Made by a program: the position numbers and the translations under genes
Part shown: piece by piece, positions 1 through 39,537 of the stretch
How positions within the stretch are numbered: the stretch's first letter is position 1
Layout of the letters: each line of letters starts with the position of its first letter
Notes under the pieces: model-generated
The model's database searches: none
Seen by the model: the letters and a program-made list of their open reading frames with translations, nothing else
Told to the model about the DNA's origin: nothing
Assembly (NCBI RefSeq): GCF_001194135.2
Contig: NC_068981.1
Coordinates: forward strand, 181,030,282-181,069,818
Length of the DNA: 39,537 nt
Origin: Octopus bimaculoides
Taxonomy: Eukaryota
Direction of reading: 5' to 3'

Positions 1-109
1 AATACTTGATTTAAGATAAATTCTTTTTAAGTTGAGAAAAAGAATTCAGTATATACATGTATGTACATATATACATGTATATGTATGTATATATGTACAC
101 ACGTGTGTG

Positions 110-163
<54 letters not shown>

Positions 164-886
164 TACATACATACACACTATTAGTTCAGCTGATGGTGGT
201 ATACAATAAAGTAGGGAGTATACCAAAGAGAGAGAAAGAGAGGTTCTTACATTCTTTGAATGGCCAATTCGAAAGTTTAAAAAGACAAAAAACACAAAAA
301 ACCCCCAGATTTATTCGATATTGGAAAGTATAAAGGTCGCTTTTAGTTTAGATGTATTGCTTTTTTTACTCTATTTAGGAAAAATATAGGTCTATGCACA
401 CACACACACACACACACAATGCACTGTTTACCTCCTCCTCATTTAAGCATTCCGTAACAGTAAACCATAGGCATTAGACGAGGTAATGCTGGTGATAGTT
501 GTTCAGTGGCAACTAAAAACTGTTGTTGGGTAGCACTGCATTGTCTAATAAAGAATGAAAATAAAAATAATAATAATGATGATGATATGCAATACTAATC
601 TAAATCATTTAGATTTGTACAAGAAATATCTGATCCCCAACTAAAAACTACCATAATTATTTATCATTATTATTACTGTGACTTAGCACTGTATGGAACT
701 GACTGCACGACCAAGAAATATATCTAAACAAGCCAGATTACCACAAACCAACCATTACAAATAACGAACACTGAAAGACTTGTCAAGAAGTATAGAATTC
801 CACATTCCAGAAACATCACACTAAATCTCTTACAGAATTAAGAAAGCTTTAACTGAAGGTCACTAATGTAGAAACATACATTATAT

Positions 887-1449
887 GGATCTATTTTAAA
901 ACGGGGGCCACATTTTTCATTAATGTTTTACGTAGTGTTTTTGGTACGGAAAGACTTTCAAACTTCGTATACTTATCTATTTTGTGTTATAGAACAGAGA
1001 AATATTTTTGTATTCGAATTTATTTCATGTAAAAAATTGTCTTATTTCGATAATTTCAACCAATCACTGACAAGTATTCAGTTGTTTACATTTACTCCTT
1101 TGGCTGATTAAGCGATGTAAAGCGTATTTAATCTCCATACCTTCGTTTTATTTGCTTTTTTCATTTTAAATTTGCTTTAACCCTCACCCTAAGGTTAGGG
1201 TTAGGGTTAATTGTTTCAGAATCGTTTGTTTATGTAGTTGGCACTTAATGTATATCGGCTGAATGGATGTCAGTGATTGGTTGAAATTACAGAAATACGA
1301 CAACTTTAACATGGAATAACTTATGGATTTCTTTATTTTTAAAGAAGACTAAGAGAAAAAGATGTTTTATATGACACATTCTACCAGTGTTCCAAGTTTC
1401 AAAGTGTTTTGTTAATGAAAAATGTGGCCCCCGTTTTAAAAAAGATCCC
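887..1449. mobile_element. MITE-like element with ~38-bp terminal inverted repeats, nested internal inverted repeats and central telomere-like repeats; superfamily unassigned
   Basis: ggatctattttaaaacgggggccacatttttcattaa (887-923) is the inverse of ttaatgaaaaatgtggcccccgttttaaaaaagatccc (1412-1449). Perfect 22-bp inner inverted repeat at 1051-1072 / 1268-1289. Confidence 0.8.
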
Positions 1450-1482
<33 letters not shown>

Positions 1483-1544
1483 TGGACTCTCCCGTCGTTA
1501 AATGATGTATGAGGCTTCGGTAAGAAATTGCCAAACAACCACAC

Positions 1545-1782
1545 ATGATTTGTTTATAGTGATCCAATGTTTGTGTTTATGTAAGTTCATGCCCGCCATC
1601 AAATCGACATTACCTTTACAGGTACACCATGTGCCACATGTCAGATGACGAAATGAGCGCAGAGCAATGTGAAATGAAGTGCTTTTGCTCAAGAACACAA
1701 CGCAATGCCCGGTCTGGGAATCGAACCCACGATCTCGCAATCTCGAGTGCAACACCCTAACCACTAAGCCAAGTACCTTCAC
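1545..1782 (-). mobile_element. tRNA-derived SINE (family A)
   Basis: Minus strand: A-box TGGCTTAGTGG, B-box GGTTCGATTCC, then tgtgttcttgagcaaaagcacttcatttcac, shared with the copies at 1800-2097 and 20973-21197. Confidence 0.8.
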
Positions 1783-1799
1783 ACACACACACATACCTA

Positions 1800-2097
1800 C
1801 CTCACATGATTGACTAGACTACTGGGTTTTGTTATACATCGCTGATCACAATGCACTTTGCATTGTTTTTAGCTTTCAAATGACACCATCTCACTGGCTA
1901 GGTGAGCAGGCCAACCTTACCCCTGTTCAGAACACTATTCCATCATATGGTTCCCCATTTACATCTCAGTGGACTGGAGCAACATGAAATGAAGTGTTTT
2001 GCTCAAAAACACAACACACCACCCAGTCCAGGAATTGAACCCAAGAACACTAGATCGTGAGTGCAACACCCTAACCACTAGGCCATGTGCCTTCACA
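1800..2097 (-). mobile_element. tRNA-derived SINE (family A), second copy
   Basis: TGGCCTAGTGG / GGTTCAATTCC boxes and the same body as the neighbouring copy; 3' boundary approximate. Confidence 0.75.
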
Positions 2098-2779
2098 TGC
2101 ACACACACATACATACATATACATATATATAATGTATGGAATACAGCTAATTAAGAAAGGGTTAGTATATTCTGGAATCATCAGAGGCCAGACATTAACA
2201 AAGAAGAAATAATCAGTTTACACCATGGAAAAAAGAAGGAACCAAAGATGGAACTACACACCTTAATGTCACATTGGAATCTTTTTGGTGATGGAATTTG
2301 GGATGGGGGTGAGGAGTGGGGGCACTGGATTAATCGCAAAGAAACAAGCTCCTCCTTCAATTATAATCAGACTGTTGACAAATGAACCTGAATGAAATAT
2401 CTATGAAAGTATCTTCATTGAGTGCTGTTGTCAGCTGTTTTAAGGTCGAAAGTAAGGTAAAAGAAAATCCCCACCCTCTTACCAAAAAGAAAGGAGGGAA
2501 AAAAAAATCTAGAGACATTACGAGACTCCTGCTTCACAGACGTGCACACTAAATACCTTCTTCAGTTGTTCTTTTAATGATATGTAATATACAATGCCAA
2601 AAGCATTGTACAAGAAGCAAACATATCTTCCCCCCCCCCCACTGCCCACAGTTTATAAAGCAGAACTAAATACTTCACAAGTTTAAATACTGACTCATTT
2701 TGCTATGTGAGGAAAACACCTGACATTTAGATAACTGATTCTTATATTTCATACATATACAGACACACAAACACACACA

Positions 2780-2823
2780 TTATATGTATGTATGTATATA
2801 TATATACATATATGTATGCGTGC

Positions 2824-2885
<62 letters not shown>

Positions 2886-3133
2886 NNNNNNNNNNNNNNN
2901 NNNNNNNNNNNNNNNNNNNNNNNNNNNNNNNNNNNNNNNNNNNNNNNNNNNNNNNNNNNNNNNNNNNNNNNNNNNNNNNNNNNNNNNNNNNNNNNNNNNN
3001 NNNNNNNNNNNNNNNNNNNNNNNNNNNNNNNNNNNNNNNNNNNNNNNNNNNNNNNNNNNNNNNNNNNNNNNNNNNNNNNNNNNNNNNNNNNNNNNNNNNN
3101 NNNNNNNNNNNNNNNNNNNNNNNNNNNNNNNNN

Positions 3134-3188
<55 letters not shown>

Positions 3189-3190
3189 AT
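2780..3190. repeat. (TA)n/(TG)n microsatellite around assembly gap 2886-3133
   Basis: Direct inspection. Confidence 0.95.
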
Positions 3191-3798
3191 AACAAAATAT
3201 TTAATCTATAACCAATAAAATGTATTTTGTTGAACTAAGAATTATAGATTAAATATTTTATTCACTCTCAGACTTATCCTGGAGTTGTTTATTCTAAGTG
3301 GCCAGACACAGCTTCTTTTGAACTTGCCAACCCCTGGAATATGTATTTGTTTATTTGCAGTTAAGGCAAAAACTTTGAAAAAGAAAAATAAGAAATTATA
3401 CGACTGGGTTAATTGGTTATTAGCAATCACACGTGTCTTAAAATATATACACTGAAAGTCTTCAAAGTATCAACAGTTTGGCCTGTAGGGAACAGCGATG
3501 TCTGATTTTCAACTTCAGTAATTGATTGTGAAGTTTTATGAAACCACCCATATCTCACCTTGACGATAAGTATTCGTCTTGTTAAAACCCTTGAACAGAG
3601 AGAGGCCAGGTCTCTATAAACCCTCCAGCTATGTAAAGAAGCAATCAGTTGAATCGAAACAATCTTCCAATGTAATTACATATGACAAGTTACCAAACCA
3701 GATCACTATTTCCAATACAGAGATTTGAAAATAAAACAATCTGTTTTTCTTTCAGTGTTACAAAAAAATAAATTTAAAAAGAAGGAGAGGGGGGGGGG

Positions 3799-3986
3799 NN
3801 NNNNNNNNNNNNNNNNNNNNNNNNNNNNNNNNNNNNNNNNNNNNNNNNNNNNNNNNNNNNNNNNNNNNNNNNNNNNNNNNNNNNNNNNNNNNNNNNNNNN
3901 NNNNNNNNNNNNNNNNNNNNNNNNNNNNNNNNNNNNNNNNNNNNNNNNNNNNNNNNNNNNNNNNNNNNNNNNNNNNNNNNNNNNNN
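3799..3986. other. Assembly gap after a G-run
   Basis: N run. Confidence 1.
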
Positions 3987-4359
3987 CCTGAAAACTATCC
4001 AGTTTAGTAGACAAGTAAATCTGTGGAAGCCACTCTGACGAGATGCATTATGGGACACTAATCTAAGAGTTAAAAAAAATAAACAATAAAACAAAAAGGG
4101 GTGGGGAGTTTAAGACCTTCTCTAGGTCAATCATTTAATGTACAAGGAATTTAACCATATTGCCCAGCTTATCTTTTAATCAAATCAAAAGTGCTGTGGT
4201 TTAACTGTGAACACATTCAAACATATTGGAAGCAGCTTTCAAAAATATTTTATCTACAGACAAGTAAAATGACAGAATGAGTAAATGTCAGAATACTTTA
4301 TATATCGTACAAAATGTATTTACTAGGTCTGTTCTCTTCCTCCACTTCCAAGTTAAAAA

Positions 4360-4390
<31 letters not shown>

Positions 4391-4398
4391 GCTTTATT
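4360..4398 (-). terminator. Candidate polyadenylation signal AATAAA (4398-4393) followed after 7 nt by a genomic A26 tract (4385-4360)
   Basis: Plus strand reads T26-aaactgc-tttatt. Confidence 0.45.
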
Positions 4399-6335
4399 TC
4401 CATTTGCTGAATGTGTACATTTATAAAAATGGCGGCATTTTTGTCACTAATCTCCAGAGAAAAATTAACTTCTAGCACCATTCACAGAAAAGACACTTGC
4501 TTTATCCACAGACGGACGTAGGAAACTAAACTCTGATCAGCTTAGAATCAACAAAAATACCACTGATCTGGACATAGGATTTAACAGACTGGAAATATTT
4601 TATTTCTGCAATTATTTATATATTTTTTTTAAAACTAGAGCTCCACGTAAAATATCTTTATTTCTCAGATTTGGCAATTCATTATGATTAAAGAATTTTA
4701 GGCATGTGAAAAAGAACCCTCTGACAAGTATATTAATAAATTCATAAGCAGTGAGGAGTTATTAAAACACTCTTACCCAAGAGCCATCACTGCCATCAAT
4801 CACGTCTGACTATTTGTACATTACCACAAGGCAGAATGTCATAGGGCATATGCAGCTTTTCAACAAAGGTGAAAGATGGGGGCAGGGGGAGAAAGTTTGA
4901 AATTTCACCTTTGTAATCATCAACCATTACATGCATGTTGTAGTTATCTTAATTGCATCTAAATTAACAAGATATAAATCACTAGTGATGGAGACCAAAT
5001 GATCTGTTCAGACTTTTTTTTTTATGCATAAATACAGTAACAACCAAATCTGAGAGAAAGCTATCTAAAATAATTCAACATTATTAAGCGTTTTCTATAT
5101 TTTTTCCAAACATTTTCCATTTTAAGTGTTATTCTTATTGGTAAACACTGAGTTTACTCTGCGCATATATATATATATATATATATATATTAGTTTATGT
5201 ATATATTAATATTATCTCAGTTTCAAAAAAACTTTTGATAATGTAAATAAATATGTTAATAGTTACCAGAGGTAGCAAAATTACACTAGAAACCAAGATA
5301 TATATATATATAAGAGAGAGAAAGAGAAAGAGATGCAGACAAACAGGTTGTCAAAGATTTCAGAGTGTTTAAGTTCAAATCATTTGAGCAACACAATGTG
5401 TTTTTTATACTGAAAATCTCTAGTCCTTACCTTTTGATATATATATATATATATATATAAAGTATATAAAAAATTTGTAGATTTTTACATGGATCTAATA
5501 TGCTATGAATGAGTCCATTACCCAGTAATAACTAAATAAAACTATATAAAACAACATTTAAATTAGCTTCCAAGGACAACAGATCTAAGCCCTTTATAAA
5601 TGAGCTATATACCAATTTGCAATAAATAAAAATAAGAAACAGGCTAACAGCAACAAAATGTATTTAAAATTTATTTTCTGTTTTATAGCTATTTAATGCA
5701 AGAGAAAACCTAAAACCAAATAAATACAAAACCGATAGGGAAAAATATTAAAAAGTTCCAGAATCTAAATTTGAAAGTACATTTATATTTAGAAAAAAGA
5801 ACCTCAAAAAACTCAAATTGAAACTTTTGAATTATACTGGAAATCTCTTGACTATTTTATACAAACTAAAGTTATTGATCAAAATTATTCACTAAACAAA
5901 ATAGCTCTAATTGTCAAAAATAAACCCTAGTAATTAATGAATAATCTGTGTGAAATAAAGGTTATTACTTATTTTGAAGACTGACTGCAGTAAACCTAAG
6001 AATTATCATGAGTAGATCATAACTCAGACATAAAGCAAAATTATATTATATTCTCTTACTATGTGCTCAAATTACATACACGAATAAATACTTTGTGATT
6101 ATATATATATATATAATGGAAAATCCTAGATACAGTAGGGTGCTTTTGAAAAAATGAATAAGAACGACTGACTTTTTGATAATCATTTTCCATTTAAACT
6201 AGATGTTTACAAATCAAAACGACACATATTGTAAACATCTAATCATCAAAGTGGAAAATAATTATCAAAAGAATCATTCTTAATTATTTTTTTCAAAGGC
6301 ATACTACTGTATCAAGGATGTACCGTTTATATATA

Positions 6336-6395
<60 letters not shown>

Positions 6396-6914
6396 NNNNN
6401 NNNNNNNNNNNNNNNNNNNNNNNNNNNNNNNNNNNNNNNNNNNNNNNNNNNNNNNNNNNNNNNNNNNNNNNNNNNNNNNNNNNNNNNNNNNNNNNNNNNN
6501 NNNNNNNNNNNNNNNNNNNNNNNNNNNNNNNNNNNNNNNNNNNNNNNNNNNNNNNNNNNNNNNNNNNNNNNNNNNNNNNNNNNNNNNNNNNNNNNNNNNN
6601 NNNNNNNNNNNNNNNNNNNNNNNNNNNNNNNNNNNNNNNNNNNNNNNNNNNNNNNNNNNNNNNNNNNNNNNNNNNNNNNNNNNNNNNNNNNNNNNNNNNN
6701 NNNNNNNNNNNNNNNNNNNNNNNNNNNNNNNNNNNNNNNNNNNNNNNNNNNNNNNNNNNNNNNNNNNNNNNNNNNNNNNNNNNNNNNNNNNNNNNNNNNN
6801 NNNNNNNNNNNNNNNNNNNNNNNNNNNNNNNNNNNNNNNNNNNNNNNNNNNNNNNNNNNNNNNNNNNNNNNNNNNNNNNNNNNNNNNNNNNNNNNNNNNN
6901 NNNNNNNNNNNNNN

Positions 6915-6965
<51 letters not shown>

Positions 6966-8054
6966 TATACACACACATACATACATAACCCTGACAGAGG
7001 ACAAAAATAGGAAGGAGCAAATAAATGATAGGGGAGTGCAGTAAATTATTCAAACAGTGTTTTTGAGTGTTGTGTATGCAAGCAGCGTTTATGTTTGGAA
7101 GAAATAAACCTTACAATGATTAAAAATGAAACTTCTTTTTTTTTTCAACTTGAGAAATGGGTTAATAAGAGATTAACAAGTTAACTGACAAAATATTTAA
7201 ATCAATTGAAAAAGGGGAAAGAAACAGCATACCAAAAGGAGAGATGGGCAACAAGGATCTGCAAAAAAAAAATCAACAATCAGTTTGGTATCCTCTTTGG
7301 TATAACAATTCTTAATTAGAGTAATTGCAATAAGTTAATATAGTGTAGAGAAAGAGGATGTGGTAGATGAAATATTAACTGAGATGGAATGAGAATCGGG
7401 ATTATGTTATCTAATTTCTAAGTGTTTGTTATTTAATACACTAATCTTAACTATAAATCATCTTGATCCCAGCTCTCAATCCATTCACAACAAATATTTA
7501 GCCATATCTTAACAAGCTTTGGGTAATGTATATAGATCGACTAAATTATCAGCCAGACAAATAATAAAGTTAGTTAGAGGCACCTGTAACATACAAATAT
7601 TTGGTCAAACTGATTTCTCCAAATACCTATGTAGACAACTTGATATTTGAGTAAGAGACTGTGTTAGCAGGAGTGAGATGACAGAGCAGGTGTAGATTTT
7701 TTTAAAAGATAGCCTACCAGAAAATACACCTTTCTGTCTTACAAAATGTAATTTGCTCTTATAAGCAACCAAAACTACCTGTCATTAATGGGTAGAGTAA
7801 TATAATCAACAATTCTTTGAAAAACAAAACTGTTCTTGGCATACTTACACCAGGTTATCACATAGCGCTACTCTACACTATAAAGTGACTGAAAGATTTC
7901 AATAAGGAGTAATTTTGGGGGAGTGTGTTGGTGCTTAGTGTTGCTATCAGACATATACATTCATTCATTAATACAACCAAACTGGCATACACACAGACAA
8001 AGCTGGGACAATGGTCAGGGCAATACTTCCAAGAGGAGGCAGAAAGTGGTGTCA
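4386..8054 (-). other. CCDC6: Candidate long CCDC6 3'UTR (~3.7 kb including one gap)
   Basis: Runs from the stop codon to an AATAAA plus A-tract. AU-rich and free of the SINEs that fill the introns. The 3' end is inferred; other AATAAA sites exist. Confidence 0.5.
6327..6985. repeat. (TA)n microsatellite around assembly gap 6396-6914, inside the candidate 3'UTR
   Basis: Direct inspection. Confidence 0.95.
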
Positions 8055-8117
8055 TCAGGTTTTGTCTTGTGGCACATTGCCAGGCCGTACAAACTTCTCA
8101 GGGCTTGGTCTGGGTTT
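8055..8117 (-). CDS. CCDC6: CCDC6 terminal coding exon: KPRPSPEKFVRPGNVPQDKT*
   Basis: Acceptor ttttcctttcag ending at 8118; phase 0. SPEKFVRP resembles human SPDKFKRP. Ends with tandem TGA TGA stops (8057-8052). Confidence 0.8.
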   Translation of the reverse strand, partial: KPRPSPEKFVRPGNVPQDKT

Positions 8118-9204
8118 CTGAAAGGAAAATTTTCCACATTAAGTTCCATGATAATAAAAAAAAACATTTATATTTACATAATTTATAGGGAAAATATATA
8201 TTTTTTTTTTACAGTGCTCTTTAAGAGGGGCAGATGACAATCTAGGATGTTGATATAATATACCATGCCATTTCGCAATAATAAAATGGATTTATGTGCC
8301 TGTTTTCTGAGATCTGTTAACCTTTTATAGCAGCATGGTATCCATTAGGAAGAACTGATTACATACTATTATACATGGTGACTTTGATATCAACCTTGTT
8401 ACTTCAAATATTTTTGCAAAGATGCCCTCTTTCTGATTGTTCCACACAGTGGTCTAAATTATCTACAGTTCTTACAGCTTAACAAGCAGCAAACATAGAG
8501 AGTACAGACATTAGAAGTAGAACAATGTTGTCCAAACAACAAACATATAGACAACAGCTTAAACATATATAATTGATACAGAAAATTCATCATTGAAAAC
8601 TGTCTATACCCTAACCTCTGCTCTGATCTGATCTACTGAAAGACTTAACTAAGAAAAATGATTTTACTTTGCTAAACAATGAGCAAAAGGAGAAATTTGT
8701 TTTTAATTATGTGATTTCTGAAGAAGAAACTGCATATTTTTCTGTTTTGTTTTGATACACTCCTGTATGTAGATTAATAGCATGTAGTGTGACTGGAATG
8801 TGTATATATAGAGAGGACAGAATACCAACAATGCATGGACTTAAATCTTTATACTATTACTGAAATCAATACTATAAAAAAACAAAAAGTGATAACAAAT
8901 GAAGTGGCAGACAAAAGCCAAACTGTCCAAAGGAGGTAACTCGTGGCTCCTTCACTTACCAAATTAGTGGACTGTCAAGAAAGCCACTTATTAGCATCTA
9001 ACGTCACCAAGGCTTAGCTTTTCACTCCAAGACAAACAGAAGAGCAATCAATGTACATTTAACTTACAAAGGTACTCAATAAGCAATAACTAAAGTAATA
9101 TCCTTTCTATAAAATTATGTAAAAATAACGGAGGTGAGGGGAATAAATCACTGAAGAGGTACTTTGATAAAACCACATGCTTTAATGAAGTTTATGTCTA
9201 TCTG

Positions 9205-9207
<3 letters not shown>

Positions 9208-9245
<38 letters not shown>

Positions 9246-9256
9246 NNNNNNNNNNN

Positions 9257-9283
<27 letters not shown>
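9208..9283. repeat. (TA)n-(GA)n compound microsatellite with short gap 9246-9256
   Basis: Direct inspection. Confidence 0.95.
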
Positions 9284-9287
<4 letters not shown>

Positions 9288-9442
9288 TATAAATGTGATA
9301 TGTCCAAGTGACCAATGTAAGGGAGATAATCTTTACACAATATTTGGCTGGATTAGAAGTTTGCAATTAAAACTCGAAGAACAAGGAACGTAATGCATAG
9401 AATACATAACTCATTAACTAGCTTCAGCCATGCCGGAACACA

Positions 9443-9485
<43 letters not shown>

Positions 9486-9698
9486 TCTTACATATTACGA
9501 AGATCTGGACACTTCATAACTCCAAGCCTTTAGATTCCATCCCAAAGTGTAGCACTTTAGGCAAGAGTCTTCTGTTGTGGCCTGTATTTCATGTGGGCTC
9601 ACTTTCCGCATATCTTTGCATGGAACCATTTGAGAGACGATGATATCATGTTTATGTCCTTTGTAAACAATTTGCCCTGCAGCAATGGCAACATATAT

Positions 9699-10075
9699 AG
9701 GTGCAGGCATGGCTGTGTGGTAAGAAGTTTGCTTCCCAAACACATGGTTCTGGGTTCAGTGCAAGTGCCTTCTACAATAGCCTCAGGCTGACCAAAGCCT
9801 TGTGGGTAGATTTGGCAGGCAGAAACTGAAAATAAATCCTCTGCTTTATATATCTGTGTGTGCATGTCTTTGTGTCTGTGTTTGTCTCCCACCATCATTG
9901 AACAATCAGTGTTGGTGTGTTTATATGCCATAAAACTTAGCAGTTTGGCAAAAGAGACCACTAAAATAACTACCAAGCTTTTTTTTTTAAAAAAAAATGA
10001 AGTATTGGGATTGATTTGCTTGACTAAAATGCTTCAAGGCAGTGCCCCAGCATGGCTGCAATATAATGATGAATC
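9699..10075 (+). mobile_element. tRNA-derived SINE (family B), near full length
   Basis: Head ggtgcaggcatggctgtgtggtaagaagtttgcttcccaa...gggttcagt, body ttctacaatagcctcaggctgaccaaagccttg, tail gcagtgccccagcatggctgca; homologous to several other copies in the window. Confidence 0.8.
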
Positions 10076-10096
10076 CTGTGCAACAGGCTGAATTTG

Positions 10097-10246
10097 TTAC
10101 TCTTTACTCTTGTTTCAGTCATTTGATTGTGGCCATGCTGGAGCAGCACCGCCTTTAGTTGAGCAAATCGACCCCAAGACTTATTCTTTGTAAGCTTGGT
10201 ACTTATTCTATCGGTCTCTTTTGCGGGGACAAACACAGACACACAA

Positions 10247-10313
<67 letters not shown>

Positions 10314-10491
10314 TACATACATACATACGACGGGCTTCTTTCAGTTTCCATCTACCAAATTCACTCACAAAGTTTTGGTCGGCCCAAGGCTATAGTAGAA
10401 GACACTTGCCCATGGTGCCACGCAGTGGGACTGAACCTGGAACCATGTGGTTGGTAAGCAAGCTACTTACCACACAGCCACTTCTGCACCT
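10097..10491 (-). mobile_element. tRNA-derived SINE (family B) with internal (TA)n/(CA)n tract
   Basis: Reverse complement gives the same head, body and tail as 9699-10075. Confidence 0.85.
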
Positions 10492-11039
10492 ATATGTTGT
10501 ATGAAGTTAAATCCCGTCTGATGCTAAATTAAAGAAGACAGTTTGAGTATAAATTGTTCAAGATATTACTAATGTAGAGAATCAAAAACTAAAGATAGTG
10601 TTCTCATAGTTATGTAATTCTGGTGACAGATATTGTAGATACTAGAGTGACTAACTGGACTGAAGGGCCAGGAATAACCAATAATAGACATTCTAGGTTG
10701 ACCAAAATTGAAGAGAGCAAGTTTATTGCTTCCATTCCAGCTTTAGAAGCAAATTAAAGATAAAATATGCAAACAGGTTTATTCTTTAATTTTTCTCGTT
10801 ATGAATCCTGGCCTAACATTTTCAGCAATTTAAGAAACTGCTCAGAAATCTCCACCTACAGCCATATAATGAGATGAGGAAATGAGGAGTATGATGATTT
10901 TTATTCTGGTAAGAAAAATGTACAGTATTCAAATAGGCAAAGACTTAAAAATTAAAAAAACCCGACCTTGGTAGGGAGAGCAAAAAGGTTTGAGTGGACA
11001 TAGTAAGGTACATCTATATTTGTTCTCCTTGATGATTCT

Positions 11040-11215
11040 TGGACAAATATAGATGGGATGGCCACATCACATGACTGAAGGATAACATGCACAATGAGGG
11101 TGATGGAATGGACACCAATACAATGGACAAGATGAAGAGACCGACCAAAGACAAAATGATCTCACTCACTATATAGGACCTGCATGGCTAGAGATAGACA
11201 GCAGTAGAAGGAGTC
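11040..11215 (+). mobile_element. Degenerate RTE-clade LINE, 3' end of ORF
   Basis: Interrupted translation YRWDGHIT*LKDN / RVMEWTPIQWTR*RDRPKTK* / ARDRQQ*K matches the RTE C-terminal pattern RWAGHIAR..DN..RV.EW.P...R.RGRP..RW..A.DR..W. Confidence 0.65.
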
Positions 11216-11549
11216 CAGTACAACCAGCCTGGAGGCTGCCACTGTGTTATGTCTCTGGACAGGAACCTTGACTTACATCTAAAAACAGGTAGGTACTAGG
11301 TGGAATGAACTGTGCATTATGAATAGCAACAACATTGTAAAATTGAGAAGAGGCTTGTCAGCGTAGAGTGCTGAGTTCAATTTCTTTTGTGGCTATGAGA
11401 ATGATGATTTTCCCAGTTGTCTCCCAATAATTGGAAAACTTCAAAAATATCCCCACACAAGGTGGAGATCAGCATTTGGATGGCTGTTTTAGAAGCAAAT
11501 GACTAAAGAAACATGATAGAAACACCAGTGGAGAGATACGATTTACATG

Positions 11550-12042
11550 TTCCAGTCATTGGGCTGTGGCCATGCTGCAGCACAGCCGTGAAAAGTTTAA
11601 TCAAGCAAAGAGACCTTAGTGATAGTTCTTAGTCTATCAGTCTCTTTTGCTGAAATGCTAGGTTATAAAGGAAGTGAACAAACCAATACTGGTTGTCAGG
11701 GTGTGTGTGAGTATGTGGAGGTGACAAATACACAGACACATTCATTACTAGCAACAGAAGCAGTATTGGTTCAGAATAGTATTCTGTATATCTTACTTAA
11801 AGTGGATATACTGTTTTGAGATTTTCTACCATAGATCCACATTTACATACATACACATATATATTTTTCCACACAGTTCCTGTCTACCAAATTTGCTCAT
11901 AAGGCATTGGGTGACTTGATGCTATAATAGAAGGCATTTTCCCAAGGTGCCGTACAGTGGGACTGAACCTGAAATCATGTGGTTATAAAGAGAACTTCTT
12001 AACCACACACACACACACTCACCCACCCATGCCTGTGCCTAT
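11550..12042 (-). mobile_element. tRNA-derived SINE (family B), diverged
   Basis: Homologous to 10097-10491 (gtgggactgaacctgaaatcatgtgg head; ctgtggccatgctg tail). Confidence 0.7.
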
Positions 12043-15000
12043 ATAGTTGAGGTTTATAGAAAGCCCACTTGGACAAAATCTCTTAGAAGGAAACTACAGA
12101 AGAATGATTGATGTTTAGGAATTTGGCAAACTATTTGGGATATATGGAGGAACTTCTCGAAAGAATCACTTTTCAAAGTGGTTTTTCAGTTATACTTTTC
12201 AAAGCAACTTGAAGCAGTGAATCAAGTTACAAGACTTTTGGATAATCTGACAGCTGCTTACTTTTGCAAAGAACAAGAGGCTGGATGTGATTCAGATTTA
12301 AAATTCATTAAATCAATAACCAGATGTTTTGAGAGGAAGTCCTATTTTGCTGCTAAGGTAAATAGGTTAAGAGAGCACTAAGCATATTACGAATTAACCT
12401 AAGTAGCAAAAATTTTGTTGAAAGAAAAAGTGGGTGGTTAAAACCTTGTTGCATAAAGATTACAATGGAACTAAGAGAAACTTCCTGACAATCATAAATG
12501 ATGTTTGGCTTTATTTTCATTGGAAGGAATATTCTAAAGACTAGCTCTATAGCTGTAAGGTAAGGTGGTAGATTTCTAGCAAGATTGTTACAAGTTTAGA
12601 TTTGCCTTTAGCCATCATGCATTGTGATGGACCCCAGTTTGATGACTAAATAAAATACTTTGATTGGGTGGTTGGTAGAAAGAAGGGGTAATAACTAATA
12701 TAAAAAAAATTAAATTCCCAACTGTGCGAGCATGGGAAAATTGAATCTGAAGTGTCTGGAAATTCATGATTATAAGGAGTAATTTAAATTGTTAAACTGA
12801 AGATCAGAAAGCTGGTATAATGTATGAAAATATTTAGAGAACTACCCTCTATGTGTGTGTGTGTGCATATATATATCTAGTTGTAATAATGAAGTCAAAT
12901 CAAATAGTGATATTTTGAAATCACTTAATATGTATGTTTCAGGCTTGCATAATATATAATAGGAAATACATCCATTATGTAAACCTTCTTCAGTTTTATA
13001 TATTTATATTTTTATACATACATACATACATGCATACATATATATATACGTTTGACCAATCAGATGATAATCTGATTGATTTGATTAGAAATCAAGTGGT
13101 TATCAGATGAACTGCCTAATGAATGCAACATAAATTAATATGAAAATATGAGAAAACATGCTTGATGAACAAAAAAAATGTTGCAAATTGCTAACGGAAG
13201 GGGTCAAGATAGAGCTAAATTAACGAAGATTGAAACAAATTAGATTTTAACAAACCCCAAAACAACCCTTAAAATGTTTAAGCCCCTTCAACACTTGCTT
13301 GCACACCTGCCAACAAAAACATAATAAATAGTATTATATCATCTAGTGATACAAAATTTGTATTACTGGTTAATATAAGACTGAAATAACTATATTAATC
13401 CAGTTAAGATTTCTCTAAAAATGCCTAGGAACTGATGCTGTAAAAAAAACAAAGAAAAAATGTCAACACTTTCTCTATCAGAAGCTCATGGAACAAAAAT
13501 TCTAGCCTGCCTACCAGAGACGCAATTGAAATTATCACACAAAAATTGACTGAACACAATGACTCTTCATTACTTTAAATTGGTTTCCTTGATTAATAAT
13601 GAAGAAAAAGTAAATGCAATGCATTTATTAATCACCCTTATGGAGTTTGGAATATTTTACTAATGGACTTTTATACAGTAATGATTACAACATGGAAAAA
13701 TCAAACAATAAATAAGAGATAAAAAAGAAACATGCAGAATCAAATGAACTTTCAACATTGATGACATGTGCAAAAATATTTAGAAATATAAAAAAAAGAA
13801 AGAACACTTACTTGTGAAGAGCACTTACGTTTCATTACAGTGGGGGGGAAAGTCTCTATGTGCATGTGTGCGTGCATGTGCATGGGTGTGTATATATATT
13901 TTTGCATGTATTTGTGCAAATGTATGTGTATGTATGTATTTGTTTATATATCATGCATAATTAAGCGAAACCAAAGTAGTATTTAAATTGCTTCCAGCTT
14001 TGGTAACCCCAATATGGTATTCAGATTCGAAGATTTATTTATTTTATTTATCTCATCACATAATTCTACAAGGTTGAATGCATTTCTAAACTTTCTGGTA
14101 CAACATGTTTTTAATCAATGAATTAATTAAAAATGTAAACATAACATTACAAAGAAAATATATATGTACTTTAAATTCTTTTTCTTTTTTTTTAAAATAA
14201 AATCAACAACAAAGGAAAGAAAAGAAAATTAACAAAATAGTAATAAAACAATACAGTTAAATATTTGAAAGAAATATTGAAAATAAATTCATAACGATGT
14301 AAAAGATATAAGTAGCATAAAGAAGGGATAGGAGGGGAGATGTAATGGGTAAACACGCTCCACTTATCCTCGCAAACCCAAATCTAAAGGTAAATGTTAT
14401 ATCGGCAGGAAGTACAGTTTGGTCCACTAGCACAGAGAAGGTGTCGCTACTATGTATAGTCCTGGGACACTAAGATGTTGACATCTCAACAGTTGGCCTC
14501 CTTTATTATTATTATTATTATTATTATCATTATTATTATTAACATTATAAGAGTAATTATTATTACTCTTAGCTTTAGTCTTCTTTTTGTATTTTTAATA
14601 CCAATTTACAAAATTTATATATTAATCACTAACGTTTTGTGTTAGACATTAAAATCAACAGAAAATATTAAAGGAGTAAGAATTAGTCTTAGGGTTTCTG
14701 AGTAAACTATTACTATACAAGCAGAGTCTATATGTATATATATGTGTATATATACATTTTTAATATATTTTTTAAAAACTTTTCTTACTGTTTTCCAGCA
14801 AGGCATAGCCATACTTACTGATTGTAAGTTATTGAGACATTTCAGAGTAGAATTCTAATGTAATCAAAATGACAGAGATAATGATGGGATTCTATTAAAA
14901 GCATAAATGACACAAAGAAAATGGCTTTGAGTAACAAGTGTAATGATAATGTGGATGTATCTCTAGAGGAAGGATCCTAATAGATAATAAAAGGAAAGAA

Positions 15001-15664
15001 CTCTGCAGCTAAATGAGAACCACATGAGAAGAATGGTTTAAAGAAAAACAAACAAATGTAAAAAAACACTGTGGCAAATGTATATTAAGTCTCGTGGGTG
15101 GGTGGCAGCATGGTTAGTAGAGAGAAGTGAGATACCAAGTGGAGGAAAGGAAAGATTAGGTGTGAAGGTGTCAAAAAAAAAGAAAAGTAAAAAGGTTGAA
15201 GTTTCATCAGTGAAGAAAGAAAAAAATAGTGAATGTGTAACAGTAGACAGCCAATACTGTCAGAAGACAAGAAGGAAAACAAGACGACAATGTTTAATGA
15301 ATAACCGTATGATGATGAATGACAAAATAAAAAGCTTGTTTTAAACAGACTGATCTCAGAGAAAAGAAAGAAGTAGAGGAAGTCAGAAAAGAAGTAGAGG
15401 AAGTCAGAAAAGATGAAGAGTATTTTACTATTGTATATGAAAATTAACATTTTGGAATGAGCAGAAATCAAGTTAAGCAAACTGGACCATATCTTGATGA
15501 TGGAGATGGTAGTGACGTTGCCAAATGTGATGGAAGGGTGGCAAGTGGGGNNNNNNNNNNNNNNGGGGGGGGGGGGGTCAGGACGGAGAAAAACTTGAGG
15601 GAGCAAAATGTAAAGGAAAACTGCAATGGAACCACCAACAGTTTCATTTTGTATGAAGGCCCAT

Positions 15665-16195
15665 AGCGACCGAGACTTTTGGAGATATGCTGTGCTTGAG
15701 AAAACCCGTTAAGGGAGATCATAGTTGTGGTCAATGCCAGTATTGCGTAAGCAGCCTGTTAAAAGCACCCTGCAATTATTGGGCAATATGCTGTGCTTAT
15801 GAAGACCTGTTAAACCAAGTGAAATTGTAGCCAATGCCAGTGCCATCTGACTGGTATGTAAAAAGCACCGTTTGAGCACTGAGCCTCATGGAAGCAGTGA
15901 CAGGTGACCAAGACCTTTGGTGATATACCATGCTTGTGTAAACCTGTCAAGCCAAGTGAGACCATAGTCGTGGCTGATGTCGGTGTTAGGTGAATGACAC
16001 CCGTGCCGGTGGAACGTAAAAAAAACGCCCACTACACTCGTGGAGTAGTTGGCATTAGGAAGGGCATCCAGCCATAGAAACCTTGCCAAATCAGGCCAGA
16101 ACCCGGTGCAGCCCTCCTCCTCCTCCCCCCGTAGTTTTCAGTCAAACCCCACAACCCATGCCATTAAATGATGATGATCATGACGATGACAAATT
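15665..16195 (+). mobile_element. Retroelement 3' region with internal repeats and (GAT)n tail (RTE-type tail inferred)
   Basis: Three copies of an atatgctgtgcttgagaa.acc.gttaa-like unit (~15685, 15785, 15922), then gttggcattaggaagggcatccagccatagaaacc and taaatgatgatgat. The same tail recurs at 27445-27645. Confidence 0.65.
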
Positions 16196-16754
16196 CCAGA
16201 AAACTGCTTGGTAAAGAGCAAGTGCTAATAATTTAACCTGAAATTGATGAATCTGTTAAGAAATGTGTGTACTGACCAAATAAAGGTAGTGTAATTTCAG
16301 GATCGACACCATTTGCAGTGAAGTTGTATTCGTCTCTTTTTTTTCTTGAAGCAAGATAATTTTAATAATTACTAATATATGTTGTTAACTAGAAGTTTGC
16401 AGTATTTTGACCACTCAGAACTTAATAGAAATAGCTTAAATATAGCTACTTGGTGGGAATGTCATTTAATAACAGACAGAACTATTAAATTCACTTTAAA
16501 TTTCATTTCATGTGGAGTTAAGATTTCTGTTACACAACTGTAACCTAGTCACCAACACTGCAATTTTGATACCTTGTGAAAAACTTAAAGTGAATTTCAC
16601 AGCTGTGTGTGCTATTAATTAGCTCTTCTATCATGTAGTTACTTTAGTTTCAACTTGGCCTCAGATCAAATCATGTGCTAAACAAGTACAACTCCTTTAG
16701 CTATAAAATTACACATTACAGAGCATTTACAAAAAAGGAAATAATTATACAAAT

Positions 16755-16809
<55 letters not shown>

Positions 16810-17249
16810 ACAAACATAATTTCAGAGCTGTAATTGTCTAGCAAGTGATTTGATCTGATAACATTGAAACTAATGCAATTATAGCATGAAAGACATCATC
16901 CATTGAAAGAGACACAAAAACTTAAACTTCACAAAAACATTCATTATTTGGTGTCAAAAAACTGAAATTAGTGGAACTGTGACAGTGACCAGGTTGCATT
17001 TGGTGCAACAAACATGTTGACACCAAATAAATATTTTAAGTGAAGTTAACAGTCTTTGTGTGTTTCTGAACGGCTGATATATACATAATTGCTTTATATA
17101 AAAAGCTAAATTCAAAAGTAAGATAGAAGAGTGTTTAATTTGTTTCAAATACTGAAGAATATATAAAAACAAATGTTAGAAGGCTCTGGTAAATGCAGTT
17201 GGGAGACTGAAAAATTTCTCTTTACTTTTTACCTATGGAAGCAACCTAA

Positions 17250-17730
17250 GACACTCCCAACAACACTGTGAACAAATGTGAAGGCCGAGACATTGGACCA
17301 GCCATGTTCCTTCAAGAGTCTAACATGACACTTTGGTTAGATACGATGCAAAAGAGGTCGAGATCTTTGAGGTTAGCAGCCCAGCTTCACCAAGCTTTTC
17401 AAATACCATGGGTCAAAATTTGTAATTTACCTTGTATTTGGCAATGCTTATACGACTTTTTTCAACCATGGATGGGATGGTCTGTATTTACACTGCAACG
17501 TTTAGAATATGTGAAGGAGTGAAAGAATCATTTACAGTAGTATCCCATGTAAGGTATTCTTGTCTAGAGACAAAGGGATTGAGCCATTGGGCCTGTCCCT
17601 ATCATCCCTAGACATTCCCTACAGGGGCTCCAAAACTGAAGAGATATTTTTGTTAAGGCCCTCTTTAAAATTACATTTCTTTCTGCATCAAATGAAGCTG
17701 GCAATATTTAGTCGACATGATGATCCATGA
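17250..17730 (+). mobile_element. Possible highly degraded L1/Tx1-like reverse transcriptase remnant
   Basis: Fragments across frames (HQAFQIPW, SHVRYSCL, IEPLG, RHDD) occur in the order of the KAFD..W, RSVRQGCP, LEPL and YADD motifs. Weak and by eye. Confidence 0.3.
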
Positions 17731-18400
17731 GGTCTGCCAGATTAAATTATTCAATACAGAAGACAAAATGAGAATAACTCAATGTATAGTCAGAACATAT
17801 AACAAAACATGAGGTGTGGAAATAGAAATATGGGCTATAGTCAGGGGATTGATGGAAAGATGTAGACTATTTAAGAGATTATGTCAATAATACGGGAACC
17901 TGTTTTTGGCATACTGTCTCAAGTTTTGTGATAGCAGGATAAAAATTCCAGCTTACAAAAAAATTTGAAACGTTTTCCAAAAAATAGCTTTTAATTCTGA
18001 TGGAGAGAACGGTACTGCGATATGGCAAGTGCATGATTTAAGATGAAGAAATACTGCAATTAAGCAACATGATAGTGAAAAACAGATTTAGAAAGTGGAG
18101 AGGTTATTTATGATGGAACTGGTGACAATAGTTAAAAATTTAGTTTAAAATGTCCTAAACAAGATTAGTTAGAGCCATAATTAATGAAAGTTGATGGTAA
18201 GTTGATAGATCCAACCATGAAAAATTGTTTATCAAATTAAGTGATAAGTTAAAGAATTTCAGAATTAATTAATTATGCATTATTTACTCTGGAATTTCAG
18301 ATTTCAATGCATTACATTTTGCAATTAGTTACATGATATCATAATTTAATGAAAGGAATAACACATTTTTCATTAGTTTCCCTTAACAATAATAAAAAAT

Positions 18401-18622
18401 AATAATCCTTTGTACTATAGGCACAGGGCCTGACATTTTTGTGGAGGGAGCTAATCAATTACATCAACCCTAGTACATAATTGGTATTTATTTTATCGAA
18501 CCTTAAAAGATGAAAGCAAAGTGAACCTCTGTGGCATCTGAACTCAGAACGTAAAGACGGACAAAGTGCCGTCAAGCACCCTGTCCAGTGTGTGTCAACA
18601 ATTCTGCCAGCTTGCCACCTTA
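18401..18622 (-). mobile_element. tRNA-derived SINE (family C; central tttcatcctt..ggtcgataaaataagtacc domain, reminiscent of the Meta/MESC domain)
   Basis: Minus strand aaggtggcaagctggcagaa...gagttcagat...ctttgctttcatcttttaaggttcgataaaataaatacc...ggattattatt; many homologous copies at 30.4-32.2, 32.8, 34.3 and 37.6 kb. Domain name is from recall. Confidence 0.75.
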
Positions 18623-20237
18623 ATAAGAATAATGATACAGTGATTCATTCAAGATTTTCCATATCTCAAACAAATCATAGGTTTAATTTAAGACACTTTT
18701 AGTACTGGAGCTTTGGCAGGTTTCGCAAGTGAAAAAACATTATTTTGGAAGCATAAAATCAAGAGAATGAGTGGGAAAACAATAATAATAGACTAACAAA
18801 GCTCAAAGCTGTCTATACAAAATGTCTTTTTATGATATTCCAAGAGACCTAAATACTGGACTGAAGCATTTTTATAACGGATGGACAAAATGGCCATCAG
18901 ACAAGTGTAGTGTTTATGATAGTATAAACAAAAGCAATGTTTACATGTTTTAATTTATACATATACAGACATTAATATGCCCACACACACATGCATACAT
19001 GAAGTGTATGTCATTTCTGAGAGTGCAATTAAATAAGTAAACATGCTCACCTAGCTATTCCAGATAAAAGGGAGAAAGAAGATTTATACATGGAATCTAA
19101 CCTATCAGTGCTTAATGCTTTAAAATAGAGAGAAAGTAAGACAAGCAAATGTTGGGAAAAAAACAAAAAACAATCATGATAAATTAGAACAGTTGTATTG
19201 ATTGTCATGACAACTTCACTAAATCAACACTAAATCATACCATGATCTCTATAGAACATACCACATTGCATAGAGAGTTGAATAAGTGGGTGGGTGAGTG
19301 AGTGTCTATACAAAACTTGCAGGCAATCTAGATAACATGACAATAGCTAACATTAACATTTACTATCAGGAATTCGCTTTTGTTGATTTTCTTCATAAAA
19401 ACTAAGACAGGGCTTGCGTTCAATACTGGCTGGAAACTCATTGAGTTAGAATGCAATAAAATATATTCTTCTGTTGATAAATGACTAGAAAATTTAAAGA
19501 GAATTAAGCCAACTGAGGAAAATAGATATGTAAATGATAATGAACTGCAATTTTAATAATAATGATGGCATTTGAGATAAAGTATTGTTATTTTTTACTT
19601 GATGAACTTTAACAAATCTCACTTGATATTAGAATGTGTTAGTTCATGTCCCTAAAAAGAAAGAAGAAACATTTAAGTTTCTTCTTTTCATATTTCAGAA
19701 AATAGTTTTGTAAGAATTAATTAGTTGTACATTTTAAATTAGAAATTCAAATCTCTGTAGATAATTCAGAGAACTTATTGAGAATGAGTTAGTGGCTACA
19801 CAGCTGTGAGTTGATACAACTTGACAAAGGTTTTTCAGAAAGTTTTAACTTTTAACACTTTTCAAACTGCATGGAGATGAGAAAAATTAGTGAAAACCAG
19901 TTACCCCAAGTTGATATTTAAATGTATATATATCTGTTCTTCAAATTATTAAGAAGTAAACATCTAAAGGGGTTCAGAAAACAAAAGATTTCCTGAAAAT
20001 GAAGAATAAATGAGTAAAAATATTCAGTTGACTTCTCCTTCAGCTGTCAATGAAGATGTTCTACTGTTAGCAGTAGATCTAGACAAAGTCACCCTAATAA
20101 TGTAAGGAGAAGAGATGTTACAACTTAGGAAAGCCAAGGCTGTATTGATTGTGTATTGAACGCCAACCGTGTTATATCCTAAAATCTACTACAAACAGTA
20201 GCGACACTTCCCTGAGCTCCTCCAACCGGTAACTTAC

Positions 20238-20327
20238 CGTAAGATCTGAGGCGAAGACAGGGGGAGAGCTTCCCAGAAGAAAGGTAGGTGGGTAGAAAGA
20301 CGACTGGTCCTCAGGAGAGTTACTTAC
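20238..20327 (-). CDS. CCDC6: In-frame 30-codon extension of exon 8 via a second donor: VSNSPEDQSSFYPPTFLLGSSPPVFASDLT
   Basis: Diverged tandem copy of the preceding segment, ending in a second ACG/GTAAGT donor (intron from 20237) exactly 90 nt downstream. Most differences are synonymous. Confidence 0.65.
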
Positions 20328-20446
20328 TGTAACGTTTGGACTGTGTGTGAAAACTGGGGGAGAGGTCCCAGGAAGAAATGTGGGTGTGTAGAATGATGGC
20401 TGGCTCCCTGGCGTATTCCGCCGCATTGGACTTGGTGGACTGAAAG
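20328..20446 (-). CDS. CCDC6: Probable CCDC6 exon 8 equivalent, short form: (A)FSPPSPMRRNTPGSQPSFYTPTFLPGTSPPVFTHSPNVT
   Basis: Long polypyrimidine tract plus TAG acceptor (20447-20449), donor GTAAGT from 20327. Phase 1 to 0 bridges exon 7 (ends phase 1) and the last exon (starts phase 0). Ser/Pro-rich and GC-richer than flanks. Similarity to vertebrate exon 8 is compositional only. Confidence 0.75.
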
Positions 20447-20725
20447 CTAAAAAGGAAGAGGAGAAGGAAAAAAAAGGAAAAGAAAAAGGGGGAAGTGCAA
20501 ATATAATTAATTCAACAAATTTGCAAATCACATGGTTCGAGGGAATCTAAATATTCCAGGACTCATAACTTTGCAAAAATTACAAGTGAAAATTAGAAAA
20601 GAATTATGTAGAATATAGTAAATATGGTCGTTATTTCTGTGGATGCCAAGATGAAAATTAAAACAAAGAGAAAATTAATATTTGATATTTCTGTGTTTTA
20701 AATACAAAACCTGTGAAAAGATTTA

Positions 20726-20938
20726 CCCTTTGAGCCAGCCCTGTCTGGCCCATATATTCTACCTCCTATATGTACAAACTGGCTAGATCTAGCCTTTCAC
20801 ACCTATCCTGCAATGTCATTCTAAAAATAAACAATCATGTCACTGAAATCTTGAAGCTATGAGATAATGCATGATTAATTCAAAACAATGTGAATCAAAA
20901 AGCATTATATTTGAATAAACAATCTGAATGCTAAAGGG
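20726..20938. mobile_element. piggyBac-like MITE
   Basis: Ends ttta-CCCTTTGAG ... GAATGCTAAAGGG-ttaa. Inverted homologue of 34588-34807. CCC termini and TTAA target are piggyBac hallmarks. Confidence 0.7.
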
Positions 20939-20972
20939 TTAAAACTTAATTCCAATACTTTATTTGGATTCT

Positions 20973-21197
20973 GTAGAGGAACATGGCTTAATGGTTAGGA
21001 TGTTAGACTCATGATTGTAAGATTGTAATTTCAATTCCTGGACCAGGCAGTGCATTGTGTTCTTGAGCAAAACACTTCATTTCATGTTGTTCCAGTCCAT
21101 TCACAGCTGGCAAAAATGAGTAATCCTGCAACAGACCAGTATCCTGGGTAATAAATGTGCCACAGAAACTGGCCCGAGTCAATATGACTCAAGAAGG
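20973..21197 (+). mobile_element. tRNA-derived SINE (family A)
   Basis: tggcttaatggttagg head and tgtgttcttgagcaaaacacttcatttcatgttg body shared with the 1545-2097 copies. Confidence 0.75.
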
Positions 21198-21851
21198 ATC
21201 TTCATCCTTTATTTTTTTTATTTGTATTTTGCTGTGAAGTTACTGATCCTAACTTTCAGCTGGATAAGATGAAAACAGATTAATCTGGGTAGAATTTTGA
21301 GTTTGAAACTTGCAAAATTTAACAGACTCATTTATCTTCAGTGCATTCTTCACTCTGGTCTATTCAGCCAAGCTGAGTAGTTAAGCTTATTTTTCTTGAG
21401 CCTTTTTACTAAATGAAACTTTTTCCTTTTTTTATTTATTTATTTATTTTTTTAAAAGTCAGATGAGAAATGTGGCAGTAGATACTATCCAGTTTATTTC
21501 ACCATCATGTAACATCTAAAATTGTTTGGTAAAAAAAATATTCTTAGGACTAAAGCATTATAGTTCTTGTACATATTTGTAATGGCACTGTGCATTAATG
21601 CAGCAAATAGTTGTAATCCAATGTGCTGCTAATATCCCTAGTGTGAGAACATAGGACTAGACGTAACCAATTATCCTTACACTATCAATCAACACTATTA
21701 CAAAACTATCTGTAAGGGCTGTTGACTAAAAAGTCACTCTTAACATACATTTGGTAGAAACGACTTCTAATTTTCCATGGACTTATGAAAGCTAATTTAC
21801 TTATTCAGTTAATGATTAGCAGAATTCATTAACAAACTATTAGTTTCTAAA

Positions 21852-21884
<33 letters not shown>

Positions 21885-24833
21885 CGCAAAAGTGATCAAA
21901 CAATTTATGGGATAACAGTCTTTGTGTAACAGCAATAAGAAAAGTTGTATTAGAAATAATTAAGATAAAATGTTGTTGTTGCATTTTCTTTTTCCTTCAA
22001 GATGCAAAGTATTCCGCAGAAGAAACAAACAAAATAGTCAGCACTTCAATTTGACAGTCTCTGTTTGTCTTTTCTTTTTTTTTTTTTAAGAGATCTATTT
22101 CACAAAAACTTATAAATAGTATTAGCACTCAAATAAGTATGTTCAGTTTGGCAACTGAAAATTGAATCTCTAATATAAGGAAAAAAAAACGAAAAACAAA
22201 GTCAATGTAGCAATTATCACAATAATTATAGAATGACATGTGATAATTTTTCGTCCATAAAATAATATTATGCAATGAACTGAACTGGATAGTTTCTAGC
22301 AATTAAAGGGTCAGTGAGATAAAACTGCTATCAGAGTTTCAACTAGGTAGGATTAAGTTTCATCAAACAATCAATTAAAAAACAGAAGAAATATCAATGA
22401 CACACCATAAATTAATTAGTTTATTAGGTTTAGTCATTTTAGAATATAACAACCTAATGATTTAGGTCTTAAATTTTGATGAGCTAAATACCTAATTACT
22501 GCAGTTGACAAATTAATCCATTGAATTCAAGATGGTTCTAATTATGCTTGAACTGAGACCTTTTAGTTTTTTCTTTCATAAAACATGTTTATAGCAAAAA
22601 TTACTTCATGTTGTATTTCAAAGAAGCTCTTTAAATTATCAACATCATTATAAAAAAGATTTAAAAAAAAAAAAAATTGCCTACAATTCTAGATACCAAG
22701 TTACCTGAACTCTTCCTGGTTTTATGATTCAAAATCATCCATTATTCAAGTTTATTTAAAATTATAAACAATTTTTATGAGTACATTTTGTTTCACTATG
22801 TTCAAAATACCAGATTAATAATAAAGAGGTTAGTTATTTTACTAAATTTAGTCCCAAATTCTTGATTATTAAAAAGGAACAAAAACTGATCACACAGACT
22901 GTGCATTGGTATAAATATGGTCATGAAAGAGTTAAATAAGCAAACCTAAATTGTTGCTAATTTTTTAGCATAAAATTAATTGAAATTTAGAAAAGGAAAA
23001 TTATTATTATTAATTTTGAACTCCAGAAGTTAAAAATAGCTGTGGATATATGATAATGGAGAAAGATTAATTTAACTGGTGGTATTTACAGTCAAAGATT
23101 TTCAGGTCATGATCATCCTGCCATTTTGTATAGTTAATATTACAGTATCTAAGATGCCTGTCTATTTTTTTTTTTTTAAAGACAATAGTGTGATGAGAGA
23201 ATCTGACTGCTCTCTCTAACAAGCTGAGTGACCATGCAGATGTGTGCTCCTTTGTTGGTTTGTATCCATCAAATTATGCTCTAAGCAAGAAACTTTATAC
23301 ATTTCAAGAAAGATAGCTAATAATAGTGTTTCCACTTCACAATTAAGTGATGTAAGCATTAAGAACATTTCTCTTAACAATTCTTATTTAAATAACTAAT
23401 TCCCCAGAATCACCTAACTTACACAAGCTCCCTTAGCAGAAAGTAACAAAATTATATAAGCATGTATGACCATAACTGGGTCTTATTAATACACACTTAT
23501 ATAATAGCTACATGCTCAAGATATTTCAAGTTAGTAGATTATAAAACAAGGTCGGATAAGTCAACCCTGGTAACTGGCTTGATGTTAACTTTATTAGTAT
23601 TTGTGAAAGAAAAGTTGAAAAACAAAGGGAGGAAAAAAAATTAATCCTCAATACATTTTAGTATTTGTCTCCAAAAATAAATTCTGCTCCGTCATTTCAA
23701 CCAAACCAATAATACCAGAGACAATCTGAATTATATTTGGTAGAAAACACTGATTAAGTACTATTTTTTAATATTTTAAATTTTTTTTGTTCTCTGAGAG
23801 GTTATCTCAACTTACCAAGACATAATGCACATTGTAATACACGTGGAGAATTCAAGACTACAGATGAAGAAAAATTGCAATATCAGTAAACATATCACTT
23901 TATAGCTACCTACACTAATACAATTACCAAAAATAATGTTTGTTTAAACAATCAAACCTTTGTTTATCTAACATTATGAGTTAATCACTTTACATAGCAG
24001 CAACTCAAGGATGAAGATTGAAGAATGATATCGCATGACCGATACTTGATTTCACATAGTTAGTACCCAATCTCTTTCTCTTTTTGTTGTTTTTTTTTAA
24101 AGAAGAAAATAAATTACAGAAAACTTTGCACAAGCATGTTTTATTGAAGCTGCAAGCTACAGAAAACTTTGCACAAGCATGCTTTATGTAAAGCTTCAGG
24201 CCAAAGAACATTATTTTACAAGCAAGTTTTATCTAAACAGTAATAAGCTACAGAAAACGAAACTAATGTAGAAGTAGAGGAGGCAATAAACTCTGCATAA
24301 TAAAACAATACTTTCAACAACAGTGTGTATAGTGAGGTGTAGATATTTGAAAATATATATTAATTAACAAACAGGACTTTCAGTAACAGTTTGTACAGTG
24401 TGGTGTAGATATTTGGGAACATCAATTAATTAACTTTCATCTCTGCAGGTCATTCAAACATTGCTGCTACTGTTTGTTCAGACACCTGAGGTTTAGCATA
24501 TTTCCCTTTGATCTCAGGCTACATATTTCACCCAGTGGTGCTTGGTTGAGTAGAATGCCAGGTAGCAATAAAGAAACAAGGTGTTCACTGAGTTTGTAAC
24601 GTAGCCCATAATAATTGGCTTCCAATTATTATAATTTTCTTTTTACACATAGCAAAGGTTGGAAGAACTTGGAAATTAAAATGTATACTGGACTACTTAT
24701 GGTAGTATTACCAAACAAGAATCTCATGGTAATAAATACTAGTTGTTAAAGTGCAATATAACAAATAAGCAACTATATATACATATGTATATAGTCGAAA
24801 AGGAGTTAAAAGTCTATACGAATAAAACATTAT

Positions 24834-24924
24834 GAAAAGGCACAGAAGTATATTTTAGAGGATGTTTAATCTTTTTGTTACAAAAAGATTAAATATTCTC
24901 TAAAATACACTTCTGTGCCTTTTC
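24834..24924. repeat. Near-perfect inverted repeat: 45-bp arms, 1-nt spacer, 3 mismatches
   Basis: 24834-24878 gaaaaggcacagaagtatattttagaggatgtttaatctttttgt versus the reverse complement of 24880-24924, gaaaaggcacagaagtgtattttagagaatatttaatctttttgt. Confidence 0.95.
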
Positions 24925-25720
24925 CAACTTTATTTACTTTTTTAACTATACACAAACACACATTATATATATATGTATGTATAGCTTTTTATTGAAACTA
25001 AAACTGAGCATTTGTCTCAAGTTGAATCTCACACCATTGTGCTCTTCAGATGAGAACACAGCAGTGTGAAAGTTGAGTTATGAGACAAGCTCTCAGTTTC
25101 AGTTAAAAAAACAATCCTCTATAACGTGTAACGAGTATTCCTCTCTCGCATTTCTCCAACATAAACAAAAGTGTGTGTATGTGTGTGTATGTATGTATAT
25201 ATATATATATATATATATACGCACACAAACACCTAATTTAATTGATATAAATATGATGGCAGTAATGAGAAAACACAGTAGATACAAATGCTAAAGTTTT
25301 GCAAATGTGGATTACTGGGGCTCAGAGTTTTATAGCTGAATTCCTACCCATCCTCAACATATTTTGGTGAAATGAAATAGACTCTTTTCTTAAAATCTAG
25401 GCAGATTGATTACAATATAATGACTGTGAACAATAGTATACATTATGCAGATTGTGATGTTTATATAATAATATTTGAAGAAGCTTTAAAGGGGGTTCAC
25501 ATTTTTTTAACAATTCTGTGTTTGAGAAAATGATTGTCAGGAGATTCTCGAACACTGTATCAATGAGAAATTGAAGAGAGAGTGAATATAATCCACTTGG
25601 AAATGCCTGTAATTTTAGAACAGGCATCAGTTTTTTAAATTTCCCACATAAAAGGAAAATGGGAAACATATAAAAAAAAAAATAAATGTAAAATAGAAAG
25701 GTTTTATTGTGGTAGCAATC

Positions 25721-25760
<40 letters not shown>

Positions 25761-26292
25761 CAATGCAGGAGATGAAAAATTATTAAAAAGAAATTGTTTT
25801 TTTTTTTTCAAAACTTGTAACAAATATATATCAAATGAGCAAATATCAGGCAAATAAAGAGTGAGTCTGAACAAAGCCAAGTGATAGGTAATTAATTCTG
25901 TGTGCATCTTTGCTGTAGTAATGGTGCTAATTATGCAAATGAGACCAGAGAAAAGTGAAGATTTAAAAAAAGAAAAAGAATAATCAAATTCATTCAGAAT
26001 AAATGTAAACAACAGAGTAATTTTTATGACCATAACAGTTATAGACTTTAGTTAATAACCACATTTCTAAAACTAACAAACATACCAAACAACATCAACA
26101 AAGCTAACAATGAAAACCCAGTAGCAACAACAATAAAATAATAAACCAAACAACAACAACAAGAGAGTAACAACACAACAAACTTGTACGGCGTACACCC
26201 ACCCTTCCATTGTGTGTTTATATAAAAACACGTAAATTACTCAAGAAGTAAAAAAGGCTTTTTTAATAATAAGTAACTGTAAGTATATATAC

Positions 26293-26417
26293 CAGGAGAC
26301 AATGGTCGGGATGTGGTTGGTGAAGCATACGGTATTGGACTGGACACTGTTCGTGGACGGACATTATGACCTTGACTACTCGACATGTCATGTTGCTTTG
26401 TCATTTCATTGAAATGT
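26293..26417 (-). CDS. CCDC6: CCDC6 exon (exon 7 equivalent): (R)HFNEMTKQHDMSSSQGHNVRPRTVSSPIPYASPTTSRPLSP
   Basis: Contains the conserved FNEM and RPRTVSSPIPY..SRP.SP motifs of human CCDC6. TAG acceptor at 26418-26420, donor GTATAT from 26292; 125 bp, phase 2 to 1. Confidence 0.93.
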
Positions 26418-26626
26418 CTAAAATATATGAAAACAATCAAACATTAAAAGCATTTCCATCTTACACAGCAAGGCAGCCAGGTATAATGGTGAATAAACAA
26501 AATTTTAAAACAAAACAATTAGCAGGCAGGGTTTCTTCTGTTGAGGTTCAGCACTTGTCAGACATCTGTTGATATTTAGCATATAGTCAGCCCTGATCAA
26601 GCAATTCTTACGATTAAAGCTATTCA

Positions 26627-27001
26627 ACATTATTTACATTTGACGGATATTTGTTCGCATCTTGTTTGTTGTTAACACAGCATTTTGGCTGATGTACTCT
26701 CCAGCATTCTTCAAGTGTCCTGGGGGAAATTTGAACCTGAGCATATGGCATAGTGGTTAAGAGCACGGGCTACTAACCCCAAGATTCCGAGTTTGATTCC
26801 AGGCAGTGACCTGAATAATGATAACAACAACATTGGAAAAATACCTTAGGAATGAGAACCCAAGTTTGAAATTCCCCAAGACACCTGATGAAGGCTGGAG
26901 AGTACATCAGCTGAAACGTATTAACAACAAACAAGATGGGGACAAATATCCATCAAATGTAAATAATGTACATAATTCCTCATCTCTCAAATACTGAACT
27001 G
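26627..27001. mobile_element. Fold-back tRNA-like/hammerhead element, copy 1 (left arm partly deleted)
   Basis: Right arm 26741-27001 (tRNA-like head, AAT/AAC linker, hammerhead motif, tail ending gaactg-TA) is inverse-homologous to left arm 26627-26738. Same family as 33281-33805. Confidence 0.85.
26881..26920 (+). ncRNA. Degenerate minimal hammerhead motif (stem I partner deleted)
   Basis: acac CTGATGA A GGCTG..CAGCT GAAAC GTA. The gtgtt that forms stem I in the 33.7-kb copy is missing. Confidence 0.45.
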
Positions 27002-27444
27002 TATTAAAGTTATTCAAGCCATGATTATAATTATCCCATTTTTTAAATATTGTTTTGTAATGCAGGACTATGCTGTCCAACAAGTCTCTTTTTAAGATGA
27101 AGGATAGGATGGTGTGATTCAAGGGAGATTTTTTACAGCTGTTTCTAGTAGGTTCAGCCATCCTATTGAAACTACCATGAAGAAACATATGGTGACTCAG
27201 TAAAAAATAAAAATCAATTTTCTCTTTAAAAAAAAAAAAAGGCAAAAAACTTTTAAAGTACTAAAGGGTTCCCAAGACCAATGCTTAAGTTGAGTCCCAA
27301 AGGAGTGAGGGGAGAGATGACTAAGTTAAAAGTTCCTGTCTTGAAATAAACATTCCCAGACCTAGACCCTTGTGGCAGCTGCTACTGTTATGACTGCTAC
27401 TACTTCTTAACTAGAGGCACACAAAGCAGTGTTGACTGAAATAT

Positions 27445-27645
27445 GTGTACTGGTGCCAATGCCACATAAAAAGCACTTATACTGGTGCCATGTACAAAGC
27501 ACCCAGTTACACTGTAAAATAGTTGGCAATAGAAAGGCCATCCAGCTATAGAAACCATGCCAAAACAGGCAATTGGAACCAGGCCAGCTCCTGTCAAACC
27601 ATCCAACCAATGCAAGCATGGATAACAGACATTAAATGATGATGT
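27445..27645 (+). mobile_element. Retroelement 3' tail fragment (same family as 15665-16195)
   Basis: gttggcaatagaaaggccatccagctatagaaacc...cattaaatgatgatg. Confidence 0.65.
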
Positions 27646-27977
27646 GTACCTTTATATTTAACATGTTCGTGTACACTCAAACATGGAAAGACTTTTGCTG
27701 GGGAAATTCTCAGGAGAGAAATTCTTATAGACAATGCATGGGGAAAATGCATCACTGAGTTATGAATGACATCATCAAACATTAAGAACATATGATTCTA
27801 CATTGTTACACAAATTTACTATTTGTTGTCTAATAAAAGAGTGGTTCATAGTGGGGCAGAATTACTGGGACCCATTTTAATGACAATTGAACTAGCCACA
27901 AAAATACAAAGTTCAACTCTACAGTCCCAGACATCACCAACACAAGATAGCCATCTTTGTCTGCTGACATACATTTT

Positions 27978-27979
<2 letters not shown>

Positions 27980-28030
<51 letters not shown>
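27980..28030. repeat. (CA)n microsatellite ~40 nt into the intron after exon 6 ((UG)n on the pre-mRNA)
   Basis: Direct inspection. Confidence 0.95.
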
Positions 28031-28032
<2 letters not shown>

Positions 28033-28069
28033 GACTCGTTTGATAAGTCAGAGAAACAAGATGTTCTAC

Positions 28070-28226
28070 CTTTCATCATCCATTTCAAGACTGGATTCAC
28101 TTTCTGAAAGATGCCTACATAGGCTCTCTCGCCGCTCCATCTCCATCTGAAGTTTGCGTTGTAACCGCAAATTCTCTTCCCTGATTTGTCTTTCTTCTTG
28201 TGCATATTGAGCCATTTTCTCTTCAT
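28070..28226 (-). CDS. CCDC6: CCDC6 exon (exon 6 equivalent): (H)[51 protein letters not shown](R)
   Basis: Near-identical to human [55 protein letters not shown] acceptor at 28227-28229, donor GTAGAA from 28069; 157 bp, phase 1 to 2. Confidence 0.95.
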
Positions 28227-28562
28227 CTTCATAACAGAAATATAATACAATATGAAACAAAGAAAGAGAAAACATGAAAGAAAGCAATACAAATTTCACA
28301 ATAATCATTTTAAACAAGTATTTCACTGAAACTGATAATGTGATATTACGAAAATAACCTTTTTAAAGCCATTATAAAATAAGACAATGGTGATCCTTGC
28401 CACCAGCATCTTTGAGACTACTTTTCAATGCTGGCATATATATATATATAGATATATATATATATATATTGGGGGTATTTTCATATATTTCAATCCTACA
28501 GCATCTCTGGTATTGCTATTATTTGGTCCCAGGTCATTTGTAACCCATGCCCTAGCAATATA

Positions 28563-28768
28563 TGATGGAGTGCTGAAACGTTCCTGGCTTTAAGGGCATC
28601 ATGGTTGGAGGCCCAATCTTCTGAGTTCTTTTACAGAGCTGAGAAAAACTGAAGGATCATTGCAATAAGAGTATGGATCTGAGAGGGGAATGGGTTGTAT
28701 AAAATCATAATTAACTGATCCTCTTGCATTTTCTTTTACCCAAAGCCATGAACTTTTCAGCACCCCCG
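28563..28768 (+). mobile_element. Internally deleted mariner element (MITE-sized)
   Basis: TA flanks at 28561-62 and 28769-70. Inverted repeats gtgctgaaacgttcctggcttt / aaagccatgaacttttcagcac. Internal KLKDHCNKSMDLRGEWVV* (28646-28702) resembles the mariner transposase C-terminus KL..RW.KC...GEYVE*. Confidence 0.75.
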
Positions 28769-28788
28769 TATGTATGTATGTATGTATG

Positions 28789-28844
<56 letters not shown>

Positions 28845-28869
28845 CATGTTAAATAAAATGAGACAACAA

Positions 28870-29302
28870 AGCCAATGCTGTGTGGAATTTATATGGCATT
28901 TATAAAGAGAGAGTTAGTCTTACAGCTGTTTCTGGGATATTAGGGAGATCCCTTCATCAGAGACGATATGAGAGAGTTAACTAGAGGGAAATAGTAGAGT
29001 TCAATATAAGGAGTTATCTTGGAAAAGGATGGAGGTAGGAAGTGTAAAGGGAAATAAGAGAATAAAAATATATGTAGGATGTTACAGTTCCATTATCCAA
29101 GGAAAGAGCTGTGGTAGAATGGGTAGAAATGCTTCTTGTCCATGGTATGTAGATTCCAATAGGGGTTCATATATTGTTATTACAAATGGATAGTGTGGAG
29201 GTATAAATTCCATTTATTATTGAACCGAAAGTCTAACTATGGTCCTCCTATAGCACTTACATAGCCTTATCTGCCATCTTGGGTCTTCTGGATACCAATA
29301 CC

Positions 29303-29325
<23 letters not shown>
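28870..29325 (-). mobile_element. Probable Penelope-like element 3' fragment
   Basis: Carries a minimal type I hammerhead motif, typical of Penelope-like terminal repeats, and lies between (TA)n tracts. No GIY-YIG or RT peptide recognised; boundaries approximate. Confidence 0.45.
28917..28964 (-). ncRNA. Minimal type I hammerhead ribozyme motif
   Basis: gtct CTGATGA A GGGAT-ctccctaat-ATCCC A GAAAC AGCT GTA agac. Stem I gtct/agac, stem II GGGAT/ATCCC, palindromic ACAGCTGT stem III, GUA triplet. An extra A flanks each side of stem II. Confidence 0.65.
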
Positions 29326-29340
<15 letters not shown>

Positions 29341-29344
<4 letters not shown>

Positions 29345-29535
29345 GTCAGACAGAATTTATTGAGGCAGATTTTCTATGGCCAGATATTCTTCCTGTCCCC
29401 ACCACTCACCTGTTTCCAAGCAAGGTAATATTTTCCAACAGTCAGACATGCTTTTCACAGAAAACTGGAAATGAACAACCTCTCTTGTATAACAGTGATA
29501 CTCATTTACAATCACCCTGGGATGTCAAGACAAGA
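29341..29535. mobile_element. Interspersed repeat fragment, homologous to 38530-38740
   Basis: Shared ttttctatggccagat...tttccaag...aggtaatattt.cc...actggaaa...acagtgat.c.catttacaa...tcaagacaag. Confidence 0.6.
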
Positions 29536-30374
29536 ACCTATTGAATCTGTTCACAAGGATTTGGTTGGAGCAGGGCTTTAGTAGAAGTCACTTGACTAAG
29601 GTGGCTACAAAGTGGGCAGGTATATTCAGCTATAATGCTTGTAACTTAATGGCTTGGCAAAAAAGGAGGTTGATAGAATAAGTACTAAAATTTACAGTAA
29701 ATGCTGGGGGGGGGGGGTTCAATTTGATTGGCTCAACCCTTCAAACAGTGCCCCAACATGGCTGCAGTCTGAAGACTGAAATAAGAAAAACAGAATTTAA
29801 AACTGTAAAATCAATGTGATGAATAAAAACCACTAATGGCAACCTGTAATAATTTGAACAGGACAAAAGATCACCTTCAAATACTTCCAGGGACTCTGTT
29901 AAGAGAAACTTCATTTTTTAACAAGTGTATGTGTGGCCTTGTGGTTAAGAAGTTGGCTTCCCAACCACATAGATTTAGGTTCAATCCCACTGCAAGGCAC
30001 CGGGAGGATGTCTTCTACTAAAGCTCAAAGAAAACTAAGGTCCTGTGAGTGGAATTGTTAGACAAGCACAGGTAAGGTCAGTTTTGGTAAGGTTTTTACA
30101 GCTGGATGCCCTTCTAAGCACCAACCAATTTACAGTGTGGACTGGGTGCTTTTAAGTGACAAGGTTGCCAAGTACTTGCAAGACAAAAACTTTTAAGAGG
30201 GAAGGAGGCATTGGAGGAGGTGATGATGAAAAGAGACAGATATAGGTGGCTTGCTGAAGCGGAAATACAAGGTTGCCCAGCCAGAGAGAGAAAGATCAGG
30301 AATGAAGACAGATACAGGTGTGCTACCACAAAGAAGATATATGGTTGCCCAACCTGAGACAAGTGCAAGAGAAG

Positions 30375-30426
<52 letters not shown>

Positions 30427-30444
30427 TTGCAAATCAAAATCAGA

Positions 30445-31166
30445 ATAATGGCTTCAAATTTGAGCCTAAGTTGATTACATCAATCCCAGTGTTCAGCTGG
30501 TACTTATTTTATTGACCCCGAAAGGATGAATGGCCAACTTGACTTCCGTGGGTTTTCAACTCAGAACATAAAGACAGACAAAATACTGCTAAGCATTTTG
30601 CCCAGCATGCAATGTATTAATTTTTCTGCTAGCTCACCAATGCTTCCTACTAAATGCACAAGGCCTGAAATTTGGGAGGAAGCTAGTTGGTTATGTTAAC
30701 CCCCAGTGCTTGACCAGTACTTATATATCAACTCCCAAAGGATGAAAGGCAAAGTCGACTTCGGAGGAATTTGAAGAAAGGAAACGTTAACTTGATGGTA
30801 TTTGAAATTAGGCGTAGCTAAATACTGCAAAGTTTTGTGTCCAATGTCCAACACCCAATCAATAATGATAGTAATGATAATAATAATAATAACAACAACA
30901 ATAATAATTGTTTTAAGGTTAGGCAGGGAGGAAGTCAGTCAATTTCATTGATTCTACTATTTGACTGGTATTGCATTTCATCAACATGAAAAGCTGAAAG
31001 ACAAAGCTGACCTCAGCAGGATTTGAATATTTCTGAGTTCAAATACTATGTAGGTCAACTTTGCATTTCATCCTTTCAAGGTCAATAAAATAAAGTACAG
31101 GTCAAGTACTGAGTCAACAATATTGACTTAATTACCTCTCCTCGAAAGTGCAGAACTTATGCCTAA

Positions 31167-31170
<4 letters not shown>
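30445..31170. mobile_element. Cluster of family C SINE fragments: three on minus (~30445, 30650, 30905), one on plus (~31035)
   Basis: Repeated aaaggatgaaaggcaaagt.gac and ttatt.ga.cc motifs on minus; actttgcatttcatcctttcaaggtcaataaaat on plus. Confidence 0.7.
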
Positions 31171-31199
<29 letters not shown>

Positions 31200-31431
31200 A
31201 TCTGACTTATTCAGCTTGTAGCTGGAAATGTCATTAATGTACCAACTTCCTGTCAACTAAGGTGGTATGTTCTTTTCAAGTCTTGGGGACTTAGCAGAGA
31301 CTCCTTACACTGCCAAGTCTTTTTCATTTCTATGCCGATCTTATCCAACCACTTCTAAAATTTCTTTTCTCACTGTAACTAGGGTACCAACAATTATTGG
31401 CACAATGTAAACCATTTTCATCAACCATACC

Positions 31432-31460
<29 letters not shown>

Positions 31461-31463
<3 letters not shown>

Positions 31464-31587
31464 GGCGATGAGCTGGAAGAATCATGAACACACTGGATGA
31501 AGTGCTTAGTGGTCGATGTAATTGACTTAATCCCTTCCTCCAAATTTGAGGCCTTGTGTTTCCAGTAGAAAGGATTATTATTATTAT
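31461..31587 (+). mobile_element. Family C SINE with internal deletion and (ATT)n tail
   Basis: aaggcgatgagctggaagaa head joined to ggtcgatgtaattgactta...ggccttgtg...agaaaggattattatt tail. Confidence 0.65.
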
Positions 31588-31948
31588 TACCTCCACCTTA
31601 GCGAAGGTATTGTTTTCAGTTGTGTTTGCTTGTTTGTTTGTTTGTCTGTGGACAAAAACCACTGGATGGATTTGGATGAAACTTTCAGGGATGTTTGGCC
31701 TCATGACCAGCACGAACTGATTAGATGTTGGGATCGATCCAGTACCGGACATGGATTCTGGATAATTTTTCCTGTTTTTTTTTTTTTGCTTAATTTTTGA
31801 GTGGTTGGGTTCATTTTTAGTATTCTCGTTTGTGAGAGCAGTCGAGTTTATTTCAGATATTCTCATTTTAAGAATCATCTCCGGCTAATCATTGAGAGGA
31901 CGTTAGTGTTGCCTTGGCAGAGGTTTGCACTCTCTGAGTGCTCTTGTT
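31588..31948 (+). mobile_element. Helentron-associated non-autonomous element (HINE/DINE-1-like)
   Basis: 5' tacctccacc, then a (GTTT)n/GTCT tract; 3' subterminal ccttggcagaggt followed by the hairpin gcactc-tct-gagtgc (31927-31941); T-rich insertion site. This is the DINE-1/HINE layout. Confidence 0.75.
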
Positions 31949-31950
31949 AC

Positions 31951-31981
<31 letters not shown>

Positions 31982-31985
31982 GGTG

Positions 31986-32165
31986 GTGGTGAGCTGGCTA
32001 ATTTGCTACCATGTTGGACTACATTGAGTTCAAATTCCGCTAAGATTGATTTTGCCTTCTATCCTTTTGGATTTGAGAGAATAAGTACCAGTTAAGTACT
32101 GTGGTCGATATAACTGACATCCTCCCACAATATTTCAGGCCTTGTGCCTATAGTAGAAAGGAATA
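31986..32165 (+). mobile_element. Family C SINE, ~65 bp into the intron after exon 5
   Basis: ggtgagctggc..gagttcaaattcc..ttttgccttctatcctttt..aataagtaccagt..ggccttgtgcctatagtagaaagg. Confidence 0.7.
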
Positions 32166-32230
32166 TTACTAACAACAACAACAATAACAACAATATTAAT
32201 CACAGGCAAGAGGTAAGAAATGATACGTAC

Positions 32231-32388
32231 GTTCTGTTTGAGCTGCTTGTAATTGCTGCTTCAAGCGAGATACCTCAGCTCGGAGGTGTTCTATGTGCTG
32301 GGCAAGGTTCTGTGCAGTGTCTCCATTATTCATATCACGTGGGGAAGGAGGAGAGGACACAGGCTGATCAAGTTTCGCTTGTAACATT
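32231..32388 (-). CDS. CCDC6: CCDC6 exon (exon 5 equivalent): (R)MLQAKLDQPVSSPPSPRDMNNGDTAQNLAQHIEHLRAEVSRLKQQLQAAQTE(H)
   Basis: Matches human ILQEKLDQPVSAPPSPRD...LKKQLRAAQLQH. Acceptor tttcag at 32389-32394, donor GTACGT from 32230; 158 bp, phase 2 to 1, compatible with both neighbours. Confidence 0.95.
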
Positions 32389-33359
32389 CTGAAATAGTAA
32401 TATTGTAAAACTGTTTAAGCTGTTAGAATTGGGGAAGTTCAAAATAAATAGATATCAAGATATGTATGCTTAAGAATGAAGTGTTGGCTCAGTATAGAGC
32501 AGTGATAAGAAAAAGAGATGACAAAGGAATAAATGATTATCTTATGCACTTCATTAGCTTACAACTGTTTCTGCTATAAGATGCAGTGGACTCATAGTTG
32601 AGTGCCTGAATAACTTGACATCTCTCTTTCTTATTATTGCTCTATACTCAGCCAACACTTTGTTCTGAAATAAATGTATATTGAGTTCTACATCAGGTTA
32701 ATGGTCTCACAATGCCCAAGTGAAATATTAAATAAATATCTTTCACAACAACTTACTTGAATAACAGTATTTATTAATAATGATAATGAATTCCCACAGA
32801 GACACAAAAGCCATGTATTACTGAAGAGGGATTAAGCTGATTGAAGTGGCCCATGTAAGTGACTGTGATTATTTTAAGAACCTTCAACAAGGATGAAAAT
32901 CAAAGTCAATCTTGGCGAGATTTTAACTAAGTATATAAACTACAAATACTTGTCAGGTAGTCAATTCCAAAATATTGGCTTTGTGTTTTAAAAAGTTTAA
33001 AAAGGGTTAAGACCCACTTTGGTCATGAATGACCATGGGATTGCACCTAGAAAGTTCCCCTCCAAGGCACAAGTCTGGGAAAGGTTGTTTAGGAAGACCA
33101 GCAGTTGTCCATGAGAGAGGGGGTGTGTGTATATATATGTGCGCATGCATTTTAGTTTTTGTGAATGCCTCACCACTGCTTAACAACCAGCGCTGGTTTA
33201 TGTTCCTGTAATAGCAGTTCAAGCAAGGAGACTGATAAAATAAGTACCAGATTTTTAAAAAAAGTACTGGAGTCAATTTACAGTTCTATATTTAAGAGAT
33301 AAGGAATTATGTACATTATTTATATTAGACGGATATTTGTCCTCATCTTGTTTGTTGTT

Positions 33360-33405
33360 AACACAACGTTTCAGCTGATATACCCTTCAGCCTTCTTCAG
33401 ATGTC
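33360..33405 (-). ncRNA. Minimal type I hammerhead motif (sense to CCDC6)
   Basis: gacat CTGAAGA A GGCTG-aagggtatat-CAGCT GAAAC GTT gtgtt. Intact CUGANGA/GAAA core; stem III reduced to the palindrome ACGT. Confidence 0.65.
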
Positions 33406-33704
33406 TTGGGGAAATTTCGGATCTAGGTTCTCATTCCTAAGATATTTTTCAATTATTCAGGTCACTGCTTGGAATCGAACTCGGAATCTTGGTGTTAGTA
33501 GCCCGCACTCTTAACCACTACGCATATAACCGTGGGCATATGGCATAGTGGTTAAGAGCACAGGCTACTAACCCCAAGATTCCGAGTTTGATTCCAGGCA
33601 GTGACCTGAATAATATTAATATTATTAATAATAATAATGATAATAATAACAACAACATCGAAGAATACCTTAGGAATGAGAACCCAGGTTCAAAATTTCC
33701 CCAA

Positions 33705-33750
33705 GACACCTGAAGAAGGCTGGAGGGTATATCAGCTGAAACGTTGTGTT
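33705..33750 (+). ncRNA. Minimal type I hammerhead motif
   Basis: gacac CTGAAGA A GGCTG-gagggtatat-CAGCT GAAAC GTT gtgtt. Stem I gacac/gtgtt, stem II 33718-22/33733-37; predicted cut after 33745. Confidence 0.7.
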
Positions 33751-34587
33751 AACAACAAACAAGATGAGGACAAATATCCGTCGAATGTAAATAAATGTAA
33801 ATAATGGGGTCAATTTCTTTGACTAAACACCTCAGCATGACCATAGACCAATGACTAAAACAAGATAGAAAAATACTGTAATGGTGAAACCGCAGTCCAT
33901 GAGTGGAGGGATTATAGGTAAAATATTACTACTCCAATAACTTTGAAACTACTAAACATGATGTAAAAACACACCACCTCTGAGCAGTGACTGTAGAATC
34001 ACTTTGCAATCCAGCTGTAATCCATTAGTCTAAAAGGAACACTGCTGAAGACATTGCTTTCAATTAGTGTGTGACAGACAAAAATCAGTCAACCAGATCC
34101 CAGCTGTTCAAATTATAGAGTGAAGCTGAGCTCTTAAGCTAGGAGCCATTATAAGCAGCTTCACCCTTTGAATTCCAAACTGCCTTTAGTTCTATGATAC
34201 AAAATTTTGTGCTTTAAAGAATTCATTAAAACCTCATGTCATAACTATGTATGAATATCAATTTAATAATAAAAATAATAATTGTTTGAAATTTTGGCAC
34301 AATACTAACAATTTTGAAAGGAGGTGAAGTCAATTGCATTGCTCTCAGCACTCAACTGGCACTTTATTTTACTGATCCCTAAAAGGATGAACAGCCCTTG
34401 GTGGCATTTGAACTTGGAACATAAATGGTTGGCAGAAAGGCCACTGGGCATTTTCTCTCGTGTGATAATGATTTAGCCAGCTTCCCACCTTAAGATCAAT
34501 AATAAACACTCCTCCCAAAATCTTGATTATTTTCAAGATTAACTGAAACAGAGGCAGTATATTTCTTTCAGTCACAAAAATGTTTAA

Positions 34588-34807
34588 CCCCTTAGCATTC
34601 ATATTACTCTGCCAAAAGTAATGCATATTTATTCACATCATTTTGAATTAATCATGCATTGTCTCATAGCTTTGAGATTTCAATGATATGAATGTTTATT
34701 TATAGAATAGTATTGGTATTGTAGAAGGTGTGAGAGGCCAGATTTGGTTTGAACATAAAACAGGTAGAACATTTAGGCTGGATATGGCCAGCTTGACTGC
34801 TAAAGAG
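34588..34807. mobile_element. piggyBac-like MITE with TTAA flanks on both sides
   Basis: TTAA(34584-87)-CCCCTTAGCATTC ... GACTGCTAAAGAG-TTAA(34808-11); interior homologous (inverted) to 20726-20938. Confidence 0.75.
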
Positions 34808-36111
34808 TTAATGAAATAAATACAACTTGGAATTAAAAACAAACAGTAGATATAGGAATATATGAATGTTTTAGCTACTCATTTCCCATTCTCTATAAAT
34901 AGGAGGCTACAAATCAAATGAGATAACAATATTAATTGCTTCACAAACTTTTAGCCTCAACTCATTTAACAGCAATTGTTTTCATGCTTGCTTCAATTTT
35001 AATGAGTATTCAAGGCCATTCTTGCATTTTTTTCTTTTCTCGCATCTACACCATCCATTTTCCGTAACAATGTTTACCAAATTACAAGCAAGTGAAGCTA
35101 AGCGACACACAACAATTTTATAGAAACATTTTATATCTACTTTTACATAATACTAAAGCACAGCAGGCCTCTACCATTTGTTGTTTCATTCTGCCAGCTT
35201 CATTTTCCTTAGTTCCATCAGTTCAGCCCCAACTATTTACCTTCAGAACTTCCTTTGGTCTATATTTGTTTTAATTATCTCCAGGTACATTTCTTCTAGT
35301 AGTAGATGTTTCTCATAATTTTGTAATAGATTTTCCTTTAGGAATTCCTTGCATGGACAGCCCTCACCACCACTTCCATCAAAAACAAAGCTGGCAGAAA
35401 CTTAGAGGAACATTAGCAGAAGCACCTAAATACTCTCACCTGAATTTCAATTCCAACCCAGGTTCCTATATAACAATAACCTATCTCCCATTACTTTGGG
35501 TTTTGTATACTTACAAGCTGCATGGCAACTTTACTAGTGCTGGTGGCATAAAAAAAAAAAGTTGTTTCTATAGCTGGATACCTTTCCTAAAAGCAACCAC
35601 TTTACTTGGATACTTTTTTCTGCCACTGGCACAAACCAGATCATCATGCAGTTTATAAGTCTACAAAACCCCAAAGGGCAACAACTTTATGCTGTGAGAT
35701 TAGGACTAGGGTATGACAAGTGGGTGTAGTAAAGCAGGCATATACCAACAACTAAGCTAATTTTAAAAAACAATAATGCCTTATATACACTATATACAAT
35801 GCATACTCACACATACAGCTTTATATCTGTTTTACAATTGAATGTGGAATAGATGATGCATAATCATCCTTCACTTATTCTTCTGTAAATTCAAAGTCCA
35901 GTCAATCAGATTTAGCCACTTCCATAGCAATCTTTGTTCCGTTTGCCATGGCTACTATCAGAATTCTTTTCAACAAGAGAAATCCTAATGATGAATGTTT
36001 CAATAAACACAAAGGGGAAATATCAACCAAACCAGAACATTCATATCCATCATATTCAAATTTTATCACATTTCTACCATTTGTGTTCAGTAATAATAGT
36101 GTTAATTTCCT

Positions 36112-36112
<1 letters not shown>

Positions 36113-36171
<59 letters not shown>

Positions 36172-36187
36172 AAGATAGACAGACAGA
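36113..36187. repeat. (GA)n microsatellite ~30 nt into the intron after exon 4 ((UC)n on the pre-mRNA)
   Basis: Direct inspection. Confidence 0.95.
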
Positions 36188-36217
36188 CAATAACTATATA
36201 CCCAAAATTTGATTTAC

Positions 36218-36321
36218 CTTTTCTCTGCTTCTAATTTATCCATCCGTTTCCACAGCCTGTTCACAAGTGATTCTTGTTCCTGTTCAAGAGCATTTTCCAA
36301 TTCAACTTTTTCTCGGCGCAA
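36218..36321 (-). CDS. CCDC6: CCDC6 orthologue, internal exon (equivalent to vertebrate exon 4): [34 protein letters not shown](R)
   Basis: Minus-strand translation closely matches recalled human CCDC6 [35 protein letters not shown]. Acceptor ttttag at 36322-36327, donor GTAAAT from 36217; 104 bp, phase 0 to 2. Too short for the ORF track. Confidence 0.95.
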
Positions 36322-37584
36322 CTAAAAGAATAAAAAATTAAAAGAGTTGATCAGCGAGCATCTTGTAGGGGGTGGGGATTATGTTTAGAAATGGCTGAGA
36401 GGTAAAAGAGCTATACCGCTGACCACATGATCACAGATTAATATTTTATTGCATTAAGATGTTAATCTGTTAACTAGGCACATAACACTGAAAGCTCCAG
36501 TTTACCAACAGTAAAGAGGGACGTCCCATTATTAAAACAAAAGACACTCCCTCACTTCTGCTACACAATATTTTCACTTTTTTTTTTTATTTTGACATGT
36601 TAAGAAGGAAAAAATGTTAGGCATATTTCAATGTTATTCTGACTTCATTGGTGACACATAGTTGTCACTATTTACTGAAGAAGTGATGAAAAACATCTCC
36701 AAATTATCTACAAGGTTGTACACTGTTGTTATTTAATACTAGGTCATCAGTCCTAGTACTGGTGTAGCAGACGTACGATTGAAGCCCTTCCAACCATGAT
36801 GATCTAACCATTTGGTATATGAGGACTACCATGTCTTATGTATCCTTTTATTAACACTGGGTAATACTTTGAAGAAAATTCAGCTGTTATTTCTAGCTAA
36901 TCATGCAACCATGTAGTGACTCCCTTGTTGGCATAGAAAACAGATGATAAATAGCTAAGTTGTTGTTAGCATATTTATTTTGACAACATGATGAAGATTG
37001 GCCAAAATATGGAAATAATATCAGATATTGACTAATATGACTGTGTTTCCCCACTTCCCTCTCACCCCATAATTATTTCCAGTTCACTTTTAATGCCTCT
37101 TCCTATATGTATCAACCTAACTTTACTGCTTTTCACGTAGATGGCATCTCTGAATTATTTATTCATTAAGTAGACTTGCATTTAATAGGGAGAAGAAAAC
37201 TGATGCTTAGACAGTCATTATATAACTTTTGAATTGAACAGCAGATTTTTCAGTCTCTCAACAAAAAATATATTATTCAAAGCTGACAGAGTATAAGTTA
37301 ACAGATAAGGAGCAGCTTAATGCATCACTTCCACAATAACCAACCACCATCCATCACAATATAATAAAAGTTTAATCTGTTGATGAGTTCAAACAGAGCA
37401 ACAAGTCAAATGATACTGGATAGAGGGTAAAACTAATGTATTCTTTATAAATTAAAGGAAACCAAAAATATGAATCAATTCTAAGTAGATAGATTTTATG
37501 GTATCTCTACATACTTTGGGCAAGCAATTCAAATCCGTTTTGGTGGTGAATTGGGTATACGAAACCAAGGAACAGTCAGATGAA

Positions 37585-37790
37585 ATATTTATTTCTTTAT
37601 TGCCCACAAGGGCAAACAAGGACAGATAAAGGGATTAAGTCGATTACATTGACCCCCCCAGTGCATAATTGATACTTATTTAATCAATCCTGAAAGGATG
37701 AAAGGCAAAGTTGACCTCAGTGGAATTTGAACTCAGAACAGGCGAAATACCGTTCAGCATTTCGCCTGGCATACTAATGATTCAGCCTAA
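37585..37790 (-). mobile_element. Family C SINE
   Basis: gaaaggatgaaaggcaaagttgacctcagtggaatttgaactcagaac on plus is the family body and B-box in reverse. Confidence 0.7.
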
Positions 37791-37928
37791 AAGCGTTTAA
37801 TAACACATCTACATTCAGTATTGTGACATTGATAAGATATACATTATAGCTTCTCAAGGTAGTGCCTCAGCATGGCCAGAGTCTAATAACTGAAACAAGG
37901 AAAGGAAGAGGTAAAAGGTAAAGATACA

Positions 37929-38476
37929 TAGATGTGGGGGATGAGTGAGGGGTTAAGAAGTTTGCTTCTTAACTTGTGGTTTCGGGTACAGTCCAATTGT
38001 GTGGCACCTTATGCAAGTGTCTTCTACTACAGACCTGAGTCAACCAATGCCTTGTTAGCAAATTTGCTAAGCAGAAACTGTGTAGAATTTTTTCTTTTAT
38101 CATTTACATGTATCAATTACTAGATTGTGGCCATGCTGGGGCACCACCTTCAAGATATTTTAGCTGAATGAATTGACCCCAGTACTTTTTTTTTTAAAGT
38201 CTGGTACTTATTCTATCAGTCTCTTCTGCCAAACTGATAAGTTACAGTGATTAAACATACCAACACTAGCTGTCGAGTGGTGGTGGGGAACAAACACAGT
38301 CACACACACACACACGGGTTTCTTTCAGTTTCCATTTCCAAATCCACTAACAAGGCTTTGGTCAGCCTGAGGCTATAGTAGAAGGTACTTGCCCAAGGTG
38401 CCACACAATGGGAGTGAACTCAAAAACTACGTATTTGGGAAGCAAGCTTCTTATTTTACAGCCACACCTGCACCTA
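37929..38476. mobile_element. Two family B SINEs in inverted orientation: plus head at 37929-38080, minus copy at 38121-38476
   Basis: ggttaagaagtttgctt..ggtttcgggtacagtcc..caagtgtcttctacta on plus; gccacacctgcacctat...gaccccagtac...gtggccatgctgggg on minus. Confidence 0.7.
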
Positions 38477-39234
38477 TATATGTTATCATTTAACAACCAC
38501 TTTTCCATACTTCCACAGCTTAGTCAGAATTTGTTGTGGTATGTTTTCTATGGCCAGATGCTCTGTCTGCAGTCAGCCCTCCTCTGTTTATATTTCCAAG
38601 TGATATTCCAGAGGTTTATATTTCCAGGAAATATTTCAAAGGTAATATTTCCAAACATCTTTTTCAAAGAAGACTGGAAACAAACATCACTCGCATGACA
38701 GTGATGCACATTTACAACCAACACGATATCAAGACAAGGGAATTCACAAACATACACACACACATATACACACAGAAGACTGTACCTAGCTCAATTGTTT
38801 TGTTTTGGTATTGTGTTCATGGATGGCTACCCTTCCAATTGCCAACCACTTTACAGAGTGGACTGGATATTTTTTTCTTGTGGCACCAACACATGCAACG
38901 TTTTATACACACACATAATTGGATATATATATATATATATTTCAATACGGAGCAAATAATTCAAGAGAAAATATTTGCTAAGATATTATTGACTTTATTA
39001 TTATCTAGTGTAACAATTAAAAATAATAACAGAATCAATAATATAGGTGATTGCAGGCCCAAAAAGCATTAAATAGCCGAAGAATTAAAATTAATCAAAG
39101 GACATAGTAAGTATGTCTACCTGCTGGAAATAACAGTCAAAACTCTTTCGTAATTTAAATAAGAGTTTTGACTTATTTCCAGCAGACTATATACTTAGTA
39201 TGTCCTTTGATTAATTTTATATATATATATATAT

Positions 39235-39537
39235 GGGAGAATATACAAAAAATAACAACAGACGAGGACAGGTGGTGTAAATAACAAAAGTATATATTAG
39301 TATGACACTCGGGAATACGGAGAGTCTTTGACGTTTCGAGCTACGCTCTTCAACAGAAAGAATACGGAGACAAGGAGAAAAACACGGAGAAAAAAAATTG
39401 AATAGTGTTCAGTCAACGGTCAATCATAATAATGGCCGATCATAACAATGGCTGACCGGAAGTTAGAAATTCTTATTTCAGGAGAGCTAAGAAAGGGGGA
39501 GATAACAAACGGTGATCGGGAACGAGGGGCTGTGTGT
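39235..39537 (-). mobile_element. Probable Penelope-like element 3' end, running off the window
   Basis: CpG-rich relative to flanks (suggesting a young copy), abuts a (TA)n tract, and contains a hammerhead-like motif. Confidence 0.5.
39325..39361 (-). ncRNA. Minimal hammerhead-like motif with variant core (CUGUUGA)
   Basis: tcttt CTGTTGA A GAGC-gta-GCTC GAAAC GTC aaaga. Perfect 5-bp stem I and 4-bp stem II, ACGT palindrome, GUC triplet; A6 replaced by U. Confidence 0.55.

What the first reader, a model, noticed from the sequence alone, without database searches (positions are those of the whole stretch)
20238..20446. CCDC6 exon 8 holds an internal 30-codon duplication, each copy ending in its own in-frame GTAAGT donor
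Seen: NTPGSQPSFYTPTFLPGTSPPVFTHSPNVT/VS versus NSPEDQSSFYPPTFLLGSSPPVFASDLT/VS. Over the 16 aligned core codons (SFY...PVF), 13 residues are identical, with six synonymous third-position changes and three amino-acid changes. The donors at 20327 and 20237 are 90 nt apart, both phase 0, and both fit the terminal exon. Inference: both copies are under protein-level selection, and alternative 5' splice-site choice sets one or two Ser/Thr-Pro-rich modules (candidate proline-directed phosphosites) in the tail. I do not recall this repeat in vertebrate CCDC6.
Basis: partly seen in the sequence, partly recalled or inferred. Interest (0 to 1): 0.7.

Follow-up and report, generated by a model that had tools for sequence, protein, structure and literature searches.

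The report
Duplicated exon end with two donors
The second-to-last coding exon of a mollusc CCDC6 gene carries an old 90-base tandem copy of its own 3' end and splice donor, so it could be spliced short or long (30 extra residues); whether the long form is made could not be tested here.

Summary
On the minus strand, the CCDC6 exon that begins at 20446 ends in two adjacent copies of one unit. Each copy closes with GTAAGT. The exon ends at 20328 or 20238, 90 nt apart and both in phase 0, and both read into the terminal exon at 8117.

The repeat is real: a 55-nt core is 78% identical (blastn E 4e-7), there are only two copies, and none lies elsewhere in the window. It is too diverged to be an assembly artefact.

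It is a lineage-specific insertion. Every CCDC6 I could reach has one module: bivalves, hemichordates, an echinoderm and two arthropod-like sequences at protein level, and four exon-8 loci read as DNA. The two bivalve exons have one phase-0 donor at the same place and nothing behind it.

Copy 1 is constrained in any case. The relevant null (copy 2 neutral) is rejected only marginally (p about 0.02-0.08).

Donor 2 pairs with U1 better than donor 1 and better than every other donor of the gene that lies in the window, so some use of it is likely. No transcript and no close relative could be reached.

Verdict: a candidate alternative 5' splice site made by a junction duplication. This is a known kind of event, of modest interest.

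The parts
26293..26417 (-). CCDC6 coding exon 7 (RHFNEMTKQHDM...SRPLSP, ends in phase 1; donor GT at 26292-26291)
   Evidence: tblastn with bivalve CCDC6; sequence; joined translation
20449..20495 (-). Polypyrimidine tract in front of the exon-8 acceptor (AG at 20448-20447); a second AG lies 7 nt further on at 20441-20440
   Evidence: Sequence; TRF low-complexity AAAAGG row at 20450-20489
20328..20446 (-). Exon 8, short form (119 nt): (A)FSPPSPMRR plus module copy 1. This is the part orthologous to exon 8 of other animals
   Evidence: Alignment A1; tblastn; Mytilus and Potamilus exons; translation
20322..20417 (-). Repeat copy 1 (96 nt): 30 codons NTPGSQ...SPNVT plus donor hexamer GTAAGT (20327-20322). 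Context ACA|GTAAGTAA, U1 duplex -7.2 kcal/mol
20232..20321 (-). Repeat copy 2 (90 nt): 28 codons NSPEDQ...ASDLT plus donor hexamer GTAAGT (20237-20232). Context ACG|GTAAGTTA, U1 duplex -9.3 kcal/mol. Absent from all other CCDC6 examined
20238..20327 (-). The 90-nt extension that is exonic only if donor 2 is used. It adds VSNSPEDQSSFYPPTFLLGSSPPVFASDLT (30 aa) in frame
8055..8117 (-). Coding part of the terminal exon (phase-0 acceptor, KPRPSPEKFVRPGNVPQDKT, stop TGA at 8057-8055)

Best explanation
An old tandem duplication of about 90 nt, private to this lineage, copied the last 30 or so codons of CCDC6 coding exon 8 together with the first six bases of intron 8. The exon therefore has two consensus donors, 90 nt apart and in the same phase.

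I think the most likely reading is that donor 2 is still used in at least part of the transcripts, and that the exon is an alternative-5'-splice-site exon. Donor 1 gives the ancestral tail with one F-Y-x-P...G-[TS]-S-P-P-V-F module. Donor 2 gives a tail with a second, more diverged module (+30 aa). Both tails lie in the disordered Ser/Thr/Pro-rich region and neither changes the frame or the stop.

**Shown:** the duplication, its boundaries, its lineage specificity, the two intact donors and their relative U1 complementarity, and frame compatibility.

**Inferred:** use of donor 2, any regulation of the choice, and any function of the extra module (for example further proline-directed phosphosites).
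For: 1. The direct repeat is real and exactly tandem. There is no third copy and it is not part of a dispersed repeat.
2. One module is the ancestral state. Eleven other CCDC6 proteins have one. The Mytilus and Potamilus exon-8 loci, read as DNA, have one module and one phase-0 donor at the homologous spot; those two and two further animal contigs show no second module anywhere in the locus.
3. Both donors are perfect GTAAGT. Donor 2 has the consensus G at -1 and the best U1 duplex of the gene's donors in the window: -9.3 kcal/mol, against -7.2 for donor 1 and -3.4 to -6.8 for the others. From established splicing knowledge, a consensus donor 90 nt from another is rarely silent, and of two duplicated strong donors the downstream one tends to be preferred.
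4. Copy 2 keeps an open frame, differs in length by a multiple of three (6 nt), and keeps 17 of 28 residues although half of its third positions differ from copy 1.
5. Under neutral decay at the divergence that best fits that null (0.4-0.5 substitutions per site), the joint chance of no stop, an intact GTAAGT and at least 17/28 identity is about 0.01 or less.
6. Codon-model tests of omega(copy 2) = 1 give p about 0.02-0.05.
Against: - No transcript evidence of any kind.
- No orthologous copy 2 from a related species could be obtained, so conservation of copy 2 is unknown.
- The selection tests are marginal, rest on 28 codons and depend on a poorly determined synonymous distance. If the duplication is younger (0.2 substitutions per site), the neutral model explains an open frame plus an intact donor with probability about 0.2.
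- Differences by codon position (8:5:15) are near the 1:1:2 expected if only copy 1 is constrained.
- Polarised replacements lean towards copy 2 (6 against 2; not significant, p = 0.29). That fits relaxed constraint.
- A duplication of this kind is silent at the mRNA level if donor 1 is always chosen, which is a simple way for it to have been tolerated.
Confidence: 0.55

Rival explanations
1. Copy 2 is a decaying intronic relic. The junction duplication was tolerated because donor 1 kept being used, so the mRNA never changed. Donor 2 is an unused or rarely used decoy 90 nt into the 12-kb intron, and the open frame is a leftover.
For: - The pairwise statistics are close to what this model predicts: differences by codon position are 8:5:15 against an expected 1:1:2, and omega = 0.5 is rejected only at one-sided p 0.02-0.08.
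- Copy 2 carries most of the polarisable replacements (6 against 2), including P to L and T to S inside the otherwise strongly conserved L-P-G-T-S-P-P-V motif.
- About 60% of neutral 28-codon copies stay free of stops at 0.4-0.5 substitutions per site.
- No protein among 5.8 billion clusters or 1.84 billion representatives shows a two-module tail. This is weak, because no close relative is in those libraries.
Against: - The donor hexamer and its flanks (TTACNGTAAGTNAC, 12 of 14) are the best-kept part of the unit's 3' half, although the adjacent codons have diverged and carry an indel.
- P(GTAAGT intact) is about 0.05-0.12 at the fitted neutral distance.
- Only one indel is seen, and it is in frame.
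- Donor 2 is the stronger U1 match, so silencing it completely would need extra elements.
- The likelihood prefers omega(copy 2) about 0.24-0.6.
Confidence: 0.3
2. Donor 2 is the constitutive donor and the internal GTAAGT at 20327 is not used. The protein of this lineage then always has two modules, and there is no alternative splicing.
For: Donor 2 has G at -1 and the best U1 pairing, while donor 1 has the non-consensus A at -1. From general knowledge, in duplicated-donor constructs the downstream site is usually preferred. The frame is open through GTA AGT, read as Val-Ser.
Against: A perfect GTAAGT inside an exon with an adequate U1 duplex (-7.2 kcal/mol, better than four other donors of the same gene) is unlikely to be ignored completely. 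If it were never used, nothing would keep it intact, yet all six bases are kept.
Confidence: 0.12
3. There is no real duplication: the similarity is chance in a low-complexity Pro/Ser-rich exon, or the second copy is an assembly artefact of a gap-rich draft.
For: The window is a draft with many N runs and microsatellites. Tandem Repeats Finder does not call the array.
Against: - The 55-nt ungapped match has E = 3.8e-7 within the window, lies exactly adjacent, and has a second in-register match at the donors.
- The two copies differ at 26-28 of 84 aligned bases plus a 6-nt indel. An assembly duplication would be near-identical.
- No N run lies within 20000-20700.
Confidence: 0.03

Closest known systems
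Alternative 5' splice-site (A5SS) exons with in-frame competing donors
   Same: One acceptor, two donors in the same phase and a multiple of three apart. Both products keep the downstream frame and stop, and the variable segment lies in a disordered tail.
   Different: Use of both donors is not shown here. From general knowledge (for example Koren, Lev-Maor and Ast 2007), most described A5SS exons are thought to arise from point mutations that create a competing site. Here the second site is a copy of the first.
Splice sites moved or gained by tandem duplication (proto-splice-site duplication and intron sliding; Lehmann et al. 2010, PMC2891723)
   Same: A short tandem duplication within a gene carries a splice signal. 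That paper notes that when the duplication is a multiple of three it allows differential splice patterns as a temporary or permanent alternative.
   Different: Those cases duplicate an exonic AG|GY proto-splice site and create a new intron between the copies. Here the duplication spans an existing exon-intron junction and duplicates only the donor. No new intron arises; the existing intron simply gets two possible starts.
Internal tandem repeats that remodel gene structure (De Grassi and Ciccarelli 2009, PMC2812944) and splice sites carried in tandem arrays (Zhuo et al. 2007, known to me from memory and from its appearance in reference lists)
   Same: Repeat units inside genes that carry splice signals and so change exon boundaries.
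   Different: Those are mostly young primate arrays with many units. This one has two old units (third positions about 50% different) in a conserved single-copy gene. I read only the abstract line of PMC2812944.
Tandem exon duplication with mutually exclusive splicing (Kondrashov and Koonin 2001; Letunic et al. 2002; from general knowledge)
   Same: A tandem duplicate of coding sequence provides alternative protein segments.
   Different: Copy 2 has no acceptor or polypyrimidine tract of its own. It directly abuts the GTAAGT of donor 1, so it can only extend the exon and cannot replace copy 1.
Human CCDC6 C-terminal tail with phospho-degrons (S359, S413, T427; CDK1/GSK3 then FBXW7; PMC4494967)
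   Same: Same protein and same general region, downstream of the DUF2046 coiled coil. It is rich in S/T-P sites and known in human to control turnover through phosphorylation.
   Different: I did not establish residue-level correspondence between the mollusc module and the human degron residues. No duplication is seen in the vertebrate hits.

Membership tests
CCDC6 (Pfam PF09755, DUF2046/H4) orthologue | Significant match to the family profile | tested here: met
   PF09755 E = 2.6e-71, 240.7 bits against a cut-off of 24.7, profile positions 162-305 of 305. All 120 listed homologues carry PF09755.
CCDC6 (Pfam PF09755, DUF2046/H4) orthologue | Conserved exon structure and tail motifs (AFSPPSPMRR, GTSPPV, KPRPSxEKFxRP); eighth of nine coding exons | tested here: met
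   tblastn places six collinear exons in the window. Mytilus has 9 coding exons and the homologous exon is number 8. Tail alignment. The N-terminal 167 or so residues lie outside the window.
Alternative 5' splice-site exon | Two or more donor sites downstream of one acceptor, each a plausible U1 target | tested here: met
   ACA|GTAAGT at 20328/20327 and ACG|GTAAGT at 20238/20237. U1 duplex -7.2 and -9.3 kcal/mol, the two best donors of the gene in the window.
Alternative 5' splice-site exon | Both donors joined to the same downstream acceptor in mature mRNA | not testable with these tools
   No RNA-seq or cDNA is available. No protein with either junction is in the libraries.
Alternative 5' splice-site exon | Both products keep the reading frame | tested here: met
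   119 nt or 209 nt, a difference of 90 nt. Both read into KPRPSPEKF... and the same stop.
Tandem duplication across an exon-intron junction | Two adjacent direct copies without spacer, each including the splice signal | tested here: met
   Copy 1 at 20417-20322 and copy 2 at 20321-20232, each ending in GTAAGT. No third copy and none elsewhere.
Tandem duplication across an exon-intron junction | Single-copy state in outgroups (derived insertion) | tested here: met
   One module in 11 proteins and at 4 exon-8 loci; the two bivalve loci were also read as DNA. None of the 5 representative hits covers copy 2.
Coding sequence under purifying selection (copy 2) | dN/dS on the copy 2 lineage significantly below 1 | tested here: inconclusive
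   Pairwise test of omega = 0.5: one-sided p 0.02-0.08 depending on gap placement. Branch model with clock and free stem omega: LRT about 4.3, p about 0.04, omega2 0.24-0.64. An earlier LRT of 11.9 was a model artefact.
Mutually exclusive tandem exons | Each copy has its own acceptor and donor | tested here: not met
   Copy 2 starts immediately after the GTAAGT of donor 1, with no Py tract or AG acceptor.

The most novel reading that the evidence does not exclude
Choice between the two duplicated donors is regulated, by tissue, stage or cell cycle. It sets whether this lineage's CCDC6 carries one or two copies of an ancient tail motif (F-[HY]-x-P...G-[TS]-S-P-P-V), which molluscs, hemichordates and an echinoderm all share. 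The number of proline-directed phosphosites or docking sites, and with it protein turnover or partner binding, would then be tuned by splicing. That would be a clean natural case of a short linear motif being dosed through a junction duplication.
Probability: 0.15. Interest if true: 0.45.

Novelty: new member of a known kind. Interest (0 to 1): 0.3.

Why it matters
If donor 2 is used, this is a tidy, datable example of one small tandem duplication producing, in a single step, an in-frame alternative 5' splice site and a second copy of a conserved linear motif in a disordered tail. The gene is otherwise very conservative.

It would also bear on gene annotation in this genome. A gene model that picks only one donor would miss an isoform.

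If donor 2 is not used, the case shows how junction duplications can be neutral, and how a consensus decoy donor can persist in an intron. Either way the consequence is local to one gene.

Tried and rejected
1. **Close relatives and transcripts.**
   - Two word-indexed protein searches were run: the long-isoform tail, and the genomic read-through ORF of exon 8.
   - One exhaustive HMMER search of 1.84 billion representatives and one scan of JGI metagenome contigs were also run.
- None found anything closer than bivalves, and none covered copy 2.
   - Look-ups of the isoform-X2 proteins P0005 and P0003 failed, because only the longest product per gene is on record.
2. **First branch-model test.** It gave LRT 11.9 for neutrality of copy 2. 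I rejected it as an artefact. The stem branch shared its omega with the outgroups, so the alternative model absorbed the long stem into the copy branches. With a free stem omega the LRT falls to about 4.3. An earlier unvectorised run timed out.
3. **RNA structure.** The fold of 20180-20470 is no more stable than shuffles (z = -0.06), so there is no structural switch.
4. **A third partial copy.** After donor 2 the match is not better than shuffles. Upstream, family D6 (12 nt) is of the same quality as other chance families in that scan.
5. **Faster evolution of copy 2.** Six derived residues against two, p = 0.29. This is a trend only.
6. **Rfam.** A scan of the window found nothing.
7. **Literature.** A search for CCDC6 in cephalopods gave two irrelevant papers.
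8. **Pfam scan of intronic ORFs.** It was abandoned after a coordinate error and is not relevant to the finding.
9. **Mutually exclusive exons, chance similarity and assembly artefact.** Considered and rejected; see the rival explanations and the membership test.

Full report
**What is there**

The finding lies on the minus strand. After a polypyrimidine tract of about 47 nt and the AG at 20448-20447, an open frame starts at 20446. It reads (A)FSPPSPMRR NTPGSQPSFYTPTFLPGTSPPVFTHSPNVT, then GTAAGT (20327-20322). It continues NSPEDQSSFYPPTFLLGSSPPVFASDLT, then GTAAGT again (20237-20232).

The repeat finder reports a 55-nt ungapped pair at 78% identity (20253-20307 and 20349-20403, spacing 96). 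It also reports a 14-nt pair around the two donors at 86% (spacing 90). A 6-nt in-frame indel therefore separates the core from the donor.

blastn of the region against the whole window gives this pair E = 3.8e-7 and finds no other copy in 39.5 kb. There is no third, partial copy after donor 2. The dispersed repeats in the neighbouring intron do not reach the exon.

The copies differ at 26-28 of 84 aligned bases, so this is not an assembly duplication. No N run is near.

**The gene and the reading frames**

tblastn with bivalve CCDC6 proteins places six collinear exons in the window. With corrected boundaries they are 36218-36321, 32231-32388, 28070-28226, 26293-26417, 20328/20238-20446 and 8117 downwards.

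The encoded partial protein matches PF09755 (DUF2046, 'H4') at 2.6e-71. The Ser/Thr/Pro-rich tail made by exons 7-9 lies outside the domain. The first 167 or so residues lie outside the window.

Exon 7 ends in phase 1. The 119-nt and the 209-nt versions of the next exon both restore phase 0, and both read into KPRPSPEKFVRPGNVPQDKT*. In Mytilus coruscus the gene has nine coding exons and the homologous exon is the eighth, so 'exon 8' is a fair label.

**The second copy is a derived insertion**

Eleven other CCDC6 proteins were aligned: four bivalves, Haliotis, three hemichordates, a crinoid and two arthropod-like sequences. None shows a second module in the tail. Ten have a single module, and the whole of copy 2 aligns to a gap in all eleven. 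The Haliotis sequence is the exon-8-skipping isoform and lacks the module altogether.

Genomic DNA shows the same in Mytilus and Potamilus. Each has one module, one phase-0 donor at the homologous place (..SPMQ|gtaatt and ..MTNIQ|gtaaat), and nothing resembling a second module in the intron behind it. The same holds for two compact CCDC6 genes on eukaryotic contigs in ENA metagenome assemblies (L003 and L004).

An exhaustive HMMER search of 1.84 billion representative proteins with the long tail returned five hits. All match copy 1 only.

Copy 1 is the orthologous one. It is contiguous with the rest of the exon and keeps L-P-G-T-S-P-P-V exactly as in bivalves.

**Is copy 2 under selection?**

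- *Pairwise codon maximum likelihood.* It gives omega = 0.14-0.22 and rejects omega = 1 (p = 0.001-0.006). That only shows that at least one copy is constrained, and copy 1 certainly is.
- *The relevant null.* If copy 2 is neutral and copy 1 is perfectly constrained, the pairwise omega is 0.5. That null is rejected at one-sided p = 0.02-0.08, depending on where the 2-codon gap is placed.
- *Codon positions.* Differences by position are 8:5:15. This is near the 1:1:2 that the null predicts before correction for multiple hits.
- *Branch model.* I added four outgroup exon sequences and imposed a clock on the two copies. My first version gave LRT 11.9. I traced that to a model artefact: the stem branch shared the outgroups' omega. 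With a free stem omega, the best likelihood is -375.7 (omega2 about 0.24). The best with omega2 = 1 is about -377.9. That gives LRT about 4.3 and p about 0.04.
- *Polarised replacements.* They lean to copy 2, 6 against 2, but not significantly (p = 0.29).
- *Neutral simulations.* At the divergence that best fits the null (0.4-0.5 substitutions per site), a neutral copy keeps GTAAGT intact in about 5-12% of runs and stays free of stops in about 60%. It does both, while also keeping at least 17 of 28 residues, in 1% of runs or fewer. At 0.2 substitutions per site the joint figure is about 20%.

Taken together the evidence favours constraint on copy 2 and its donor, but only at the p = 0.02-0.07 level and on 28 codons.

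**Splicing potential**

Both donors are perfect at +1 to +6. Donor 2 (ACG|GTAAGTTA) also has the consensus G at -1, and it gives the best duplex with the U1 5' end: -9.3 kcal/mol. Donor 1 (ACA|GTAAGTAA) gives -7.2, and the gene's other four donors in the window give -3.4 to -6.8. The U1 sequence was taken from general knowledge.

The local RNA fold is no more stable than shuffles (z = -0.06), so nothing suggests that either site is sequestered.

From established splicing work with duplicated donors, two strong sites this close normally compete, and the downstream one is often preferred. I therefore think some use of donor 2 is more likely than not. This is an inference, not an observation.

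**Mechanism proposed**

A tandem duplication of about 90 nt, with one breakpoint in the exon (before the Asn codon at 20417) and the other just after intron position +6, produced exon-part, donor, exon-part, donor.

Because the unit is a multiple of three and the donor is in phase 0, either donor gives an in-frame mRNA. The duplication could therefore be tolerated whichever site was used. Donor 1 leaves the ancestral protein. Donor 2 inserts Val-Ser (the read-through GTA AGT) plus a second module.

Each module carries S/T-P sites: six in the short exon and two in the insert.

In human CCDC6 the tail is known to carry CDK1/GSK3-dependent FBXW7 degrons at S359, S413 and T427 (PMC4494967). I did not establish residue-level homology to those sites. 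The phospho-module idea remains a hypothesis.

**Comparison with what is known**

The event belongs to known categories. Alternative 5' splice-site exons are common. [quoted passage not shown] Internal tandem repeats are known to remodel gene structures (PMC2812944).

This case differs from proto-splice-site duplication because it spans an existing junction and duplicates only the donor. It differs from mutually exclusive tandem exons because copy 2 has no acceptor.

I found nothing in the paper library about CCDC6 in cephalopods.

**Limits**

The nearest sequences available are bivalves and a gastropod.
- No close relative and no transcript were reachable. The decisive tests, junction reads and orthologous copy 2 sequences, remain to be done.

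**Verdict**

- The feature is a new member of a known kind.
- Interest is about 0.3.

Noticed in passing
window 20440-20448 (minus strand): The exon-8 acceptor has two AGs 7 nt apart (tttttAG|CTTTCAG|TCC). Homology to AFSPPSPMRR in bivalves supports the first. Use of the second would shift the frame and put the TAA inside donor 1's GTAAGT in frame.
   Followed up: partly
window 26293 joined to 8117; protein P0005: Skipping exon 8 (119 nt, not a multiple of 3) would give the frameshifted tail ...SPETQTKP*. The annotated Haliotis rufescens CCDC6-like isoform X2 (P0005) ends with the homologous frameshift reading (ETQTQPRKICK...). Exon-8 skipping is therefore at least predicted in another mollusc.
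   Followed up: partly
window 20446 compared with L001 18872 and L002 27793: Compared with bivalves (SPG-[MI]-[NP]-Y-P-AFSPPSP), the window's exon 8 starts 4-5 codons later (SP-AFSPPSP). The acceptor has shifted, or those codons were lost in this lineage.
   Followed up: no
window 20172-20237 (minus strand): The frame stays open for 21 more codons past donor 2 (VSYRLEELREVSLLFVVDFRI, stop TAA at 20174-20172). Retention of the intron would give a different short tail.
   Followed up: no
window 26627-27003 with 33279-33805; 9684-10495 with 38121-38490; 20748-20943 with 34583-34778; 1662-2116 with 20977-21099: Several families of interspersed repeats (69-87% identity, both orientations) fill the CCDC6 introns. 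One pair lies only about 300 nt upstream of exon 8 but does not overlap it. Some translate to a recurring '...GSKLLTTQP.LHLY...' string.
   Followed up: no
window about 2850-3130, 3780-3990, 6400-6920, 9250, 15560: Runs of N flanked by (TA)n or other microsatellites show that the window comes from a gap-rich draft assembly. None is close to exon 8.
   Followed up: no
L003 (ENA ERZ25767047) and L004 (ENA ERZ23495691): Two metagenome assemblies contain animal contigs with compact CCDC6 genes (exons 5-9 within about 4 kb in L004). Their exon 8 has SPPVF like the window but a single module. The organisms are not identified.
   Followed up: partly
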